Positions 1 through 64,000 of a stretch of DNA of 64,000 bases are shown in pieces. The stretch's first letter is position 1, and the number at the start of each line of letters is the position of its first letter. The notes below the pieces were generated by a model. That model saw nothing but the letters and a program-made list of their open reading frames with translations. It made no database searches and had not been told where the DNA came from. The stretch spans positions 177,637 through 241,636 of the forward strand of contig JAFPWG010000027.1 in NCBI GenBank assembly GCA_017395045.1, written 5' to 3'. The stretch comes from Bacteroidales bacterium. GTDB taxonomy: Bacteria; Bacteroidota; Bacteroidia; Bacteroidales; UBA932. The translations under genes and the position numbers were made by a program.

Positions 1-584
1 GATCGTACTATGGTGCACACCTGAAGTCCTGCGCCGCAGTGATCCCTGGTGATTTCGACCGGGCTGCACCGAAGGGCTCCGGCAGCTACAAGCTGGGCGC
101 GAACTATGCGGCGACCTTCAGACCGTACAAATACGCCCACGAACAGGGTTATGCCGAGCTTCTGTACCTGAATTCCAGCACCCGCGAATACATCGACGAG
201 TTCGGTTCCTCAAACTTCTTTGCCATCAAGGGGAACAAGTATGTGACCCCCCTTTCCGACAGTGTCCTGCCGTCCATCACGAACAAGACGCTGCAGCAGG
301 TGGCGGAAGATCTGGGAATGGAAGTCGAGAAGCGCCCCGTCCGGCTCGAAGAATTGTCCGAATTCGATGAGGTGGGTGGCTGCGGTACGGCGGTCGTGAT
401 TACACCGCTGTCCCATGTCGACGTCAAGCCGGTGCTGGCGGCCCCTGAAATCTCCCGCTCCTTCCGCTTCTGCCCCGACGGGGAAGTGGGGCCGGTTTCC
501 ACGAGGCTGTACAAGTGGATCCGGGCCATCCAGGACGGAGAGGTGCCGGACGAGCACGGCTGGTGCCGGTTTGTGGAAATATAA
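1..584 (+). CDS. ilvE: branched-chain amino acid aminotransferase, C-terminal part (5' end outside window)
   Basis: Frame open to the window edge. Sequence (YKLGANY..., ELLYLNSS..EYIDEFGSSNFF..., GGCGTAVVITPL) recognised as a class IV/BCAT aminotransferase. Stop TAA 582-584. Confidence 0.8.
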   Translation, partial: SYYGAHLKSCAAVIPGDFDRAAPKGSGSYKLGANYAATFRPYKYAHEQGYAELLYLNSSTREYIDEFGSSNFFAIKGNKYVTPLSDSVLPSITNKTLQQVAEDLGMEVEKRPVRLEELSEFDEVGGCGTAVVITPLSHVDVKPVLAAPEISRSFRFCPDGEVGPVSTRLYKWIRAIQDGEVPDEHGWCRFVEI

Positions 585-590
585 AAAAAA

Positions 591-942
591 GAAGGCGGCA
601 CCGTAAGCCGCTTTCTGTTTTTGAATCTGCCATTTATCTTCGCAACCTACCCCCCGGCATCGGACGGGCCGCCCTCATCTGCCGGTATATTTGGTCTTGC
701 AGGCCTGCCGCCGTACCCGCCGTACGTCGCCGTACGGCGTCGTGGGCTCTTACCCCGCGTTTTCACCCTTTCTATATTGGTGTTTTGCTCCCTTTCGGTC
801 GCATAAACGACCAATATAGTGGTCGTTTTCTGTTACGGACGGAAAAGATTACTCCCTTCTGTGCTTTCCACAGCCAGGCGCCCTTTCCTGTGCGGACTTT
901 CCTCACCGGCTGAACCGGCGCGGCAGATCGTACCGCCTTCCG
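591..942 (-). ncRNA. rnpB: RNase P RNA (bacterial type A)
   Basis: Minus-strand read contains GAGGAAAGTCCG (P4/CR-I), AGGGTGAAAACGCGGGGTAAGAGCCCAC, and ACAGAAAGCGGCTTAC near the 3' end. 5' GAAGGCGG pairs perfectly with 3' CCGCCTTC (P1). A TACCTTTG -7 box lies at 948-955 on the minus strand and a T-run follows the 3' end. Ends approximate. Confidence 0.9.
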
Positions 943-995
943 GGTTGCAAAGGTACGAAAAAATGTCTAAATTTGGCTGATTTTTCAGCGAACCC

Positions 996-1751
996 GTGAT
1001 GAAGGCGATGAAATACCTGTTCCTCTTCCTGCTGGCCGCCGTGTCCTGCGGCAGCGCGAAAGTTCGTGAATACAAGGTGCGGGTGGTAAACGAGTATCCC
1101 CACGACGTGACTTCCTACACGCAGGGACTGTTCTTCCACGGTGGCACCCTGTACGAGACGACGGGGCAGTACGGCGAGAGTTCGCTCCGTACCGTGGACC
1201 TGTCCACGGGCGAAGCCCTTACCCGCCAGGATTTCTCCCGCAAGTATTTCGCCGAGGGTTCCGCCATCCTGGGGGACGACCTGTATATCCTTACCTGGAC
1301 CAACAAGCTGGCTTTCCGCTATGATGCGGCTACGTTGACCTACAAGTCCACGCTGGCCTATCCGCGGGAGGGATGGGGGCTGACGACCGACGGGAAGCAG
1401 CTCATCGCCAGCGACGGCAGCGCCTTCCTGTACTTCCTGGATGCCGACCTGAACGTGCTCCGGCGGCAGCGGGTGACCCTGGACGGGAAGTCGGTCCGCT
1501 ACCTGAACGAGTTGGAGTGGATAGACGGGAAGGTCTGGGCCAACGTGTACACGTCCGACCTGATCGTGGTCATCGATCCTGCGGACGGGAAGGTGGTGGC
1601 GACGGTGGATTGCAGCGGACTCCTCCCCATGAAGGATCGTTCCCCGCAGACGGATGTCCTGAACGGCATCGCCGTGGATGCGGAAGGCCGTATCTTCCTG
1701 ACCGGGAAATACTGGCCCAGGATGTATGAGATTGAACTGGTGAAGAAATAA
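996..1751 (+). CDS. glutaminyl-peptide cyclotransferase (beta-propeller, plant/bacterial type), probable lipoprotein
   Basis: YPHDVTSYTQGLFFHGGTLYETTGQYGESSLRTVDL... matches the glutamine cyclotransferase family. Signal/lipobox LLAAVSC. True start may be the ATG at 1008 (MKYLFLF). Confidence 0.8.
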   Translation: MMKAMKYLFLFLLAAVSCGSAKVREYKVRVVNEYPHDVTSYTQGLFFHGGTLYETTGQYGESSLRTVDLSTGEALTRQDFSRKYFAEGSAILGDDLYILTWTNKLAFRYDAATLTYKSTLAYPREGWGLTTDGKQLIASDGSAFLYFLDADLNVLRRQRVTLDGKSVRYLNELEWIDGKVWANVYTSDLIVVIDPADGKVVATVDCSGLLPMKDRSPQTDVLNGIAVDAEGRIFLTGKYWPRMYEIELVKK

Positions 1752-1832
1752 CATATCGGGGTATCGGGCGGCCGCCCGGTTGAGAACATACCCGTCGAAC
1801 CTGATGCGGTTCATACCGCCGGAGGAAAGTAT
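1752..1832 (+). promoter_or_regulatory. TPP (THI-box) riboswitch
   Basis: GGGGUAUC-[CGGGCGGCCGCCCGG hairpin]-UUGAGA-ACAU-ACCC-GUC-GAACCUGAU-GCGG-UUCAUA-CCGC-CGGAGGAAA follows the THI-box consensus (CUGAGA, ACCC, GAACCUGAU, AGGGAA). Putative P1 is CAUAU (1752-1756) with AUAUG (1831-1835), which includes the start codon. Confidence 0.8.
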
Positions 1833-4025
1833 ATGAAAAAAACCGTATTGACAGCGGCGCTCGCCGCAGTGTGCGTCTGCGCAGGTGCGCAGACCGTCGA
1901 GAGACTGGACAGTGTCGTGGTCTCTTCGTCCCGGGCCGGATCCAAGACGCCCGTTACCCATTCCGATGTCGGCCAGGATGCCCTCCGCGCGTCCAATCCG
2001 ATGAATTCCCTGCCGATGACCCTGAACCTCCTTCCGTCCGTGGTGACCTACAACGAAGGCGGTACCGGCCTGGGGAATTCCGCGATGACGGTCCGCGGTT
2101 CCAAGGGGTCCCAGGTGAACGTGACCCTGAACGGCATCACCCTGAACGACGCCGAGTCGCAGGAGGTTTTCTGGGTCAATATCCCCGCATTGACCGCCCT
2201 CCTATCCAGCGTGCAGGTACAGCGCGGCCTGGGAACATCCGCCAACGGCGCGGGTGCTTTCGGCGCCAGCATCAACATGAGCACGGCCTTTGTCGCCCCG
2301 GATCCTTCATTCCGGTGGGACGTTTCGGCCGGATCGTACAATACGTTCCTGACTACGGTCTCCGCGACGAGCGGCCTGCAACCCTCCGGGCTGTATTTCA
2401 ACTTGGCCTATTCCGCCGGGACGACCGACGGTTATATCCGGAACGCCGGTGTCGGATCCGCCTCGCTCTTCGCGGTGGCCGGCTGGCTGAAGGGACGGAA
2501 CTCCCTGCGGCTCACATACTTGATGGGGAACCAGCGAAGCGGGATGACCTGGGACGGCATCTCGCCGGAGATGTATGCGGTGGACCGCCGGTACAACGGG
2601 GCGGGGGAATACGTGGACGATGCGGGGAAGACCTGCTATTATCCGAACCAGACTGACAACTATGCCCAGCACCACGTGCAACTCAACTATACCCGCCGGC
2701 TGACCGACCGCCTTACATGGGCGAATACGGCGGACTATACCCGCGGAGACGGTTATGACGAATACTACAAGACCGGCCGCAAATTTGCGGAATTCGGCTA
2801 CCCTTTCTCCGACGTGGACGGCGTGAAGAAGAGCGACATGATCTACCGGAAGAAGATGGACAACAATCTGTATGTGTTCCAGTCCGACCTCCGGTACCGG
2901 TCTTCGTTCCTGAATCTGGACGGCGGAGTGAACCTCTCCCGCTACGAGGGAGGGCATTGGGGCGAGATGCTGTGGGCCCGTCTCCTGGGCGCTGCCTATG
3001 ACTATGCGTCGATGAACCGGGATTTCACCTGGTATCGGAATACCGGTCTCAAGCAGGAAGTGAATACCTATCTTCGCGCTGAGTATCAGCCGCTTCCCTG
3101 GCTTACTGCCTATGCGGACCTGCAGTACCGCCACATCGGCTACGATTTTGTGGGTGCCGATGACAAGGCGAGCGACAAACCCATCGACTATCACCAGAAA
3201 TGGAATTTCTTCAATCCCCGGGCAGGCGTAACCGCCGTTTTCGGCGCGCATAAACTGTTCGTCTCCGCGGCCGTCGGCCACCGCGAGCCGGGCCGGAGCG
3301 ACATCAAGGAGAACATCAAGGGCGAGATGATTCCCATCAAGCCCGAGTCCATGCTGGACATCGAGGCGGGGTATGCGTTCAGCGGTTCGCATTTTTCGGG
3401 GTCGGCGAATGTCTATCTGATGGAGTATGATGACATGTTGCTGGAGACGGGCCGCCTGAGTTCGTCGGGCTACGCCATCAAGGAGAATGTCGGTCGCGGC
3501 TGGCGGCGGGGTGTGGAACTGGCTGCCGCCTGGACGCCCGCCTCCTGGGCCCGGATCGACGGCAACCTGACTTTGAGCACGAACAAGCTCCGCGCCTTCA
3601 CCGCCTATGTCGAGAACTGGGTGGACGGCGGATACAATGAAGAGCTTTACGAGAATACGACGATGCTCCTCTCTCCTTCCGTCATCGGCATGGGAAGGTT
3701 GTGCCTGTCTCCGTTCCGAGGCTTCTGGAATCCTTTGACCCTGACTTTGAGTGGCAAGTATGTCGGCAGGCAGTATTGGGACAATACGCAGAATGCGGAC
3801 CGATGCATTCCGGCTTTCTTCGTTTCAGACCTTTCCCTGAGCCATTCCGTTCCGCTCTCTTTCGGGACGCTGGACGTTTCCTTCCATGTAAATAACCTGT
3901 TTGACCGGGAGTATTACGCGTATGCCTGGGTCTATCGGGCGTGGGATGGATCTGATTATCTGGAGGCTGGCTTATACCCCCAGGCTACCCGAAATTTGAT
4001 GCTGAAAGTCTCCTTAAGTTTTTAA
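1833..4025 (+). CDS. TonB-dependent outer-membrane receptor, probably thiamine-related given the riboswitch
   Basis: 730-aa ORF with a signal peptide and a plug region (VVVSSSRAGSKTPVTHSDV, MTVRGS, NVTLNGITLNDAESQ). C-terminal aromatic residue (…LKVSLSF). TPP riboswitch immediately upstream. Confidence 0.85.
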   Translation: MKKTVLTAALAAVCVCAGAQTVERLDSVVVSSSRAGSKTPVTHSDVGQDALRASNPMNSLPMTLNLLPSVVTYNEGGTGLGNSAMTVRGSKGSQVNVTLNGITLNDAESQEVFWVNIPALTALLSSVQVQRGLGTSANGAGAFGASINMSTAFVAPDPSFRWDVSAGSYNTFLTTVSATSGLQPSGLYFNLAYSAGTTDGYIRNAGVGSASLFAVAGWLKGRNSLRLTYLMGNQRSGMTWDGISPEMYAVDRRYNGAGEYVDDAGKTCYYPNQTDNYAQHHVQLNYTRRLTDRLTWANTADYTRGDGYDEYYKTGRKFAEFGYPFSDVDGVKKSDMIYRKKMDNNLYVFQSDLRYRSSFLNLDGGVNLSRYEGGHWGEMLWARLLGAAYDYASMNRDFTWYRNTGLKQEVNTYLRAEYQPLPWLTAYADLQYRHIGYDFVGADDKASDKPIDYHQKWNFFNPRAGVTAVFGAHKLFVSAAVGHREPGRSDIKENIKGEMIPIKPESMLDIEAGYAFSGSHFSGSANVYLMEYDDMLLETGRLSSSGYAIKENVGRGWRRGVELAAAWTPASWARIDGNLTLSTNKLRAFTAYVENWVDGGYNEELYENTTMLLSPSVIGMGRLCLSPFRGFWNPLTLTLSGKYVGRQYWDNTQNADRCIPAFFVSDLSLSHSVPLSFGTLDVSFHVNNLFDREYYAYAWVYRAWDGSDYLEAGLYPQATRNLMLKVSLSF

Positions 4026-4059
4026 AGAAATTTATTAAATAAACTTTTGTTCGAAAAAT

Positions 4060-4090
4060 TTTGGAGATAAAGAAAGTTTGCGTACCTTTG
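4060..4090 (+). promoter_or_regulatory. Bacteroidetes-type promoter (TTTG-N19-TAccTTTG)
   Basis: TTTG at 4060-4063, 19-nt spacer, TACCTTTG at 4083-4090. AT-rich context in an otherwise GC-rich window. No protein gene follows on this strand. Confidence 0.6.
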
Positions 4091-4096
4091 CTCTTG

Positions 4097-4229
4097 AAGA
4101 AAGGGAGATGTAAAATCCTCTTTTGGAAAGATACGCTTTTTCTAACCAGCACAATTAACCTTCTTCTGAGTAAGAATACACTACTAACTAACCGGATTAA
4201 AGCTCGCAGGGATGCGAGCTTTAATTTTT
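4097..4229 (+). ncRNA. candidate small RNA, family not recognised
   Basis: About 130 nt between the promoter above and a perfect 12-bp terminator hairpin. Low GC, no credible ORF. Internal long-range pairing CUCUUGAAGAAAGG with CCUUCUUCUGAG. 5' end inferred only. Confidence 0.45.
4197..4229 (+). terminator. intrinsic terminator
   Basis: TTAAAGCTCGCA-GGGA-TGCGAGCTTTAA (12-bp perfect stem) followed by TTTTT. It abuts the trmD stop codon (4230-4232) on the other strand. Confidence 0.8.
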
Positions 4230-4904
4230 CTAATCCAACAGGCCCGGACGGCGTTCCCGGGTACGGGCGAGCGCCTGCTCGTCCTGCCAGGCACGGATCA
4301 GCTTGGGATTGCCGGAAAGAAGGATGTCGGGAACCTTCCAGCCGTTGAATTCGGCGGGACGGGTATATACGGGAGGGGAGACCAGCCCGTCCTGGAAACT
4401 GTCGGACAGCGCGGACGTCTCGTCGGTGAGGACGCCCGGGATGAGGCGGATGATGCTGTCGGCCAGCAGGGCGGCAGGGATCTCGCCGCCGCTTACGACG
4501 AAGTCTCCCACGGAGATCTCGCGCGTAACCAGATGCTCGCGGATCCGCTCGTCGATGCCCTTGTAATGGCCGCACAGGATGATGATGTTCTCCTTGAGGG
4601 ACAGTTCGTTGGCGATGCCCTGGTCCAGGATTTCTCCGTCGGGGGCCATATAGATGACTTCATCGTAATCCCGTTCGGCCTTCAGTTCCTCGATCATCCG
4701 GAAAACGGGCTCCACCATCATCACCATGCCGGCGTCTCCGCCGTAGCAGTAATCGTCGACGGTCAGGCGCGGACCCAGTCCGTACTTCCGGAGGTTGTGG
4801 ACATGGATTTCCACCAGGCCTTTCTTGACGGCCCGGCCGGGGATGGAGTGGCTCAGCGGACTCTCGAGGAGTTCCGGTACGACGGTGAGGATGTCGATGC
4901 GCAT
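4230..4904 (-). CDS. trmD: tRNA (guanine37-N1)-methyltransferase
   Basis: [13 protein letters not shown]..., [41 protein letters not shown] are hallmark TrmD blocks. Confidence 0.95.
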
Positions 4905-4991
4905 GGTGTTTCCTTTGGTTCTGCAAATTTAAGTGTTTATTGCGGATTTTTTGCTATATTTGCAATCTATATGTTAAACTATTGAACACCA

Positions 4992-6938
4992 TTGATCATG
5001 AGTGAAGAAATGAAGCCTGAGGCCCTCGAAACTGTCGTCGAGACCGCAGATGTAGCACAGGAAGAGCCCGTTGTGACCGCTGAAACTGTGGAAGAGAAAA
5101 TCGAAGAGAAGACCGAAGAAGTCGTGGAAAAGGTGGAGGAGAAGGTCGAAGAAGTGAAAGAAGTCGCCGAGGAAGTGAAGGAAACCGTCGTAAACTACGG
5201 TGAAAAGACCCTTGCCGAACTTTCCGGGCTGTTCCAGGAATTGACAGAAAGCGCCGACCGGATGAAGCGTTCCAAGGAGGCTGAGGCCATCAAGTCCGCC
5301 TTCTACAAGCTGCTGTCCCGCGAGAAGGCCGAAGCCGGCCTGGATGCGGCGGTTGACGAACCCGATGCCGAATCGACGGACGAGGCCGTTGCCGAGCCGG
5401 AAGTGAACGAGACCCAGAGCCCGTTCACCGCCATCGAGGCCGGTTTCAAGTCCCTTTATAACACCTATAAGAAAGAGCGTGCCGAATACAACCGCCAGCT
5501 CGACGCCGAACGCGAGGGGAACCTGGTGAAGAAGCAGGCGATCATCGAGGACCTGAAGGCCCTGATCGACGAGCAGGGCGACATGAAGGATGCCTTCCCG
5601 AAATTCCGCGAGATCCAGAACCGCTGGCGCGAGACCGGTCCGGTCCCGCAGCAGAACTACCGTGACATCAACGATACCTATCAGCTTCACGTTGAGAAAT
5701 TCTACGACCTCGTGCAGATCAACCGCGAACTCCGCGACCTGGATTTCCGCAAGAACCTCGAGGCGAAGACCGAATTCTGCGAGCAGGCCGAGGCTCTCGC
5801 CGACAGCCCGGACGTGGTCGGAGCGTTCAAGGATCTCCAGAAGCTGCACGAACAGTGGAAGGAATTCGGCCCCGTGGCCAAGGAATTCCGCGACTCTATC
5901 TGGGAGCGTTTCCGTGCGGCGACCGCCGTCATCAACAAGAAATACCAGGCCCATTTCGAAGGCTTGAAGGAGCAGCAGGCCTCGAACCTCGAGGCCAAGA
6001 CCGCCCTCTGCGAGAAGGTCGAGGCCATCGCAGGCAAGGAGATTTCCTCCTCCAACGAATGGAACGCCCTCTCCAAGGAGATCGAGGCCATCCAGGCCGA
6101 ATGGCGCAAGATCGGCTTCGCCACCCGCAAGGACAACCAGAAGGTGTACGAACGTTTCCGCGCCGCCTGCGACCAGTTCTTCAGCCGCAAGCGCGAGTAT
6201 TACAACAGCTTCAAGGACAGCATGAACGACAACATGGCCAAGAAGCTTGCGATTATCGAACAGGCCGAGGCCCTCAAGGACAGCACTGACTGGAAGAAGA
6301 CCTCCGAGGCCCTCATCGAGCTCCAGAAGCAGTGGAAGGAAGTCGGCGCCGTTCCGCGCAAGAAATCCGAGCAGCTCTGGAAGCGTTTCCGCGCCGCTTG
6401 CGACGCCTTCTTCAACGAGCGTGACAAGCAGCCCCGGCCGGACAACGACTTCTACGGCAACCTGAAACTGAAGCGCGCCCTGATCGAGGAGATCGAGGCT
6501 TATGTCCCTGTGGATGCTGAAGCTGACGCCGAAGCCGCCCGCGGCTTTGCCGAGCGTTGGAGTGCCATCGGATTCGTCCCGTTCAAGGAGAAAGAATCCG
6601 TAGGTGCCGCCTACAAGGCTGCGATGCAGGCCAAGTTCCCCGACTTCAACCGGGGCGGCCGCCGCGAAGGCGGACGCGGCATGGCCCGCGAGCCGCGCCG
6701 CAACAATGCTCCGCTGACCGAGAAGGACAAGCTCACCCTGAAGTACAACCAGCTCCAGCAGGATATCCAGACCTACGAGAACAACATCGGTTTCTTCGGC
6801 CTGTCCAAGGGGGCTGAAACCCTGAAGGCCCAGATGCAGGAGCGCATCGACGCCGCGAAGGCCGAACTCAAGGAGCTGGAGAACCAGATCCGCGAACTGG
6901 TCGCCAAGGAGAAGGAAGCGGAGGAGAACAACGACTAA
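4992..6938 (+). CDS. DUF349 domain-containing protein
   Basis: Repeated about 75-aa units with W..G.....Q.LW.RFRAACD.FF signatures (at least 5 copies). E/K/V-rich acidic N-terminus. Confidence 0.85.
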   Translation: MIMSEEMKPEALETVVETADVAQEEPVVTAETVEEKIEEKTEEVVEKVEEKVEEVKEVAEEVKETVVNYGEKTLAELSGLFQELTESADRMKRSKEAEAIKSAFYKLLSREKAEAGLDAAVDEPDAESTDEAVAEPEVNETQSPFTAIEAGFKSLYNTYKKERAEYNRQLDAEREGNLVKKQAIIEDLKALIDEQGDMKDAFPKFREIQNRWRETGPVPQQNYRDINDTYQLHVEKFYDLVQINRELRDLDFRKNLEAKTEFCEQAEALADSPDVVGAFKDLQKLHEQWKEFGPVAKEFRDSIWERFRAATAVINKKYQAHFEGLKEQQASNLEAKTALCEKVEAIAGKEISSSNEWNALSKEIEAIQAEWRKIGFATRKDNQKVYERFRAACDQFFSRKREYYNSFKDSMNDNMAKKLAIIEQAEALKDSTDWKKTSEALIELQKQWKEVGAVPRKKSEQLWKRFRAACDAFFNERDKQPRPDNDFYGNLKLKRALIEEIEAYVPVDAEADAEAARGFAERWSAIGFVPFKEKESVGAAYKAAMQAKFPDFNRGGRREGGRGMAREPRRNNAPLTEKDKLTLKYNQLQQDIQTYENNIGFFGLSKGAETLKAQMQERIDAAKAELKELENQIRELVAKEKEAEENND

Positions 6939-6947
6939 GCCCGGACT

Positions 6948-8819
6948 ATGGACAGAAACTCTATCATCGGCTGGGTCCTGATCGCCGCCATCATGCTGGG
7001 CTTCTTCGGGTACCAGAGCCGGCAGGTGAAAAAGCAGATGGCGTACCAGGCCCAGCTGGACTCCCTGGCCGCCGTGGAGGCGTACCGTCAGGACAGCATC
7101 CGGAACGCCTATCTGGCCGAGCACCCTCAGGATACGGTAGTCGCCGCCCTTCCCGTACAGACAGCCGTTTACAGCGATTCCCTGCTGAATGCCGCCAGCA
7201 TGGCGGAAGGGGAGACGGTCTCCCTGGAGAACGACAAGCTGTTGGTCACCTTCAATACGATGGGCGGCCAGCCTTCCTCCGTCCAGGTGAAAGGATTCCA
7301 GAACTATGACAAGTCGGACCTGTACATCCTGAAGGAAGGGAAGAGCCAGCTCGGATTCGTGGTCTATGCGCCCACGGCGGTCGATACCCGGAAGTTCAAC
7401 TTCCAGTTCGTCCCCGACGCTTCCACGGACTCCACCGTCGTGATGCGCCTTCCGTTCTCCAACGGCGGGTACATCGAACAGAAGTACACCCTCCGGCATG
7501 ACTCCTATTCGGTGGACGAGACGTTGTCCTTCGTCGGGATGCAGGACCTGATCCCGCGCAACGTGGGCAGCATCGACGTGGACTTCAACGCGGTCATTCC
7601 CCGGATGGAGAAAGGCTACAAGAACGAAAGCCAGTACTCCCGCCTGAACTACTATTTCCCGGAAGACAAGAAGCCGGAGAACATCGGCAACGGCCGCAAG
7701 GGCTCCAAGCGCTTCGACAACAGGATCGAGTGGTTCGCCTTCCAGCAGCAGTTCTTCTCCGCCATCATGCGGGCTCCGAAGGACTTCACCTACGGCGAAT
7801 TCTCCATCGACTTCCTGGGCAAGGACAATGCCGACAGCGACCTTATGCGCTGTGCGGCCTCCATGCGGGCCGACATCCAGCCGGGCGCCGACCGGATCGA
7901 CATTCCCTTCGAGTTCTATTTCGGGCCCAACGACTACAAGGGCCTGAAGGCCTATGGCCACGCCTACGAAAAGGTGATTCCGCTGGGCGGCCGCATCGTG
8001 GGCCTGATTACCAAGTGGGTGATCATCCCGCTGTTCGACTGGCTGAGCAAGTTCATCGAGAGCTTCGGTCTCATCATCCTGCTGATGACCCTCTTCATCA
8101 AGCTGGTCGTCCTTCCGTTCGCTTACAAGAGCCTCTCATCCTCTGCGAAGATGCAGGTGCTCAAACCCGAGCTGGACAAGATCAACGCCAAGTATCCCAA
8201 GCAGGAAGATGCGATGAAGAAGCAGCAGGCGACGATGGACCTGTACAAGAAAGCCGGCGTGAACATGATGGGCGGCTGCCTGCCGATGCTGCTTCAGTTC
8301 CCGATCCTGTGGGCGATGTTCCGCTTCTTCCCGGCCTCCATCCAGCTGCGTCAGCAACCGTTCCTGTGGGCCGAGGACCTGAGCGCCTATGACGATGTCA
8401 TCCATTGGGGCACGAGCATCCTGGGAATGGACCACATTTCCCTGTTCGCCCTCCTGATGGCCCTGTCGATGTTCTTCTACTCCCGCGTGACGATGCAGAA
8501 CCAGAGCACGGGTGACGATCCCAATGCGAAGATGATGCGCTTCATGAGCCTTTACATGATGCCCATCATGATGTTCTTCATCTGTAACAACCTGTCTTCC
8601 GGCTTGAGCTACTACTACCTGCTTTCCAACCTCATTACGATGCTGGAGACCTGGATCATCAAGAAATGGTTCGTCCATCCCGAGGAAATCCTGGCCAAGC
8701 TGAAGGCGGCCGAAGGCAAGCCGGCGCCCAAGTCCAAGTGGCAGCAGCGCCTGGAGGAAGCCCAGAAGATGCAGCGCGAAATGCAGAAACAACAGGCCAA
8801 GAAGAATGGTAAGCGATAA
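6948..8819 (+). CDS. yidC: membrane protein insertase YidC (long Bacteroidetes form)
   Basis: N-terminal TM, large periplasmic domain, C-terminal 60KD_IMP core (LKPELDKINAKYP..., MDLYKKAGVNMMGGCLPMLLQFPILWAMF). Confidence 0.95.
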   Translation: MDRNSIIGWVLIAAIMLGFFGYQSRQVKKQMAYQAQLDSLAAVEAYRQDSIRNAYLAEHPQDTVVAALPVQTAVYSDSLLNAASMAEGETVSLENDKLLVTFNTMGGQPSSVQVKGFQNYDKSDLYILKEGKSQLGFVVYAPTAVDTRKFNFQFVPDASTDSTVVMRLPFSNGGYIEQKYTLRHDSYSVDETLSFVGMQDLIPRNVGSIDVDFNAVIPRMEKGYKNESQYSRLNYYFPEDKKPENIGNGRKGSKRFDNRIEWFAFQQQFFSAIMRAPKDFTYGEFSIDFLGKDNADSDLMRCAASMRADIQPGADRIDIPFEFYFGPNDYKGLKAYGHAYEKVIPLGGRIVGLITKWVIIPLFDWLSKFIESFGLIILLMTLFIKLVVLPFAYKSLSSSAKMQVLKPELDKINAKYPKQEDAMKKQQATMDLYKKAGVNMMGGCLPMLLQFPILWAMFRFFPASIQLRQQPFLWAEDLSAYDDVIHWGTSILGMDHISLFALLMALSMFFYSRVTMQNQSTGDDPNAKMMRFMSLYMMPIMMFFICNNLSSGLSYYYLLSNLITMLETWIIKKWFVHPEEILAKLKAAEGKPAPKSKWQQRLEEAQKMQREMQKQQAKKNGKR

Positions 8820-9468
8820 CCTTTCAGCCCTTTACGAAAAACTGCCATCAGCCGTGAAACTGGTGGCAGTTTCCAAATTCCATCCGGTCTCCCGCCTGAT
8901 GGAAGCCTATGATGCCGGCCAGCGCATCTTCGGCGAGAACCGTCCTCAGGAACTGGCCGGAAAGGTGCCCCGGATGCCGGCCGACGTGGAATGGCACTTC
9001 ATCGGCCACCTCCAGACCAACAAGATCAAACTCGTCCTTCCTTACGTTTCATTGGTCCAGTCCGTGGACTCCCTCCATCTGCTGGAGGCCATTGACCGCT
9101 GGGGCGGGGAAAACGGCCGTGTCATTGATATCCTTCTCGAACTGCACTTGGGTGCAGAAGAAACCAAGCACGGTCTTTCGGAGGAGGAGATCCTCCTTTG
9201 CTGCGGGAAGGTACCCTTTCCGTATGGAAACGTCCGTATCCGTGGCCTGATGGGAATGGCGACGAATACGGAGGACGAGGCGGTGATCGAAGCGGATTTC
9301 GCACGGATCGAGGCCCTATTCAACAAGATACGGGCGGAGCGTCCGGAGCTTCGGGATACTTTTACGGAACTGTCCATCGGCATGTCCGGGGACTGGCCAC
9401 TCGCCGTCCGGCACGGGGCGACCATGGTCCGCATCGGCACCGATATCTTCGGTCCCCGCGAATACTAG
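8806..9468 (+). CDS. yggS: YggS-family pyridoxal-phosphate-dependent enzyme
   Basis: KLVAVSKFHP (PLP lysine), FGENRPQEL, WHFIGHLQTNK, LSIGMSGDW. 14-nt overlap with the yidC end. Confidence 0.9.
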   Translation: MVSDNLSALYEKLPSAVKLVAVSKFHPVSRLMEAYDAGQRIFGENRPQELAGKVPRMPADVEWHFIGHLQTNKIKLVLPYVSLVQSVDSLHLLEAIDRWGGENGRVIDILLELHLGAEETKHGLSEEEILLCCGKVPFPYGNVRIRGLMGMATNTEDEAVIEADFARIEALFNKIRAERPELRDTFTELSIGMSGDWPLAVRHGATMVRIGTDIFGPREY

Positions 9469-9474
9469 CCTTTC

Positions 9475-9645
9475 CTAGAAAAAGAAGAAATAATAGGCGG
9501 CCCAGACCATCGGAATGCCGCCTGCGTGCCCGATGACGCGGTAGCTGGAATCCTGAATCCGCTGGGCATGGGCCGGAGAATAAAGCGCCAGGGAAAGGGC
9601 AAGGACAAAGAAAAGGGTCATGAATCGTCTCATGACCCTTTTCAT
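9475..9645 (-). CDS. possible 56-aa secreted/membrane peptide (below the ORF-track size cut-off)
   Basis: My own translation: MKRVMRRFMTLFFVLALSLALYSPAHAQRIQDSSYRVIGHAGGIPMVWAAYYFFFF. Textbook n/h/c signal peptide with AHA-Q. However, the first codons lie inside the gap terminator hairpin. Confidence 0.25.
   Translation of the reverse strand: MKRVMRRFMTLFFVLALSLALYSPAHAQRIQDSSYRVIGHAGGIPMVWAAYYFFFF
9610..9643 (-). terminator. intrinsic terminator downstream of gap
   Basis: GAAAAGGGTCATGA-N6-TCATGACCCTTTTC, a 14-bp perfect stem. On the minus strand it is followed by a T-rich CTTTGTCCTT. It lies 29 nt after the gap stop. Confidence 0.65.
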
Positions 9646-9671
9646 GCAAAAAGCATGCTATGAAGCGATGC

Positions 9672-10691
<1,020 letters not shown>

Positions 10692-10805
10692 TTAAACGTA
10701 TTTCTAACCAGTCTGAAAGATTCATCTTTCTTGGACTCGCAAATTTACGAAAAAGTTTGGAGAATTCCGTATCTTTGCAAAGAGATTTTAAAGTTTTTTT
10801 ATAAT

Positions 10806-11654
10806 ATGGCTCCGATGAAGATACTGATCAGCAACGACGACGGTTACAAGGCAGGTGGCATCCACGCTCTGGCGCGGATCATGGCGGATTTCGGCGAGGT
10901 GACGGTCGTCGCTCCGAAGTATCATCAGAGTGCGATGTCCATGGCCGTTTCACTGGGCATGAAACGGTTGGCGCACAAGGCCCTTCCGGAGGAAGGTCCG
11001 GGTAATTGGCACTATCTGGATGCTACGCCGGCTTCCTGCGTGAAGTTCGGCCTGGAATACTTTTACGAGCACCGCAATCCCGACCTGGTGATCTGCGGAA
11101 TCAACCACGGTTCCAACGCGGCCACGGCCGCCAATTATTCCGCCACCATCGGTGCGACGGAAGAAGGCGCCCTGAACGGCTGCAAGGCCATCGGCGTCTC
11201 CCTCTGCAATTTCCGTCCGGATGCGGACTTTTCCCTGGTGGAACGGTATCTCCCCGGCATCCTGCACTTCCTGCTGGAGAACTGGCCGGAGGATAAGTAC
11301 GGCCTGCTATACAACATCAATTTCCCGGATGTCCCTGCGGACCGGCTCCAAGGCATCCGCTTTGCCCGGCAGGGCCGCGGGCACTGGGTGCGCGAGTTCC
11401 AGGAATGGGACGTGGAACGCCTCCAGGCCTACGAAGCGACCGGTTTCCATCTGCAGGAGAACCTGCCTCCGCTGGATGAAGGGGAGACCGGCTACATGAT
11501 GATCGGCGACTTCGTGGACGATGAGGACGGGGCGATGGATGCGGACCACGTGCTGATCGAATCCAACTGGATCACCATTGTCCCGAATACCATCGACCGG
11601 ACCGATTTCGTGGAACTGAAGCGCCTGCAGGGTCTGCAGGGGACAGCCCTATGA
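10806..11654 (+). CDS. surE: 5'/3'-nucleotidase SurE
   Basis: MAPMKILISNDDGYKAGGI..., GINHGSNA. The ORF-track entry 9660-11654 has a spurious N-terminal extension antisense to gap. TATCTTTG -7 box at 10770-10777. The ATG at 10815 is also possible. Confidence 0.9.
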   Translation: MAPMKILISNDDGYKAGGIHALARIMADFGEVTVVAPKYHQSAMSMAVSLGMKRLAHKALPEEGPGNWHYLDATPASCVKFGLEYFYEHRNPDLVICGINHGSNAATAANYSATIGATEEGALNGCKAIGVSLCNFRPDADFSLVERYLPGILHFLLENWPEDKYGLLYNINFPDVPADRLQGIRFARQGRGHWVREFQEWDVERLQAYEATGFHLQENLPPLDEGETGYMMIGDFVDDEDGAMDADHVLIESNWITIVPNTIDRTDFVELKRLQGLQGTAL

Positions 11655-12808
11655 AATACTATATTGTAGCCGGAGAAGCTTCCGGGGACCTGCACGGTTC
11701 CAACCTGATGCGCGGCCTGTATGAGCGCGATCCGGAAGCGGACATCCGGTTCTGGGGCGGCGGACTGATGGACGCGGCATACAAGGAAAACCAGCAGGGA
11801 AACGGTCTGGTCCGGGATTACAGGGAAGGGGCCGTCCTGGGCATCTGGGAAGTGCTCGTCCAGGCGCGGAAACTGCTCCGGAGGGTCCGTGATTGCGAGG
11901 AGGACATCACCGCCTGGAAGCCTGACGTGGTCATCCTCATCGACTATCCCGGTTTCAATTTCCGGATCGCCGAATTCGCCCATAAGGCCGGATTCAAGGT
12001 TTTCTGGTACATCGCTCCGAAGGTATGGGCGTCCCGAGAAGGCCGCATCAGGAAGTTGAAGGCTTTCGTGGACAAGCTCTTCATCGTCTTCCCTTTCGAA
12101 ATCGATTATTTCAGGCGAAAGGAGGTCGATTTCATTTACCGCGGGAATCCGCTGGTGGATGCCGTGGACCGTTCCGAAGCCCTGCATGAGACGCGCGAGG
12201 CGTTCCTGGAGCGTCACGGTCTTTCCGACCGGCCCGTCATCGCCCTCCTCGCCGGCTCGCGCAGCGGGGAGATCAAGACGATGATGCCCACTTTCATGGC
12301 GATGGCAGCCCGTCTGCACGAGATGCCGGAATACGCCGGCTATCAGTTCCTGATCGCCGCCGCACCCGGACGTACGCGGGAGGATTACGATCTGGCAGGG
12401 AATGATGGGTTCGTGCACGTCGTCTTTGGCGACACCTACGGCGTACTTCGCCAGGCCCGCGCCGCCGTTATCAATTCCGGCACTGCTTCGCTTGAGGCGG
12501 CCCTCATCGGCACGCCTCAGGTCGTGGCCTACCGGACCTCTGCCCTGACCGCTCTCGTAGCACGGATCATCCTTAAAATCAAATATGTGAGCCTGGCAAA
12601 CCTGATTCTGGACCGGGCTGCTTTCCGGGAGCTTCTGCAGGAAAGCTTCACCTCCGACCGTCTTACTGCAGAAGTCCGCCGCCTTCTCGAAGACACGGAC
12701 TGCCGGACCCGGATGCTTGCCGATTACACCGAAGTCCGGGAACTCCTTGGCGGAACCGGTGCTTCCGAAGCCGTTGCGGAAGCGATGATATCGGAACTGA
12801 AAAAATAA
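11651..12808 (+). CDS. lpxB: lipid-A-disaccharide synthase
   Basis: MKYYIVAGEASGDLHGSNLM..., full-length LpxB-like. ATGA overlap with the surE stop. Confidence 0.9.
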   Translation: MKYYIVAGEASGDLHGSNLMRGLYERDPEADIRFWGGGLMDAAYKENQQGNGLVRDYREGAVLGIWEVLVQARKLLRRVRDCEEDITAWKPDVVILIDYPGFNFRIAEFAHKAGFKVFWYIAPKVWASREGRIRKLKAFVDKLFIVFPFEIDYFRRKEVDFIYRGNPLVDAVDRSEALHETREAFLERHGLSDRPVIALLAGSRSGEIKTMMPTFMAMAARLHEMPEYAGYQFLIAAAPGRTREDYDLAGNDGFVHVVFGDTYGVLRQARAAVINSGTASLEAALIGTPQVVAYRTSALTALVARIILKIKYVSLANLILDRAAFRELLQESFTSDRLTAEVRRLLEDTDCRTRMLADYTEVRELLGGTGASEAVAEAMISELKK

Positions 12809-12859
12809 TAGCTTCAATTGTGCAAGATTTTTGCAGGATGTAGATTTAAAGTGCAGATT

Positions 12860-13105
12860 ATGAAAAAGGACCGTATCAGATTGATGTTCGCGATCGGGCT
12901 TTTGGGCCTGCTGGGGTTTTCTTCCTGCAGCCCCCGGCTCCGGCCGCGCCGGACGGAAAATCCGGTGGATACACTCAAGGTGCATCTGCCCGACACGGTC
13001 ATTTTCAGGCAGAATCCGGATGCGCCCATCAAACTGATGTACGGGGTCCCGCCGACACGTTTCGAGAAGATGGAAGCGCCGGAAAAACAATTGAAAACGG
13101 AATAG
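12860..13105 (+). CDS. small lipoprotein, truncated paralogue of the next gene
   Basis: MKKDRIRLMFAIGLLGLLGFSSC lipobox. Shares the leader and a YGVPPTRF motif with the downstream lipoprotein (YGCPNADF). Start taken at an internal ATG of ORF 12818-13105. Confidence 0.55.
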   Translation: MKKDRIRLMFAIGLLGLLGFSSCSPRLRPRRTENPVDTLKVHLPDTVIFRQNPDAPIKLMYGVPPTRFEKMEAPEKQLKTE

Positions 13106-13107
13106 CG

Positions 13108-13587
13108 ATGAAAACTGCACTTGGAAAGGGATGGAAATGGATCCTGGGCCTTTTAATGGGCCTTCTGGGATTTACCGGATGTGGAAAACTTGGCATCTTC
13201 AGGGCGGAGTACGGATGCCCCAATGCCGACTTCAAACTGGTCGGTGAGGTAAAGGATGCGAAGGGCAAGGGAATCGAAGGGATTCGCGTCGTGTTCACGC
13301 CAAACCCTGAAGTTCCGCAAGAGCAACAGGAATGGGAGAGCGACACTCTCTATTCCGACGCCCGGGGTCATTTCGAGAAAGAACGCCTGAAATACAATTG
13401 GCCTGACAGGGCAGAGAAGGCCACCGTCAAGTTCGAAGATGTCGATGGCAGCGCCCACGGTTCGTTCCAGACGAAGATTCTCAAAGGTTCAGAATTGACC
13501 GTCGAGCAGACAAAGAAAGGCGACAAGAATTGGTACTCCGGTGAATACACCATTCAGGCCGATGCCGTGTTGGAAGAAGACGACTGA
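13108..13587 (+). CDS. radical-SAM-associated putative lipoprotein
   Basis: Lipobox LLMGLLGFTGC. The mature part starts GKLGIFRAEYGCPNADFKLVGEVKDAKGKGIEGIRVVF (CarboxypepD_reg-like beta-sandwich start). Stop overlaps the rSAM start (TGATG). Confidence 0.7.
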   Translation: MKTALGKGWKWILGLLMGLLGFTGCGKLGIFRAEYGCPNADFKLVGEVKDAKGKGIEGIRVVFTPNPEVPQEQQEWESDTLYSDARGHFEKERLKYNWPDRAEKATVKFEDVDGSAHGSFQTKILKGSELTVEQTKKGDKNWYSGEYTIQADAVLEEDD

Positions 13588-14657
13588 TGAAAGAAAGACT
13601 TTCGCTCAGGCGCCGTATCGCGCTGGATATCACGAAGAAGCTGCAGGATGATGTGATCGCATCACATCCGCTCCGGCAGCTTTTTTGGGAGTGCACCCTG
13701 CGCTGCAACCACCACTGCCGCCACTGCGGCAGTGACTGCAAGCAGACGGCCTCGGTGCCCGATATGCCCCTGGCGGATTTCGCCAAGGTTCTGGACAGCG
13801 TGCGTGCCGCGACGGACCCGCACAAGGTCATGATCAACGTCACCGGCGGCGAGCCGCTGATGCGTCCCGACCTGGAAGCCTGCGGCCGGATGATGTATGA
13901 AAAGGAGTTCCCTTGGGGCATGGTCACGAACGGCTGGGGCCTCACGCCGGAGCGCTATCGGCGCCTCCTGCAGAGCGGTCTCCGCGCGATGACCATCAGC
14001 CTGGACGGCCTGGAGGCGGACCACGACTGGATGCGCGGAGTCCCCGGCTCCTTCAAGCGCGCCTCCGCCGCTATCAAGATGGTTGTAGACTCGGGTGAAA
14101 TCGCATTCGATGTCGTCACCTGTGTGAACCGGCGCAATTTCCCGCACCTGAATGAACTGAAGGAATACCTCATCGGCCTGGGCCTCAAGGAATGGCGTTT
14201 GTTTACGGTTTTCCCGGTCGGACGCGCCGCGCAGGACCCTGAACTGCAGCTTACCGGCGAGGAACTCCGCGGCCTGATGGAATTTATCAAGGCTACCCGG
14301 AAAGAGGGCCGTATCCGGGCGGAATTCGCCTGTGAAGGCTTCCTGGGCAACTACGAAGGCGATGTCCGCGACCATTTCTACATGTGCCAGGCCGGTGTCA
14401 ATGTGGGCTCCGTCCTCGCCGACGGCTCCATCTCGGCCTGCGCCAGCATCCGTGCGGACTACCATCAGGGCAATATCTACGAGGACGACTTCATGGAAGT
14501 CTGGAACACCCGATTCCAGCCCTACCGCGACCGCTCCTGGATGTACAAGGACGACTGCGCCGCCTGCCGCTTCTGGAAGTATTGCCGAGGCAACGGAATG
14601 CACCTTCGGGATGAAAACGGCAAGCTGATCCAATGCCTGTTGAACAAGATGAAATGA
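13587..14657 (+). CDS. radical SAM/SPASM-domain protein
   Basis: CNHHCRHC (CX3CX2C), GGEPLMRPD, C-terminal Cys-rich auxiliary-cluster region (CQAG...SACASI...CAACRFWKYC). Confidence 0.85.
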   Translation: MKERLSLRRRIALDITKKLQDDVIASHPLRQLFWECTLRCNHHCRHCGSDCKQTASVPDMPLADFAKVLDSVRAATDPHKVMINVTGGEPLMRPDLEACGRMMYEKEFPWGMVTNGWGLTPERYRRLLQSGLRAMTISLDGLEADHDWMRGVPGSFKRASAAIKMVVDSGEIAFDVVTCVNRRNFPHLNELKEYLIGLGLKEWRLFTVFPVGRAAQDPELQLTGEELRGLMEFIKATRKEGRIRAEFACEGFLGNYEGDVRDHFYMCQAGVNVGSVLADGSISACASIRADYHQGNIYEDDFMEVWNTRFQPYRDRSWMYKDDCAACRFWKYCRGNGMHLRDENGKLIQCLLNKMK

Positions 14658-14686
14658 AAACAGCCCGCCGAAGCGGGCTGTTTCAG

Positions 14687-17425
14687 TTATTCAGCGTTCT
14701 CGTATCCAAAGTAGTAGTCCTTCTTCATCGTCGGGATGCCGTCGCGCATCCAGGCGGGTTCCGGGGCGCCCTTCAGATAGTGGTCGAAGAACTGCTGTAA
14801 CCTGATGCTCAAGTCCTTGCGGTTGCGTCGTTCACGCAGGTTATGGGCCTCGTCGTTGTATTCCAGCAGCCAGGCCGGCTTGCCCAGGCGGCGCAGGCCC
14901 ATGAACATCTCGATGCCCTGGTACCACGGAACGGCGCCGTCGTTGTCGTTGTGCATGATCAGAACCGGCGTCTGCACGTTCGGGAGCCGGAAGAGGGGAG
15001 AGTTCTCCATATAGAGTTCCAGACCGTTCCAGAGGTCACGGCCGATGCGGGACTGCGTCTGCTCGTACTGGAACTGGCGGCTCATGCCGGACTCCCAGCG
15101 GATGCCGCCGTAGGCCGATGTCATGTTGGACACGGGCGCGCCCGCGCCAGCCGCCTTGAACAGGTTCGTGCGGGTGATGAGGTACGCGACCTCGTATCCG
15201 CCCCAGCTCTGGCCCTGGATGGCCATGTTCTCCCTGTCGATCCAAGGGAACTTTGTGAGGGATTCCACACCGCTTACGATGCAGTTGTAGGCCGACTGTC
15301 CCGGCGTGCCCGGCGTATAGACGATATCCGGTACGAAGACCACGTAACCTCTTGATGTATAGAAAGTAAGGTTAACGGTGGACCAACTCGGCTGCGGGGG
15401 AATATTCCTGTACAGTGTTTCGGAACTGGTCTCGTAGAAATATGTCATCAGGGGATATTTTTTCGAGGCGTCGAAGTCCTCGGGCTTATAAAGGATTCCA
15501 TCCAGGCGTTTCCCGTCATAGGTTGTCCAATGGTACAGTTCCGCCGTGCCCCAGTTATAGTCCGCCTGCTGGGGATTGATGGCCGTGAGTTTTGCGGTGT
15601 TCTTCCCGAAATCGGTGCAGTACAGGTCCATCGGTTCCTGGAAGTTGCCCTTCAAATAGGTGAAGACAGGAGCGTCCTTCGCTTTCCTGAGAACGTCAAA
15701 GGTGTACCCGCCGAAAGCCAATGTCTTGAAATTCAGTTTCTTCGCCTTTACCTGGCAAGAGGCGAGCCCGTTCTCCTTTGTAATCTCGTCGAAGACGCTC
15801 AGGTAGATGGTTTCGCCCGGAGCGATGCCCGGTTCCTCTTCGCTGTCTTTCGTGCTGATGTACCGGTAGGTCCGTTTCTGCTCCCGGCCCTGGGTCAGAC
15901 GGGTTGCCTCCCCGTCGGAAAGCCGGATCATCCAGAGGTCATAACGGTCGTTCAGGATGACGTCCTCATCGTCTTTCGTCCAGGCTGCGACGCCGTAGGA
16001 TTCGGGCATCATCGGATGGTCGTCCTTCTCATCCCAGAAGACAGTGTCTGCCGCCAGGTCCAGAAAACGTTCGTTTCCGATGTCGTAGGCCTTCCAGCCG
16101 CGGGCGGGATAATCCCACCAGATGGCGTAGCGACCCTTCGGAGAAAGCTGGGCGGAATCGAAGGCACCGCGGGCGATTTCCTGCCGGCGCCCGGAGCCCG
16201 GGAAGATGATGGTAAGGATGGATTCTCCCTGCACATTCCATTGACTTTCAATGGGGTTTACAGGACTTACCTCCAGGATTGCTTCAGCATCGTAGTTGTC
16301 GGTGAAGATCAGACGGTCCGCCTTGCTGGTATTGAAGGGAATGAGGCCTTCGTCCTGATACAGGCAGGGATAGGTCCGACGCTTGTCGCGGGGTAGGCTC
16401 GCCTTCATCCCGGGCGGAATTTCCGCCGCGTTCCAATTCCAGATATCCAGTCCCGCCGTCTCAAAGGGAACGAGGCTGGTATCTTTGACGGGGACATACT
16501 CCTGGATGCCCGCATAAATGGAACCGAGCTTCTTGCTGAAGAAGTAGGTACTGTTCTCCGTAAGGCCCCAGTTCTCAGGCATATTGCGGCGCTGGTCGGC
16601 GGCAACGAGTTCCCAGGCTTCGTCCCGGATGATATCGTAAAGCCATAGGGCGGCGTGCTTGCTTCCGGTAGAGGCCGTATCCTTTGCCTGAAGGAAAAGG
16701 GCTTTCTCACCGTATTCGTCGAAGGTCGGGACGGCGTGGAAAGTGGCCGTATCGGCTATCATGCGGGTCTTTCCATCGGAATGGAAACCGACGACCGAGT
16801 GCTTTTTGTCCGTTTTGCGGATAAAGCCCAGCGTTTTCCCATCCTTGCTGAAGGCATACTTGTCCACATTCTTCAGGGTGTCCAGATGTCCGTCGGAGAA
16901 ATGATAAACGGCCAGGGGCGTTCCCATGTCCTTCTCGACCTTCTTTACGAAAGACGTGTCGATGGTTGCGAAGGCAAACCGGTCCACCGCATGCATCCCC
17001 ATTTGGAAGGACTTGACATTCGCGAACTTACGAATGTCACCCGTACGGAGGTCAATGACGGCGAGGGAATCCTGGGGCAGCTTGTCGCCCGTCAGTTTCC
17101 GGATCTTCGCACGGCGGGTCTTCTGGAATTCCGGCCTGATCAGGCAGACGGCATGGGAGTCGTCGTCCAGGATGCGGGCCTGGTATCCCCGGGGAATCTC
17201 GATGACACGGGCGTCCTTCCTTCCGGCGATGCGGAAATAAAGCGTCCCGTCACCCTCCTGCGGATTGACCATATAGGAGACGACGCGGCCGGAAGGGGAC
17301 AGGACGGTCCTGGAGACCGCCTGCCATCCGTCGTAGGCATCATGGTCGAGCGGCTTCTTCTGGGCTGGTGCCGGCATCGGAAGTGCCACCAGGGCGACAA
17401 ATAGCAAGAATCTTTTCATATTCAT
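14687..17425 (-). CDS. S9-family serine peptidase (prolyl oligopeptidase/DPP-like) with N-terminal beta-propeller
   Basis: GQSWGGY nucleophile elbow and a C-terminal alpha/beta-hydrolase fold. Signal peptide MNMKRFLLFVALVALPMPAPAQ. Start set at 17425 (ATGA overlap with the upstream stop), not the 17491 track start. Confidence 0.85.
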   Translation of the reverse strand: MNMKRFLLFVALVALPMPAPAQKKPLDHDAYDGWQAVSRTVLSPSGRVVSYMVNPQEGDGTLYFRIAGRKDARVIEIPRGYQARILDDDSHAVCLIRPEFQKTRRAKIRKLTGDKLPQDSLAVIDLRTGDIRKFANVKSFQMGMHAVDRFAFATIDTSFVKKVEKDMGTPLAVYHFSDGHLDTLKNVDKYAFSKDGKTLGFIRKTDKKHSVVGFHSDGKTRMIADTATFHAVPTFDEYGEKALFLQAKDTASTGSKHAALWLYDIIRDEAWELVAADQRRNMPENWGLTENSTYFFSKKLGSIYAGIQEYVPVKDTSLVPFETAGLDIWNWNAAEIPPGMKASLPRDKRRTYPCLYQDEGLIPFNTSKADRLIFTDNYDAEAILEVSPVNPIESQWNVQGESILTIIFPGSGRRQEIARGAFDSAQLSPKGRYAIWWDYPARGWKAYDIGNERFLDLAADTVFWDEKDDHPMMPESYGVAAWTKDDEDVILNDRYDLWMIRLSDGEATRLTQGREQKRTYRYISTKDSEEEPGIAPGETIYLSVFDEITKENGLASCQVKAKKLNFKTLAFGGYTFDVLRKAKDAPVFTYLKGNFQEPMDLYCTDFGKNTAKLTAINPQQADYNWGTAELYHWTTYDGKRLDGILYKPEDFDASKKYPLMTYFYETSSETLYRNIPPQPSWSTVNLTFYTSRGYVVFVPDIVYTPGTPGQSAYNCIVSGVESLTKFPWIDRENMAIQGQSWGGYEVAYLITRTNLFKAAGAGAPVSNMTSAYGGIRWESGMSRQFQYEQTQSRIGRDLWNGLELYMENSPLFRLPNVQTPVLIMHNDNDGAVPWYQGIEMFMGLRRLGKPAWLLEYNDEAHNLRERRNRKDLSIRLQQFFDHYLKGAPEPAWMRDGIPTMKKDYYFGYENAE

Positions 17426-18222
17426 TGGATTACGGATAAATCGACATAACCTGGAGCACCGTAGAGGACGGCCTTGTCCGTGAATTGCCACATTGTCCAG
17501 GGCTGGAATCGGGGCGGCTGCTCGTTATAGCGGGCGATCCACATCGGATAGTGACCGGTGATTTCCGACGAGAGGATATCCCGTGCGAAACTGTCGGACG
17601 TGTACACGATCGGGGTTCGTCCATAGTGCTTCTCAACGGTTTTCAGCCATAGAAGGACCTTCCGGTTGAGTTCCTCCCGGGTGCATCCGGAATGCATGGT
17701 TTCAACGTCCAGGATGGGTGGAAGGTCACTGTGACGCAGGCGGACGTGGCCGATGTAATGCTCAGCCTGCTTTATGGGATCCTTCGAGGAGCGGAAGAAA
17801 TGGTAGGCTCCCCGGGCGAAAGGATGTGAACCGGCATCCTCCCAATGGGCTTCGAACCGGTTGTCGGACATCCTTTCTCCTTCCGTCGCCTTGATGATGA
17901 CGCGGGTGACGGGAAAGATCCTTTTTGCGTGGAGCAGGTCTTTTGTGGTAGTGCCCCTGCCATCCACCATGACCAGCAGGGAATCCCATACGATCCCTTC
18001 GTTGTAGTGGGAGATGTCCAGGCAGAATTCCTTGGCTCCGTCAGGAATCCTTGCGCCGGAAGTCGCGAACCGCCCGCTTCGGTAGTATGGGTAACAGACC
18101 AGGCAGACCAGGACGAGCAATCCCGCGGCAACCATCCACGGCTGGACCTTCCAGCGCTTCATTTTTTTGCGCCGGACAGGCTTCCGAGTGGCCTTTCTGA
18201 CTATTAACTTTTTTGTTACCAC
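17422..18222 (-). CDS. glycoside hydrolase family 25 muramidase (lysozyme), membrane-anchored
   Basis: CLDISHYNEGIVWDS..., VIIKATEG, GAYHFF, PILDVE, MWIARY are GH25 blocks. Basic N-terminus plus one TM (WMVAAGLLVLVCLVCY). Confidence 0.8.
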   Translation of the reverse strand: MVTKKLIVRKATRKPVRRKKMKRWKVQPWMVAAGLLVLVCLVCYPYYRSGRFATSGARIPDGAKEFCLDISHYNEGIVWDSLLVMVDGRGTTTKDLLHAKRIFPVTRVIIKATEGERMSDNRFEAHWEDAGSHPFARGAYHFFRSSKDPIKQAEHYIGHVRLRHSDLPPILDVETMHSGCTREELNRKVLLWLKTVEKHYGRTPIVYTSDSFARDILSSEITGHYPMWIARYNEQPPRFQPWTMWQFTDKAVLYGAPGYVDLSVIQ

Positions 18223-18284
18223 TTAAAACTATTTAGTTTTATATCCTTATTTACAATGATTTTAATAAATATAGCGCAAATCCT

Positions 18285-18314
18285 GTCATTTCAACTCAAA
18301 AATGACTATCTTTG
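18285..18314 (+). promoter_or_regulatory. rubrerythrin promoter -7 box with an abutting inverted-repeat operator candidate
   Basis: GTCATTT-N8-AAATGAC (18285-18306) directly abuts TATCTTTG (18307-18314), 41 nt upstream of the rbr ATG. Confidence 0.45.
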
Positions 18315-18354
18315 TACTCACTGATACAAATATACAAACAATAAACTGAATCCG

Positions 18355-18894
18355 ATGGAACTGAAAGGAACAAAAACCGAGGCGAATCTGAAGACTGCGT
18401 TTGCCGGTGAGTCACAGGCTCACACCAAGTATCTCTATTATGCTTCCAAGGCGAAGAAAGACGGCTATGTCCAGATCGGAAACCTCTTCGAGGAAACTGC
18501 CAGGAACGAGAAAGAGCATGCCAAGATCTGGTTCAAGCTGCTGCACGGCGGGGAAGTCCCCGGAACGGAAGTGAACCTTGCCGACGCCGCCGACGGCGAG
18601 AACTACGAATGGACCGACATGTATGCCGAATTCGCCAAGGTGGCGAAGGAAGAAGGCTTTGCCGACATCGCTTTCCTGTTCGAGAAAGTGGGCGCCATCG
18701 AGAAAACCCACGAAGAGCGCTACCGCAAGCTTCTGGGCAACATCAAGGAAGGCGTCGTTTTCTCCCGCGAAGATGACATGATCTGGGAATGCTCGAACTG
18801 CGGCCACATCGTGGTCGGCAAGAAGGCTCCGGAACTGTGCCCGGTGTGCAAGCACCCGAAGAGCTACTTCATGCTTCGCGCCGACAACTATTGA
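18355..18894 (+). CDS. rbr: rubrerythrin
   Basis: Ferritin-like diiron N-domain ([24 protein letters not shown]) plus a C-terminal rubredoxin CxxC...CxxC (CSNCGH...CPVCKH). Confidence 0.95.
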
Positions 18895-19585
18895 TGACGG
18901 CGAGGACCAGATTCTCCACGATATAGGCGGAGAACACGGTCAGGACGGCCAGGCTCCAGTTTCCGCGCATCAGCACGGTCGTCAGGATGCAGGCCGCCGC
19001 CAGGATGAGAAAGGCTATACGCTTTGTATCCAGAAGCTTATGGCCTTTCTTGATTTTCATTCCGAACATCGGAATCTCGCTGACCAGCAACAGGCCCAGG
19101 ATGACGGCCACAGCGGCTACCAGCCAGGGTCCGGCTTCCGCCGGGACTCCGCCCATCCGGTCCAGGAAGTAAGCGAGGGAACCGCAAACCATGGCGCACG
19201 AGGGCGTGGGAAGCCCGATGAAGTCCAGCGTCTGGCGCTCATCCACATTGAATTTGGCAAGCCGCAGGGCGGACATGACGGCGACGAACAGGGGAAGGAA
19301 ACGAAGCAGGATATGGGCGTCGGCCGGCTGAACCTTGTACAGCATGATGGCTGGCAGAACGCCGAAACTGACCAGGTCGGCCAGGGAATCCAGTTCCTTG
19401 CCGATGGGGGAGTAAGCATGAAGCAGGCGCGCCGCCAGGCCGTCGCAGAAATCGAAGACGGCGGCAAGGATCATCAGCGGGAACGCCCATCCGAGGTGTC
19501 CCTCCAATGCGAAGATCACTCCCAAGACACCTGAGAGCAGGTTCAAGGAAGTGATCGCATTGGGAACGTGTTTTGTCAGGCTCAT
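18869..19585 (-). CDS. pssA: CDP-diacylglycerol--serine O-phosphatidyltransferase
   Basis: CDP-alcohol phosphatidyltransferase motif [12 protein letters not shown]...[11 protein letters not shown]. Polytopic. The 3' end overlaps the rbr 3' end by 26 nt. Confidence 0.85.
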
Positions 19586-19591
19586 TCGGAA

Positions 19592-20797
19592 CTATTTGAT
19601 TCCGAGCTTCTTCTGGATATCCTTCGGAAGAGCTTTCTTATTGACGACGAAGTTCAGGGTCTTGGCTTTCAAGAAGTTCTCGGACATGTACCAGACACCG
19701 TCGTAAGCACCGGTGACACCCCAGGAATTCTTGATCAGATAATACTTGGTTCCGTTCTGGTCCTTGGCGGTGCCGAAAAGGTGCATGCCGTGGTCGTCGG
19801 TGGACGTCTTCTCGTCGAACATCCGCTGGCGGGTTTCCTGGGTTACCTCAAGTTCCTTGGGAAGGCCCTTGGCGGCGGGTTCGGCCTGCTTCTCATCGGC
19901 CTTGCCGACCCAGCGCTCCTGGTCGGAACCGGTGGTGGGCTTGGCTTCGGTGTCCAGCAGGACGGCCAGGCCGTCGCGGGTGAAACCGGGTTCGCTCACA
20001 TCGCCGCCCCAGAGAACGGTGTAGCCGTTTTCGACAGCGTTGTCGATGATGGCCATGAACTCGTCCAGCGGGAGATTGTAGCAGAGGCCGGCGCGCCAGT
20101 TGTCCTCGACTTCGATGGCAAACTGGGAGTAGAACGGATGGTGGGTATAGGAGGAAATGTTCACGTAGTCGTCCGGGTTAATGCCCATGGCGTCACGGTA
20201 ACTCGCTGCCGTATAGGTGACTCCGTTCTCGACGAAGGTCTCCGGAAGGTCGCCGAGATAGGCGTCCAGGATGCCGTCGAAGCCCTTGGGCCAGACGGGG
20301 GTGAGCTTGCGGTTGGGATTCTTCACCACGGCGTCCACATAACCCTTTAGGACGGCGTCCAGCTCGCCCTGGACCGGAAGGTCATAGCCGTAGTTCATGC
20401 CGGAATAGGCGCTCTGCGGCATCAGTCCATAGTTACGGATGACTTCGAGGACATCACCGAAGCCGCTTCCCTGCGCCATGTTCATGAAACCGTTCAGGCG
20501 CACGTATTTGATGGCACGGTCGTGATAGGAGTGGCGGACGACGAACATCTCGGAGAAGTCGGGGTAGGCTTCCGTCTTGAGGTTCTTCGCCTTGATGACC
20601 TCGGACTCGAGGAAGGAGAGGGCCGAGAAGCACCAGCAGGTGCCGCTGCGGTTCTGGTTCTTCATCGATGTGACGGGGATTTCCTTCACGGTGGTGAACT
20701 GATAGTCCTTCGTGCTCACTTTCGGAGCCGGGTTCTGCGCAAGGACGTACGTCGGAAGTACGGCGACAAGCGCAAGGGCAAAGAGTACTTTCTTCAT
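19592..20797 (-). CDS. C1-family cysteine peptidase (aminopeptidase C/bleomycin hydrolase-like), secreted
   Basis: NQNRSGTCWCFSALSFLESE catalytic Cys block; HGMHLFG and KNSWG blocks; signal peptide. Confidence 0.85.
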   Translation of the reverse strand: MKKVLFALALVAVLPTYVLAQNPAPKVSTKDYQFTTVKEIPVTSMKNQNRSGTCWCFSALSFLESEVIKAKNLKTEAYPDFSEMFVVRHSYHDRAIKYVRLNGFMNMAQGSGFGDVLEVIRNYGLMPQSAYSGMNYGYDLPVQGELDAVLKGYVDAVVKNPNRKLTPVWPKGFDGILDAYLGDLPETFVENGVTYTAASYRDAMGINPDDYVNISSYTHHPFYSQFAIEVEDNWRAGLCYNLPLDEFMAIIDNAVENGYTVLWGGDVSEPGFTRDGLAVLLDTEAKPTTGSDQERWVGKADEKQAEPAAKGLPKELEVTQETRQRMFDEKTSTDDHGMHLFGTAKDQNGTKYYLIKNSWGVTGAYDGVWYMSENFLKAKTLNFVVNKKALPKDIQKKLGIK

Positions 20798-20859
20798 ATC
20801 GGGTTTTTAAAATGTGTTCTATCCTCACAAATGTAAGGAATTAATCGTATTTTTGCAAG

Positions 20860-21486
20860 GTGAGAAACGTTTTGTACATACACGGCATGGGCGGCGGTGG
20901 CGACAGCCGCATTCCCCGTCTGCTGCGGGAACATTTTTCCGGGACGGACATCTCCGTCATCGTGCGTACATACGATTTCGACCCGGAAACCGGGCGGAAA
21001 CAAATCCTTTCATGGGTGGAAGAACTGGAACCCGTTCTGGTGATCGGAGAGTCCCTCGGGGCGATCCAGGCCCTGCGCGTCCGGGGCATTCCCCATCTGT
21101 TCGTTTCTCCGTCCCTGGGCGCCCCGATGTTCCTGTATCGCGTGGCGTGGATTACGCGTCTTCCCGGAGGGTCTGCCTTGCTGCATCGGATCTGGCCTGT
21201 CAAGGAGGGCGACCGGCAGCCGCTGCGTTTCGAATACGACATTCTCCGTAAATACAAGACTCATTGGGAAGACGCCCTGAAAGCCGTTTCCGGCGGCGGT
21301 TTCTACTATGCTTTCTTCGGCCGGAAAGACCACTACAAGAAGTGGGGAGTGGTGAAAGTCTCTACCTGGAGAAAAATCTTCGGTAACACGTTCCAAGAAT
21401 ATGATGGAACGCATTTTATGGAAGAAGAATACGTGTATTCAATGTTGGTTCCGAAGATGTTGGAGATCCTGGACGGCACGCTTTAG
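20860..21486 (+). CDS. alpha/beta hydrolase, YqiA/UPF0227-like esterase
   Basis: VLYIHGMGGGG and GESLGA (GxSxG) blocks. Family assignment tentative. Confidence 0.55.
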   Translation: MRNVLYIHGMGGGGDSRIPRLLREHFSGTDISVIVRTYDFDPETGRKQILSWVEELEPVLVIGESLGAIQALRVRGIPHLFVSPSLGAPMFLYRVAWITRLPGGSALLHRIWPVKEGDRQPLRFEYDILRKYKTHWEDALKAVSGGGFYYAFFGRKDHYKKWGVVKVSTWRKIFGNTFQEYDGTHFMEEEYVYSMLVPKMLEILDGTL

Positions 21487-22473
21487 GTTACCCGCCGCCA
21501 CCTCCTTTTCCATCCCTTTCCCATCGAACTCGTTTTCGGGTGTAATCCGGATTACATCTGTAAACCCGGCCTCCAGCAAGGCGGCCTTGTCTTCCACGCG
21601 TCCGGCCACGAGAATAACCGGGATATCGGCACTTAGACGCCGTACCTGACGCAGAACGCCATAGGGAACCTTCCCGGTAAGGGTCTGTAAGTCCGCCTTA
21701 CCCTCGCCGGTAATGACCAGGTCGCTTCCGTCCAGCCTGCCTCCGAATCCGACCGCATCCAGGACCGAATCGATTCCGGGGTGCATCTGTGCCCGCAGGC
21801 ACACGCCCAGGGCCGCTCCGATGCCACCTGCAGCGCCGGCGCCGGGTATTTTGTCCGCATCGACACCATATTGGTCCTTCCACGACCGGGAGAGGTCTCG
21901 GAAGCGCTTGTCCAGCCGCAGGACCATCTCCGCATCGGCGCCTTTCTGTGGCCCGAATACGTAGGCGGCTCCCCGGGGACCGGTCAGGGGAACGTCCGCA
22001 TCGAAAAAAGCATGGATCCTGATCGGAGCTGGCAGGGTGCCGACGGCATCGAGCATGCCGCTCCCTCCATCCATGACGGCGGTTCCTCCCAGGCCTATAC
22101 AGATTTCTTCTACATCCTGATTGACAGCATCCAGGATCATTTCACCTACACCGAAGGATGAGGCATTCCAGGGATCCAGTTCTGAAGGGTTCAGCAGCGT
22201 CAGACCGCCGGCGGCGGCCGTCTCGATGACGGCGGTCCGTCCACCCTGTACCAGCCCGTAGCGGGCATTGACCTGCCGTCCCAGCGGGTCGTGGACGCGT
22301 ACCGTCCGGAAGACACCGCCCAAGGCTTCCACCATGCATTCCGTAAATCCTTCGCCTCCGTCCGAAAGGGGGAGACGCACGATGTCCCCGTCCAGGGCGG
22401 AAGCCGCGGCCTCCACGGCCTCCCGGGCGGTGAGACTGCCCTTGAAGGAATCCAGCGCGAGTAAAATCTTCAT
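21439..22473 (-). CDS. glxK: glycerate kinase
   Basis: MKILLALDSFKGSLTAREA..., PLSDGGEGF, ITGEGKADLQTLTGKVP. The 3' end overlaps the previous gene by 48 nt. Confidence 0.9.
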   Translation of the reverse strand: MKILLALDSFKGSLTAREAVEAAASALDGDIVRLPLSDGGEGFTECMVEALGGVFRTVRVHDPLGRQVNARYGLVQGGRTAVIETAAAGGLTLLNPSELDPWNASSFGVGEMILDAVNQDVEEICIGLGGTAVMDGGSGMLDAVGTLPAPIRIHAFFDADVPLTGPRGAAYVFGPQKGADAEMVLRLDKRFRDLSRSWKDQYGVDADKIPGAGAAGGIGAALGVCLRAQMHPGIDSVLDAVGFGGRLDGSDLVITGEGKADLQTLTGKVPYGVLRQVRRLSADIPVILVAGRVEDKAALLEAGFTDVIRITPENEFDGKGMEKEVAAGNLKRAVQDLQHLRNQH

Positions 22474-22523
22474 CTTTGCAAATATAAGGAGATTTCCGTA
22501 CTTTTGCAGAATAAAAGATCCGG

Positions 22524-23654
22524 ATGAAAAAACTGATTTTCCCCATAGCCGTCCTTCTGGCGGCGGTTTCCTGCAACGACCGCGCTCCTGTCGTCCGGGA
22601 CACGATCCCCTATGTCAAACAGCTTGCCGTGGATACAGCCGGCACCTTCTCGCTGGTCAGGCATTACCGGACGGATGGCACGAAAGGTTCCATCGCCCTC
22701 ATCGGCGAACCGGAAGAGTGCATGCTGCTTTCCCGGGCTTTCCTGACGACCGACAAAGTGGACAACATCGACGGGAAAGCCGCCCCGGACCGCCTTCCGG
22801 ATTTTGCCGGCGAGACGTTCATCGTCCTGATGGACGATTACAATGCCCCTTATCTCCGGCTGGTTTCCACCAGTCGGGACACTCTTCGGGAAGTAGCCGT
22901 CCGCAATGCCGTCATGGCGCTTGACACGGTCGCATACAGCGATGCATCCGACCGTTCTTCCCGTCTCCGGAAAGGCGGAGCCAAGGTTTTCGTCCTGGCT
23001 TCCTCCCTTCTTTCGGGATACGGCCGCTTTGACATCGACACCCTCTTCAAGATGGCGGGTCGGGAAGCGGTGATCCTCTCTTCGGAAGAAGCCCTGGTGA
23101 AGTCGGCCGTCAAGTACGGTGTCAGGCACGCAGCCGTGTGGGCCCCTGCCCAAGCCGGAGAAGCGTATCTTCCTTATGCCACGGACGGGATCGACCTCAC
23201 GGTCGTTACGCCCGAAGGGGCCGATATCCGGACAGCGTTCCGCAACTTGCTCAGGCAGTATCGGCAGCGCAAGCCCAACACGGTACTGGACGCCGTCCTG
23301 CTGGACAGTTTTACGGCCGACATGGACGAACTGACCGCCGAGGTGGAGCATATCCATCGTCAGATCACCGAAGAAGACATGTCCTTTGACAGCATGCTGG
23401 CCGTGGGCTTCCGCTTCCTGGAACCGACATCCTGCCTGACAGAGGCCTGCTACCGCCTCCTGCGGGAAAAGAACCTATTCACCCATAACATCGCCTATCC
23501 TTCGGCCCGCTACTTCCAGACGGAGGAATCCATGGACGGCGATTATGTTCCGGTCGAGGTGAGCCTGGACTATCTGGTCAAGCGGTTCGGCGGAATGAAC
23601 GATTCCGCGGAACCGCGCGAAGACAACTATATCTATGTTCCAGATTACGATTAG
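22524..23654 (+). CDS. hypothetical lipoprotein
   Basis: 376-aa ORF with the coding-strand bias of its neighbours. Lipobox LLAAVSC. No family recognised. Confidence 0.6.
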   Translation: MKKLIFPIAVLLAAVSCNDRAPVVRDTIPYVKQLAVDTAGTFSLVRHYRTDGTKGSIALIGEPEECMLLSRAFLTTDKVDNIDGKAAPDRLPDFAGETFIVLMDDYNAPYLRLVSTSRDTLREVAVRNAVMALDTVAYSDASDRSSRLRKGGAKVFVLASSLLSGYGRFDIDTLFKMAGREAVILSSEEALVKSAVKYGVRHAAVWAPAQAGEAYLPYATDGIDLTVVTPEGADIRTAFRNLLRQYRQRKPNTVLDAVLLDSFTADMDELTAEVEHIHRQITEEDMSFDSMLAVGFRFLEPTSCLTEACYRLLREKNLFTHNIAYPSARYFQTEESMDGDYVPVEVSLDYLVKRFGGMNDSAEPREDNYIYVPDYD

Positions 23655-24273
23655 TCCGGAGGAAATCGGCCGGCTGGAACTGGCTTCCTTCCCCGGGGAG
23701 ATCCATGTGATCGACACCCTCGGGGAGGAGTTTGGAAATGCGGTCCGCTACCTCAAGCAGCAGAAAGTGATCGGATTCGACACCGAGACGCGCCCCACCT
23801 TCTCGCCGGACCAGCGATCCAACGGAACCGCCCTCCTGCAGCTTTCCGGGGCCGAAAAGGCCTTCCTCTTCCGCATCAAGAAGATGGGAGGGATTCCGCG
23901 CCGTCTCTGCGCCGTGCTGGCCAATCCGAACATCGTGAAGGTAGGCGCCGCCATCCACGATGATGTCCGGGGTCTTCAGCAGTTCGCCGGGTTCCAGCCA
24001 CAGCAGTTCGTGGACCTGCAGAAAATCGCGTGGGAATACGGCATCCGGGACAAGTCGGTCAAGAAGATGACGGCGATCATCCTGGGATTCAAGATTTCGA
24101 AGGCGCAGCAGCTCTCCAACTGGGAGGCCGACCAACTGTCGGAGTCCCAGCAGCGCTATGCGGCTACCGACGCCTGGGTGTGCCGGGAGATGTACCTGAA
24201 GCTGCGCCAGGCCGAAAAGGCCCCCCTTACCCCCGAACAGCTCCATCCCGAGCTTTATCCCGAGCAAGAATAA
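23635..24273 (+). CDS. 3'-5' exonuclease (RNase D/WRN-like DEDDy domain)
   Basis: VIGFDTETRP, VKVGAAIHDDVRGL, YAATDAWVC blocks. Confidence 0.85.
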   Translation: MFQITISPEEIGRLELASFPGEIHVIDTLGEEFGNAVRYLKQQKVIGFDTETRPTFSPDQRSNGTALLQLSGAEKAFLFRIKKMGGIPRRLCAVLANPNIVKVGAAIHDDVRGLQQFAGFQPQQFVDLQKIAWEYGIRDKSVKKMTAIILGFKISKAQQLSNWEADQLSESQQRYAATDAWVCREMYLKLRQAEKAPLTPEQLHPELYPEQE

Positions 24274-25467
24274 ATGGAAAAAGTCATTCTCCGTCCCCGC
24301 CGCGAGGATTCCATCCTCCGGTTCCATCCCTGGGTCTTCTCCGGGGCCATCGCCCAGGTTACCGGCCATCCTGCGGAAGGCGACCTGGTGGGCGTTTACT
24401 CCGCTGACGGCCAGTATCTTGCCTGCGGGCACTATCAGATCGGTTCCATCGCCGTCCGGATCCTGAGTTTCGACGAGGATCCGCTCGCCCCGGATTTCTG
24501 GGTCCGGATGATCGGCCGGGCGTTCCGTCTCCGCGTCGCATTCGGCCTGCACGGATCGGCTTCGACCAGTTGCTACCGGCTGGTTCACGGGGAGGGCGAC
24601 GGACTTCCCGGGCTCATCATCGACTATTACGACGGCGTCTGTGTCCTGCAGGCCCATTCGGTGGGCATGTTCAAGGCCAAGGGGGACATCTGCGAGGCTC
24701 TGAAAGCGGTTTACGGGGAAGATCTGAAGGCCGTTTACGACAAGAGTTCCGGCACCGCTCCATTCAAGGCCGGGCTGGATCTGGTCGATGGTTACCTGTA
24801 CCGTAAGGAAGGGTCCGACACCGACGAAACCGTGGTCCTCGAAAACGGGAACAAATTCTATGTCAACTGGAACGAAGGCCAGAAGACAGGATTCTTCCTG
24901 GACCAGCGCGAGAACCGCGCCGCCGTGGGAAGGCTGGCCAGGGGGCGGAATGTGCTGAACCTGTTCTGTTATACCGGCGGCTTCTCCATTTATGCGCTTT
25001 CCGGAGGGGCCTTGCACGTGGATTCCGTGGACAGTTCCCGCAAGGCGATGGACATGGTGGACCGGAATGTGGTCCTGAATGGATTCGACCCGTCCCTGCA
25101 TACTTCCCATTGCGCTGATGCCATCGAATTCCTGCGGGATGTCCCGGAAGGGAAGTACGATCTGATGATCGTGGATCCGCCGGCTTTCGCCAAGCATCGC
25201 GGAGCCCTCAAGAACGCCCTCCGTGCATACCAGCGCCTGAATGCCGCGGCCATCGCGAAAGTGGCCCCGGGAGGTTTCGTGTTCACCTTCAGTTGTTCCC
25301 AGGTCGTGGACAAGGAGGCTTTCGCCCTGGCGGTCTTTTCCGCCGCCGCCCAGACCGGCCGCAGCGTCCGGATTCTGGACCGTCTGAACCAGCCCGCAGA
25401 CCATGCCGTGAACATCTACCACCCCGAAGGAGAGTACCTCAAGGGCCTCCTCCTGTATGTGGAATAA
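24274..25467 (+). CDS. rlmI: class I SAM-dependent 23S rRNA (cytosine-C5) methyltransferase, RlmI-like
   Basis: PUA-like N-terminus (HPWVFSGAI), then VLNLFCYTGGFS, DLMIVDPPAF. ATG directly follows the upstream stop. Confidence 0.85.
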   Translation: MEKVILRPRREDSILRFHPWVFSGAIAQVTGHPAEGDLVGVYSADGQYLACGHYQIGSIAVRILSFDEDPLAPDFWVRMIGRAFRLRVAFGLHGSASTSCYRLVHGEGDGLPGLIIDYYDGVCVLQAHSVGMFKAKGDICEALKAVYGEDLKAVYDKSSGTAPFKAGLDLVDGYLYRKEGSDTDETVVLENGNKFYVNWNEGQKTGFFLDQRENRAAVGRLARGRNVLNLFCYTGGFSIYALSGGALHVDSVDSSRKAMDMVDRNVVLNGFDPSLHTSHCADAIEFLRDVPEGKYDLMIVDPPAFAKHRGALKNALRAYQRLNAAAIAKVAPGGFVFTFSCSQVVDKEAFALAVFSAAAQTGRSVRILDRLNQPADHAVNIYHPEGEYLKGLLLYVE

Positions 25468-25493
25468 TTTTTTGCAAATTCGGTTTTTCTACC

Positions 25494-25501
25494 TATCTTT
25501 G
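25494..25501 (+). promoter_or_regulatory. -7 box TATCTTTG upstream of tRNA-Cys
   Basis: Matches the Bacteroidetes TAnnTTTG consensus 10 nt upstream of the tRNA 5' end. Confidence 0.6.
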
Positions 25502-25511
25502 CAATCCCAAC

Positions 25512-25585
25512 GGTGCTATGGCCGAGCGGTTAGGCACAGGTCTGCAAAACCTGCTACAGCGGTTCGATTCCGCTTGGCACCTCCA
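25512..25585 (+). tRNA. tRNA-Cys (GCA)
   Basis: Cloverleaf folded by hand: acceptor GGTGCTA/TGGCACC, anticodon stem CAGGT/ACCTG with loop CTGCAAA (GCA at 25544-25546), T-arm AGCGG-TTCGATT-CCGCT, encoded CCA. Confidence 0.92.
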
Positions 25586-25618
25586 AAGTCCACCCTGCAC
25601 AGGTGGACTTGTTTTTTT
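25586..25618 (+). terminator. intrinsic terminator after tRNA-Cys
   Basis: AAGTCCACC-CTGCACA-GGTGGACTT followed by TTTTTTT. Confidence 0.85.
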
Positions 25619-25623
25619 AGGAT

Positions 25624-26205
25624 ATGATTCGGGTCGCTTGCATCGGAGACAGCATTACCTGGGGATTCACGCTGCTGAATCCCTGGAAACAGAGTTATCC
25701 CGCCCTCCTTCAGGAGAAGCTCGGAGACGGGTATGAAGTGCGGAATTACGGCTACAATGACGCATCGGCCCGCTTCGATGCGGATACGCCTTATGTCAAG
25801 AAGCGGGTGTACGGGGAGAGCCTCGGATGGAATCCGGATATCGTCCTTCTGATGCTCGGAACAAATGACACGAAGACTCGCAATTGGGATCCGGACATCT
25901 TTCGCCGCGACTACCGGAAAATCATTGAATCCTATCAGCGTCTGCCTTCCTCCCCGCGTGTGGTCCTGATCGCCCCCATCCGGATTTTTCCTGTCCTTGG
26001 AAGGCCGCTGCTGGGCGTCTATCCGGAGACGATGGAGGAGGGAGTCAGGCCCGCCATCCGGGAGATTGCGAATGAAATGGGTCTGGAACTGATTGACCTG
26101 CAGGACCTTTTCACCGACAGCCGATATTGCCGCGACGGCGTCCATCCCCAGCGTACGGGCGCCCGGATGCTGGCCGAAGCGATCTATTCAGCCATCCGGT
26201 GGTGA
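25624..26205 (+). CDS. SGNH/GDSL hydrolase-family esterase
   Basis: ACIGDSITWG (block I Ser), LMLGTNDT, DGVHP (block V). Confidence 0.85.
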   Translation: MIRVACIGDSITWGFTLLNPWKQSYPALLQEKLGDGYEVRNYGYNDASARFDADTPYVKKRVYGESLGWNPDIVLLMLGTNDTKTRNWDPDIFRRDYRKIIESYQRLPSSPRVVLIAPIRIFPVLGRPLLGVYPETMEEGVRPAIREIANEMGLELIDLQDLFTDSRYCRDGVHPQRTGARMLAEAIYSAIRW

Positions 26206-26209
26206 ACCG

Positions 26210-27178
26210 CTATAACGCGTAGTCCAGCCGCATGACCTTTACCGGGCGCTCGTCGCCCCGGTAGAGGTGGCTGCACCAGTTGATTTCGCCCGTGTCCCGG
26301 AATCCGCATTTCTCCATGACCCGTCCGGAGGCGGGATTGTCCACGAAAAAGTCGCACCAGAGTGTCTGGAAGCCCTTTTTGTGGAAGCAGTAGTCAATCA
26401 TGGCGCGGAACGCTTCGGTGCACAGGCCCTGGTTCCAATAGGGTCTGGCGATCCAATAGCCCGGTTCTGCGTCGTTCTCTCCGATTCCGATGTTGCTCTC
26501 GCCATAAGGGTAGTAACCCATGCAGCCGATGGGCTCGTCTGTTTCCTTCAGGACCAATGCCCAGGTATGGTCGTTTGAAAAAAAGGTCCGGATAACTTCC
26601 AGGCTGTTTTCTACGGATTCATGCGGCGGCCATCCGGCCCGCGGGCCGACTTCCGGATCGGAGGCGTACTTGAACAGGGCTCCGGCATCGGCCTCCGTCC
26701 AGGGACGGAAACGGAGCCTCGCGGTCTCGAGGACCGTCTCTGTCCAGGTCATCCGGATATGCGGGATCCCGTCAAGCATGAACGGGTCGGAAGACTGCCG
26801 GAAACCGACCTGCTCATAAAAGCCTTTCGCGTATTCCTGCGCCTCAATGTCGATGATCCTTGCCCCGAAGTATTCCTTTGCCGCAGCGATGCCTTCCCGC
26901 ATGATCCGCTTGCCGTATCCCTTGCCCCGTTCGGTCGTGACGACACGACCGATGGAGACTTCCCGCATATGCGTTCCGGCCGGGCAGACCCGGCACAGGG
27001 CGACGACCTTGTCGCCTTCCGTGAGCCACAGGTGGACGGAGGCCTGGTCGTCTCCATCCAGGTCCTGATAGACACAATCCTGCTCCACGACGAAGACCTC
27101 GCTGCGGACGCGCAGGAGTTCGTAGAGCTCCTCCACCGTAAGCTCGGGAAATGATTTCTTGTGCAATTCGACAGCCAT
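26210..27178 (-). CDS. tandem GNAT N-acetyltransferase (ElaA-like N-domain plus RimJ/RimL-like C-domain)
   Basis: Two acetyltransferase folds: LRVRSEVFVVEQDCVYQDLDG...RGKGYGKRIM, then RLRFRPWTEADA...YWNQGLCTEAF. Confidence 0.75.
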   Translation of the reverse strand: MAVELHKKSFPELTVEELYELLRVRSEVFVVEQDCVYQDLDGDDQASVHLWLTEGDKVVALCRVCPAGTHMREVSIGRVVTTERGKGYGKRIMREGIAAAKEYFGARIIDIEAQEYAKGFYEQVGFRQSSDPFMLDGIPHIRMTWTETVLETARLRFRPWTEADAGALFKYASDPEVGPRAGWPPHESVENSLEVIRTFFSNDHTWALVLKETDEPIGCMGYYPYGESNIGIGENDAEPGYWIARPYWNQGLCTEAFRAMIDYCFHKKGFQTLWCDFFVDNPASGRVMEKCGFRDTGEINWCSHLYRGDERPVKVMRLDYAL

Positions 27179-27264
27179 GCCCCAAAGATAAGGATTAATT
27201 TATTTCGGACATCAATGTTTCGAACGGAAAAAAGGATTATCTTTGTAAAGATAAACGCAAGACT

Positions 27265-28443
27265 ATGACCAAGAACATCAGCGCGGACATCCGCTTTATC
27301 GGTGTCGACGATTTGGATCTGGACCTCTTTGAAAGCCAGTATGCGGTTCCCGAGGGGATGGCGTACAATTCCTATGTCATCCTGGACGATCATGTGGCCG
27401 TCATGGACACGGTGGATGCCCGGAAAGGGGAAGAGTGGCTGCAGAACCTGGAGGAGGCTCTGGCCGGCCGGACGCCGGACTATCTGGTGGTCCACCATAT
27501 GGAGCCGGACCATTCCGGGAGCATCCTGGAACTGACGAAGCGCTATCCGGAGGTACAGATCGTCGCATCGGCGAAAGCGCTGGTTTTCCTGAGCCAGTTC
27601 TTTGACGGAGAAACCTTCAACACGCTGGCTGTGAAGGAAGGGGACACGCTGGAACTGGGTTCCCACACGCTCCGGTTCATCATGGCTCCGATGGTGCACT
27701 GGCCGGAAGTGATGGTGAGTTTCGATGAAAAGGACAAGGTCTTGTTCGCCGCCGACGCTTTCGGCAAGTTCGGAGCCCTGTCCAGGTGCGGCTATTTCGG
27801 CGAAGAGGAAGACGACTGGGCCTGCGAAGGCCGCCGCTACTACTTCAATATCTGCGGAAAATACGGTGCACCCGTACAAGTCCTTTTGAAAAAGGTGCTT
27901 CCGCTTCAGCCTGCGGTCATCGCCCCGCTGCACGGCCCCATCCTCCGGGAGAATCTGGGCTATTACATCGACCTGTACCAGACCTGGAGCACGTACGGCG
28001 TGGAGACAGAGGGCGTCTTCATCGCCTGCGCATCCATCCACGGCGGCACGCTGGCCGTAGCGGAGCATCTGAAGGAAATCCTCCTGAAGAAGGGCTGCCC
28101 GAAAGTCGCTTTCGCCGACCTCTCCCGCGACGACATGGGGGAGGCCGTGGAAGACGCCTTCCGCTACGGAAGGATGGTCCTTGCGGCCGCATCCTACGAC
28201 GGCGGACTGTTCACTCCCGCCTACAACTTCCTGCACCTTCTCCAGGCCAAATCCTGGCAGAAGAAGAAAGTCGCCCTCATCGAGAACGGTACCTGGGCCC
28301 CGACGGCCGGAAAAGTGATGAAGGAAATGTTCGGGACCTTGAAGGACGTGGAAATCGTCGGCGACCTCGTCACCATCCGCAGTCGGATGAAGGATAGCGA
28401 CGAGGCTGCCCTGGAAGCCCTTGCTGACGCCATCTTACAGTAA
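27265..28443 (+). CDS. FprA-family A-type flavoprotein (flavodiiron; MBL plus flavodoxin domains)
   Basis: AYNSYVILDDHVAVMDT, VVHHMEPDHSGS, C-terminal flavodoxin-like domain. -7 box TATCTTTG at 27238-27245. Confidence 0.85.
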   Translation: MTKNISADIRFIGVDDLDLDLFESQYAVPEGMAYNSYVILDDHVAVMDTVDARKGEEWLQNLEEALAGRTPDYLVVHHMEPDHSGSILELTKRYPEVQIVASAKALVFLSQFFDGETFNTLAVKEGDTLELGSHTLRFIMAPMVHWPEVMVSFDEKDKVLFAADAFGKFGALSRCGYFGEEEDDWACEGRRYYFNICGKYGAPVQVLLKKVLPLQPAVIAPLHGPILRENLGYYIDLYQTWSTYGVETEGVFIACASIHGGTLAVAEHLKEILLKKGCPKVAFADLSRDDMGEAVEDAFRYGRMVLAAASYDGGLFTPAYNFLHLLQAKSWQKKKVALIENGTWAPTAGKVMKEMFGTLKDVEIVGDLVTIRSRMKDSDEAALEALADAILQ

Positions 28444-28452
28444 TCAACCGAT

Positions 28453-28833
28453 ATGACTACCCTTCGTCGTCTCACATTGTTCTCCGCGATCGCCGTCGTC
28501 CTGTGCAGCTGTGCCGGACGGTCCGCCAAGCAGGTCAGCGTCCTTCCGGATGTCCAGAAGATCGGCAACCTGGAAGGCAACTATTCGATGAAATTCACGA
28601 TGGCCGGCGAGACCCGTTATGCCACGGCCGCGGTCAAGAAGACCGGGGACAGGGAGTATCAGATCGCCCGGGTGACCGTCTATGGGCCGACGGTCTATAC
28701 CTTCCGGCTCGGAGAAGACGGTACGGTTTCCTCCGAGGAGCTCGGAACCGGCAGCATCACTTACCGCTCCGACCTGAAACTCACCACCATCCGTTTTGAA
28801 AAGCCTGACTTCCAATGCGAACTTACCCGATAA
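28453..28833 (+). CDS. hypothetical lipoprotein
   Basis: Lipobox VVLCSC; no family recognised. Confidence 0.55.
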   Translation: MTTLRRLTLFSAIAVVLCSCAGRSAKQVSVLPDVQKIGNLEGNYSMKFTMAGETRYATAAVKKTGDREYQIARVTVYGPTVYTFRLGEDGTVSSEELGTGSITYRSDLKLTTIRFEKPDFQCELTR

Positions 28834-29591
28834 TCCCCATCCTTGCGGCTGCCTTCCTGGCGGTCGGCTGTGAGTTCCTGAAATCCGGGGAAACCGTTTC
28901 GAAGGAAGAGTATGACAGCGTTGTCGAGGCATACGAAGACCTTCGGAACAGCGCAGAACAAACGCGCAGCGAGTATCTGGAACAAACGGTCGCCGTGGAC
29001 AGGATCCTGCAGGAACTGTCGCAGGTTTCCGGCAGTACGGCTGCCCTTCGGACCGATGTGGAGCAGGGGACTGCGCGGCTTACGCAGGTGGAGATGATCG
29101 AAGACAACATCGATGACATCAAAGCCAAGCTGAGCCAGCTGGAACAATTGACGCAAGAAAATACCCAGTTCAAAAGGGTGATCTCCAGCCTGAAAGCGGT
29201 CATCTCCGAAAAAGAGAAGGAGATTGAGAGCCTGCGTGCAGAGATCCAGGACCGTGACCGGACGATTTCCGAGCAGAATGAGCGGATTTCCGCCCAGCAC
29301 GGGACCATCCAGCTTCAGAACGAGACCATTACCGCCCAACAGGAGAACCTTCGGAAAGCTGTCCAGGAACAGGCCCGGATGCTGTTCCAGGCCGGAGAGG
29401 ACTTTGAGGAACTGGGGGATGAGTCACCCACCGTCTCGCGACGGAAAGACAAGGCCAAAGTCAAGTCCCTGACGTTGGAAATGTACGAGAAGGCCATCCT
29501 GTACTATACGAAGGCGCAGGAAACTGGCTACGATGAAGCCGCAACCCGCATCGCGGCGGTGAAAGAGAAGATGTCGGCCCTTACGCAGTAG
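28815..29591 (+). CDS. hypothetical coiled-coil lipoprotein
   Basis: Lipobox FLAVGC. Long heptad-rich E/Q/L region. 19-nt overlap with the previous ORF. Confidence 0.55.
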   Translation: MRTYPIIPILAAAFLAVGCEFLKSGETVSKEEYDSVVEAYEDLRNSAEQTRSEYLEQTVAVDRILQELSQVSGSTAALRTDVEQGTARLTQVEMIEDNIDDIKAKLSQLEQLTQENTQFKRVISSLKAVISEKEKEIESLRAEIQDRDRTISEQNERISAQHGTIQLQNETITAQQENLRKAVQEQARMLFQAGEDFEELGDESPTVSRRKDKAKVKSLTLEMYEKAILYYTKAQETGYDEAATRIAAVKEKMSALTQ

Positions 29592-30225
29592 GTCGCTCTT
29601 CCGCAAACAGTTTATCGAATACGCTCCGCAGGCTTTCCGGGTTCCGGATAAGTTTGCGGAGTTCTTCCAGCCGGGCGGCATTGGGAGACTCCGGAATCCA
29701 AAGTTGCAGGTAACCGCCGTCGCCGTATTTCTCCCGCAGGTGTTCCCATGTTCGCTCCCAGTGACCTTCAGTGTCCAGTTCCGGATAGTGGTCCAGGCCG
29801 AACTGGATCGTACGCCGGACGATGGTCATCGGTTCGATGAAGCGGTCGGCTTCCGCGATCAGGCGGCCGTATATGCTCCTGGGAGCCGTTTTTGAAGAAG
29901 CCCGATGGTCTTCCGCCGCTTGGGCGACCGTTTCCACCTGCAAAGGGGTGAACCATCGGAGGAGACGCCGGTCGGCCCGGATGATCCTGCCGGATTCCAG
30001 ATGGTGCGTGGCCCTGTCGACGGCGAGGCCGGTATCGTGATAGGCCGCGGCCGCATAGACCAAGTCGGAATCTACGTCATAGTAGCGGGCGAGATCCAGG
30101 GCTTGGGCGATCACGTTCCGGACGTGGTCCTCCCGGTGCGCCTTGTCGAAACCCCGGTAACGCGGAATGATTTCCGCCTCGATGTATGCCTCCAGTTCCG
30201 GATTCATCGCTTGCAATTTGGACAA
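29581..30225 (-). CDS. HD-domain phosphohydrolase
   Basis: ...REDHVRNV..., AAAYHDTG (HD motif). Confidence 0.7.
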   Translation of the reverse strand: MSKLQAMNPELEAYIEAEIIPRYRGFDKAHREDHVRNVIAQALDLARYYDVDSDLVYAAAAYHDTGLAVDRATHHLESGRIIRADRRLLRWFTPLQVETVAQAAEDHRASSKTAPRSIYGRLIAEADRFIEPMTIVRRTIQFGLDHYPELDTEGHWERTWEHLREKYGDGGYLQLWIPESPNAARLEELRKLIRNPESLRSVFDKLFAEERPTA

Positions 30226-30260
30226 AGATAGTTAAATTTGTACAAATTGAACCTGACGAC

Positions 30261-31313
30261 ATGATTATCCGAAGCAAAGCGCCGCTGCGGCTGGGTCTCG
30301 CAGGAGGAGGCAGCGATGTCTCTCCCTACAGCGACCTGTACGGCGGCCTGATTCTCAATGCAACCATCAATCTATCGGCCTACTGCACCATCGAGACGAT
30401 GGAAGGGGATACGGTCCGGGTGGACGCTTACGATGCCAATGCGCACGTGGACTGCCCGCTGGGACCGGTGCTGGAAGGAGCCCCGGACCTGGTCCGTGGC
30501 GTGTACAACCGTGTCGTGAAGGATTTCGGCCCGGTTCCCGGCGCCTTCCACATCACGACCAGCAACGACGCACCGGCCGGTTCCGGTCTGGGAACTTCCT
30601 CCACGATGGTCGTCTGCATCCTCAAATGCTTCGCCGAATGGATGAACCTGCCGATGGGGGATTACGAGATCGCCCGCCTGGCCTACGAGATCGAACGGAA
30701 GGACCTGGCCCTGGCCGGCGGCAAGCAGGACCAGTATGCGGCCGCATTCGGCGGCTTCAACTTCATGGAGTTCCTGAAGAACGACATCGTCATCGTCAAC
30801 CCCTTGAAAATCAAGGGATGGATCGTGGATGAACTGGAGTCTTCCATGGTTCTCTACTATACGGGACGCTCCCGTTCCAGCGCCGCCATCATCAGCGAAC
30901 AGCAGAAGAACACCTCCTCCGGGAATGCCGTCGCCATCGATGCGATGCACCGGATCAAGCAGAGTTCGATCGACATGAAACTGGCCCTGCTGAAAGGGGA
31001 CATGGCGGAATTCGGACGCATCCTGGGACAGGCCTGGGAAGACAAGAAGAAGATGGCCGGAGCCATTACCAATCCGGTAATCCAGGAAGCCTTCGACACG
31101 GCCATCGCGGCCGGAGCCACTGCCGGAAAGGTCTCCGGTGCCGGCGGCGGAGGATTCATGATGCTGATGGTGCCTCCCACCCGCAAGACAGCCGTCGTCA
31201 AGGCCCTCGGTCAGTTGCCCGGCCAGGTGGTTCCCTTCCAGTTTACGGAGCGGGGAGCGCACGCCTGGCGCGTGTACGAGACGGACAAGGTCCCCGAGCT
31301 ATGGAAGCGATAA
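30261..31313 (+). CDS. hddA: GHMP-family kinase, D-glycero-alpha-D-manno-heptose-7-phosphate kinase-like
   Basis: MIIRSKAPLRLGLAGGGSDVSPY..., PAGSGLGTSST (GHMP motif II), KVSGAGGGGFMM. Start set at the internal ATG 30261 of ORF 30186-31313. Confidence 0.7.
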   Translation: MIIRSKAPLRLGLAGGGSDVSPYSDLYGGLILNATINLSAYCTIETMEGDTVRVDAYDANAHVDCPLGPVLEGAPDLVRGVYNRVVKDFGPVPGAFHITTSNDAPAGSGLGTSSTMVVCILKCFAEWMNLPMGDYEIARLAYEIERKDLALAGGKQDQYAAAFGGFNFMEFLKNDIVIVNPLKIKGWIVDELESSMVLYYTGRSRSSAAIISEQQKNTSSGNAVAIDAMHRIKQSSIDMKLALLKGDMAEFGRILGQAWEDKKKMAGAITNPVIQEAFDTAIAAGATAGKVSGAGGGGFMMLMVPPTRKTAVVKALGQLPGQVVPFQFTERGAHAWRVYETDKVPELWKR

Positions 31314-32518
31314 TCCTGGCCGGGGGGCTCGGTACCCGGCTGCGTTCCGTCACCGGAGAGGTACCCAAGTGTCTCGCACCCGTGGACGGGAAGCCCTTCC
31401 TCCAGTATCTGCTGGAGTGGCTCTCCCGGTACGATGTCACGCACGTCGTCCTCTCGGTCGGCTATCTCAAGGAACAGGTATTCCGTTTCATCGAATCCCG
31501 TGATTGGCCTTTCGAGATTACCTATGCCATTGAAAACGAACCGCTTGGAACTGGCGGAGGCATTCGCCTTGCCCTCCGTCACTGCCGGGGGAAGCAGGTG
31601 TATGTGTTCAATGGGGATACCTTTTTCAACGTGGACTTGAATGCCCTCCGCTTTACGGCTCCGGTTACGCTGGCCCTCAAGCCCATGCGCGATTTCGACC
31701 GCTACGGCGCCGTGGACTGGGACGGGGACCTGGTCACCGCCTTCCACGAAAAGACACCCTGTGCCGAAGGGCTGATCAACGGGGGTGTTTACGCCCTGGA
31801 CCGCTCCCAGACGGACCTGACCCTGTATCCCAGGAGATTCTCCTTCGAAAAGGATTTCCTGGAGCCGATGGCGGATCTTCACCAGGTGGCCGGACAGGTA
31901 CAGGATGGATGGTTCATCGATATCGGAGTTCCGGACGATTATGCCCGTGCACAAAGGGAACTTCCTGAGATGCAGGCGGTTCTGAAAGCTTCGGATGCCG
32001 TTCTGGCCTCCGGGGCCGACACGCTGTTCCTGGACCGGGACGGCGTTATCAACCGCTGGCTGCCCGGGGATTATGTACGCACCTGGGACCAGTTCGCATT
32101 CCTGCCGGGAATCCTCGAATGTCTCCGCGCCTGGGCCGGGCATTTCAAGCACATCATCCTTGTTTCCAATCAACGGGGCGTCGGCAAGGGAAAGATGACG
32201 CTGGCGCAGCTGGAGACGGTTCACGGGCGGATGCTGGATGAAATCCGGAAGGCAGGCGGACGGATCGACGCCATCTATGTGTGCACCGCCGTCGATGAAA
32301 GCGATTCCCGCCGGAAACCGAATACGGGCCTCTTCAAAGAGGCCTGCCGCGACTATCCGGACATTGCGCCGGAGCGGTCCCTGATGCTCGGGGACTCGCA
32401 GTATGACCGGGAATTCGCCCGCAACTGCGGGATGGATTTCGTCCTGATGGAGACGGCGGATATTACGCTTCGGGCTCGGGAAGCGGCTTCTTCGGATTCT
32501 TCGGGATCCCCAGCTTGA
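31301..32518 (+). CDS. fusion: sugar-1-phosphate nucleotidyltransferase (HddC-like) plus HAD-IIIA heptose-bisphosphate phosphatase (GmhB-like)
   Basis: N-terminus MEAIILAGGLGTRLRSVTGEVPKCL. C-terminus FLDRDGVINRW...ILVSNQRGVGKG...RRKPNTG...MLGDS (HAD motifs I-IV). 13-nt overlap with hddA. Confidence 0.75.
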   Translation: MEAIILAGGLGTRLRSVTGEVPKCLAPVDGKPFLQYLLEWLSRYDVTHVVLSVGYLKEQVFRFIESRDWPFEITYAIENEPLGTGGGIRLALRHCRGKQVYVFNGDTFFNVDLNALRFTAPVTLALKPMRDFDRYGAVDWDGDLVTAFHEKTPCAEGLINGGVYALDRSQTDLTLYPRRFSFEKDFLEPMADLHQVAGQVQDGWFIDIGVPDDYARAQRELPEMQAVLKASDAVLASGADTLFLDRDGVINRWLPGDYVRTWDQFAFLPGILECLRAWAGHFKHIILVSNQRGVGKGKMTLAQLETVHGRMLDEIRKAGGRIDAIYVCTAVDESDSRRKPNTGLFKEACRDYPDIAPERSLMLGDSQYDREFARNCGMDFVLMETADITLRAREAASSDSSGSPA

Positions 32519-33758
32519 CCAGCTGGTTGGCCGATACGAGGATGCTCTGCCCGGAATCACCGATCTTGGCGGAGCATTTTTCGTATTCTTTCACCGCCTC
32601 ATCCAGTTTCTTGCCCATGGCCGCATGGGCCGATGCGAAGTCGGCCACGCGGTCGATCATCGCCTGGGCGGCTTTCACGATCTTCTCCTGGTTCCGGGCC
32701 TGGTCGTAATTGGTCCAGGCGATGCGGATCATCCGGAGGAAGGGCATCAGCGTCTCTTCCGTCGTCAGGAGCACGCCCTGGTTGTAGGCATCCCGGAACA
32801 CATCGGGAGACAGGGTCTTCGCAAGCTGCAAGGCGCCGTAGTTGGGAATGAACATCACCACATAGTCCAGCGTCTTGTATCCTTCCCGGATATAATCCTG
32901 GTAACGCTTGGTGGACAGAGACTTGATCTGTGTCTGGATGGCGGTCAGGTTGCGGCGGGCGGCATCGGCTTTCGCATTCTCGTCCTCGGCGGCGCACCAG
33001 TCCGAATAGGCGTCGAGGGAAACCTTCGAATCGATGATGAGTTCCGTCTTGTCGGGGTAGTGCAGGATGAAATCGGGGCGCATCCGCTTGCCGCTGTCTT
33101 CGTTCAGGACGATGATGCCCATCGCATCCCGGAGCGTCTCTTCCTTGTCGAAATCGCGTCCCTCCACCATTCCTTCCTCGATCAGCATGTTGTACAGGAT
33201 GGTCTCGCCCCAGCATCCGGCCATCTTGTTCTGCCCCTTGAGGGCGGAGGCGAGATTGTCGGCCTTCTGGCCGATGTCACGCGTCTGCGCCGCCAGGTTC
33301 CGGACGGCGCCTTCCAACTGTTCCTTCAGGGAAGCGGAAGATTCCGTATGGCTCTTCTTCTGGGCGTCGAAAGCCTCCTTCATCTCCTTCATGTCCTTGT
33401 CCAGGCTGCCGGAAATGGTCTTGAAAGTCTCTTCAGCCTTGCGGGATAGCTCTTCCTCCCGCTGTTTGAGCAGGCGCTCGGTTTCGGCCGTCATCTCCGC
33501 CCGGATAGCGGAGATCTGCTGCTTCAGGGCAGCGTCGTGAGCCTCCTTGAGGAGGGCGACGGATTTTTCGTGCGAAGCCAGGTCGTTCTCGCGGAGGGCC
33601 GACAGGGACTTGACTTCGCCCTGCGCGGCGATCAGTTGGTTCTCAACGCCGTTCAATGCCTTCCCATAGCGGGATTTCAGGACCAGCCAGGTCACGAGGA
33701 CGGCGATGACGAGGAGGGCGATGGCGACGGGCGCCACGATGATGAGGATCTCTTTCAT
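32463..33758 (-). CDS. rmuC: DNA recombination protein RmuC
   Basis: N-terminal TM, long coiled coil, C-terminal RmuC nuclease-like block (RPDFILHYPDKTELIIDSKVSL...VMFIPN). Confidence 0.9.
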   Translation of the reverse strand: MKEILIIVAPVAIALLVIAVLVTWLVLKSRYGKALNGVENQLIAAQGEVKSLSALRENDLASHEKSVALLKEAHDAALKQQISAIRAEMTAETERLLKQREEELSRKAEETFKTISGSLDKDMKEMKEAFDAQKKSHTESSASLKEQLEGAVRNLAAQTRDIGQKADNLASALKGQNKMAGCWGETILYNMLIEEGMVEGRDFDKEETLRDAMGIIVLNEDSGKRMRPDFILHYPDKTELIIDSKVSLDAYSDWCAAEDENAKADAARRNLTAIQTQIKSLSTKRYQDYIREGYKTLDYVVMFIPNYGALQLAKTLSPDVFRDAYNQGVLLTTEETLMPFLRMIRIAWTNYDQARNQEKIVKAAQAMIDRVADFASAHAAMGKKLDEAVKEYEKCSAKIGDSGQSILVSANQLVKLGIPKNPKKPLPEPEA

Positions 33759-34945
33759 TTCAAGGCAATGGATTGGGCGGCCACGAACCCGGTGGTCCAG
33801 GCGGCCTGCAGGTTGAATCCGCCGGTGACGGCGTCGATATCCAGGACTTCACCGGCAAAGTACAGCCCGGGATACTTCTTGCATTCGAGGGTGGACGGAT
33901 CGATGTTCGACAGCGCCACCCCTCCGCAGGTTACGAATTCTTCACGGAACTTCGTCTTGCCGGCGATCTCATATCTGTCCTGCGTGAGAATGTTTACCAG
34001 TTTGTTGAGTCCCTTGGAACCCAGTTCCGTCCAACGGATGTCGGGACGCAGTTCGGCCTTGGCCGTCAAATGGTTCCAAAGCCTCGCCTGCAAGCCGGCA
34101 GGCGGAGTGTTGGATACTTGTTTCCTGGGATTCGCTTCGGCCAGGTCCAGAAGGAGGGCACGGATTTCCGCTTCGGAAGCATTCAGCCAGTTCACGGACA
34201 AAGGTGCTCTGTAGCCGCTCCCGGCCAGATGGCGGGCAGCGTAGGAAGACAGTTTCAGCACGGCCGGCCCGCTGAGCCCCCAGTCGGTAATGAGCAGGGG
34301 ACCGGAGGCCTTGAAAGCCGTCCCGGGAATGGAGACGGAGGCTTCTACGACCAGACCCATCAGTGCACGGATCGCCTCGTCCCGGATAGTGAGGGTGAAG
34401 AGGGAGGGAACCGTCGGAACCCATTCAAGGTCCAGGCCTTCCAGCAGGGGAAGCCCCTTGGGGGCACCGCCTGTGGTCACGACGACCGAGTCGAAGGTTT
34501 CACCATCCACGAGGAGGCCGCCTTCGGGGCCGGCCTGAATGCTGCGGACCGGGGTGCGGAGCCGGAGGAAGACGCCCTCCATCCGGTGCAGAAGGGCACG
34601 GACGATATCCATCGCATCCTGGGACCTTGGGAACACGCAGTGGTCTTCCTGCAACACCAACGGGACGCCTGCCGCTTCGAACCAACGCCAGGTATCTTCC
34701 TGTGAGAAACAGTGCAGCAACCGCTTCATCAGGCGTTCCCCTCGGGGATAAACCTCTGATAAAGAATTGATTCCTTCGAAGGAGTTCGTCAGGTTGCATC
34801 GGCCTCCGCCCGTAATCGCCACCTTGGCGAGGGGTTTGGGAGCGGCTTCGAAGACATCGATCCGGGCATCCGGAAGCCTCCTCCGCAGTTCGGCGGCGCA
34901 GAAACAACCGGCGGCACCGGCTCCTATGACGGCGATCTTCTTCAT
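33755..34945 (-). CDS. NAD(P)/FAD-dependent oxidoreductase, HI0933/YhiN family
   Basis: KIAVIGAGAAGCFCA, GGGRCNLTN, C-terminal GGFNLQAAW. Confidence 0.85.
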   Translation of the reverse strand: MKKIAVIGAGAAGCFCAAELRRRLPDARIDVFEAAPKPLAKVAITGGGRCNLTNSFEGINSLSEVYPRGERLMKRLLHCFSQEDTWRWFEAAGVPLVLQEDHCVFPRSQDAMDIVRALLHRMEGVFLRLRTPVRSIQAGPEGGLLVDGETFDSVVVTTGGAPKGLPLLEGLDLEWVPTVPSLFTLTIRDEAIRALMGLVVEASVSIPGTAFKASGPLLITDWGLSGPAVLKLSSYAARHLAGSGYRAPLSVNWLNASEAEIRALLLDLAEANPRKQVSNTPPAGLQARLWNHLTAKAELRPDIRWTELGSKGLNKLVNILTQDRYEIAGKTKFREEFVTCGGVALSNIDPSTLECKKYPGLYFAGEVLDIDAVTGGFNLQAAWTTGFVAAQSIALK

Positions 34946-34959
34946 TATGCGGAAAAGGC

Positions 34960-36027
34960 TTAGGCCTCGGAGGGGTCCTCGTCGGGGAGGACGATCTGCT
35001 TGTACTGGTTCTTGCGCTTGAGCCAGCGTTCGCGCGCATATTGCTGCATGTCCGTGATCGTATCGTTCTCGTCGATGATCTCCATGCCCAGGATGGTCTC
35101 GATGATGTCCTCGAGGGTAATGATGCCCTGGAAGCAGCCGTAGTCGTCGATGATGAGGGCGATCTGGTCCTTGGTCTTGAGGAGGGATTCCCAGATGTCG
35201 CTCACGGAAGTTTCCTCGTGGAAGGCAGCGATCTTGCGCTTGATGGATTTCAGGCGGGTGTCGAACTTGTCTTCGGCGAGGTTCTCCAGCACGTCGTAGC
35301 GCATGATATAGCCGGTGATGAACTCGGGGGAGTCGGAATACACCGGGATGCGGGAGTAGTGCGAGAGGTCTTCCTGTTTGTAGAACTGCTTGAGCGTCAT
35401 GCTTTCCGGGGCGATGGCGGCGACCACGCGGGGAGTCATCACGTCATAGGCCTTGATGTCGTCCAGCTTGATGATGTTCTGGATGACCTTGTTCTCGGAA
35501 TTGTCGATCACCCCTTCCTCCTCGCCGATGTTGGCCATGGCGGACACCTCTTCCCGGGAGATCGTCGTGTCGGGTTCGTCACCGGCAAGGGGCTCGCGGA
35601 CCTTCTCGACGATCCAGACCAGGGGATAGAGCAGCACCATCAGGCCCTTCATGATCCTGGAGAGCCAGGTCAGGTCCTTCCAATGGTACAATCCGATGGT
35701 CTTGGGAACGATTTCCGAGAAGATGAGGATCAGGAGCGTCATGATGGCCGATACGAGGCCGAACCACTGGTTCCCGAACAGGAGGGTGGCCTGCTGGCCC
35801 ACGCCGGCGGCACCTATGGTGTTGGCGATGGTATTCAGGGAGAGGATTGCCGTCAGGGGGCGGTCCGGGTTGTCCTTGAGCTTGGCGAAGAGCACGGCGT
35901 TCCGGTCCCCCTCTTCCTCCTTCATGGTAATGTAGGAGATCGGGGTGGACATCAGGACGGACTCCAACAGCGAACACAGGAAGGAAATCGCCATTGCGCC
36001 GAGCAGATAAAGGAGCAACAAACCCAT
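34960..36027 (-). CDS. CNNM/DUF21 plus CBS-pair membrane protein (hemolysin-family)
   Basis: DUF21 TM region (LSLNTIANTIGAAGVG) followed by tandem CBS motifs. Confidence 0.8.
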   Translation of the reverse strand: MGLLLLYLLGAMAISFLCSLLESVLMSTPISYITMKEEEGDRNAVLFAKLKDNPDRPLTAILSLNTIANTIGAAGVGQQATLLFGNQWFGLVSAIMTLLILIFSEIVPKTIGLYHWKDLTWLSRIMKGLMVLLYPLVWIVEKVREPLAGDEPDTTISREEVSAMANIGEEEGVIDNSENKVIQNIIKLDDIKAYDVMTPRVVAAIAPESMTLKQFYKQEDLSHYSRIPVYSDSPEFITGYIMRYDVLENLAEDKFDTRLKSIKRKIAAFHEETSVSDIWESLLKTKDQIALIIDDYGCFQGIITLEDIIETILGMEIIDENDTITDMQQYARERWLKRKNQYKQIVLPDEDPSEA

Positions 36028-36093
36028 GCGGTACGTTTAAATCGTACAAATATAACGTTTTTCGCCCGATTTTTGCTACTTTTGCCGTCGCAA

Positions 36094-36849
36094 ATGAAAA
36101 AGATATTTCTCATATCCTTTTTAGTCCTGCTGTTTGCGTCTGTCGGACAGGCTCAACAGTTGTACAACATGAGCTTCGACCAGTGGTCAAAAACCTCCGG
36201 TGCCTGGAATCTCTACCCCAAGGGGGCCTCGAATTCCCAGTTGGTCTGGGATACGGCCAACCACGGTCTCAGCCTGCTGGGAATCAACGGAACCACGCCT
36301 GAATACAAGCATGTCGCTGTACCCGGAAAGGGGAAGGCGGCCGTCAAGGTGGAGAGCAAGAAGGTCCTCTGGGCCTTTGTCGCCGGAAACCTGTATACGG
36401 GACGTTTCATCCGCATCGTCGATTTCGCTGGTGCGGAACTGGAATTCGGAGTACCCTTCACGAGCCGTCCCAAGAGCCTTTCCGGCTTCGTGCACTATAT
36501 CCCCAAGCCGGTCAATTATGCCAAGGCCCCTTATCTCCATATGAAGGGGAAGACGGATGTCGGCCGGATCGAAGTCATCCTGACCGACTGGAACAAGCCC
36601 TACCATATCGTCACCAACAACGAGGAATTCATCGACGGGGCCACGGATCCGCATGTCATCGGGCGTGCGGTCCTGGACCTGAAAGAGGATACCGGAGGAT
36701 ATGTCCCTTTCGAGATCCCTATCGTTTACAAGAATGGCAAAACACCGAAATATGTAGTGATTACAGTCGCCTCCAGCTGGTACGGAGCCTATTTTACGGG
36801 TGGAAGCGGCAGCACCGTCTATGTCGATGAGTTCCAGTTCAATTACTAA
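36094..36849 (+). CDS. PCMD-domain protein, secreted
   Basis: Signal peptide, then NMSFDQW...WDTANHG...LYTGRF...GVPFTSRPKSLSGFVHYIP as in PCMD proteins. The track ORF 35041-36849 N-extension is antisense to the CNNM gene. Confidence 0.6.
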   Translation: MKKIFLISFLVLLFASVGQAQQLYNMSFDQWSKTSGAWNLYPKGASNSQLVWDTANHGLSLLGINGTTPEYKHVAVPGKGKAAVKVESKKVLWAFVAGNLYTGRFIRIVDFAGAELEFGVPFTSRPKSLSGFVHYIPKPVNYAKAPYLHMKGKTDVGRIEVILTDWNKPYHIVTNNEEFIDGATDPHVIGRAVLDLKEDTGGYVPFEIPIVYKNGKTPKYVVITVASSWYGAYFTGGSGSTVYVDEFQFNY

Positions 36850-36852
36850 ACT

Positions 36853-38007
36853 ATGAAAATCCTCTTTGTCGTCAACAATTATTATGCGTCGGGCAACGGC
36901 CTGTCCGCATCGGCCCGGCGCACGGTCCAATATCTCCGAGAGGCCGGGCAGGAAGTCCGTGTCCTTTCGGGCCGGAACCACGAGGCGGAGACCCCGCAAC
37001 CGGATTACGTCCTGTCCGATTTCCACGTTCCCGTCTTTGACGGACTGATCCAGTCGCACGGCTACAAGTTCGCCAAGACGGACATGGCCATCATCCGGAG
37101 GGCCATCAGGTGGGCGGACGTCGTCCATCTGGAAGAGCCGTTCATCATCCAGATGTTCACCGCGCGGATGGCCAAGTATTACAAGATTCCCTGTACGGCG
37201 ACTTATCACCTGCATCCGGAGAACATGTTCTGCTCGGTCAACCTCGGCGACTGGAAATTCTTGAACTACAATATGCTCCGCCTCTGGCGCGATTTCGTTT
37301 TCGATTATTGCTCGGACATCCAGTGCCCGACGGAGAATGTGATGGAGCGCCTGAAGAAATTCGGCTTCAAGGCGCGTCTGCACCTGATTTCCAATGGGAT
37401 CATCCCTGACAAGATCACCCGTGTGGAGCAGGTGGAGGACCCCACCAGGCCGTTCCTTATCGTCTGCATCGGCCGTTTGGCTGTGGAAAAGGACCAGCCT
37501 ACGCTTCTGGAAGCGATGAAGTACTCCAGGTACGCTCACCGTATCCAGCTCTATTTCGCCGGTCGGGGACCGGAGGCGGACAACATCAAGCAGCAGGCGC
37601 ACAAGCTGTTCGAAGACGGTGTCGTGAAATACGATCCCATCTTCCAGTTCCATGACCGGAACGGACTGCGGGCACTCGCCGCCAAGGCCGACCTTTACAT
37701 CCACTGCGCCACGGTGGAAGTGGAAGGCCTGTCGGCTCTGGAGGCCCTGCAGCAGGCTGTCGTCCCTGTCATCGCAAAAGGGGAGCTTACGGCGACTTCG
37801 CAGTTTGCCCTGGACGAGCACAGCCTCTTCCCGACCAAGGATCCCGAAGCCCTGGCGGATTGCATCGACTACTGGCTGGACCATCCGGAGGAGCGCCACG
37901 AGATGGGATGGCGCTACGCCGAATCCACGGAGGAATACGACATCCACAAGTCCATCGACGCCCTCATCGACATGTTCCGGCTGGCTGCCGGGAAAACGGA
38001 CGAATAG
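36853..38007 (+). CDS. glycosyltransferase, GT4-like (GT-B fold)
   Basis: MKILFVVNNYYASGNG...; C-terminal EGLSALEALQ (EX7E-type). Confidence 0.8.
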   Translation: MKILFVVNNYYASGNGLSASARRTVQYLREAGQEVRVLSGRNHEAETPQPDYVLSDFHVPVFDGLIQSHGYKFAKTDMAIIRRAIRWADVVHLEEPFIIQMFTARMAKYYKIPCTATYHLHPENMFCSVNLGDWKFLNYNMLRLWRDFVFDYCSDIQCPTENVMERLKKFGFKARLHLISNGIIPDKITRVEQVEDPTRPFLIVCIGRLAVEKDQPTLLEAMKYSRYAHRIQLYFAGRGPEADNIKQQAHKLFEDGVVKYDPIFQFHDRNGLRALAAKADLYIHCATVEVEGLSALEALQQAVVPVIAKGELTATSQFALDEHSLFPTKDPEALADCIDYWLDHPEERHEMGWRYAESTEEYDIHKSIDALIDMFRLAAGKTDE

Positions 38008-38009
38008 TC

Positions 38010-38687
38010 ATGGATTTCCGCCTGTACGCTGCCGTTGCCGTCGCGCTCTGCATCCTGTCTGGATGCAAGACCCGGCAGCGTGCGCCGGAGAGTGACGTAT
38101 CCCAGCCGATCGAAGTCTCCGCTCCCGTTTTTACTTCCGAGCCGATACCGCATTCCGTGGAAACCAGGATGCGTGGTAATTCATATCCGGAAGGTGCTGA
38201 GATCAAGTTGAATGAACTTCGTTACCTGAAGTTAAGCTATATTGATTTTGATGGCAAGGAGCAGGTAGGGGAGATGGTGTGCAACAAGGCTGTCGCGGAT
38301 GATTTGCTGGAGATTTTCCGGGCACTGCACAAGGCTCGTTATCCCATCTGCAGCATCCGCCTGATCGACGATTTCGACGGAGACGACGATGCGTCGATGG
38401 CCGCCGACAACACCTCCTGCTTCAACTACCGGAAAAAGACCGGGATGCGTGAACTCTCCAAGCATGCCCTGGGCCTGGCCGTGGACGTCAACCCGCTTGA
38501 AAACCCCTATGTGCGTTCAAACAGGGTTAAGCCCGCCGGTGCCGGCGCCTATGCCGACCGTACGAAAGACTTTCCCCACAAGATTGACAAGGACGACCTG
38601 TGTTACAAGCTTTTCCGGGAACATGGTTTTTCCTGGGGCGGCGTCTGGCGGTCGGTGAAGGATTATCAGCATTTTGAGAAGAATTGA
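38010..38687 (+). CDS. M15-family (VanY-like) metallopeptidase, lipoprotein
   Basis: Lipobox ILSGC; SKHALGLAVDVNP metal-binding block. Start at the internal ATG of ORF 37860-38687. Confidence 0.7.
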   Translation: MDFRLYAAVAVALCILSGCKTRQRAPESDVSQPIEVSAPVFTSEPIPHSVETRMRGNSYPEGAEIKLNELRYLKLSYIDFDGKEQVGEMVCNKAVADDLLEIFRALHKARYPICSIRLIDDFDGDDDASMAADNTSCFNYRKKTGMRELSKHALGLAVDVNPLENPYVRSNRVKPAGAGAYADRTKDFPHKIDKDDLCYKLFREHGFSWGGVWRSVKDYQHFEKN

Positions 38688-38718
38688 CTATCTTTGCATA
38701 GAACCCATGAGAATCCAT

Positions 38719-39318
38719 ATGAGAAAATCCTTGATTCTGACGGCCTTGTCGTTGCTGTCCCTTGTTGCCTGCCAGTCCGTGCAAAGGAAACTGGAGGACA
38801 GGGTGCTGGAACTTTGCGCCTACATCCCGGACCACGAGTTGTCGGAAGATGCAGGCAAATACTTGACGGACAGTTATCTGCGTACCTTCCAGGAAGCGAT
38901 GGACATTCCGGAGTGGGTGGAGTACGCCGGTGAGATCGGAGAGAAGGAATTCCTTTTCTATGCCGTATCCGGCAATGGGGACAGTAAACCGGAGTACCGC
39001 CTGCTGGAAGTCCGCATGACGGACAAGGAGCATGCGGAAGCCGACGTGGAAATCGTCCCGGTCCTGGAAGACGGCACCGTGGATGGGGAGTCCGTCCGGA
39101 AAGGGACGCTGAAACTGGTCCTGACGGACGGTATCTGGCTCCTGGACGATTTTGACGATACGAAAGAGCAATGCCAGGCCTTTGTCAGGAAGACGCGGGC
39201 GGAACTTGCTTCCGGTGCCGCGCTCGACAGCCTGAAGGCCTCCGGCTGGGTGGAAGAGGACTATCTGGAACGCTTCCAGGACGACGTGGACCAGTTCTAC
39301 AAGACCTACGGCAAGTAA
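38719..39318 (+). CDS. hypothetical lipoprotein
   Basis: MRKSLILTALSLLSLVAC lipobox; no family recognised. ATG 38707 is an alternative start. Confidence 0.55.
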   Translation: MRKSLILTALSLLSLVACQSVQRKLEDRVLELCAYIPDHELSEDAGKYLTDSYLRTFQEAMDIPEWVEYAGEIGEKEFLFYAVSGNGDSKPEYRLLEVRMTDKEHAEADVEIVPVLEDGTVDGESVRKGTLKLVLTDGIWLLDDFDDTKEQCQAFVRKTRAELASGAALDSLKASGWVEEDYLERFQDDVDQFYKTYGK

Positions 39319-39321
39319 GGG

Positions 39322-40593
39322 ATGGAACGGCAGCACGAACTCTCCGAAGTATTGGAAGTCGCTTCCACGGCGGGACACATCCTGCTGGAGAACGGCGCGG
39401 AGATTTCCCGCGTCGAAGACATCATGGCCCGGATCGCTTCCTATTATGGCGTGGATTCGGGCAATTTCTTCGTCCTGTCCAACGGGATCTTTACGACCGG
39501 ATCGGCCGGGAAACTGGAGAAAGCGGGCGGCCAGGCTTCGACCTATGCCAACGTGGAATTCATCCCCATCCGTCCCATCCAGCTCCAGAAGGTCGTGGAA
39601 GTGAGCCAGCTCAGTTATGACATCGCCTCCGGGAAATGCACCCTGGAAGAGGCACGCACCCGTTTGGAGAAGATCCGGAACATGCCGGCGAAGGCCATGT
39701 GGGAGCAGATGCTGGGCTCGTCTTTCGGCGCCGCCGGTTTCTGCTCGGTCTTCGGAGGCGGTTGGATGGATTGCGCCGCCGCATTTGTCGTGGGGCTTCT
39801 GCTATATGCCTTCATCCTGCTCGTGAGCGGCCGGCATTTTTCCCGGATTGTCGCGGGCATCTGCAACGCACTTGTCGCAACGTTGCTGTGCGTGGCCTGT
39901 TACAGGATCGGTTTCGGCCATAGCCTGAGCAACATCATCATCGGCGCCGTGATGCCCCTCATTCCCGGAATCCCCTTCGTAAACGGTGTCCGGGATCTGG
40001 CCAATTCGGACTATCTTGCCGGGCTGACCAGGCTTACGGATGCGCTGCTGGGCTTTTTCTGCATTGCGATCGGTGTGAGTTGCGGCTTCCTCGTGGACGG
40101 CATGCTGTTCGGCGGACTCATCCGCCTGGAAGGCGTCCGGATCGATCCGCAGACGGCGGGACTCGCCATCCAGGCAATGGCCGCCTTCATAGGAACGGCC
40201 GCCTTCGCCATCCTGTTTGGCGTACCTCGGAGATCGTATGTCGCTACCGGCATCGTGGGCGCCGTGGGTTGGCTGCTGTATCTGGTCCTCGTGCGTTATG
40301 CCGGACTGACGGCCGCAGTCTCCACCGTCCTCGCAACCGTTCTCGTGGGCATCATGTCCCGCATCTTTGCCGTGTGGGCGAAATGCCCGGCCGCCGTGTT
40401 CCTGCTATGCGGGATCTTCCCGCTGGTACCGGGCGCCGGAATATTCTGGTGTTCATATTACCTGGTATCCAGCCAGTTGGACATGTCGAGCTCGACGGGA
40501 TTCACCGCCGCTAAAATCGCCATTGCCATCGTCCTGGGAATCATCCTGGCGATGGAATTGCCGCAGCGTCTGTTCTCGGGGAAGAAACGTTAA
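39322..40593 (+). CDS. threonine/serine exporter family protein (fused ThrE and ThrE_2 halves)
   Basis: EVASTAGHILLENGAEISRVEDIM..., then about 10 TM segments. Confidence 0.8.
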   Translation: MERQHELSEVLEVASTAGHILLENGAEISRVEDIMARIASYYGVDSGNFFVLSNGIFTTGSAGKLEKAGGQASTYANVEFIPIRPIQLQKVVEVSQLSYDIASGKCTLEEARTRLEKIRNMPAKAMWEQMLGSSFGAAGFCSVFGGGWMDCAAAFVVGLLLYAFILLVSGRHFSRIVAGICNALVATLLCVACYRIGFGHSLSNIIIGAVMPLIPGIPFVNGVRDLANSDYLAGLTRLTDALLGFFCIAIGVSCGFLVDGMLFGGLIRLEGVRIDPQTAGLAIQAMAAFIGTAAFAILFGVPRRSYVATGIVGAVGWLLYLVLVRYAGLTAAVSTVLATVLVGIMSRIFAVWAKCPAAVFLLCGIFPLVPGAGIFWCSYYLVSSQLDMSSSTGFTAAKIAIAIVLGIILAMELPQRLFSGKKR

Positions 40594-42068
40594 TCCTGAT
40601 GGCAGTTGAGTTTCCGGACCGGTTCGCAGGTGAGGCCGATGCCCAGCTTGTTGAAGGTCTTGCGGTCCACTTCGCTCAGCATCACGGTCGAATGCACCTG
40701 TGATCCCGCCAGTTTGGGGAGCTGCTCGATGGCAAGCTTGCAGTTCTCGTCGATCAGGCTCATCATGGAAATCGCAATCAGGACCTCGTCCGTATGCAGG
40801 CGGGGGTTGCGTCCGTGCAGATAGTTCACCTTGGTCTTCTGGATGGGGGCGATCATCGTCTGCGGGATGAGCTTGACGTTGTGGGCGATGCCGGCGATAT
40901 GCTTCAAGGCATTCAGCAGCAGGGCGGCGCAGGGACCGAGCAGGGGAGAGGTCTCGGCCGTGAGGATGGTCCCGTCTTCCAATTCGATGGCGGCTGTGGC
41001 CACATGGGAATGCTCCAGGCGGTCTTTTGCCGCAACGGTGCACAGGCGGTCGGCGGTGGAGATGTTTGCCCGTTTCATCAGAAGGGCGATCTTGTTCACT
41101 TCGCTCTCCGTGGCTTTTCCGTCGGCGAAATTGCACAGGGCCGTGTAGTAGCGGCGGATGATTTCCTGCAGGGAAGCCTTCCGGCACACGTCGTCGTCAC
41201 AAATGCAGTTCCCGACCATGTTCACGCCCATGTCGGTGGGGGACTTGTAGGGGGATTCCCCGTAGATATCGTTGAAGAGGGCATTCATCACCGGGAAGAT
41301 TTCCACGTCGCGGTTGTAGTTGACCGCCGTCTTTCCGTAGGCATCCAGGTGGAAGGGGTCGATCATGTTCACGTCCTCCAGGTCGGCCGTGGCGGCTTCA
41401 TAGGCCAGGTTTACGGGATGTGTAAGAGGGAGGTTCCAGATAGGGAACGTCTCGAATTTCGCGTAACCGGCCTTGACGCCGCGGCGGTTCTCCTGATACA
41501 GCTGGCTCAGGCAGACAGCCATCTTTCCGCTGCCGGGACCGGGGGCCGTCACGACGACAAGCGGCTTGGTGGTCTCCACGTAGTCGTTCTTGCCGAAACC
41601 CTCTTCAGAGTCAATCAGCGCGACATTGTGGGGATATCCTTCGATCGTATGGTGGTAGTAAACCTTGATGCCCATCGCTTCCAGGCGCTTCCGGTACGCG
41701 TCGGCACTGGACTGGCCATTATAGTGCGTGATCACGACGCTGTTTACGCTGAGGCCCCTCTCGATAAACTCGTCCCGCAGCCGGAGTACATCCACGTCGT
41801 AGGTGATGCCCAGGTCGCTCCGGACCTTGTTCTTCTCGATATCCACGGCACTGATGACGATGACGATTTCCGCATCGTCCTTCATCTGCATGAGCATCTT
41901 CAGCTTGCTGTCCGGCTCGAAGCCCGGCAGGACGCGGCTGGCATGGTAGTCGTCGAACAGCTTGCCGCCGAATTCCATGTAAAGCTTGTCGCCGAAAGTG
42001 GCGATGCGCTGCTTGATGTGCTCCGATTGGATGGTGAGATACTTCTCGTTGTCGAACCCGTATTGCAT
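40590..42068 (-). CDS. DUF1846 (UPF0371) family protein
   Basis: MQYGFDNEKYLTIQSEHIKQRI...FGGKLFDDYHASRVLPGFEPD is characteristic. TAACTTTG -7 box at 42094-42101 (minus). Confidence 0.8.
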   Translation of the reverse strand: MQYGFDNEKYLTIQSEHIKQRIATFGDKLYMEFGGKLFDDYHASRVLPGFEPDSKLKMLMQMKDDAEIVIVISAVDIEKNKVRSDLGITYDVDVLRLRDEFIERGLSVNSVVITHYNGQSSADAYRKRLEAMGIKVYYHHTIEGYPHNVALIDSEEGFGKNDYVETTKPLVVVTAPGPGSGKMAVCLSQLYQENRRGVKAGYAKFETFPIWNLPLTHPVNLAYEAATADLEDVNMIDPFHLDAYGKTAVNYNRDVEIFPVMNALFNDIYGESPYKSPTDMGVNMVGNCICDDDVCRKASLQEIIRRYYTALCNFADGKATESEVNKIALLMKRANISTADRLCTVAAKDRLEHSHVATAAIELEDGTILTAETSPLLGPCAALLLNALKHIAGIAHNVKLIPQTMIAPIQKTKVNYLHGRNPRLHTDEVLIAISMMSLIDENCKLAIEQLPKLAGSQVHSTVMLSEVDRKTFNKLGIGLTCEPVRKLNCHQD

Positions 42069-42218
42069 AATGGACTTTCTTGAATACGGGTCACAAAGTT
42101 AGCAAATCCCGCTGAAAACCGCAATCCCGAATCGAAAAAAGACGCAAATTTGCTAAAATGCCCCAAAATGCGTAAATTAGCACCACTAAACACAACCTGA
42201 CTGATAACCGCCTCTTTT

Positions 42219-42893
42219 ATGGATGAAGTGAGAGTCATCGAAATCAAGAAAAGCGTTTTCGAAGACAATGACCGCGACGCGGCCGCTTTACGGAAAGAAT
42301 TGAAAGACAAAGGGGTATTCCTCCTGAACCTGATGTCCGCTCCCGGCAGCGGCAAAACTACCACCCTCATCGGAACCCTTCAGAGAATCAAGGACAAGGT
42401 CCGCACGGCCGTGATGGAGGCCGATATCGACTCGGATGTCGATGCGGTGAAGATCCTGAAGGCTACCGGCGTGCCCACCATCCAGCTCCACACGGGCGGG
42501 ATGTGCCACCTGGATGCGGAAATGACGCGCCAGGGGCTGGACAACGTGGCCCTCTCCGACGTGGACCTCGTCATCCTGGAGAACGTCGGGAACCTCGTCT
42601 GTCCGGCCGAATTCGACACCGGAGCCGTTCGCAACGCGATGATCCTGTCCGTTCCGGAAGGGGATGACAAACCGCTGAAATACCCGCTCATGTTTTCCGT
42701 CTGTGACCTGGTACTGGTGAACAAGGTCGATGTGATGCCTTATTTCGACTTCGACCTGGACAAGTGCCGGAAGTATGTCCGCATGCGTAATCCCAAGGCC
42801 CGCGTCATCCCCATCTGCGCGAAGACGGGCGAGGGGGTGGACGAGTTCGCCGACTGGCTGCTCGCCGAGGTAAAGAATTGGAAACTAAGCTAA
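42219..42893 (+). CDS. hypB: hydrogenase/urease-type nickel incorporation GTPase HypB
   Basis: P-loop APGSGKTT, GGMCHLDA, ENVGNLVCPAEFD, LVNKVD. No N-terminal CxxCGC or His-rich tract. Confidence 0.9.
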   Translation: MDEVRVIEIKKSVFEDNDRDAAALRKELKDKGVFLLNLMSAPGSGKTTTLIGTLQRIKDKVRTAVMEADIDSDVDAVKILKATGVPTIQLHTGGMCHLDAEMTRQGLDNVALSDVDLVILENVGNLVCPAEFDTGAVRNAMILSVPEGDDKPLKYPLMFSVCDLVLVNKVDVMPYFDFDLDKCRKYVRMRNPKARVIPICAKTGEGVDEFADWLLAEVKNWKLS

Positions 42894-42905
42894 TAACCTA
42901 TACAT

Positions 42906-45731
42906 ATGCCTGAGATGTCCAAGAAATTTGTCCCCAAGCACATGGGGGACAAGAATCCTAATCCCAAGCTCCTGAAATTCGTCCGACACGTCACGGACCG
43001 CATCCCCGGAAAGATCAAGATGGACACGAACGCCCCCGAGTACTGGGGTCTTGCGTGCATCTTCGAGGACGAGATGGATCCCGTGACCCGCGATGCATCG
43101 CTGGACCTCCTGCTGGATATGCTGCCCGGGAATTTCTTCCGGGTACGTGAACACCACACCTATGAGAAACTGCATCGGATGAATGCAGAGAAGCACTATA
43201 CGCCGGATGACAAGTCCTTCGACGAGCTGCTGGACCTGATGGCCCGCCTGGGCGTCCTGGAATATGACTACGGTGACAAATACACCAAGGATGGTCCCGT
43301 GCCCGGGACCACGTACAACCGGGAAGACCGGGTCTACTGGGTGCCGATGTTCGTGCCCGGCAGCGCCGAATACACCAACATGAACGAGGCGCTCATGAAA
43401 AAGCACCCGGAGCTGGGCATGTTCTTCGAGCGCATGACATTCCTCCCGCTGGAGAAGATCACCCCCATGGTGCCGATGGGCGGATCCGGCATCGGCATGC
43501 ACGTGATTCCCGTGGAGAAAGCCATCTCCATGGAGAACCAATCCATTGACATCGAGCATATTTCCTACTGGCTCAAGCGCTACGAGGGTCACCTTGCTGT
43601 AGGTATCTGTTCCTGCCGCATCGGCCGCAAGGGACTGGACGAAGGCTGCGCCGACGACTACCGCGACTGGTGCATCGGCGTGGGCGACATGGCGGAATAC
43701 CTGGCGGAGACGGGCCGCGGCCACTACATCACCTACGATGAGTGCATGGCCATCCTGAAGAAGGCCGAGGACCACGGTTTCGTGCACCAGATCACGAACA
43801 TCGACGGAGAGGGGAAGATTTTCGCCATCTGCAACTGCAACGTGAAGATCTGCAACGCTCTCCGCACGTCGCAGCTGTTCAATACGCCCAACATGTCCCG
43901 GAGCGCCTACGTGGCGGAAGTGGACCCGAAGAACTGCGTCGCCTGCGGCCGCTGCGTGGAGTATTGCCCCGCCGGCGCGGTGAAGCTGGGCCAGAAGCTT
44001 TGCACGAAGCACGGACCGCAGACCTATCCCAAACAGGAATTGCCGGACGCCGCCAAATGGGGCGAGCACAAGTGGACGGAGGACTATCGGGACAAGAACC
44101 GGATCAACTGCTACGAGACCGGTACGGCTCCCTGCAAGACCGCCTGCCCGGCACACATTGCCGTCCAGGGCTACCTGAAGAAGGCCGCTGAAGGCAAATA
44201 TACGGAGGCACTGGAACTCATCAAGCGGGAGAATCCGTTCCCCGCCGTGTGCGGACGCGTGTGCAACCGCCGTTGCGAGGATGCCTGCACGCGCGGCACC
44301 ATCGACCAGCCCATCGCCATCGACGCGGTGAAGAAGTTCATTGCTGAACAGGACCTTCATGCGGAAACCCGCTTCGTCCCGGAGGTGAACATCTGCTCCA
44401 ACGTCCTGGAACGCTGGGAGGAGAAGATCGCCATCATCGGCGGCGGTCCTGCCGGCCTGAGCTGCGCCTATTACCTGGCCACCATGGGTTACAAGCCGAC
44501 CGTGTTCGAGAAGAACGAGGAACCGGGCGGCATGCTCCGCTACGGAATCCCTTCCTATAAATTGGAGAAGGACGTCATCGCCGCGGAAATCGACGTCATG
44601 AAGGAGATCGGCGTGGAGATCCGCACCGGCGTGGAAGTTGGCAAGGACGTTACCATCGCCGGTTTGCGGGAAGAAGGCTACAAGGGCTTCTATGTGGCCA
44701 TCGGCTGCCAGGGCGGCAAACTGCCCGGCGTTCCGGGGGAGACGCTCCCCGGCACTTCCACGGCCATCGACTTCCTCCATGCCGCAAATACCGGCAAGGT
44801 GAAGGTGTCCGGCAAGGTCGTAGTCGTCGGTGGCGGCAATGTCGCGATCGACGCGGCCCGCGTGGCAAAGCGCAGCGGTGCATCTGAGGTAACTATGCTC
44901 TCCCTCGAAACCGAAGACATCATGCCCGCGTCCCTGGAGGAACGCACCGAAGCCCGTGAGGACGGTGTGGTCATCAACCCGGGCTGGGGCCCGAAGGAAG
45001 TCCTCGGTAGCGGAAAGGTAACAGGAATCGTGTTCAAGCGTTGTACTTCCGTTTTCGACGAGAATCACCGCTTTGCTCCGAAATACGATGAGAATGAACT
45101 CATTACGCTTGAGGCCGACCAGGTCGTCTTCGCCATCGGCCAGACCGTGGTCCTGAAAGACCTGCTCAAGGATACCAAGGTGGAATTCTTCCGCGGCGTG
45201 TATCCCGTGGCCGACAAGCTTACGTACCAGACGGCCGAGCCCGACATCTTCGTGGGCGGTGACGTATTCACCGGACCCAAGTTCGCGATCGACGCCATCG
45301 CCGCCGGCAAGGAGGCTGCCGAATCCCTGCATCGTTTCGTGCAGCACGGACATATGACCATCGGCCGCAACCGGCGCGATTTCATCGAACTGGACAAGGG
45401 AGACATCTTCGTCGAGTCCTACGACAACGGTTCGCGCCAGGATCCCGGCGTGAAACCCGTGAAGGATGCTTTCCGGGAATATCACGGCACCCTGACCGAG
45501 GAGCAGGTCCGCAAGGAAACGGCCCGCTGCCTCAGCTGCGGCGCTTCGGTCGTCGATGAAAACAAGTGCATCGGATGCGGAGTCTGTACGACCAAGTGCG
45601 GTTTCGACGCCATCCATCTGCACCGCGTCCATCCCGAAGCGTCCGTCATGCGGACTTCCGAGGACAAGTTCTCCGGAATCCTCCCTTATATGCTCAAGCG
45701 CACGGGCAAGATCCTCTTCAAGAAGAGATAA
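42906..45731 (+). CDS. 941-aa multidomain Fe-S flavoprotein: unknown Cys-rich N-domain, ferredoxin motif, GltD-like NAD(P)H/FAD module, C-terminal ferredoxin
   Basis: aa 235-316 CSC...C...C...C...CNC....C; aa 344-354 CVACGRCVEYCP; aa 402-461 GltD-type cluster region (CGRVCNRRCEDAC); IAIIGGGPAGL and VVVVGGGNVAID Rossmann folds; aa 875-898 CLSCG...CIGCGVCTTKC. Confidence 0.8.
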   Translation: MPEMSKKFVPKHMGDKNPNPKLLKFVRHVTDRIPGKIKMDTNAPEYWGLACIFEDEMDPVTRDASLDLLLDMLPGNFFRVREHHTYEKLHRMNAEKHYTPDDKSFDELLDLMARLGVLEYDYGDKYTKDGPVPGTTYNREDRVYWVPMFVPGSAEYTNMNEALMKKHPELGMFFERMTFLPLEKITPMVPMGGSGIGMHVIPVEKAISMENQSIDIEHISYWLKRYEGHLAVGICSCRIGRKGLDEGCADDYRDWCIGVGDMAEYLAETGRGHYITYDECMAILKKAEDHGFVHQITNIDGEGKIFAICNCNVKICNALRTSQLFNTPNMSRSAYVAEVDPKNCVACGRCVEYCPAGAVKLGQKLCTKHGPQTYPKQELPDAAKWGEHKWTEDYRDKNRINCYETGTAPCKTACPAHIAVQGYLKKAAEGKYTEALELIKRENPFPAVCGRVCNRRCEDACTRGTIDQPIAIDAVKKFIAEQDLHAETRFVPEVNICSNVLERWEEKIAIIGGGPAGLSCAYYLATMGYKPTVFEKNEEPGGMLRYGIPSYKLEKDVIAAEIDVMKEIGVEIRTGVEVGKDVTIAGLREEGYKGFYVAIGCQGGKLPGVPGETLPGTSTAIDFLHAANTGKVKVSGKVVVVGGGNVAIDAARVAKRSGASEVTMLSLETEDIMPASLEERTEAREDGVVINPGWGPKEVLGSGKVTGIVFKRCTSVFDENHRFAPKYDENELITLEADQVVFAIGQTVVLKDLLKDTKVEFFRGVYPVADKLTYQTAEPDIFVGGDVFTGPKFAIDAIAAGKEAAESLHRFVQHGHMTIGRNRRDFIELDKGDIFVESYDNGSRQDPGVKPVKDAFREYHGTLTEEQVRKETARCLSCGASVVDENKCIGCGVCTTKCGFDAIHLHRVHPEASVMRTSEDKFSGILPYMLKRTGKILFKKR

Positions 45732-46075
45732 TGCACGAGCTGGGCATCGTCTTTTACATTATCCGGGACGTCAAGAAGGCGGCTCTCGAGAATGCCGTGG
45801 CGCACGTTTCCGCCGTAGTGATGAACATCGGCGAAGTGTCTACGGTGATTCCCGAGTACCTGACCGACTGCTGGCGCTGGGCTGCGGACAAGGAGCCGCT
45901 GCTGAAAGGCTGCGAGCTCAAGGTCAATACCATTCCGGCGGTTACCCGGTGCGGAGACTGCGGAAACGAGTATGAAACGGTCCGATATGGAAAGACGTGT
46001 CCCCGCTGCAACAGTGAAAATACCTGGCTCCTGCAAGGGAACGAGGTGGAAATCAAGGAAATAGAAGTAACTTAA
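45731..46075 (+). CDS. hypA: hydrogenase maturation nickel metallochaperone HypA
   Basis: N-terminal MHE nickel site; zinc site CGDCG...CPRCNS. Start overlaps the upstream stop (TAATG). The track ORF 45566-46075 N-extension is rejected. Confidence 0.9.
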   Translation: MHELGIVFYIIRDVKKAALENAVAHVSAVVMNIGEVSTVIPEYLTDCWRWAADKEPLLKGCELKVNTIPAVTRCGDCGNEYETVRYGKTCPRCNSENTWLLQGNEVEIKEIEVT

Positions 46076-46079
46076 AGAT

Positions 46080-46421
46080 ATGGCTTGTTTTATTGTTCCC
46101 CTGGTACAGGCAGTCGCTACGACCGTGTACCGCAAGCGCCACGCGGCGGCCATCGCCGCGCCGGACGCCCCCGCCCTCCGTCACCGTCTTCCCGACCTGG
46201 AGAAGATGCTCTGGGGCGGCACCCTGATGCTCATCGTGGACCACGTCATCAATGGCGAGCTTACCTGGCGTTTCCCGTTCTTCACCGCCTTGGACCAGGC
46301 GGGCGGAGGTATGGTGATGCTCCGGGAGATGCTTACCGTGGGCGTTCCCATGTCCCTGGTCCTCACCCTTGCGTGGGTGGTCTGGGCCTATGTCAGAGAC
46401 CGCAAGTCCGCAACTGTTTAA
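46080..46421 (+). CDS. small integral membrane protein, unknown function
   Basis: 113 aa with about 3 hydrophobic segments. Starts 4 nt after hypA. Confidence 0.55.
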   Translation: MACFIVPLVQAVATTVYRKRHAAAIAAPDAPALRHRLPDLEKMLWGGTLMLIVDHVINGELTWRFPFFTALDQAGGGMVMLREMLTVGVPMSLVLTLAWVVWAYVRDRKSATV

Positions 46422-46446
46422 CACATCATAACTAAAACCTTCAAGT

Positions 46447-47550
46447 ATGTTTTTCCAAGTGTATGGCGAACATGCATTCGCCCAGTGGGGGATGCTTCTG
46501 GTCGTCCTCATCGGCCTGATCCTCTTCAATGAATTCGCCCGTCGCACCAAGTTCGGCGGTGTCATCACGTTCCTGGCCATTCCGCTGGCCCTGACGGCCT
46601 ATTTCCTTGCCATCTGGATTGGTGTAAGAAACGGTGCGCAGTGGGCTCTTGAGAACCAGACCCACGTGTACATGCAGGGCTGGTTCCACTACGCCAAGCT
46701 CTATGCCGCCACCGCCGGGTGCATCGGCTTCATGATGATCAAGTACAAGTGGGGCATTGGTGCAAAGCACTGGTTCAAGCCGTTCCCGTTCATCATCGTG
46801 GGCATCAACATCCTGATTGCCTGCGTGTCCGACTTCGAGTCCGCCGTGATGGGCTGGAACAAGTGGTGGCTCACCTCCGAAGGCGTCTGGCAGTATGGCG
46901 GCTGGCACAATGTGATGAACGGTGTCGCCGGCCTGCTCAACATCTTCTGTATGACCGCCTGGTGGAACGTGTATCCCTCCAAGGACAAGAAGGACATGAT
47001 CTGGGCCGACATGACTTGGGTGTACATCCTTGTCTATGACATCTGGAACTTCGCCTACACGTACAATTGCCTGCCTACGCACAGCTGGTACTGCGGTATC
47101 GCCCTGCTCCTCGCCCCGACCATCGCTGCCCTGCTGTGGAACCGCGGCGGCTGGATCCAGAACCGCGCCAACACCCTCGCGATCTGGTGCATGTTCGCCC
47201 AGGTGTTCCCGCTCTTCCAGGAGACCTTCAAGAACGGCCAGCAGTGGTTCCCTTGGGCCACCCTTCCCGTCCTCTATCCGGAAGGCGTCGCCACCATCGA
47301 GAAGCTCTATGCGGCCGGCGGCCAGGCGGCTGTCGACGGTGTCGTGGGCACGACTGTCGATCCTTCCGTGGTCGCCGCCAATCCCACGATGATGGTCGTC
47401 ATCAGCGCCCTCGCCCTCCTCGTCAATGCGGTCGCCCTCGGCTACATCTTCTGCCAGGCCAAGAAGCGCCACATCAACCCGTACAAGGAAGATGTCTTCG
47501 TGGACCAGAAGTACTACAAGGATGCCATGGCCCGTGCCGATGTGAACTAA
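46447..47550 (+). CDS. polytopic, Trp-rich integral membrane protein, unknown function
   Basis: 367 aa with about 9-10 hydrophobic segments and many W/Y/N. No transporter signature recognised (no NiCoT HX4DH). Confidence 0.65.
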   Translation: MFFQVYGEHAFAQWGMLLVVLIGLILFNEFARRTKFGGVITFLAIPLALTAYFLAIWIGVRNGAQWALENQTHVYMQGWFHYAKLYAATAGCIGFMMIKYKWGIGAKHWFKPFPFIIVGINILIACVSDFESAVMGWNKWWLTSEGVWQYGGWHNVMNGVAGLLNIFCMTAWWNVYPSKDKKDMIWADMTWVYILVYDIWNFAYTYNCLPTHSWYCGIALLLAPTIAALLWNRGGWIQNRANTLAIWCMFAQVFPLFQETFKNGQQWFPWATLPVLYPEGVATIEKLYAAGGQAAVDGVVGTTVDPSVVAANPTMMVVISALALLVNAVALGYIFCQAKKRHINPYKEDVFVDQKYYKDAMARADVN

Positions 47551-47577
47551 TCTGGCAGTCAAACCATTATGGGATGG

Positions 47578-47603
47578 ACGGAGGTCTTCGGGCCTCCGTT
47601 TTC
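47578..47603 (+). terminator. intrinsic terminator ending the hyp-containing operon
   Basis: ACGGAGGTC-TTCG-GGCCTCCGT (9-bp stem, one G-U pair) followed by TTTT. Confidence 0.7.
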
Positions 47604-47665
47604 CGTTCCGCATTTCGTATTGTGGCGGAAAAACGCTATATTCGCATTCTTAACAGACGGATACG

Positions 47666-49495
47666 ATGACCAAACCTGTGAACCCGCCACTGCTGGACCA
47701 CCAAACGATGCAGGATGCCCTGGGAATCAAGGGCCTCTCCGGCAAGGTCCTGACCCGGCTGCTTTTCGGCGTGCTGGGCATGGGCAGGGCGAACCGTCTC
47801 TATGCCCGGAAGCCCCGTCCTGACGGCCCGGCATTCTCCTCTGAAATCCTGGAGGACCTGGGGGTTACCTACGACATTCCCGAAGAACAGTTGAGCCATA
47901 TTCCCGAAGAAGGCGGATTCATCACGGTGTCCAACCATCATTTCGGTGCTGTGGACGGGATGATCCTGAATGCGGTCATCGGCTCCCGCAGGCCAGATTA
48001 CAAGATCCTGACCACCTTCTTCCTCGCCCTGATCACCAATCTGAAGGACTGGTTCATCCCGGTCGATAATTTCGCTTCCGGCGGGACCAGGAGCATTTCC
48101 GGCATCCGTTCCGCCCTGGGTCATATCGGCAGCGGGGGAGCACTGGGACTGTTCCCAGCGGGGGAAGTCGCGACCTGGCAGAAAAAGGGAGAACGTACCG
48201 CCATCAGCGGCAAACGCGTCGTGGAAGACAAGCCCTGGACCGAAAACATGATGAAGCTGATCCGGAAATCCGGCCTTCCGGTGATTCCGGTCTATTTCGA
48301 CGGAGGCAACTCCAAGACCTTCCATGTCCTGGGACAGGTCCATCCCATCCTGCGCACGCTCCGGCTTGTCCGCGAGATGATGGGTTCGAAGGGGAAGCAT
48401 GTCCAGGTACGGATCGGCCAGCCCATTCCTGCCAACCAGATTGCCGCGTTTGACGTGGATACCCTGGGAAAATATCTTCGCAATCGCTGCTATGCACTTG
48501 AGGCCCAGTGCCTTCCCGACTTCGATACACTTCCCGTATCCGGCGAGATACAGGAAATCATCCCGCCTGTCGATCCGGAAACCATCCGTGCCCAGGTAGC
48601 GGGGCTGGATCACCGGATCCTCTTCGAGACCGGAGATTACCGGGCCTATCTCGTAGCCGCGGCGGATGCCCCTGACCTGATGCGGGAACTGTACCGGCTC
48701 CGCGAAGTGACTTTCCGCGCCGTAGGCGAGGGAACCGGCAAGGCCATGGACACGGATCCTTACGATGAGTATTACCGTCACCTGATCCTATGGAGCATTC
48801 CCAACGGGGACATCGTCGGTGCATATCGCGTTGGATACGGCCCGGACATCATCGCCTCTCACGGAGGGGTTTCCGGTTTCTATACATCCACCTTGGTGAA
48901 CTTCGGACCGAATGCAGAGCCCATTTTTGCCCATTCTCTTGAACTGGGACGATCGTTCGTCCAGGAGAAGTACCAGCGTGAGGTCTTGCCCTTGAAGCTG
49001 CTTCTGGCAGGCCTTTGCGTCGCTACGACGAAAGATCCCCAGGTGGACCGCTGCGTCGGTCTGGTGACCATGAGCGCTTCGCTGCCGGATTTCTACAAGA
49101 GCCTTACCGTCCATTTCCTGCAGCGGGACTTCCTGATGGAGGAGGCCGACAGGTTTGCAACACCTACGACCCCATTCCAGCCCGGTTTCCTGCGTGTGGA
49201 TCCGGACCAGTTGATCCAGGTTCCCGAGCGTGACATCGATGCATTCGACCGGATTCTCGGCGCCGTTTCCGACGGAAAATACAGGCTTCCTGTCCTGTTC
49301 CGCAAATACTTCAGCTGCGGAGCCCGCGTCTCCTGCGTCAATGTGGATCCGGCCTTCTCCGACTGCTTGGACGCCATGATCGTCCTCCGGCTCGCCGACT
49401 TCCCGCCGGCCAGCATCAAATCCTTCATCCGTTCCCTTCCCGACGGGATCCAGAACGAGGTCCTCCGTCATTTCTACGGTACGGAAAACGTTTGA
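47666..49495 (+). CDS. bifunctional acyltransferase, OlsF-like (PlsC-type O-acyltransferase plus OlsB/GNAT-type N-acyltransferase) for aminolipid synthesis
   Basis: N-domain NHHFGAVDG (HX4D) and FPAGEV. C-domain LYRLREVTFRAVGEGTGKAMDTDPYDEYYRHLILW...VGAYRV, as in ornithine/glycine-lipid N-acyltransferases. Confidence 0.7.
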   Translation: MTKPVNPPLLDHQTMQDALGIKGLSGKVLTRLLFGVLGMGRANRLYARKPRPDGPAFSSEILEDLGVTYDIPEEQLSHIPEEGGFITVSNHHFGAVDGMILNAVIGSRRPDYKILTTFFLALITNLKDWFIPVDNFASGGTRSISGIRSALGHIGSGGALGLFPAGEVATWQKKGERTAISGKRVVEDKPWTENMMKLIRKSGLPVIPVYFDGGNSKTFHVLGQVHPILRTLRLVREMMGSKGKHVQVRIGQPIPANQIAAFDVDTLGKYLRNRCYALEAQCLPDFDTLPVSGEIQEIIPPVDPETIRAQVAGLDHRILFETGDYRAYLVAAADAPDLMRELYRLREVTFRAVGEGTGKAMDTDPYDEYYRHLILWSIPNGDIVGAYRVGYGPDIIASHGGVSGFYTSTLVNFGPNAEPIFAHSLELGRSFVQEKYQREVLPLKLLLAGLCVATTKDPQVDRCVGLVTMSASLPDFYKSLTVHFLQRDFLMEEADRFATPTTPFQPGFLRVDPDQLIQVPERDIDAFDRILGAVSDGKYRLPVLFRKYFSCGARVSCVNVDPAFSDCLDAMIVLRLADFPPASIKSFIRSLPDGIQNEVLRHFYGTENV

Positions 49496-49501
49496 TCCGC
49501 G

Positions 49502-50164
49502 ATGGACAGTCCGACTTGGGTATATCTCCTGGGATTGACCGGGATGGCGATTTACGGCCTCAGGATCCTGATCCAGTGGTACCTGTCGGAAAAGTCGCAC
49601 GTCGTTGAATCACCGGGCATCTACTGGGTGCTCAGCAGCATCGGCGCCGTGATCCTGTACATCTATGGATGGCTTCGGAAAGACTTCTCCATCATCTTCG
49701 GGGAAAGCGTCGGTTACTACATCTATATGTGGAACATCAGCATCATGGGCCTGTACAAGAAGGTGCCGCGCATCGTCATCATCGTCCAGGCCCTGTTTCC
49801 GCTGGTCATCCTGGGACTGATCGTGAAGGATATTCCCACGTTTACCCAGACTTTCCTGCGGAACAAGGAAGTTCCGCCGATGTTGCTGCTGTACGGCGTT
49901 CTGGGCCAGTTTACCTATGAAATCAGGTCGGTATACCAGCTTGTGTACAGCTACAAGCGCAAAAAATCCATCCTGCCCCTGGGTCACTGGGTGCTGGCGG
50001 TCATCGGTTCCGCGATGATCATCAGCTATGGACTCATCCGGCACGACTGGGTGCTGGCGATCGGCCAGTTCTCCATTTTCTTCTCCATCCGCAACCTGAT
50101 GATTTCCATCCAGTCGGGCAAGAGGAGCGTTGAAAAGGAGGAAATTAACGAACCACCTGTGTAA
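49502..50164 (+). CDS. lipid-A-disaccharide synthase N-terminal (LAB_N) domain membrane protein
   Basis: Two LAB_N-like repeats (GLTGMAIYGLRILIQWYLSEK...; GQFTYEIRSVYQLVYSYKRKKS). Confidence 0.7.
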   Translation: MDSPTWVYLLGLTGMAIYGLRILIQWYLSEKSHVVESPGIYWVLSSIGAVILYIYGWLRKDFSIIFGESVGYYIYMWNISIMGLYKKVPRIVIIVQALFPLVILGLIVKDIPTFTQTFLRNKEVPPMLLLYGVLGQFTYEIRSVYQLVYSYKRKKSILPLGHWVLAVIGSAMIISYGLIRHDWVLAIGQFSIFFSIRNLMISIQSGKRSVEKEEINEPPV

Positions 50165-50978
50165 AAACGGGTTCCTTTCCCTCTTCCACGATCACATAGA
50201 CCTTCATCTCCCTTTCGGGAAGGATGTCGGAAGCGCCTTCCCTGGGAAGGTCGACAGCCGTAAACAAGTACTCGACTCCGTTCGGGACAGTACGGCAGGA
50301 GACCGCTTTGGCCTTTGCATGGATCATGGGATAGTCTCCCACGGCGGCATCGAAGACGGCTGCTTCCTCTTCCGTTGCTTCGTGGGCTTCCGGGAATTCT
50401 TCCAGAGGAGTGAATTCACCTTCGAGGAAACCGTTGGCTTTCAGGAACCGGTCTATTTCCCCGGGGACCGCATCAATCCGGGCCTGGCGTACGCCGTAGC
50501 CTGGAAGCACTTCTGCATCAGGCTGCTTCTCTTTCAGGTCACGGACACTGGAAACCAGTCCGCCGCTGCCGAATGTGCAGAAAGGAACGACTTTCTTGCC
50601 GGAAAGGTCCGCTTGCTCAAGGAAGGTGCCGACGGGCGGAGCAAACGTGCCGAACCAGATGGGATAGCCCAGAAACACCACATCATAGGCAGACAAGTCG
50701 GACTTGAGCGGCTGGATTTCTGGATGGATGCCCTGTGAACGTTCTTCGACACCGCGGGCGATCGTTTCCTCATAAGTGCCGTCATAGGGTTTGACAGGAA
50801 CGATCTCCTCAATGTCGGCATCCAGCCGGTTGGCGATCTCTTCGGCAACGGCCCTGGTCGTGGCGGTTTGGGAATAATAGAGGACCAGGACCTTGGGGGC
50901 ATCCGTCTTCTTGGGGCCGCAGGACACGGCCGTCAGTACGGCGGTCGCAAGGACCGCGAGGCTTTTCAGGCTTTTCAT
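50145..50978 (-). CDS. flavodoxin-like lipoprotein with an about 90-aa C-terminal extension
   Basis: Lipobox LTAVSC; KVLVLYYSQTATTRAVAEEIA and VVFLGYPIWFG flavodoxin blocks. Start at the internal ATG 50978 of ORF 50145-51125. Confidence 0.7.
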   Translation of the reverse strand: MKSLKSLAVLATAVLTAVSCGPKKTDAPKVLVLYYSQTATTRAVAEEIANRLDADIEEIVPVKPYDGTYEETIARGVEERSQGIHPEIQPLKSDLSAYDVVFLGYPIWFGTFAPPVGTFLEQADLSGKKVVPFCTFGSGGLVSSVRDLKEKQPDAEVLPGYGVRQARIDAVPGEIDRFLKANGFLEGEFTPLEEFPEAHEATEEEAAVFDAAVGDYPMIHAKAKAVSCRTVPNGVEYLFTAVDLPREGASDILPEREMKVYVIVEEGKEPVFTQVVR

Positions 50979-50998
50979 ATGGATAAAGCGGTTAACGA

Positions 50999-52036
50999 TT
51001 ATTGCATCTGACGCAGCCGGACTTCGATTCCGGGAAGGGACTCCGGCAGGGAAGAGATGTCCGTCTGGCTGAAGTGATAGGGGATCAGCACCTTCGGGGC
51101 GATGGTCTTCGCCGCATGGATGCACTGTTCCACCGTCATCGTATAAGGCTGGTTCACAGGCAGGAAGGCGATGTCGATATCCTTCAGCGCCGTCATCTCG
51201 GGGATGTCTTCCGTGTCACCGGCAATGTAGATGCGAAGACCGTCCAGCGTCAGAACGAAACCGTTGTCGCGGCCCTTCGGATGGAACTGGAGATGACCCG
51301 GTGTATTGTTGTAAGCGGGAACGGCCTGGAGGTGCATGCCCTCCTGGAGGTCGAGTTCGTCACCGTTGGCCATCACCGTGCCCCAGCCCAGGATATCCTT
51401 GCTGCGTGCGTTGGTAACCAGCGTGGTCCCGTCCTTCTGAAGGGCGTCCACGGCCGTCTTGTCGCAGTGGTCGCCGTGTTCATGCGTAACCAGGATGATG
51501 TCGGCCTTGGGGAATTCCGCGGCATAATCCGTCGGTTTCCCGAGTCCGGAAACGGGATCCACCTGGATGGAAAGGCCCTTGTAACGGATTTCCAGGCAGG
51601 CGTGTTTGATGAGGGTGATGGCGACGGGTTCACCGGTCACCGTCCGGAAGCGCTCGACCTCGTACGTGGAAACCGGCTTTCCGGCTTCGGTCCAGGCCAG
51701 ATAGCCTCCCTGCAGGTTCGATACCTCGAAACCGGCCTTGCCAAGCTTGGACGCGGCTTCCGCACTGCGTTTGCCGCTCCGGCAATAGACCATGACCGGA
51801 TGCGAAAGTTCCAGGAGGGACTGGGCCTTCTCCAGGAAATCGTCGGCATACCAGTCGATGTTGACGGCCCCGGGAAGGTGGCCTTCGGCATATTCGTCCG
51901 GCGTCCGGACATCCACCAGCTGGGCGGTCTTGTCGCCGTTGAGCATAGCCTCGAAGGCATCCGGGTTCAAGTTCGAATAACCTTTGCATCCAAAAAGGCT
52001 CAGGAAAGACAGGGACATGATCAGGAAGTACTTCAT
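50999..52036 (-). CDS. rhodanese plus metallo-beta-lactamase-fold fusion lipoprotein
   Basis: Lipobox SLFGC; rhodanese loop VYCRSGKRS; MBL HxHxDH as THEHGDHCD. Start at ATG 52036. Confidence 0.75.
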   Translation of the reverse strand: MKYFLIMSLSFLSLFGCKGYSNLNPDAFEAMLNGDKTAQLVDVRTPDEYAEGHLPGAVNIDWYADDFLEKAQSLLELSHPVMVYCRSGKRSAEAASKLGKAGFEVSNLQGGYLAWTEAGKPVSTYEVERFRTVTGEPVAITLIKHACLEIRYKGLSIQVDPVSGLGKPTDYAAEFPKADIILVTHEHGDHCDKTAVDALQKDGTTLVTNARSKDILGWGTVMANGDELDLQEGMHLQAVPAYNNTPGHLQFHPKGRDNGFVLTLDGLRIYIAGDTEDIPEMTALKDIDIAFLPVNQPYTMTVEQCIHAAKTIAPKVLIPYHFSQTDISSLPESLPGIEVRLRQMQ

Positions 52037-52115
52037 ATGGGTTTCGTTTATAGTCATAGACTTACAAATATCGCAATTAATCGGTATCTTTGCAAGAGGT
52101 TAAAACGCGACGGAC

Positions 52116-52823
52116 ATGAATCCCTTGCTTCAGGAGATGCTTTCCCATGCCGACCCCTCCCAGGTCGCCGGGCTTTCCCGCTTTTTCAAGACCGGGCCGG
52201 GACAGTATGGCGAAGGCGACAGGTTTCTGGGAATCAAGGTCCCGGTGACGCGGGACGTCGTCAAGCGATGCTGGAAGGATGCCGGAGTCCCCGGGATTGA
52301 AGAATGCGTGAACAGCGAGTATCACGAGGTGCGGCTGGCAGGATTGCTGGCCCTTATCCAGGTGTTCTCGCATTCGAAAAAAGACCCCGCAAAGCAGCGG
52401 GAGTGCATCGACTTTTACCTGGCCCATACCGACCGGATCAACAACTGGGACCTGGTGGACCTGTCGTGCTATCCGCTGCTGGGGGAATGGCTGATGGACA
52501 AGGACCGGAGCGTCCTGTATGACCTTGCACGCAGCGGAAAAACCTTGTGGGAACAACGGATCGGCATGGTCAGTACGATGACCTTCATCCGTCACGGACA
52601 ATTGGACGATACCTTCGCCATCGCGGACATCCTCCTCCATCATCCGCACGACCTGATCCACAAGGCTGTAGGCTGGTTGCTCCGCGAGGCGGGGAAGCGG
52701 GACAAGGCTGCCCTGGCCGCCTATCTGGAGCCGCGCTATCGCGGGATGCCCCGGACCATGCTCCGCTATTCCATCGAAAAGTTTCCGGAGGAGGAACGGA
52801 AAACAATTCTGGGGTTGCATTAA
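52116..52823 (+). CDS. DNA alkylation repair protein (AlkC/AlkD-like HEAT repeats)
   Basis: FFKTGPGQYGEGDRFLGIKVP..., NNWDLVD, WEQRIGMV, HDLIHKAVGWLLRE. Confidence 0.8.
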   Translation: MNPLLQEMLSHADPSQVAGLSRFFKTGPGQYGEGDRFLGIKVPVTRDVVKRCWKDAGVPGIEECVNSEYHEVRLAGLLALIQVFSHSKKDPAKQRECIDFYLAHTDRINNWDLVDLSCYPLLGEWLMDKDRSVLYDLARSGKTLWEQRIGMVSTMTFIRHGQLDDTFAIADILLHHPHDLIHKAVGWLLREAGKRDKAALAAYLEPRYRGMPRTMLRYSIEKFPEEERKTILGLH

Positions 52824-52868
52824 TCGGATTTTTATTATCTTTGCAACCAATTAAGAAACAAAGACATT

Positions 52869-53555
52869 ATGAAAAGAATGCTGATTACCGCCCTGGCCGC
52901 TCTTCTCACGGTCTCGGCCTTTGCCTCGCGACCTGACGACGATCCCTTGTATGCATCTCCCAACGGAACATTCACCTTTGACCTGTTCTCCCATATCGGA
53001 TACGGTTATCATTTCGTGAAATCCAGTGCTTTCAAGCCGTCTTCCGCCGGCGAGTTCTTCGTCAATATCTTTGAGTTCGGCCTTTATCCCAGCCAACATT
53101 TCGGCATCGAGCTCGGCGTTGATGTCGAAAGCAACTATTTCCGTTCCAAAGAGCACTTTTTCGTCCTGGACACCAAGGACAAGATCCAGGCTTTGAAGAT
53201 CTCGGAGAATATGGCCGGTACCTATGAGAAAGCCCGCGGTTCCTTCAATTTCCTTACGTTCAACGCCCCTCTTATGCTCAAAGGGTATTTTGACAAGGTC
53301 CAGATCGGGGTCGGTGCCGAGGCCAGCTTGAACTGCCTGGGTGAGACCTACATAACCTACAAGACGGGCAGCAAGCGGACGCAGGTCGAAGACACCGCCG
53401 CGGACATCAATCTGTTTTCCTACGGTTTCATCGCCTCCCTCGGCTTTGATTATACCTCCATTTTCTTCAAGTATTATCCGAAGGGTTCCAAGGTCCTGCC
53501 CGACGGCAGCGTGGACCTCAATTATATGACCCTGGGCATCGCTTTGGGTTTCTAG
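52869..53555 (+). CDS. outer-membrane beta-barrel (porin-family) protein
   Basis: Signal peptide, alternating amphipathic strands, C-terminal ...LGIALGF. Confidence 0.65.
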   Translation: MKRMLITALAALLTVSAFASRPDDDPLYASPNGTFTFDLFSHIGYGYHFVKSSAFKPSSAGEFFVNIFEFGLYPSQHFGIELGVDVESNYFRSKEHFFVLDTKDKIQALKISENMAGTYEKARGSFNFLTFNAPLMLKGYFDKVQIGVGAEASLNCLGETYITYKTGSKRTQVEDTAADINLFSYGFIASLGFDYTSIFFKYYPKGSKVLPDGSVDLNYMTLGIALGF

Positions 53556-53578
53556 GAGAATAATCATCCTGAAGTTCC

Positions 53579-53614
53579 AGAACCCCGGCTTCCGACAGGG
53601 AAGGCCGGGGTTCT
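53579..53614 (+). terminator. stem-loop, possible terminator
   Basis: AGAACCCCGGCTT-N10-AAGGCCGGGGTTCT (13-bp stem). The downstream tract is only weakly T-rich. Confidence 0.45.
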
Positions 53615-53647
53615 CTCTAATCGGAAAAAAGCGTATATTCGCATATT

Positions 53648-54979
53648 ATGAAAAAACTGGTGACACTTTTCCTATTATCCATTGTCTGCTTCTGGGATGT
53701 TTCCGCTCAGGAACAAACGTACTTTTCTGTCGATGAACTTCCGGACCTGATCCAATGTCTGCCTGCTCCACCGGCCAAGGGATCGTCCGGCTTCCGCTAT
53801 GATGTCAGGCGTTACAGATGGGGAAAGGCCCAGCGAAATGACCCTGAGCGTGCTGCCATGGCGCGAAGGGATGCGGTCTGGAGCTATGAGGCGCTGCTTA
53901 CGGAGCTCAGCGTTCCCTTTGGCCTGGCCATCTCGGAAAAGGAGACGCCGGAGATATGGAAACTCGTCGTGACAAGCCTCGCCACGACCGACCAGATGCG
54001 GGTCGCACCCAAGGCATACTACCACAGGACCCGGCCCTTCGTCTATTTCAAGGAGAAGGCCTATCTGGAAGACGATGCCCAGTTCAGCGGCGAGGGCAGT
54101 TATCCTTCCGGCCATACGATGCGAAGCTGGACGGCCGCCCTCATCCTGGCTGAAATCAATCCCGCTGCGGCCGACGCAGTCTTTGCCCGTGCCTGGCAAT
54201 GCGGTGAAAGCCGGGTCATCTCCGGAGCGCATTGGCAGAGTGACGTGGACGTGACGCGTCTGGCCGCCAGCATCGGCTATTCCCGCCTGCAGACCAGTAC
54301 CGCCTTCCGGGCCCAGATGGAATCGGCCCAGGATGAATTCCGGCGATTGGCTGAAGCAACGGGGCAGCAGGGACGGGAACATTTCGTCTCCCTGACCGAT
54401 GCCGTTCCGGATGCGATCCTGGAGATCCGCTATTTCAGCACCTACAATTTCGTGGGAGAGCGGATCGACGGCTATCTGGCGCCCACGGCCCTGATGACCC
54501 GGGAAGCGGCCGACAGCCTGAAGGCGGTGAGCGACGATGTGATGCGGATGGGCTATCGTCTCAAGATCTATGATGCTTATCGCCCGCAGTGCGCCGTGGA
54601 CCATTTCGTACGTTGGGCCGCCGATGTCTCCGACACCACGATGCGGCGCTACTTCTATCCCGATGTGGACAAGAGCCTGCTGTTCAAACTGGATTACATC
54701 ATGGAGAAATCCGGTCACACACGCGGTTCGACCGTAGACCTGACCCTGTTCGACATGAATACCGAAAAAGAGTTGGACATGGGGGGAACCTTCGACTGGT
54801 TCGGTGAGGAGAGCCATCCGGATTACACGGGCATCACGGAAACGCAGTTTGCGAACCGGATGATTCTGCGGGAGGCCATGCTCCGCCACGGCTTCAAACC
54901 GCTGGAAAGCGAATGGTGGCATTTCACTTTGCGGGACGAACCGTTCCCGGATACATATTTTTCCTTCCCGGTGCGATAA
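53648..54979 (+). CDS. secreted fusion: class A (PAP2) acid phosphatase plus VanX/DdpX-type D-Ala-D-Ala dipeptidase
   Basis: Signal peptide; PAP2 motifs KAYYHRTRP / PSGHT / SRVISGAHWQSD. Then a VanX-like part: ILEIRYFSTYNF, SGHTRGSTVDL, ESEWWHF. Confidence 0.8.
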   Translation: MKKLVTLFLLSIVCFWDVSAQEQTYFSVDELPDLIQCLPAPPAKGSSGFRYDVRRYRWGKAQRNDPERAAMARRDAVWSYEALLTELSVPFGLAISEKETPEIWKLVVTSLATTDQMRVAPKAYYHRTRPFVYFKEKAYLEDDAQFSGEGSYPSGHTMRSWTAALILAEINPAAADAVFARAWQCGESRVISGAHWQSDVDVTRLAASIGYSRLQTSTAFRAQMESAQDEFRRLAEATGQQGREHFVSLTDAVPDAILEIRYFSTYNFVGERIDGYLAPTALMTREAADSLKAVSDDVMRMGYRLKIYDAYRPQCAVDHFVRWAADVSDTTMRRYFYPDVDKSLLFKLDYIMEKSGHTRGSTVDLTLFDMNTEKELDMGGTFDWFGEESHPDYTGITETQFANRMILREAMLRHGFKPLESEWWHFTLRDEPFPDTYFSFPVR

Positions 54980-55034
54980 GAACCCAGAAAAACACTATAT
55001 TTGCCAAGATGTGAATCCAATTATCTAATCAGAT

Positions 55035-55565
55035 ATGAAAAGAATTATCAGCCTCTTCATCGCCCTGTCCGTGACAGTCGCCGCCTTCGCCCAGGACAAT
55101 CTCCTGCGCCAGAGAATGGAGCTTGCCAGCATCGAGGTCAACGATGGCGAAGTGGAACTCCAGGTATTCCAGATGGAAGACAACGGCCGCTACTATCTGT
55201 CGGTCGGACATCTGGGAATCGGAGACGATATCTTCCAGATCAATTTCGACCCGCTCTTCGAGCTGTTCATCCCGCTCGGAGAAACCCTCAGCGAGGCGAT
55301 CGAGACGCTGGACATGCTGAAGGATTTCTATGACGAGTCCTCAGGGACGACCATGGAGATGAGCGGATGCCTCTGCCTGGCATTTCCCGACGACAAGTGG
55401 GAGACCGTCAAAGTGACCACCAGGCGGTTCCTGTTCAGCAAGTTGTTGGAATTCAGCCTCGAGCGTGACGGCTATATCCGTGCCACCAATATCGGCAAGT
55501 CCGATTTCAAGGGCCTGGTCTCCAGCACCAAGCTGTATCGGAAGATCCATCCGAACGAGCTGTAG
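55035..55565 (+). CDS. hypothetical secreted protein
   Basis: Signal peptide MKRIISLFIALSVTVAAFAQ; no family recognised. Confidence 0.55.
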   Translation: MKRIISLFIALSVTVAAFAQDNLLRQRMELASIEVNDGEVELQVFQMEDNGRYYLSVGHLGIGDDIFQINFDPLFELFIPLGETLSEAIETLDMLKDFYDESSGTTMEMSGCLCLAFPDDKWETVKVTTRRFLFSKLLEFSLERDGYIRATNIGKSDFKGLVSSTKLYRKIHPNEL

Positions 55566-55601
55566 CGCCATCGACCGGGACGCACGTCCGCACATCCACC
55601 C

Positions 55602-57566
55602 ATGAAAAAGAAAATCGACTCGTTTGCCGGCCGGATGACCCGGGTCGTCGTGATCACGGTGTTCGTGACCATGACCATCATCTCGATACTGGTATTCCTG
55701 GTTTCGACTTCCGGACTATTGGCCTATTCCAAGACGCATTATTCCGATATCATGGACAAGGCCCGGGGGAACCTGGCCCTGGTGATGAGCAAGGTGGAAG
55801 TGTCGGCGGAAAACATCATCGACGAATTGACCTGGCATCTGACTACGCCCGAACTGGTTGCATCCACGCTGCAGTACGAACTCAACACCAACCGGCATAT
55901 CTATGGCTGCGGCATCGGTTTCGTGCCGGATTATTATCCGGAAAAAGGCCGCTGGTATGAGCCGTATGCCATCGTCGAGAGCGATTCGATCACCGTAAAG
56001 AACATCGGTTCCGGTGCGCATGACTATCTGAAGGCCGCCTGGTACACGGATGGTTTGGAATCCGAGGAAGGAGTCTGGTCCAATCCCTACCTGGACAGGG
56101 ACGGAGGCGGAACGGTTCTCTGTACGTTCTCCCGTCCTGTAAAGAATCCTGAGGGGAAAGTCGCCGGAGTCTTCGGAGCGGACATATCCCTCGACGAACT
56201 GTCCGTGCTCATCATCGACAACGTCAGGAACGAGAATGAGGAGGACGTCCTCTTCAGCGTGTCTCCCGAGGAGACGGGTCTCCAGATTTACTGTTTCATT
56301 CTGGGACCGGACGGGGATTATATCGCACATCCTGAGAAGGGGCGCATCCTCAAGACCAACTTCTATGATTACGCCAGGGGCAAGAACGCGGACGAATACA
56401 AGGAGTTGGGCGACGCGATGCGTGCTGGGAAGTCAGGCGAAAGGACCGTCGAAATCGACGGGATCAAATCGGAAGTCTATTTCGCGCCGCTCCTGAAGTC
56501 CGGATGGTCCATGGGCATTGTCGTTCCGAGGGAACGCGTGCTGCTGCCCGGGATGCTCATCGGATCCATCATCCTTTTCCTGATCCTGCTGGGACTCCTC
56601 ATCGTTTTCGGCGTCTGCCGCCGGGCCATCCGGAAAACCACGAAACCCCTCATCAAGCTTGCCGAGTCGGCCCAGGAAGTGGCTTTGGGCAGATTTGATA
56701 CAAAGCTTCCCCAGATCAGGAGGAATGACGAGATCCGACTTCTCCGCGACTCCTTCGACAACATGCAGAAATCTCTTGCGGAATACGTGGATGAACTGAA
56801 GGAGACGACGGCCCAGAAGGCTTCCATGGAGAGCGAACTCGGGGTAGCCCGAAGCATCCAGATGTCCATGCTTCCCATGTCCTGGCCCGCATTTCCGGAC
56901 CGGAAAGACCTGGACATCTATGGCAGCGTCACTCCCGCCAAGGCGGTCGGCGGCGATCTGTATGATTTCCGGATCCGGCAGGGAAAACTTTACTTCTGCA
57001 TTGGAGACGTCTCCGGAAAAGGAGTTCCCGCCTCCCTGGTGATGACCGTGGTCAGTTCCATGTTCAGGACCCTGTCGGCTTCCGAAGACAACCCGGTCCG
57101 GATCATGTCATCCATCAACTCCTCGATGTCGTCCAGGAATGAGAGCATGATGTTCGTAACATTCTTCGTCGGTATCCTGGACCTTTCGAACGGAGAGTTG
57201 AAGTACACCAACGCAGGCCATAACGCTCCGATCGTCATCTCCAACGGGAAACCCCGCATGCTGGAGGTCGATTCGAACGTGCCTTTGGGGATAGACCAGG
57301 ATTGGGAATACTCGCTGCAGGTCATGAGGCTGTCTCCCGGCACGGTCTTGTTCCTATACACCGATGGATTGACCGAAGCAACCAGGATCGGCGGTCATCT
57401 GTTCGGAGAGGAGCGGGTTCTTGAACAGTTGTCCCATCATCGGAAAAACGAGAGCATGCAAGCACTCATCTCCCACATGCTTGACGCCGTAGGGGAGTTC
57501 GTGGGCGAGTCTGAGCAGAGCGACGACCTGACGATGCTGGCGCTGCAAATCAGACCAGGGGCCTGA
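55602..57566 (+). CDS. membrane sensor phosphatase: Cache-like periplasmic domain, HAMP, PP2C/SpoIIE domain
   Basis: Two TMs flanking an about 270-aa extracytoplasmic domain (GCGIGFVPDYYP...VAGVFGADISLDEL), a HAMP linker, then ARSIQMSMLP...GGDLYDF...GDVSGKGVPASL...YTDGLTEA...DDLTML. Confidence 0.8.
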   Translation: MKKKIDSFAGRMTRVVVITVFVTMTIISILVFLVSTSGLLAYSKTHYSDIMDKARGNLALVMSKVEVSAENIIDELTWHLTTPELVASTLQYELNTNRHIYGCGIGFVPDYYPEKGRWYEPYAIVESDSITVKNIGSGAHDYLKAAWYTDGLESEEGVWSNPYLDRDGGGTVLCTFSRPVKNPEGKVAGVFGADISLDELSVLIIDNVRNENEEDVLFSVSPEETGLQIYCFILGPDGDYIAHPEKGRILKTNFYDYARGKNADEYKELGDAMRAGKSGERTVEIDGIKSEVYFAPLLKSGWSMGIVVPRERVLLPGMLIGSIILFLILLGLLIVFGVCRRAIRKTTKPLIKLAESAQEVALGRFDTKLPQIRRNDEIRLLRDSFDNMQKSLAEYVDELKETTAQKASMESELGVARSIQMSMLPMSWPAFPDRKDLDIYGSVTPAKAVGGDLYDFRIRQGKLYFCIGDVSGKGVPASLVMTVVSSMFRTLSASEDNPVRIMSSINSSMSSRNESMMFVTFFVGILDLSNGELKYTNAGHNAPIVISNGKPRMLEVDSNVPLGIDQDWEYSLQVMRLSPGTVLFLYTDGLTEATRIGGHLFGEERVLEQLSHHRKNESMQALISHMLDAVGEFVGESEQSDDLTMLALQIRPGA

Positions 57567-57568
57567 TC

Positions 57569-58426
57569 CTACCGTTCGAACGGATTGCCGGAAGGGGAGG
57601 TGCTCACGACCCAGCGGAGGGCATTGACGAACAGGAGGTTCTGCGTCGCGTCCGTGAAGCATTCGTCTCCATGACCCATATTGATGTAAACCATCCGATA
57701 GCGGGTATTCGTCCAGACGACGGGAAAATCTCCTCCATAGACGACATCCTTGAGTCCCATCGGGAAATTCCGCGGGGAAAGGGACACCAGGATCCTGATA
57801 TCCGGATTGAGCCGGGGATCCGGTTGCCATTGATAGTACTCGCTGGCAGGGCATACGTACTCCTCCGGAAGATTCCTGGTAATGTCATGGTCCCGGTCTT
57901 CGATCTCCAGAAGTGCCGGTTGTGGCGGCCAGGTATTGCACAGGAAGCGGACGCCTCCCAGGAATTCATGAAACCAGTCCCATCCGGTGGAAAGGTCGTT
58001 GTATCCGGCCGCGTGGAAACCCAACCAGCCGCCTCCGTTCTCCATATACTTCTCGAAGAGCGCCCTTTCCTCCGGAGTTCCTGGATGAACGTCCGGCATA
58101 ATCAGGACATCGTACTGCGAGAGGTCATCCTTGCCCGACAGGGTCGTATCCACGTCCAGGATCCAGCCATCCCCGACCGTGAGCTTCCGGAAGAAATCCA
58201 AGGCCTGGTGCGTGAACTGCTGATGTCCTTCCTCCACCGCATCCGAATAATACAGGAGCGCACGGAAACGCGTTGTCTGCCCGGCATAGCTGGCAGACCG
58301 CACGTCCGAGGCGGACACGAAGGACTTTTTCCCCTGGTTTCCGTTGGAGGCACAGGAAAGCAGGGAAGCCAATGACACGATCGTGATCAGACGTAGGATG
58401 AGGTTGGAGCGTTTCATGATTTGCAT
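57569..58426 (-). CDS. ThuA-domain lipoprotein
   Basis: Lipobox SLLSC; YDVLIMPDVHPG...GGGWLGFHAAG typical of ThuA-like proteins. Confidence 0.65.
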   Translation of the reverse strand: MQIMKRSNLILRLITIVSLASLLSCASNGNQGKKSFVSASDVRSASYAGQTTRFRALLYYSDAVEEGHQQFTHQALDFFRKLTVGDGWILDVDTTLSGKDDLSQYDVLIMPDVHPGTPEERALFEKYMENGGGWLGFHAAGYNDLSTGWDWFHEFLGGVRFLCNTWPPQPALLEIEDRDHDITRNLPEEYVCPASEYYQWQPDPRLNPDIRILVSLSPRNFPMGLKDVVYGGDFPVVWTNTRYRMVYINMGHGDECFTDATQNLLFVNALRWVVSTSPSGNPFER

Positions 58427-58857
58427 AGTTTCTCAATAATATCGTCCAGCATCCGGAACAGTTCCGGCGTGGTTTCAGGGGTAACGCTGTCGCAGATGAC
58501 CGCATTGCCGATAGCGAGGGGAACTCCGGAAAGCTTTTTCTGGAGTTCCTTGCCCTTCCCGGTCAGGGAAACGATCATCTGGCGGGCATCCTTCTCGCCT
58601 CTCTTACGCACAAGGATACCCTCTTTCTCCATCCGTTGAAGCAGGGGAGTGACCGTATTCGTTTCCAAGTACAGGCGTTTGGCGATGTCATTCACCGGCT
58701 GCGCATCCTTCTCCCACAAAGCCAGCAATACCAGGTACTGCGGATAAGTCAGTCCGTACTGAGAAAGCAGCGGATGATAGGCCTGCGAGAGAAGACGCGA
58801 AGCAGTGTAGAGCCGGAAACAAAGCTGGTTGTCCAGTTTGAATTCCTCTTGGATCAT
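58414..58857 (-). CDS. MarR-family transcriptional regulator (OhrR-like)
   Basis: Winged-helix core LTYPQYLVLLALWEKD...VNDIAKRLYLETNTVTPLLQRMEKEGILVR. N-terminal Cys (NQLCFRLY) as in peroxide-sensing OhrR. Confidence 0.8.
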   Translation of the reverse strand: MIQEEFKLDNQLCFRLYTASRLLSQAYHPLLSQYGLTYPQYLVLLALWEKDAQPVNDIAKRLYLETNTVTPLLQRMEKEGILVRKRGEKDARQMIVSLTGKGKELQKKLSGVPLAIGNAVICDSVTPETTPELFRMLDDIIEKLCKS

Positions 58858-59396
58858 ATCATTCCCTGGATGTCCTTTTCGATATCCTCCGGTTTTGTGA
58901 CGGGAGCATAGCGCTTGATGACCGTTCCGTCACGGTTTACAAGGAACTTCGTAAAGTTCCAGAGGATGTCGCTGTCTTTTTCCACACTCTTGCTGATGCC
59001 TTTGAGCATGGTCCGAGTGGCCTTGGCTTTCAGCCCATTATACGCTTCGGTCGGAGCCTGGGACTTCAGATACTCGAAAATGGGTTCGGCGTTGGCTCCA
59101 TTCACATCGGTCTTTGCCATCAGGGGGAAAGTGACACCGTGGTTGATGCGGCAGAATTCCTCAATCTGCTCGTTGGATCCGGGTTCCTGACCGGCGAACT
59201 GATCGCACGGGAATCCCACGATGACCAGTCCCTGGTCCTTATACTTCTGATAGAGGGCCTCCAGGCCGTCGTACTGGGGGGTAAAACCGCATTTGGATGC
59301 AGTATTGACAATCATCAGGACTTTGCCTTCAAACTGGGCGAAATCCACTTCAGCACCTTTGTTGCCGGTGGTCTTGAAATCGTAAATCTTTGCCAT
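58854..59396 (-). CDS. glutathione peroxidase
   Basis: LMIVNTASKCGFTPQY, VGFPCDQFAGQEPG, WNFTKFLV. Start at ATG 59396, not the 59477 track start. Confidence 0.9.
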   Translation of the reverse strand: MAKIYDFKTTGNKGAEVDFAQFEGKVLMIVNTASKCGFTPQYDGLEALYQKYKDQGLVIVGFPCDQFAGQEPGSNEQIEEFCRINHGVTFPLMAKTDVNGANAEPIFEYLKSQAPTEAYNGLKAKATRTMLKGISKSVEKDSDILWNFTKFLVNRDGTVIKRYAPVTKPEDIEKDIQGMI

Positions 59397-59411
59397 ATCT
59401 TTCTTTTTTAT

Positions 59412-59461
59412 ATCGTTCACGATGCAAATATACGACTTTCTTTTTATATCGCAAGCGATAT
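59412..59461. promoter_or_regulatory. two palindromic operator candidates in the gpx-marR-thuA promoter
   Basis: ATCGT-TC-ACGAT (59412-59423) and ATATCGC-AA-GCGATAT (59446-59461), each preceded by TTTTTATATCG. They bracket a minus-strand TATATTTG -7 box (59425-59432). Confidence 0.5.
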
Positions 59462-59511
59462 TTTTTAAAAAGTGCAAAAAAAAGTATATTTGTATTATAT
59501 ACTAAGGTTTT

Positions 59512-60675
59512 ATGGAAAAGAATAGAGAAATCTGGTTGGACTGGCTACGTGTAACCGCCTGTTTCCTCGTCATGCTGACACACAGCACGGAACCTTTCTA
59601 TCTGGGAGGGGAAGGATCGTTGATATTGACCCACTCAGATGCCGTATGGACGTCTATCATGGATGTCCTGTCAAGGGCGGCAGTCGCATTGTTCGTTATC
59701 GCATCCAGCTATCTCCAATTGCCTCTCCGCTATTCCACGGGGGAGTTTTTCCGCAAGAGGGCATCAAGGATTCTGCCTCCTTTCCTGATTTGGACGATCG
59801 TTTATGCATTCGCTTTCGGTGAGCCGGTACAGAATTTCAGGGATCTCCTCTGGAATTTCAACTATGCGGCCGGTCATCTCTGGTTTGTATATATGCTCGT
59901 CGGCCTGTACCTGGCGATGCCGCTTATCTCGCCCTGGGCTGAAAGAGTTGGGAAGCGGGAATTGCAGGTATATCTGGGCATTTGGCTGTTTACCACGATG
60001 ATTCCGTTGATCCGCGATTGGCTGGGAGGGGCAGCACCGGTCATATACGGTCCATCGGGCATCCCGAATCCGGCCAAATATCCGCTGTGGGGAGAAGCCA
60101 GCTGGAACACCTATGGACTATTCTATTACGTAAGCGGAATGCTGGGCTATGCGCTAATGGGCCTGTATTTCAAGAAGTTCGTGGGAGAGATGACTTGGAA
60201 AAAGACGCTTGCCATCGCCTTTCCGGTCTTCTCTGCCGGTTTCGCCATCAGCGTTTTCGGTTTTCTCCGCCGCGTCGGCGCCGATTCCGGGGGCGTCTTT
60301 CCCGTAGAGGGCCCCGTCGGACTGGCCGCGATCTGGGAGACGACCTGGCTCAACGACAGCATCGGCGTTGCGCTGATGGCCATCGGCTGGATCCTGATCC
60401 TGCGGAAAATCAATTTCGACAACCGATTCTACCGGAAAGTGGTCCAGCCGGTCTCGAAGGCCAGCTACGGGATGTATTTGAGCCATATGCTGGTGCTTGG
60501 TCTGATATCGGCATGGCTGCGCGATGCTCTCCGGCTCGGCGGCGAGGGGGTGCTCGGACTGTGGACGACCCCCGTGCAGATCGTAGCGACCGCACTGATC
60601 TCATATGTGATTGTCGCCACCGCCTGCGTTCTGATCCGGAAGATTCCCAGGTTGGGCAAAGTAATTGTCGGATAA
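59512..60675 (+). CDS. acyltransferase family 3 (OafA-like) membrane protein
   Basis: WLDWLRVTACFLVMLTHS... and about 10 TMs. TATATTTG -7 box at 59485-59492. Confidence 0.8.
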   Translation: MEKNREIWLDWLRVTACFLVMLTHSTEPFYLGGEGSLILTHSDAVWTSIMDVLSRAAVALFVIASSYLQLPLRYSTGEFFRKRASRILPPFLIWTIVYAFAFGEPVQNFRDLLWNFNYAAGHLWFVYMLVGLYLAMPLISPWAERVGKRELQVYLGIWLFTTMIPLIRDWLGGAAPVIYGPSGIPNPAKYPLWGEASWNTYGLFYYVSGMLGYALMGLYFKKFVGEMTWKKTLAIAFPVFSAGFAISVFGFLRRVGADSGGVFPVEGPVGLAAIWETTWLNDSIGVALMAIGWILILRKINFDNRFYRKVVQPVSKASYGMYLSHMLVLGLISAWLRDALRLGGEGVLGLWTTPVQIVATALISYVIVATACVLIRKIPRLGKVIVG

Positions 60676-60695
60676 TCCTTTATTAAAAAAGAATC

Positions 60696-61370
60696 ATGGA
60701 ACTGACAGAAGCGATCAAGGCACGGCATTCCGTGCGGAAATACGCGGATAAACCCATTGAGACATCCAAAGTCGCCGCGCTGAGAGGAGATATCGAAAAA
60801 TGCAATGCGGCGAGCGGACTGAACATCCAACTGGTCCTGGACGAGCCGAAGGCCTTTTCTTCAGGGATATGGAAATACGGTCAATTCTCCGGAGTGAAGA
60901 ATTACCTGGTGATGGCCGGGCCTAAAGGGTGGGAGACAGAAGAGAGAATCGGCTACTATGGGGAAAGGCTCGTCCTTCTTGCCCAGACACTTGGCCTGAA
61001 CAGTTGCTGGGTGGGCTTGACCTACAAGAAAATACCCGGGACCTATACGATGCGGGAGGGCGATGTCGTACACTGTGTAATCGCTTTGGGCTACGGGTTG
61101 ACTTCCGGTATCCAGCATCCCCGGAAACCGGCAGAGAACTTCTATGAATGCGAAGGCGTTCCGCCGGAGTGGTTCCTGGCCGGCGTGGAGGCGGCACTCC
61201 TCGCCCCGACGGCCGTCAATCAACAGAAATTCAAATTCATCCTGCACGAGAGAGACAAGGTCGAAGCCAAGCCCCTGTTCTCCATGGCGGGTTATACCCG
61301 GACCGACCTGGGCATTGTCAAGTATCACTTTGAAATCGGCGCGGGCAAGGACCGCTTCGGGTGGATCTAG
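60696..61370 (+). CDS. nitroreductase-family protein
   Basis: AIKARHSVRKY...; LLAPTAVNQQ. Confidence 0.8.
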   Translation: MELTEAIKARHSVRKYADKPIETSKVAALRGDIEKCNAASGLNIQLVLDEPKAFSSGIWKYGQFSGVKNYLVMAGPKGWETEERIGYYGERLVLLAQTLGLNSCWVGLTYKKIPGTYTMREGDVVHCVIALGYGLTSGIQHPRKPAENFYECEGVPPEWFLAGVEAALLAPTAVNQQKFKFILHERDKVEAKPLFSMAGYTRTDLGIVKYHFEIGAGKDRFGWI

Positions 61371-61640
61371 GAGGCGTTCTCCGGTCCCGGGAGGCGGATG
61401 GCCGGCATCGTGAGGTCGCCGCTCCGTTCCGCATTTCCTACGAAACTGTGAACGGTTCCGGTTTCCTGCAGTACATTCAGGATGCGCTGCTCGCCGAACT
61501 GGTCGTGGTTTTCAGTCTCCGCCGGTCATGACGGGGCAAGAACCCGAAGAGCGTTGCGGACATCATGGAATCATTGCGCCCTTCCGAGGAGGAATTGACG
61601 ATGGGCTGAATATACGAATCCTTTAAGGAATACTTCCCGC

Positions 61641-61871
61641 TCACAGGATTTTCATCGCAATGTGGGCGCAAGCCTCCGCGTCGGCGAGGGCATGGTGATG
61701 ATTCATGAGATCGAAGCCGCATGCCGCCGCAACTGTCTGCAACCGATGATCCGGCAACCTGCCGCCAAAGAGTCTGCGGGATGCACGCAAGGTATCAAAG
61801 AAGACATAGTCCGGATAATCCATCCGATAGACCTTGAAAACCGCTTTGAGACAACCCTCGTCAAATGTACG
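61641..61871 (-). pseudogene. 3' half of a DEDDh (DnaQ/epsilon-like) 3'-5' exonuclease gene
   Basis: FDEGCLKAVF...NHHHALADAEACAHIAMKIL (Exo III H-x4-D). There is no Exo I/II part or proper start; the track start is a TTG. Homology stops at 61865-61871. Confidence 0.75.
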
Positions 61872-62013
61872 AGTCAACTTTTTTCAGGGAAAGACATCGT
61901 TCCGATTGAAAGTGCCCCCCACGTCCTGATGATGGGATCTATAATAGAAAGCAGTCTGGAGCTGTTTTTCATCTCAGCAACCTGCCTTTTTTCATCAGAT
62001 GAAAAGAGAAAGA

Positions 62014-62060
62014 TCAGGGGGTCAATTAGAAGGAGAATGAGGGGGTCAATTTAGAGGGGA
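62014..62060 (+). repeat. tandem direct repeat GGGGGTCAATT(T)AGA, 24-nt period
   Basis: tcaGGGGGTCAATTAGAAGGAGA and tgaGGGGGTCAATTTAGAGGGGA, at 62017 and 62041. Confidence 0.7.
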
Positions 62061-62157
62061 TTTTCCATCATGTTCCTGAAAATGATTCAGAGAATCTCGG
62101 CTTTGTTGTTTTCAAGTCCGTTTTAGTACCGACTACATGGAAGTTAATACCGGAGAG

Positions 62158-62358
62158 TTTGAACCACATTTGAACCATGTACTGCGCAACTCATTGATAA
62201 TCAATGTATTTAACATTCTGCATCGGGAAATAACCGGAAAACGAATAGGTAAGAACTTCTATCATTATGTAGAAATGTTTACGAATCAATTTAATAGAGA
62301 AAAGACCGATTCCAGTTATTACTCTGTGATTTCCTTTTTTTGAACCATACGTGGTTCA
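62158..62358 (+). repeat. dispersed TTTGAACCA motifs (3 direct, 1 inverted)
   Basis: TTTGAACCA at 62158-62166, 62169-62177 (11-nt period) and 62339-62347. Inverted TGGTTCA at 62352-62358 forms the TGAACCA-TACG-TGGTTCA palindrome. Confidence 0.6.
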
Positions 62359-62973
62359 TGGTCTCGATAGTGTTATGCCATAGTACGTACCGTGACATTA
62401 TAATAACTTGTCCCCCATCACACGGGAGTAATGGCGTCGCAGAGGTTCTGAGAATTGTTCCGGATAATAATTGTAATAAGTTCGTACGAACGATGAAATC
62501 TCGCCAGAAAGAATCTGTATTCTCCATTTGCCGGGCCGTACTTATCAGAGCCTTTCTTGAAACAGCCTGTCCTCTCCCCTCTATTCTGTATCTACGGAAT
62601 ACGTACGTCCGTTGATCTTGATTGTCTTGATGGCCTGACCGTTAGCGGTGATTTTCCCGTCCTCGCCTTTTTTTCTGCTCCGGAGATCCTTCCTTGAGCA
62701 CGGATATATTATCAATACCAAAAGGAGAAGCCGTCCCCGACGGGTTTGAATTCCAGGTTCTCGGCTTCGGCACTTCGAATCCGTACACTGTCACGTCTTG
62801 CGACCCAAAGCCGCAGCAGCGCATCCTGCACCACATCCTCCTGGTTTTTAACACCCCAATAATGCTTTCGCCGAAAAATGAGTAAATTTGAGCCATGGAA
62901 TACCTGTCAAAACATCGATACGGCGAGATTGCGGAATCCTGCGCCTTAGAATCGAAAGCATCACCATGGGGTT

Positions 62974-63241
62974 ATGAAGGATTTTGCAGCCATTGATTTC
63001 GAGACGGCGAACGAGTGCCCCAGCAGTGTGTGCAGCGTGGGGATCGTCGTCGTGCGGGACGGTGTGATCGCAGACCGGTTCTACAGTTTGATCCATCCCG
63101 AGCCGGAGTATTACCAGTGGTTTTGCCGGCAGGTGCATGGATTAAGCCCTGAGGATACGGAAGATGCCCCCGTATTCCCTTTTGTCTGGGAGCGGATCGA
63201 ACCGCTGATTGAAGGACTTCCTCTGGTCGCCCATAACCGTA
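62974..63241 (+). pseudogene. 5' half of the same DEDDh exonuclease gene
   Basis: MKDFAAIDFETAN (Exo I) ... LPLVAHN (Exo II start). The frame then runs into unrelated sequence (RKARVND...). Confidence 0.75.
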
Positions 63242-63256
63242 AAGCACGAGTTAACG

Positions 63257-63652
63257 ATGTTTATTTATCAGACGAAGAAGCGCGAACTGTACTATGAGCG
63301 GGTCATAGCGCTGTATCAACAGACCGGTTATGGGAAGAAACGGCTAGGAAAGCTATTTCCCGAGATTGGAGAGAAGACTATTTCCAGATGGATTGCTAAC
63401 TTTGTATCCGAGAACCCGCAAGTAGCATCCATGAGACGAGCGAAACCAGCACGAACAGCCCCTGTTCAAGCGCCGGAAGTTCAATCTGAAAAGCTTCCGA
63501 CGGATGTCCAGGAACTCCAGGCCGAACTGAAGAGACTGCGGGCGCAGCTGACTAAGGCGGAGATCAAGGCCGAAGCATACGACGAGCTCATCAATGTCGC
63601 CGAGGCCAAGTTCAACATCCAGATCAGAAAAAAAGCTGGCGCCAAGCAGTAG
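63257..63652 (+). CDS. IS3-family transposase OrfA (HTH plus leucine zipper)
   Basis: KRLGKLFPEIGEKTISRWIANF HTH; LQAELKRLRAQLTKAEIKAEA coiled coil. Start at the internal ATG of ORF 63209-63652. Confidence 0.8.
   Translation: MFIYQTKKRELYYERVIALYQQTGYGKKRLGKLFPEIGEKTISRWIANFVSENPQVASMRRAKPARTAPVQAPEVQSEKLPTDVQELQAELKRLRAQLTKAEIKAEAYDELINVAEAKFNIQIRKKAGAKQ
63628..63634 (+). promoter_or_regulatory. programmed -1 ribosomal frameshift heptamer A AAA AAA
   Basis: Seven A residues in the orfA zero frame (aga aaa aaa gct), 16 nt before the orfA stop. The -1 frame continues open as OrfB. Confidence 0.65.
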
Positions 63653-64000
63653 ACAACCTGCGCGCAAGGAACCCCAAACGATATGAGGTTCAGCATCTTT
63701 GCGAGCTGTTTGGCGTGACGAAGCAGGCATATTACAAACAAGATGAATCAAGGGTCCTGGCCCAAGCGGCAAGGGATGCCTTTGCGTTGGAATACATCAA
63801 ACACGTCCGGACCAAGGATCCCGGGATAGGAGGGGTGAAGCTCTGGCATATGTACAGGCGAGACTTCAAGGGTAATGACCCCCTCGGGCGTGACAGGTTT
63901 GTGGATATCATCAACGAGCACAACCTGAAAGTCCGCATGAGGGTGCGGAAGCCGCGGACGACGGACTCGTCACATGGACTTCCCACATACCCCAACCTTG
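63634..64000 (+). CDS. IS3-family transposase OrfB, N-terminal part (3' end outside window)
   Basis: My own translation of the -1 frame: SWRQAVDNLRARNPKRYEVQHLCELFGVTKQAYYKQ...GGVKLWHMYRRDF...RMRVRKPRTTDSSHGLPTYPNL. Open to the window end. Confidence 0.75.

Follow-up and report, generated by a model that had tools for sequence, protein, structure and literature searches.

A 64-kb stretch of Bacteroidales DNA (the window) was found to carry a radical SAM/SPASM enzyme of the TIGR04133 family together with adjoining lipoproteins that share a distinctive signal-peptide end and a Tyr-Gly-x-Pro motif, and it is therefore most likely that the enzyme modifies these lipoproteins before export. We consider it probable, at roughly 60%, that modification of the pre-lipoproteins takes place in the cytoplasm, at Tyr-Gly-x-Pro, and is followed by Sec export and lipidation, which would make the module a radical-SAM counterpart of the DAG-RiPPs produced by MNIO enzymes. 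The features of the module are as follows, with positions counted from the first base of the window.

12860..13105, + strand: gene for an 81-aa small lipoprotein, a second candidate substrate; a conserved gene with a partner-type signal peptide and motif
12908..12928, + strand: LLGFSSC, the signal-peptide end and lipobox of the 81-aa lipoprotein, with the family-specific L-G-F at -5 to -3
13040..13063, + strand: YGVPPTRF motif (Y-G-x-P-x3-F) of the 81-aa lipoprotein, invariant in alignment A4
13108..13587, + strand: gene for the 159-aa TIGR04134 lipoprotein (86.3 bits), with signal peptide, variable linker, motif and beta-sandwich domain
13162..13182, + strand: LLGFTGC, the signal-peptide end and lipobox (Cys25) of the 159-aa lipoprotein, with L-5, G-4 and F-3 conserved in the family
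13210..13233, + strand: YGCPNADF motif (Tyr35 to Phe42) of the 159-aa lipoprotein, conserved in the family; proposed recognition and modification site
13585..13589, + strand: TGATG stop/start overlap, in which the TGA stop and the ATG of the radical SAM gene share one base; translational coupling
13587..14657, + strand: gene for the TIGR04133 radical SAM/SPASM enzyme (567.5 bits), 356 aa, with no RRE and no signal peptide
13704..13727, + strand: CX3CX2C radical SAM cluster motif (CNHHCRHC; C40, C44, C47), with conserved C36 and C51 on either side
14331..14636, + strand: auxiliary-cluster region, by alignment to anSME, with C249, C267-x12-G-x4-C285, C324-x2-C327-x5-C333-x3-G337, H339 and C350
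14657..14684, no strand assigned (reported on the minus strand): GC-rich hairpin with a 12-pair stem, a likely terminator between the radical SAM gene and an S9 peptidase gene convergent with it

The 81-aa gene, which had been overlooked in the initial annotation of this DNA, ends two bases upstream of the 159-aa lipoprotein gene. The features that had been described, namely the GFTGC lipobox, the TGATG overlap and the CNHHCRHC, GGEPLM and Cys-rich C-terminus of the enzyme, were all recovered from the sequence, as was the single further Cys of the mature lipoprotein, Cys37 in EYGCPNADF, which lies at +13 when the lipidated Cys is counted as +1. Across species, the gaps between the enzyme and lipoprotein genes are typically about 0-20 bp. 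No sigma-70-like promoter site was found for the module; going by exact matches, the closest + strand copy of the Bacteroidetes -7 box (TAnnTTTG) lies at 10770, upstream of surE, and in the interval from lpxB to 12860 the box is present only with one mismatch. The downstream hairpin is palindromic and could thus work in both directions.

Searches with profile HMMs placed both the enzyme and the 159-aa lipoprotein above the cutoffs of the families named in the initial annotation. The enzyme matched TIGR04133 over residues 7-355 (model positions 1-349 of 350; cutoff 425 bits) and, both above their gathering scores, Pfam Radical_SAM PF04055 at 63.1 bits (cutoff 29.5) and Pfam SPASM PF13186 at 31.6 bits (cutoff 21.5), while the lipoprotein matched TIGR04134 over residues 10-153 (cutoff 39.8 bits). 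The locus thus belongs to both TIGR04133 (rSAM_w_lipo) and TIGR04134 (lipo_with_rSAM), with adjoining genes on the same strand in a Bacteroidales host, and both models are 'hypothetical equivalogs' in NCBIfam/TIGRFAMs. No published function for the pair was found in the searchable literature, in keeping with the earlier statement that it lacks experimental characterisation. The one paper found to cite TIGR04134 attaches that identifier, apparently through a misprint, to the T9SS type B C-terminal domain, and looking for the motif in the literature yielded nothing but unrelated eukaryotic papers. The SPASM/ATP-grasp systems of Bacteroides were considered and belong to a different family.

The pairing was examined in an enzyme-seeded set of 80 species loci and a lipoprotein-seeded set of 47 metagenome loci. 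A same-strand partner lipoprotein adjoined the enzyme gene in at least 76 of the 80 species loci when divergent partners were included, and in 70 of them by the TIGR04134 HMM alone; two loci, L059 and L074, had no partner nearby. In the reciprocal test, the enzyme gene lay near the lipoprotein in 39 of 47 loci, which corresponds to 39 of the 40 testable ones, since in seven of the eight loci without it the contig ends too early to tell. The remaining one, L119, is a true orphan with no radical SAM gene within 3 kb. The pair stays together when the gene order flips between lipoprotein-enzyme and enzyme-lipoprotein and is conserved across Bacteroidales families while the flanking genes change, and each enzyme is accompanied by between one and three paralogous lipoproteins, whose genes lie in tandem or flank that of the enzyme. 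No conserved third gene, whether a transporter, a protease, an RRE protein or another biosynthetic gene, was found across the 80 loci. No genuine neighbour of the enzyme occurs in more than 9 of 80 loci, and the top extra neighbour clusters overlap the enzyme gene itself, with median offsets inside it and mostly on the opposite strand; we read these as frame-shadow ORFs. This arrangement is far from chance, and the two-way adjacency, its persistence through changes of gene order, the paralogs and the lack of a third gene together give strong comparative-genomic backing to the original proposal that the lipoprotein is a putative protein-sized, RiPP-like substrate.

The 159-aa protein begins with a positively charged, K-rich n-region followed by a hydrophobic core and LLGFTGC, and it is accordingly a predicted lipoprotein. 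The TIGR04134-type family, which comprises 712 clusters at 50% identity, shares the signal-peptide end L-L-G-F-x-[S/G/A]-C, with L-5 in 88%, G-4 in 91% and F-3 in 84% of members. A comparison set of 55 other lipoprotein-like signal peptides, taken from these genomes, had G-4 and F-3 in ~10% each, and LGF occurred in only two of them, both of which were extra paralogs adjacent to a radical SAM gene. The 81-aa lipoprotein had no family match in NCBIfam or Pfam. Its relatives form 210 clusters at 90% identity, every one of them unnamed or 'hypothetical', and in their alignment (A4) LLGF.SC and L-M-Y-G-V-P-P-x-R-[F/Y] are invariant, the window protein itself carrying MYGVPPTRF. This family was present in 34 loci, on the strand of the module every time and in shuffled gene order. 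The TIGR04134 model covers neither the motif nor the conserved signal peptide, and it leaves out both the short partners without the beta-sandwich domain and this extra 81-aa family.

The motif shared by the partners has the consensus [E/M]-Y-G-x-P-x-[A/V]-D-[Y/F]. A YG.P match was present in 145 of 148 family representatives, and in these 145 the Tyr, Gly and Pro are 100% conserved, the +7 position is aromatic in 93% and the x position is Cys in ~23%. Of the points that the initial annotation had listed for checking, conservation of the pair and of YGxP was borne out and that of the Cys was not. The residues between lipobox and motif are variable, and the lipobox Cys is separated from the motif Tyr by 4-19 residues among the representatives and by 1 in the L049-type partners. 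The full motif was 56-fold enriched in same-strand neighbours of the enzyme relative to the remainder of those loci, and it was absent from generic beta-sandwich repeat proteins, ruling out a generic feature of Bacteroidales or of the fold. In long partners, the stretch from +4 to +13 of the motif lies in the first sandwich strand (from residue 39 in the AF2 model), so that the conservation of A/V at +5 and Y/F at +7 could be partly structural. Members with two domains have a copy of the motif at the beginning of each, which is compatible either with a modification site per domain or with a structural cap. Loci with atypical motifs showed a few group-specific substitutions in the enzyme (P109, F302, G100), which are inseparable from phylogeny.

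The enzyme is among the best-conserved proteins of its neighbourhood, with 60-95% identity across Prevotella, Bacteroides/Phocaeicola, Alistipes, Muribaculaceae and rumen lineages, and it was present in at least 574 species genomes; the module loci L017, L028, L062 and L066 come from Phocaeicola or Prevotella strains. In an alignment of 81 enzyme sequences, 98 of 356 positions were at least 97% conserved, and C40, C44 and C47 were invariant (81/81). The SAM-binding motif GGEPLM occupies residues 87-92. The C-terminal Cys residues (C249, C267, C285, C324, C327, C333 and C350) fall short of the complete seven-Cys SPASM motif, CX9-15GX4C...CX2CX5CX3C...C (PMC5715301), six of the seven being present and the CX3C Cys being replaced by Gly337. 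Of the 81 sequences, 78 have Gly at this position, 3 have Ala and none has Cys; it aligns with Cys330 of anSME, an Aux I ligand. C51, C179 and H339 are invariant in the 81 sequences and are candidate ligands for Aux I; the AF2 model has a pLDDT below 50 in the SPASM region. No Pfam match to an RRE or PqqD-like domain was obtained, only about 30 residues with one helix (7-25) precede the barrel, and no signal peptide was found. Dependence on SAM and Fe-S clusters confines such enzymes to the cytoplasm, indicating that this enzyme, too, must act there.

Given this location, we infer a self-contained enzyme-substrate module in which the TIGR04133 enzyme would act in the cytoplasm on the still unfolded 81-aa and 159-aa pre-lipoproteins. 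The L-L-G-F-x-[S/G/A]-C signal-peptide end, doubling as a leader, may serve as one recognition element, and the motif, [E/M]-Y-G-x-P-x3-[Y/F], positioned a few to ~19 residues past the lipobox Cys, as the other. The 5'-deoxyadenosyl radical would take a hydrogen within the motif, at Tyr0 or the neighbouring Gly, and the product would most likely be a C-C or C-O crosslink centred on Tyr, with epimerisation as the alternative outcome. The modified chain would then be exported by Sec, receive its lipid at the lipobox Cys and become anchored in the envelope. A fuller version of this proposal is offered tentatively and we are inclined to doubt it as a whole: that these are the first radical-SAM lipoprotein-RiPP hybrids, combining a type II signal peptide that has a dedicated LLGFxxC end and acts as leader, an RRE-less SPASM enzyme, a lipobox Cys that possibly ligates the incomplete Aux I in the manner of the substrate Cys of CteB, and a new Tyr-centred modification on Y-G-x-P-x3-[Y/F], with 1-3 envelope lipoproteins per genome in hundreds of gut and rumen Bacteroidales species.

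The strongest competing explanation, which we nevertheless regard as unlikely, is that the lipoproteins are functional partners that bind, carry or use a product, and that the enzyme acts on a small molecule (derived from a tetrapyrrole, lipid or sugar) or on a protein encoded elsewhere. The next-best family matches of the enzyme include the small-molecule SPASM enzymes NirJ2 and AhbD of the heme pathway at ~120 bits, and peptide maturases score similarly, so homology cannot separate peptide from small-molecule chemistry. The nearest solved structures are SuiB, PqqE, SkfB, anSME and EpeE (14-18% identity), with BlsE, MoaA, DesII and viperin also among the structural neighbours. An attempt to read the reaction type from homology was likewise not decisive, as the relatives (14-24% identity) comprise crosslinking, thioether-forming, epimerase, dehydrogenase and small-molecule enzymes. 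A partner role would also suit the well-conserved beta-sandwich domain and the position of the window module after lpxB, a lipid A gene. The domain, modelled by AF2 over residues 39-150 (pLDDT 82 for the 159-aa protein), is a generic transthyretin/CarboxypepD_reg-like sandwich, and Foldseek returned only generic transthyretin-like sandwiches (an intradiol dioxygenase core, a SusC NTE domain) with TM-scores of about 0.45 and identities of 8-17%, so that no function could be drawn from the fold. However, short partners without the domain (L002-L004, L061, L036/L055 and the 81-aa protein) keep both the LLGF..C end and the motif, indicating that the role of the motif is independent of the fold, and in L002-L004 the motif occurs in tandem as MYGPP. 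The linkage to lpxB holds in only 8 of 80 loci, and that to surE in 7 of 80, all from close relatives of the window organism, which rules out a general link to either gene. The lack of a conserved transporter or other biosynthetic gene nearby also weighs against a small-molecule pathway, and a family-specific signal peptide is hard to explain unless it is read by something cytoplasmic.

We consider it quite improbable that the chemistry is instead Cys-based, either as a thioether or formylglycine on Cys37, where the emphasis of the initial annotation on the extra Cys would by implication have placed it, or as a thioether linking the lipobox Cys to Tyr0 or to some other residue of the motif, in which case the product would not be a true lipoprotein. 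Thioethers are frequent among SPASM enzymes, the enzyme lacks the canonical fourth Aux I Cys, the open Aux I site of CteB binds a substrate Cys (PMC6231123), and the only invariant Cys of the partners is that of the lipobox. Cys37, however, occupies a position that is Cys in only a minority of partners, the others having T, Q, S, V, M, G or E there, which excludes it as the site for the family as a whole. As for the lipobox Cys, the protein opens with a textbook type II signal peptide, the range of Cys-Tyr distances would be odd for a defined macrocycle, and using up the lipobox thiol would block lipidation. A third explanation, that the enzyme is a housekeeping maturase (e.g., of a sulfatase) whose adjacency to the lipoprotein is incidental or merely operonic, is effectively refuted by the TIGR04133 score and by adjacency that is conserved in both directions while flanking genes change: anSME is detectable as a remote homolog (E 3e-7), but anSME-type models fall outside the top 25 NCBIfam matches and the partners have no C/S-x-P-x-R sulfatase motif.

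If modification of the pre-lipoproteins at Tyr-Gly-x-Pro is correct, abundant Bacteroidales of the human and animal gut decorate their envelope lipoproteins by radical-SAM modification, and the logic of the DAG-RiPPs extends past MNIO enzymes, a point left open in PMC13056109. It would also imply a new mode of substrate recognition, in which the signal peptide serves as the leader without an RRE, and probably a new reaction on Tyr-Gly-x-Pro. The hypothesis is now sharply testable: the proposed site is narrowed to 8 residues, and naturally short partners of ~60 mature residues offer minimal candidate substrates.

Among known systems, anSME/AtsB is similar in being a SPASM enzyme of ~370 aa with no RRE, and what anSME modifies is likewise a short, Pro-containing motif close to the N-terminus, in its case that of exported sulfatases. 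It is also the sole solved structure matched in sequence by the C-terminal region of TIGR04133, with a TM-score of 0.59 to the model. The relationship is remote (4K37, 32.9 bits, E 3e-7, 15% identity), and anSME differs in that its targets are the Cys or Ser of C/S-x-P-x-R, its substrates are usually not adjacent and its Aux I is fully Cys-ligated through Cys330, whereas the partners described here carry Y-G-x-P with no conserved Arg at the corresponding position and the enzyme has Gly or Ala in place of that Cys. The sactisynthase CteB, with its open Aux I site, shares an incomplete Aux I Cys set with the enzyme, but it has an RRE and forms thioethers from core Cys residues, and the partners have no conserved core Cys, their only invariant Cys lying where signal peptide and mature protein meet. 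The conserved core donor Cys that marks sactipeptides and ranthipeptides is likewise missing, the sole non-lipobox Cys (Cys37) being conserved in 23%. Unlike in the RRE-dependent maturases SuiB, CteB, SkfB and PqqE with PqqD, no RRE is fused or encoded nearby, and the only small partner genes are those for lipoproteins.

The aromatic-crosslinking SPASM maturases (PqqE, Glu-Tyr; SuiB, Lys-Trp; DarE/DynA) resemble the proposed reaction in that their chemistry targets an aromatic residue within a conserved core motif of short length. PqqE joins the Glu gamma-carbon to the Tyr ring (PMC5715301), and SuiB and PqqE are the top structural neighbours of the enzyme. These systems use an RRE or PqqD, small leader-core peptides and dedicated export or proteolysis, none of which is present here. 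The presence of several partner lipoproteins per enzyme resembles RiPP clusters with several precursors. A parallel in organisation is found in the DAG-RiPPs (DybA/DybH, NedA/NedBC), described in PNAS 2026 (PMC13056109), which are modified in the cytoplasm before entering the lipoprotein pathway, are often encoded in two-gene clusters and include substrates of even >30 kDa. That work is silent on radical SAM enzymes and notes that non-MNIO cases 'may exist'. Like the DAG-RiPPs, the module described here, as judged from its sequence, places a putative precursor with a type II signal peptide beside an enzyme with no signal peptide, and the two also have in common clusters that often consist of precursor and enzyme with no partner protein, protein-sized substrates (candidate ones here) and occurrence in Bacteroidota. 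All described DAG-RiPP enzymes are MNIO (DUF692) proteins with multinuclear non-heme iron acting by Cys chemistry on a C-terminal CPxCGxG motif, whereas here a radical SAM/SPASM enzyme is paired with an N-proximal Y-G-x-P-x3-[Y/F].

The module lies on the plus strand of the window and comprises a radical SAM (rSAM)/SPASM enzyme gene and two adjoining lipoprotein genes, with a GAPDH gene on the opposite strand and the following features.

10815-11654, plus strand: surE, upstream of the module
11651-12808, plus strand: lpxB, upstream of the module
12860-13105, plus strand: small lipoprotein gene, 81 aa, 2 bases upstream of the 159-aa gene; MKKDRIRLMFAIGLLGLLGFSS directly before the lipobox Cys, and further on KLMYGVPPTRFEKMEAPEKQLKTE
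13108-13587, plus strand: TIGR04134 lipoprotein gene, 159 aa; type II signal peptide MKTALGKGWKWILGLLMGLLGFTG directly before the lipobox Cys
13585-13589, plus strand: TGATG, in which the lipoprotein TGA shares one base with the rSAM ATG
13587-14657, plus strand: rSAM enzyme gene, 356 aa; CNHHCRHC (C40/C44/C47), GGEPLM and a Cys-rich C-terminus
14657-14684: GC-rich hairpin ending the unit
14687-17419, minus strand: S9-type peptidase, 910 aa, convergent, downstream of the module

The lipobox, the TGATG overlap, both enzyme motifs and the Cys-rich C-terminus described in the initial annotation are all present in the window sequence, and the two families that it had named proved correct in an HMM search. 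The 356-aa protein matched TIGR04133, "radical SAM/SPASM protein," at 567.5 bits (curated cutoff 425), with Pfam Radical_SAM and SPASM both over threshold, and the 159-aa protein scored 86.3 bits, against a cutoff of 39.8, on TIGR04134, "radical SAM-associated putative lipoprotein." The locus truly belongs to this pair, which curators catalogue as "hypothetical equivalogs," and a literature search on the pair found no paper. The number TIGR04134 itself was found in a single paper, a T9SS review (PMC11611037), which applies it to the T9SS type B C-terminal domain; this seems to be a printing error for a different accession, probably TIGR04131.

Several long ORFs surround the module. A 664-aa ORF (9660-11654, plus strand) combines a frame shadow opposite GAPDH with the real surE (start 10815), and ORFs of 542 aa (11492-13120, minus strand) and 323 aa (13662-14633, minus strand) that overlap lpxB and the module are putatively spurious; such ORFs in window sequence of 57% GC could mislead gene callers. 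The S9 peptidase has a sub-threshold likeness to Dpp5 (83.6 bits) and Atxe2-type lasso-peptide isopeptidases (63.6 bits), and is probably unrelated to the module because it was near it in only 5 of 80 loci. A 266-aa ORF at 17422-18222 (minus strand), whose N-terminus is basic and which includes a hydrophobic segment, had no NCBIfam match at E ≤ 1e-5. The Bacteroidetes -7 box TAnnTTTG occurs 37 times in the whole window compared to 12.8 expected (0 of 100 shuffles reached 37), many occurrences being divergent pairs on opposite strands 20-60 bp apart (e.g., 948/968, 4924/4955, 10740/10770, 18307/18327, 20828/20848, 22479/22499, 36047/36077, and 59425/59485), which suggests compact bidirectional promoter regions.

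A scan of the enzyme alignment against one genome per species returned at least 574 confirmed relatives, essentially all from Bacteroidales (Prevotella, Phocaeicola/Bacteroides, Alistipes, Rikenellaceae, Muribaculaceae, Paludibacteraceae, and rumen lineages). In 70 of the best 80 of these loci, the lipoprotein profile matched the immediate same-strand neighbor of the enzyme, about 55 lipoprotein genes being upstream, some 0-20 bp away, and about 13 directly downstream, so that the order flips between loci, yet both genes remain together. On inspection of the 10 misses, 6 proved to have an adjoining small lipoprotein too divergent for the profile (loci L036, L055, L049, L073, L079, and L061), one looks frameshifted (L069), and one is cut by a contig end (L070); no partner was found only near the intact rSAM genes of L059 and L074. 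In the reciprocal test, seeded with the lipoprotein on metagenome contigs, 39 of 47 loci had the enzyme nearby on the same strand, and 7 of the 8 others end before it could appear. The remaining one, L119 (Ga0256405_10000128, 2986-3468), is a genuine orphan, the sole TIGR04134-like lipoprotein with about 3 kb on both flanks and no rSAM gene nearby. Clustering of all ORFs in the best 80 loci produced no conserved third gene, so no transporter, protease, or leader-binding protein is a conserved part of the module; the top non-shadow neighbors were a sigma-factor-like gene (9), lpxB (8), and surE (7). Typical Bacteroidales modules were also present on contigs titled "Candidatus Methanomethylophilaceae archaeon" (CAVERO010000146.1) and "Lachnospiraceae bacterium" (CAVJZZ010000089.1), with enzymes 62-70% identical to that of the window; these are probably mis-binned contigs rather than horizontal transfers.

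The candidate site of the initial annotation was the additional Cys of the mature lipoprotein (Cys37, in EYGCPNADF), but close homologs have C, T, G, Q, M, S, or E at this position, and it is Cys in only 23% of 145 diverse representatives (from 712 clusters at 50% identity, E ≤ 1e-10), and Cys37 was rejected as a conserved site. What is conserved is the Tyr-Gly-x-Pro...[Tyr/Phe] motif around it, which follows the lipobox Cys by 4 to 19 residues of variable linker.

Conservation of the motif in the 145 representatives, numbered from its Tyr (Tyr35 in the window protein)
Position -1: E 66%, M 27%, L 5%
Position 0: Y 100%
Position +1: G 100%
Position +2: variable
Position +3: P 100%
Position +5: A or V, 71%
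Position +6: D 54%
Position +7: Y or F, 93%

The motif occurred 81 times per 109,424 ORF residues in same-strand neighbors of the enzyme compared to 11 times per 831,492 elsewhere in the same loci, a 56-fold enrichment, and 2 of those 11 fall in lipoproteins that carry the motif and are probably additional copies. Within the window, it was confined to the two genes upstream of the enzyme and one non-coding frame, and it was absent from giant, generic proteins of repeated beta-sandwiches, which the profile matches through its domain part. By this distribution, the motif is specific to the module.

A second conserved element is the end of the signal peptide, with L at -5 in 88%, G at -4 in 91%, and F at -3 in 84% of the lipoprotein family. 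The comparison set was 55 other lipoprotein-like signal peptides of these genomes, where G -4 and F -3 each reached about 10% and "LGF" occurred in 2, both additional family lipoproteins directly downstream of the enzyme. Since signal-peptide sequence is usually free to drift, this suggests that the L-G-F end is read by something before cleavage. Right behind the Cys, some partners carry an acidic stretch (CDPDDPDD in L003 and L004) resembling the surface-export/OMV signal of Bacteroidetes lipoproteins that PMC13056109 discusses; others lack it, the two window proteins included (CGKLG, CSPRL), so localisation may differ between paralogs.

The AF2 model of the 159-aa lipoprotein contains a confident beta-sandwich at residues 39-150 (pLDDT above 90 in most blocks), with the signal-peptide helix, linker, and residues 33-38 less defined. 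Foldseek returned only generic transthyretin/CarboxypepD_reg-like sandwiches (TM about 0.45), in agreement with a sub-threshold Pfam CarboxypepD_reg match. Many partners are domain-less, consisting of signal peptide, linker, motif, and short tail, and Tyr0 and the aromatic residue at +7 are kept in every one listed here.

L002: GFSSCEKPGPDMYGPPLAMYGPPMYGPPENAY
L003 and L004: GFSSCDPDDPDDRPMYGPPVYMYGPPAPSG
L061: GFTSC, a coiled coil, then LVYGPPTTDFRPNIDR
L036 and L055: GFSSC, a coiled coil, then LLYAVPNVPYREIKEMKK
L049, L073, and L079: LIFMACYGPAPRNYQVV

The 81-aa window protein, which the initial annotation had overlooked, is of this short class and matched no NCBIfam or Pfam family. It belongs to a family of 210 clusters at 90% identity, all unnamed, in which LLGF.SC and L-M-Y-G-V-P-P-x-R-[F/Y] are invariant, and which occurs in 34 loci, each time on the module's strand, in the orders small-lipo-rSAM, rSAM-small-lipo, and small-rSAM-lipo. 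Close relatives of the source organism have three lipoproteins ahead of one enzyme (L094, L101, and L107), other genomes carry a pair of paralogs, either side by side or one on each flank of the enzyme, two-domain members carry the unit "AEYGMPHADYK plus sandwich" twice, and some partners have extra tandem motif copies. Across these sequences, the folded domain is dispensable and the two short elements, signal-peptide end and motif, are not. Such a set, in which a single enzyme goes with several putative precursors that have a leader-like element and a short core motif in common, is characteristic of an enzyme and its substrates. In the modeled long forms, the first beta-strand is made up of positions +4 to +13, where conservation may be partly structural; an independent role for the motif is argued from the domain-less partners.

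Conservation of the enzyme is extreme, with 98 of 356 positions at least 97% conserved among 81 sequences spanning 60-95% identity. No signal peptide or RRE/PqqD domain was found in it, and a single helix (residues 7-25) precedes the barrel. The nearest solved structures (SuiB, PqqE, BlsE, SkfB, anSME, and EpeE) are 14-24% identical, and the families after TIGR04133 (an uncharacterised SPASM family, Nif11-type peptide maturases, NirJ2/AhbD, and MftC) score around 100-130 bits, far under their cutoffs, so homology leaves the chemistry unassigned. The C-terminal region aligns with anSME only, C285 corresponding to anSME C276 and C324/C327/C333 to C317/C320/C326, while anSME C330 aligns with Gly337 (Gly in 78 of 81, Ala in 3, never Cys). 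Auxiliary cluster I of anSME is ligated by C255, C261, C276, and C330 (PMC6231123), and the canonical SPASM motif takes in the cysteine equivalent to C330 (PMC5715301), so of the seven cysteines in that motif, six are present in this family. Aux I would have a non-canonical fourth ligand (invariant candidates C51, C179, and H339) or none at all; pLDDT is below 50 in the SPASM region of the AF2 model.

Given these results, the most likely mechanism, to which we assign a probability of about 0.6, is cytoplasmic modification of the pre-lipoproteins at the motif followed by Sec export and lipidation. The enzyme would recognize unfolded pre-lipoproteins through the L-L-G-F-x-x-C signal-peptide end and Y-G-x-P-x3-[Y/F], abstract a hydrogen within the motif, and leave a covalent modification there before export. 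The pairing and the idea of the lipoproteins as substrates are well supported by the comparative genomics, with the motif as the probable site; this bears out the initial proposal in part, its emphasis on Cys being wrong. Modification before export would have precedents in anSME and in DAG-RiPPs, RiPP-lipoprotein hybrids in which modification by MNIO enzymes was shown to compete successfully with export (PMC13056109). PqqE and SuiB, which are structurally closest to the enzyme, crosslink aromatic residues, and for this reason we favor a Tyr-centered crosslink; epimerisation or a different C-H functionalisation is possible.

It is unlikely that the lipoproteins are partners, rather than substrates, of a small-molecule enzyme, as domain-less partners, tandem motifs, the conserved signal peptide, and the lack of other conserved pathway genes count against this. 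Chemistry on a Cys is more improbable still, being excluded family-wide for Cys37 and, as a thioether at the lipobox Cys, in conflict with the canonical signal peptide and variable spacing. A housekeeping maturase with incidental adjacency, the outcome that the initial annotation named as fatal to its proposal, is refuted by the TIGR04133 assignment and by adjacency in both directions (70/80 and 39/47), leaving it a negligible chance.

The proposed modification of pre-lipoproteins has parallels among known systems. anSME is an RRE-less SPASM enzyme that acts at a short Pro-containing motif of exported proteins, the sulfatases, and the module follows the same logic, but fails the anSME family and motif tests. 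Nor does it have the features that define RRE-dependent RiPP maturases or sacti/ranthipeptide systems. DAG-RiPPs (2026) combine a precursor bearing a lipoprotein signal peptide, sometimes a whole protein, with a cytoplasmic modifying enzyme in a two-gene cluster (PMC13056109), a logic that the module shares, although its enzyme is not an MNIO. The family itself was already known, catalogued though uncharacterised; what sets it apart is that the lipoprotein-RiPP logic would here be served by a different class of enzyme, together with a new motif, a leader-looking signal peptide, and an apparently incomplete Aux I ligand set. The system is common and highly conserved among important bacteria of the gut and rumen, and it is now open to direct testing. 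DAG-RiPP mining was limited to MNIO families, and RiPP-lipoproteins beyond these "may exist" (PMC13056109); the rSAM-lipoprotein family is a strong candidate for one.

Follow-up and report, generated by a model that had tools for sequence, protein, structure and literature searches.

A conserved gene cassette in rumen Bacteroidales combines hypB and hypA with an IsrA-like Fe-S flavoprotein and two membrane proteins

Gene content and boundaries of the locus

The analysed window is a 64-kb stretch of DNA (64,000 nucleotides) from a rumen member of the Bacteroidales. Positions 42219-47550 contain five genes in one direction, encoding HypB, a 941-aa Fe-S flavoprotein, HypA, a 113-aa membrane protein and a DUF5692 membrane protein. 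The features of the locus are as follows:

42149..42180, + strand: candidate Bacteroidetes-type promoter, picked out by eye (TTTG at 42149-42152, 20-nt spacer, TAAATTAG at 42173-42180)
42219..42893, + strand: hypB, GTPase nickel metallochaperone, 224 aa (TIGR00073, PF02492)
42906..45731, + strand: IsrA-like (clade 9) Fe-S flavoprotein oxidoreductase, 941 aa (Pfam/NCBIfam architecture, homologues, alignments A1-A3, published description of IsrA)
42906..43925, + strand: family-specific N-terminal domain of the flavoprotein, aa 1-340, without a match in Pfam, NCBIfam or the PDB
43608..43853, + strand: Cys6 site, C235-x-C237, C256, C309-x-C311, C316 (alignments)
43935..45344, + strand: electron-input module (Pfam, PDB sequence matches)
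45519..45623, + strand: C-terminal ferredoxin-type Cys motifs, aa 872-906 (PF00037 at aa 882-903)
45731..46075, + strand: hypA, nickel metallochaperone, 114 aa (PF01155)
46080..46421, + strand: small membrane protein without a family, 113 aa (conservation in related loci)
46447..47550, + strand: DUF5692 polytopic membrane protein, 367 aa (PF18948, E 8e-128)
47577..47609, + strand: hairpin (47577-47600) followed by TTTTCCGTT, a likely intrinsic terminator (RNA fold, sequence)

The intergenic spacings in the ORF listing are 12, -1, 4 and 25 nt in gene order, with a 1-nt TAATG overlap at the junction of the flavoprotein gene and hypA, and the consensus terminator scan found no terminator-like site on the plus strand inside the operon. 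This layout, proposed in an earlier sequence-only reading of the locus, was fully reproduced from the ORFs, as was the 150-nt gap (42069-42218) between hypB and a divergent DUF1846 gene. Bacteroides promoters follow a -33/-7 consensus with TAnnTTTG as the -7 element; the sigma-70 promoter scan is uninformative in this phylum, and the upstream intergenic DNA that contains the candidate promoter is not conserved among related loci. The terminator proposed at the other end stands as far as the hairpin is concerned (10-bp stem, UUCG loop, -27.5 kcal/mol, z -3.67, with none of 200 shuffles equally stable), but its T-run is short and the consensus scan left it unflagged.

Profile searches identify the first gene product as HypB proper, with 239.5 bits against TIGR00073 (cut-off 121.2), compared with 44.4 for UreG and 20.4 for MeaB among the other G3E branches. 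It contains a P-loop, G43SGKTT48 (residues 43-48), and a predicted G-domain metal site, C96-H97...C128; inspection of the sequence found no N-terminal CxxCGC or His-rich site, as the sequence-only reading had noted. HypA was likewise correctly recognised (PF01155, E 8.5e-32), with the nickel site M1-H2-E3 and the Zn site C74xxC77...C90xxC93, although it scores 72.4 against the TIGR00100 equivalog, under the cut-off of 88.1.

Architecture of the 941-aa flavoprotein

The protein encoded between hypB and hypA has the Pfam domains Fer4, Fer4_20, Pyr_redox_2 and a C-terminal Fer4, in agreement with its earlier description as a redox protein separating the two chaperone genes. Its electron-input module comprises a [4Fe-4S] ferredoxin-type motif (C344-C354), Fer4_20 (aa 401-485) and the FAD and NAD(P)H Rossmann domains (aa 507-813). 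The NAD(P)H-FAD-2x[4Fe-4S] modules of the NfnB/GltD/dihydropyrimidine dehydrogenase type align with aa 346-881 at E 1e-48 to 1e-89; they include PDB 9n5u (9n5u_A, NfnA), 5vj7 (5vj7_A), 5jca, 4ylf (4ylf_B) and 1gt8, and the fused forms 9bov (9bov_A, 2.8e-89) and 8oh5_C. NfnB/GltD-type proteins feed electrons to a partner subunit, or to a molybdopterin or other catalytic domain, whereas the 941-aa protein joins the module to a 340-residue domain without a known relative.

For aa 1-330, neither Pfam nor NCBIfam gave a match, and sequence matches in the PDB begin only at aa 346. AF2 models the N-terminal domain with moderate confidence only (pLDDT 71), and the model has no fold match in the PDB (best E 0.4, TM <=0.19). 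A search of 1.84 billion cluster representatives with this domain gave only 877 matches at E<=1e-3. Homologues of the flavoprotein are 883-945 aa long and 33-55% identical across the first 340 residues. No cysteine of the Cys6 site varies in an alignment of 15 sequences that extends to 32% identity, nor in 68 closer sequences; the site is surrounded by the further invariant residues R238, E288, H294, N310 and R320. Presumably, aa 1-340 constitute the catalytic, metal-receiving domain.

We compared the flavoprotein with IsrA (VUZ27132.1) of Acetobacterium wieringae ISORED-2/strain Y through the published description and motif spacing. IsrA is a protein of about 900 aa with a six-cysteine site that includes the CxC pairs C180/C182 and C254/C256, and with a C-terminal ferredoxin motif at aa 848-877 (PMC10134865). 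In both proteins, the two CxC pairs are 74 residues apart, and the domain order is the same: an unannotated N-terminal domain, a ferredoxin motif, Fer4_20, the FAD/NAD(P)H domain and the C-terminal ferredoxin motif; the 941-aa protein has about 55 additional residues in its N-terminal domain. Given this shared order, the identical spacing and the invariance of Cys6 down to 32% identity, we assign the 941-aa protein to the IsrA-like "clade 9" family.

Conservation of the cassette

The related set consisted of loci from 80 species-level rumen Bacteroidales genomes. HypB was present in 76/77, HypA in 70/72, DUF5692 in 54/60 and the 113-aa protein in 55/66. DNA homology has its median start at 42219, on the ATG of hypB, and extends to about 47543-47550, at the DUF5692 stop codon. 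Any one flanking gene family is shared by at most 6 of the 80 loci. Recurrence in 80 species-level genomes with unrelated flanks is far beyond chance. The order hypB-X-hypA-TM-TM, which the sequence-only reading proposed to examine across Bacteroidales, is conserved rather than sporadic in this set, and the flavoprotein and membrane proteins do co-occur with hypA and hypB.

Beyond this set, Firmicutes homologues of the oxidoreductase adjoin HypB proteins 71-75% identical to the one described here and HypA proteins 53-58% identical (four full-length sequences; 48% for a truncated fifth), which indicates that the cassette travels together. Pfam-annotated neighbours were examined in nine context loci (L081-L083 and L085-L090). 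In all six non-Bacteroidales or distant contexts (L081-L083, L088-L090), hypA adjoins or lies near the oxidoreductase gene; for the distant homologues (L088, L089 and L090; 33-45% identity), it is directly downstream, with gaps of 7-158 nt, and hypB is not beside the oxidoreductase in any of the three. DUF5692 is missing from all six, and a GntR gene lies upstream in L081 and L089. The oxidoreductase and hypA are the most constant partners, more so than hypA and DUF5692.

The two membrane proteins

As the sequence-only reading had recognised, hypA is followed by two uncharacterised membrane proteins, the last of which we identify as DUF5692. The 113-aa protein had no match in family searches; its conserved residues are M1, C3, F4, P7, LE..MLWGG, D54-H55 and G59-E60. 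In at least eight related loci, its gene is missing and hypA directly abuts DUF5692. The DUF5692 protein has the motif N207-C-L-P-T-H-S-W-Y-C-G217 and invariant helix residues H81, K84, D129, E131, E145, H154, N155, N158, H212, C92, C168, C216 and C248. Its AF2 model is confident (pLDDT 88, pTM 0.86) and has no match among PDB folds (best E 0.38).

The likeliest role of DUF5692, in most loci alongside the 113-aa protein, would be to bring in nickel for the chaperones, as suggested by its position after hypA (directly so in L085), by the CDF cation transporter that fills the same slot in L090, and by the His, Cys, Asp and Glu positions that are invariant within its helices, including C-x3-H-x3-C. 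By analogy, a position beside nickel chaperone genes would be shared with NiCoT/HoxN/NixA, HupE/UreJ and NikMNQO/LarMNQO; like these nickel permeases, DUF5692 is polytopic with conserved helix His, Cys and Asp residues, and its small membrane partner may correspond to that in NikMN/CbiMN. However, neither protein matches any of the NiCoT, HupE or NikMNQO-type permease families, and the DUF5692 model resembles no solved fold. In L086 and L087, DUF5692 is found with neither the oxidoreductase nor hyp genes; these solo occurrences, together with the lack of a known nickel permease family or fold, count against the proposed role of DUF5692 in the cassette. Alternatively, DUF5692 may handle a hydrophobic substrate.

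Relationship to the isr operon

The pairing of HypA and HypB with a large Fe-S flavoprotein and membrane proteins is real and conserved, and had been reported in 2023 in connection with IsrA, a putative isoprene reductase. The sequence-only reading took this association as novel, but it is already in the literature, including the DUF5692 link (PMC10134865). Among the neighbourhoods of 988 IsrA homologues, HypA is represented at 0.73, HypB at 0.56 and DUF5692 at 0.40 (Kronen et al. 2023, PMC10134865), so that 44% of the homologues lack a neighbouring HypB. These commonest neighbours in clade 9, the phyla of which include Bacteroidetes (PMC10134865), are all present here; the TetR regulator of the clade 9 HypA/HypB/DUF5692/TetR neighbourhoods is not, nor is a GntR regulator in the cassette.

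IsrA is abundant in isoprene-fed A. wieringae strain Y (Jin et al. 2022, PMC9765523), and isoprene raises the IsrA, HypA and HypB proteins of the Acetobacterium isr operon with log2 fold changes of 6-11 (PMC10134865). As in the cassette, hypA and hypB belong to the operon, HypB lacks the N-terminal metal site and no hydrogenase genes are nearby. The two differ in gene order, hypB-ox-hypA-TM113-DUF5692 here and isrA-hypA-hypB-ferredoxin-hypA in the isr operon, and in host, a rumen Bacteroidales member as opposed to an acetogen. In addition, the cassette has one hypA rather than two, lacks the ferredoxin paralogous to the IsrA N-terminal domain and, unlike the isr operon, encodes two membrane proteins. 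Isoprene reduction by the 941-aa protein is not implied, because homologues from other Acetobacterium species, at 47-49% identity, do not reduce isoprene (PMC10134865). Our search of the literature and the PDB found no metal analysis, activity assay or structure for IsrA-like family members.

The client of HypA and HypB

To our knowledge, all characterised clients of HypA and HypB are hydrogenases or urease. The two proteins could be doing their usual job of maturing a [NiFe]-hydrogenase or urease whose genes lie in another part of the genome, with the oxidoreductase as its electron-transfer partner or a mere neighbour; HypB clearing its equivalog threshold fits this explanation, as does Pelotomaculum, which carries [NiFe]-hydrogenases and upregulates hypA 373-fold and hypB 585-fold with isoprene. 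We consider it improbable. Consistent with the sequence-only reading, the approximately 63 ORFs covering the window include no hydrogenase, hypCDEF, urease, CODH or LarA gene; nor do they include a known Ni transporter family. Neither do hydrogenase, hypCDEF or urease genes appear in the Pfam annotation of the nine context loci or as a recurrent flank family in the 80 related loci. The hyp genes are inseparable from the oxidoreductase gene, with block boundaries at the cassette ends, and HypA falls under the hydrogenase HypA cut-off. Moreover, isoprene-reducing A. wieringae ISORED-2 has the hyp linkage but neither [NiFe]-hydrogenase nor hypCDEF (PMC10134865).

Dedicated chaperones might instead deliver Zn, Fe or Co, or assemble an all-iron, for example double-cubane-like, Cys6 cluster, without any nickel enzyme. 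GTPases of the CobW/HypB/UreG family include Zn and Co chaperones, all spanned by PF02492, and the Cys6 site of IsrA has been likened to the P-cluster and double-cubane sites as well as to the ACS A-cluster (PMC10134865). This, too, is unlikely, if less so than a distant hydrogenase or urease client, given the profile scores of HypB and the retention of both its C-H...C nickel site and the nickel-binding MHE N-terminus of HypA. Least probable of all, and very much so, is a cassette mainly for nickel acquisition or homeostasis, in which DUF5692 and the 113-aa protein would bring in the metal for HypAB to buffer, and the nickel client would be something other than the oxidoreductase. The membrane protein right after hypA here and in L085, the CDF transporter of L090 and the stand-alone DUF5692 genes would fit; however, the oxidoreductase-hypA link is the steadier one, the isr operon has no DUF5692, and it is hard to see what a redox enzyme of 941 aa with an invariant Cys6 site would contribute to storing nickel.

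Of the two possibilities raised by the sequence-only reading, maturation of a Ni-dependent redox enzyme is the best supported, since hypB and hypA almost always flank the oxidoreductase in the related genomes, hypA persists at 33-45% identity, and the same hypothesis has been published for IsrA (PMC10134865). A nickel handling or uptake module would be at best part of the answer and may apply to the two membrane proteins.

Helicobacter pylori HypA and HypB serve both [NiFe]-hydrogenase and urease, a precedent for a non-hydrogenase client. As here, H. pylori HypB has a G-domain Cys-His...Cys site and no N-terminal CxxCGC, and HypA has an MHE nickel site and a Zn(Cys)4 site. Unlike in H. pylori, the presumed client is an Fe-S flavoprotein, and a UreEFGH-like relay, hypCDEF and hydrogenase are all unlinked.

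Proposed function

Taken as a whole, with a probability of about 0.6, the genes at 42219-47550 make up a single self-contained cassette built around an IsrA-type reductase, with dedicated nickel chaperones and a membrane partner. The C-terminal two thirds of the cytoplasmic 941-aa enzyme would accept electrons from NAD(P)H via FAD and a [4Fe-4S] chain, as follows from homology to NfnB/GltD-type modules, and would pass them to the N-terminal domain, where the six invariant cysteines, with their two CxC pairs, probably hold an unusual metal cluster. HypA and the GTPase HypB most likely mature a nickel-containing site in the reductase, inserting nickel in or beside this cluster; their dedication is suggested by the conserved linkage and the published IsrA case, and the involvement of nickel by their roles in other systems. 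The frequent lack of a HypB gene beside homologues, in all three distant ones examined here and in 44% of the published set, counts against this scheme. DUF5692, usually with the 113-aa protein, would be the membrane partner, most likely in nickel import.

The enzyme might, speculatively, reduce an unactivated or conjugated C=C bond of a hydrophobic compound. In A. wieringae, the putative substrate is isoprene (PMC10134865); in the rumen, plant terpenoids or conjugated dienes could be considered as candidates. The published account (PMC10134865) does not describe three features reported here: the cassette of the Bacteroidales, the sharp edges of the conserved block and the 113-aa membrane protein.

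Organization of the cassette

The cassette consists of five co-directional genes, and their spacings of 12, -1, 4 and 25 nt, first noticed by the sequence-only reading, are reproduced in the ORF list:

42219-42893, + strand: hypB
42906-45731, + strand: 941-aa oxidoreductase gene, 12 nt after hypB
45731-46075, + strand: hypA, spacing -1, overlapping the oxidoreductase stop codon
46080-46421, + strand: 113-aa membrane protein gene (TM113), 4 nt after hypA
46447-47550, + strand: 367-aa DUF5692 gene, 25 nt after the 113-aa gene

The ORF list also confirms the 150-nt gap upstream of hypB, beyond which lies a divergent DUF1846 gene. A putative Bacteroidetes-style promoter can be read in this gap (TTTG at 42149 and TAAATTAG at 42173). 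The terminator proposed downstream of the DUF5692 gene is upheld in part: the hairpin at 47577-47600, with a UUCG loop, forms a stable predicted fold (-27.5 kcal/mol, z -3.67), and the T-run that follows is short. The consensus terminator scan missed this hairpin and detected no + strand terminator within the operon; counts in the sigma-70 promoter and terminator consensus scans did not exceed those in shuffled sequence, and these scans are uninformative for Bacteroidetes. No NiCo or other riboswitch was detected at E<=1 in an Rfam scan of 41800-47900.

HypB, HypA and the oxidoreductase

The identities assigned to HypB and HypA from sequence motifs agree with the family scores. HypB scores above the equivalog threshold of TIGR00073 (239.5 bits vs the cut-off of 121.2; NCBIfam), and its translation contains the P-loop G43SGKTT48 and the G-domain metal site C96-H97...C128. 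As the earlier reading maintained, the N-terminal CxxCGC motif or His-rich stretch is missing, with neither Cys nor His among residues 1-40, and HypB falls outside the high-affinity-site type typified by the E. coli protein (PRK10463), scoring 237.8 against the NF007775 cut-off of 385, with the match starting at model position 75. HypA matches PF01155 (109.9 bits vs 28.9, E 8.5e-32; Pfam) and contains the M1-H2-E3 nickel site and the zinc motifs C74xxC77 and C90xxC93; its TIGR00100 score of 72.4 is under the equivalog cut-off of 88.1, and it is therefore a divergent HypA.

Pfam matches to the 941-aa protein start only at aa 328 and comprise Fer4_20 (401-485), Pyr_redox_2 (507-801) and Fer4 (882-903), whereas the first ~330 residues match no Pfam or NCBIfam family. 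Fer4_20 and two Rossmann domains, detected through Pfam, NCBIfam and PDB matches, make up an NfnB/GltD-type NAD(P)H:FAD:[4Fe-4S]2 module, and the Rossmann motifs G512GGPAG and, in the second domain, GGGNVAID are seen in alignment A1. The PDB sequence matches cover residues 346-881 and include NfnA, GltD-like modules and equivalents fused to molybdopterin enzymes (9bov, 8oh5_C, 9n5u, 5vj7); the same search found no matching chain upstream of aa 346. A Foldseek search with an AF2 model of residues 1-400 (pLDDT 71) retrieved no significant relative (best E 0.4), only local winged-helix-like pieces.

The N-terminal domain represents a small, isolated family: among 1.84 billion cluster representatives, 877 match at E<=1e-3 and 334 at 1e-10, many of these being fragments. 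Its full-length homologues span 883-945 aa and are 33-55% identical over the first 340 residues to the 941-aa protein, for which an exact-sequence look-up returned no record. Many database homologues are shorter than 700 aa, and we considered whether the family might really be shorter; these are contig-end fragments or frameshifted calls, and full-length representatives exist. Homologues in L083/L084:8001-10816 and L081:8001-10924, from Firmicutes-looking contexts, are called as two overlapping ORFs split near residues 650-680, most likely due to assembly frameshifts; the L083/L084 split occurs in both the ENA and the Logan record, which were assembled separately but may go back to one sample.

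Six cysteines of the N-terminal domain (C235, C237, C256, C309, C311 and C316), along with R238, E288, H294, N310 and R320, are invariant in all three alignments of the 941-aa protein with its homologues, A1-A3 (17 sequences; 68 sequences; 15 long or full-length homologues, the most distant at 32% identity).

Relationship to IsrA

The closest described system is that of IsrA, a putative isoprene reductase of Acetobacterium wieringae (Kronen et al. 2023, PMC10134865). IsrA is a 901-aa oxidoreductase whose isoprene-induced operon also comprises one hypB, two copies of hypA and a ferredoxin gene; the genome contains neither a [NiFe]-hydrogenase nor hypCDEF, and isoprene induces IsrA, HypA and HypB in this bacterium (PMC10134865). 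In Pelotomaculum, hypA and hypB are also induced by isoprene. Full-length, IsrA-like homologues, denoted clade 9, occur in Firmicutes, Bacteroidetes and other phyla, and the N-terminal domain is stated to be specific to them; the recurrent neighbours of 988 homologues are HypA (0.73), HypB (0.56), DUF5692 (0.40) and TetR (0.21) (PMC10134865). Four canonical [4Fe-4S] clusters are predicted for IsrA, together with a fifth site of six topologically close cysteines that includes two CxC pairs; this site was proposed to receive the nickel, at the end of a substrate tunnel (PMC10134865).

The 941-aa protein shares the domain order of IsrA, namely, an unannotated N-terminal domain, a ferredoxin motif, Fer4_20, the FAD/NAD(P) domains and a C-terminal ferredoxin motif. 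The CxC pairs C235/C237 and C309/C311 correspond to C180/C182 and C254/C256 of IsrA, with the same CxC-to-CxC distance of 74 residues. Both chaperone genes are located within five genes of the oxidoreductase, hypB 12 nt upstream and hypA overlapping its stop codon. Judging from the N-terminal domain and the 33-55% identity, with IsrA compared by its published description, the 941-aa protein appears to be a member of clade 9. The association of HypAB with the oxidoreductase, the link to DUF5692 and the absence of hydrogenase were already published in 2023, and the sequence-only reading rediscovered them from raw sequence; the locus is a new member of a published, uncharacterised kind. We found no biochemical study of any IsrA-like family member in the literature up to mid-2026, and the search for HypAB in connection with biohydrogenation or fatty-acid metabolism returned the isoprene papers only.

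Conservation of the cassette

When residues 1-400 were searched against species-representative genomes, 423 loci were retrieved, and the best 80 of these, nearly all from rumen Bacteroidales metagenome-assembled genomes (cattle, sheep, goat, deer and yak), were analysed by tblastn with the window proteins. Gene order and strand are the same throughout the best 80 loci. When only loci with contigs extending far enough are counted, HypB is present in 76 of 77, HypA in 70 of 72, the 113-aa protein in 55 of 66 and DUF5692 in 54 of 60. The 113-aa protein is optional, given that hypA directly abuts DUF5692 in at least eight loci.

In the related loci, nucleotide homology starts at a median position of 42219, the hypB start codon; its median end point is 47543, and in many loci it reaches as far as 47549-47552, around the DUF5692 stop at 47550. 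The flanking genes of the window recur in only 4 of the 80 loci. Together, the sharp boundaries and the non-recurring flanks imply that the inherited or moved unit is exactly these four or five genes. A mobile-element origin of the window cassette was considered and rejected: no integrase or transposase is located nearby, and the GC content is uniform.

Among more remote relatives, three Firmicutes-looking contigs encode HypB-oxidoreductase-HypA or oxidoreductase-HypA, with N-terminal domains 59-69% identical to that of the window protein. Three full-length homologues are more distant still (33-45% identity); downstream of each, hypA follows at 7-158 nt, and hypB is not adjacent. The window HypA and HypB are 53-58% and 71-75% identical, respectively, to the Firmicutes copies beside the oxidoreductase; being about as conserved as the oxidoreductase itself, the chaperones travel with it. 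These neighbourhood results independently replicate the statistics of PMC10134865, and the identity of the parts, the family membership and the conserved linkage are near certain. The new findings are the Bacteroidales form of the cassette, with its exact boundaries, and its occurrence in relatives belonging to at least 80 rumen species, where the genomic contexts are unrelated; a 113-aa partner that is optional; the adjacency of hypA persisting down to 33% identity; and the absence of a solved structural relative for the catalytic domain or DUF5692.

Several loci depart from the common pattern. In L082:8001-16228 (GCA_009685425.1, Firmicutes-looking), the IsrA-like gene is apparently interrupted after ~674 codons by an insert with a serine recombinase and a RelB/YafQ toxin-antitoxin pair, and the C-terminal ferredoxin part and hypA lie beyond the insert. 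Two Paludibacteraceae genomes from roe deer (L011:10001-21080 and L012:10001-21200) have hypB and the oxidoreductase intact and neither TM113 nor DUF5692; hypA is ~8 kb further downstream in L011 and undetected within 11 kb in L012, which points to an insertion or to rearrangement of the cassette. The cassette on a 5-kb contig assigned by binning to Candidatus Limiplasma (Firmicutes; L042:240-5015) shows 82-86% protein identity to the Bacteroidales version, so that either the contig was misbinned or the cassette crossed between phyla recently.

Membrane proteins and genomic surroundings

The 367-aa protein matches PF18948 (DUF5692) only (E 8e-128; Pfam and NCBIfam), a family with thousands of homologues that also occur in other contexts: after hypA in a Lachnospiraceae contig and alone in a mouse-gut Bacteroidales genome. 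In L087:6542-9044, DUF5692 is encoded without hyp genes, 74 nt from a divergent, stand-alone 461-aa GltD-like protein (Fer4_20 and Pyr_redox_2), which corresponds to the C-terminal module of the 941-aa enzyme. The AF2 model of DUF5692 is confident (pLDDT 88, pTM 0.86), and Foldseek found no relative for it in the PDB (best E 0.38, TM <=0.27); among its invariant residues are a C-x3-H-x3-C motif and, within predicted helices, His, Cys, Asp, Glu and Asn. The 113-aa protein matches no Pfam or NCBIfam family and has the conserved motifs M-x-C-F, at the N-terminus, and D-H...G-E.

By analogy with other nickel-enzyme accessory genes, which permease genes adjoin, nickel import would be the likeliest role of the two membrane proteins, at roughly even odds, the main alternative being the handling of a hydrophobic substrate. 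In L090:9665-11371, which encodes a 33%-identity homologue of the oxidoreductase, a cation-diffusion-facilitator gene (Cation_efflux and ZT_dimer) takes the place of DUF5692 downstream of hypA.

The rest of the window encodes housekeeping functions (YidC, GAPDH, LpxB, SurE, rubrerythrin, peptidases and similar). Directly after the cassette (47666-50164), a 609-aa fusion of Acyltransf_2 with a GNAT-like Acetyltransf_5 domain precedes a membrane protein with LAB_N, the lipid A biosynthesis N-terminal domain; this looks like an amino-lipid synthesis pair and is not conserved, adjoining the cassette in 4 of 80 loci. At 13108-14657, a 159-aa lipoprotein-like ORF without a family overlaps by one base a radical SAM/SPASM protein, which could be a peptide-maturase pair. 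At 61400-64000, the GC content drops from ~0.58 to 0.49 and only short ORFs are present, including an RNase_T-like exonuclease fragment and a weak HTH match; this may be a foreign or degraded segment.

Proposed function and alternative explanations

The best explanation of the cassette as a whole is a HypAB-matured nickel iron-sulfur reductase with nickel-supplying membrane proteins, to which we assign a probability of about 0.6. Under this scheme, the NAD(P)H/FAD/[4Fe-4S] chain would feed the six-cysteine metal site of the N-terminal domain, HypB and HypA would serve as dedicated chaperones loading nickel at this site, the membrane proteins would supply the nickel, and the enzyme would reduce a C=C bond of a hydrophobic compound. 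Nickel insertion into the oxidoreductase is probable; C=C reduction is plausible at somewhat less than even odds. On the physiological side, the evidence is the published isoprene induction in A. wieringae and Pelotomaculum.

Three other explanations were weighed. HypAB might carry a metal other than nickel or assemble a cluster of iron alone, which we consider unlikely; HypB scores as a true HypB and keeps its C-H...C site, and HypA retains its nickel site. HypAB could also serve a hydrogenase encoded elsewhere in the genome. Consistent with the sequence-only reading, Pfam scans of the ~63 ORFs across the 64-kb window detected neither hydrogenase or hypCDEF genes nor any for urease, CODH, LarA or a known nickel transporter; in L081-L083 and L085-L090 (Firmicutes-looking, DUF5692 and distant-homologue contexts), the neighbours with Pfam annotation include neither hypC, hypD, hypE or hypF nor hydrogenase subunits, and among extra genes within 6 kb in the 80 loci (regulators, hydrogenases and substrate-pathway enzymes), no family recurs in more than 6. 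With the chaperones linked to the oxidoreductase across these loci, we regard service to a distant hydrogenase as improbable.

The view that the cassette is mainly a nickel-uptake module, one of the two readings initially offered, is very improbable: the oxidoreductase is the gene to which hypA remains adjacent in distant homologues. In sequence, neither membrane protein matches NiCoT, HupE/UreJ, NikMN/CbiMN or NikABCDE, and the DUF5692 model does not match them in fold.

A bolder version of the nickel-reductase explanation is that the enzyme saturates conjugated or unactivated C=C bonds of plant origin and is one of the long-sought catalysts of ruminal biohydrogenation, with DUF5692 and its small partner forming a new nickel permease family. 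The candidate substrates would be terpenoids (phytol-derived chains) or conjugated dienes of polyunsaturated fatty acids. The hints are that relatives representing at least 80 rumen Bacteroidales species carry the cassette and that His and Cys are conserved in the DUF5692 helices; taken jointly, these proposals are speculative and unlikely. In L081:11300-17944, on a 756-kb contig, the IsrA-like gene and hypA are followed by FAD oxidoreductases, two short-chain dehydrogenases and a fatty-acid hydratase (MCRA, PF06100), and oleate hydratase and SDR genes also lie near homologues in A. woodii and A. fimetarium (PMC10134865); such neighbours possibly hint at unsaturated fatty-acid substrates.

Implications

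The locus establishes no principle that the 2023 paper lacked, and the window alone advances the question of a possible new nickel-enzyme class with alkene-reducing chemistry, interesting as it is, only a little. As a compact, sharply bounded unit, the Bacteroidales cassette is a good template for heterologous expression, and it singles out the two membrane proteins as those through which nickel might be supplied. If HypAB indeed load nickel here, the oxidoreductase would represent a new class of nickel enzyme and a third type of HypA/HypB client, after hydrogenase and urease, and the reduction of unactivated alkenes proposed for the family is rare enzyme chemistry. Gut and rumen anaerobes commonly encode members of the family, with 423 loci matched by one query, and its substrate could therefore matter for hydrogen sinks in the rumen, for biohydrogenation and for methane mitigation.
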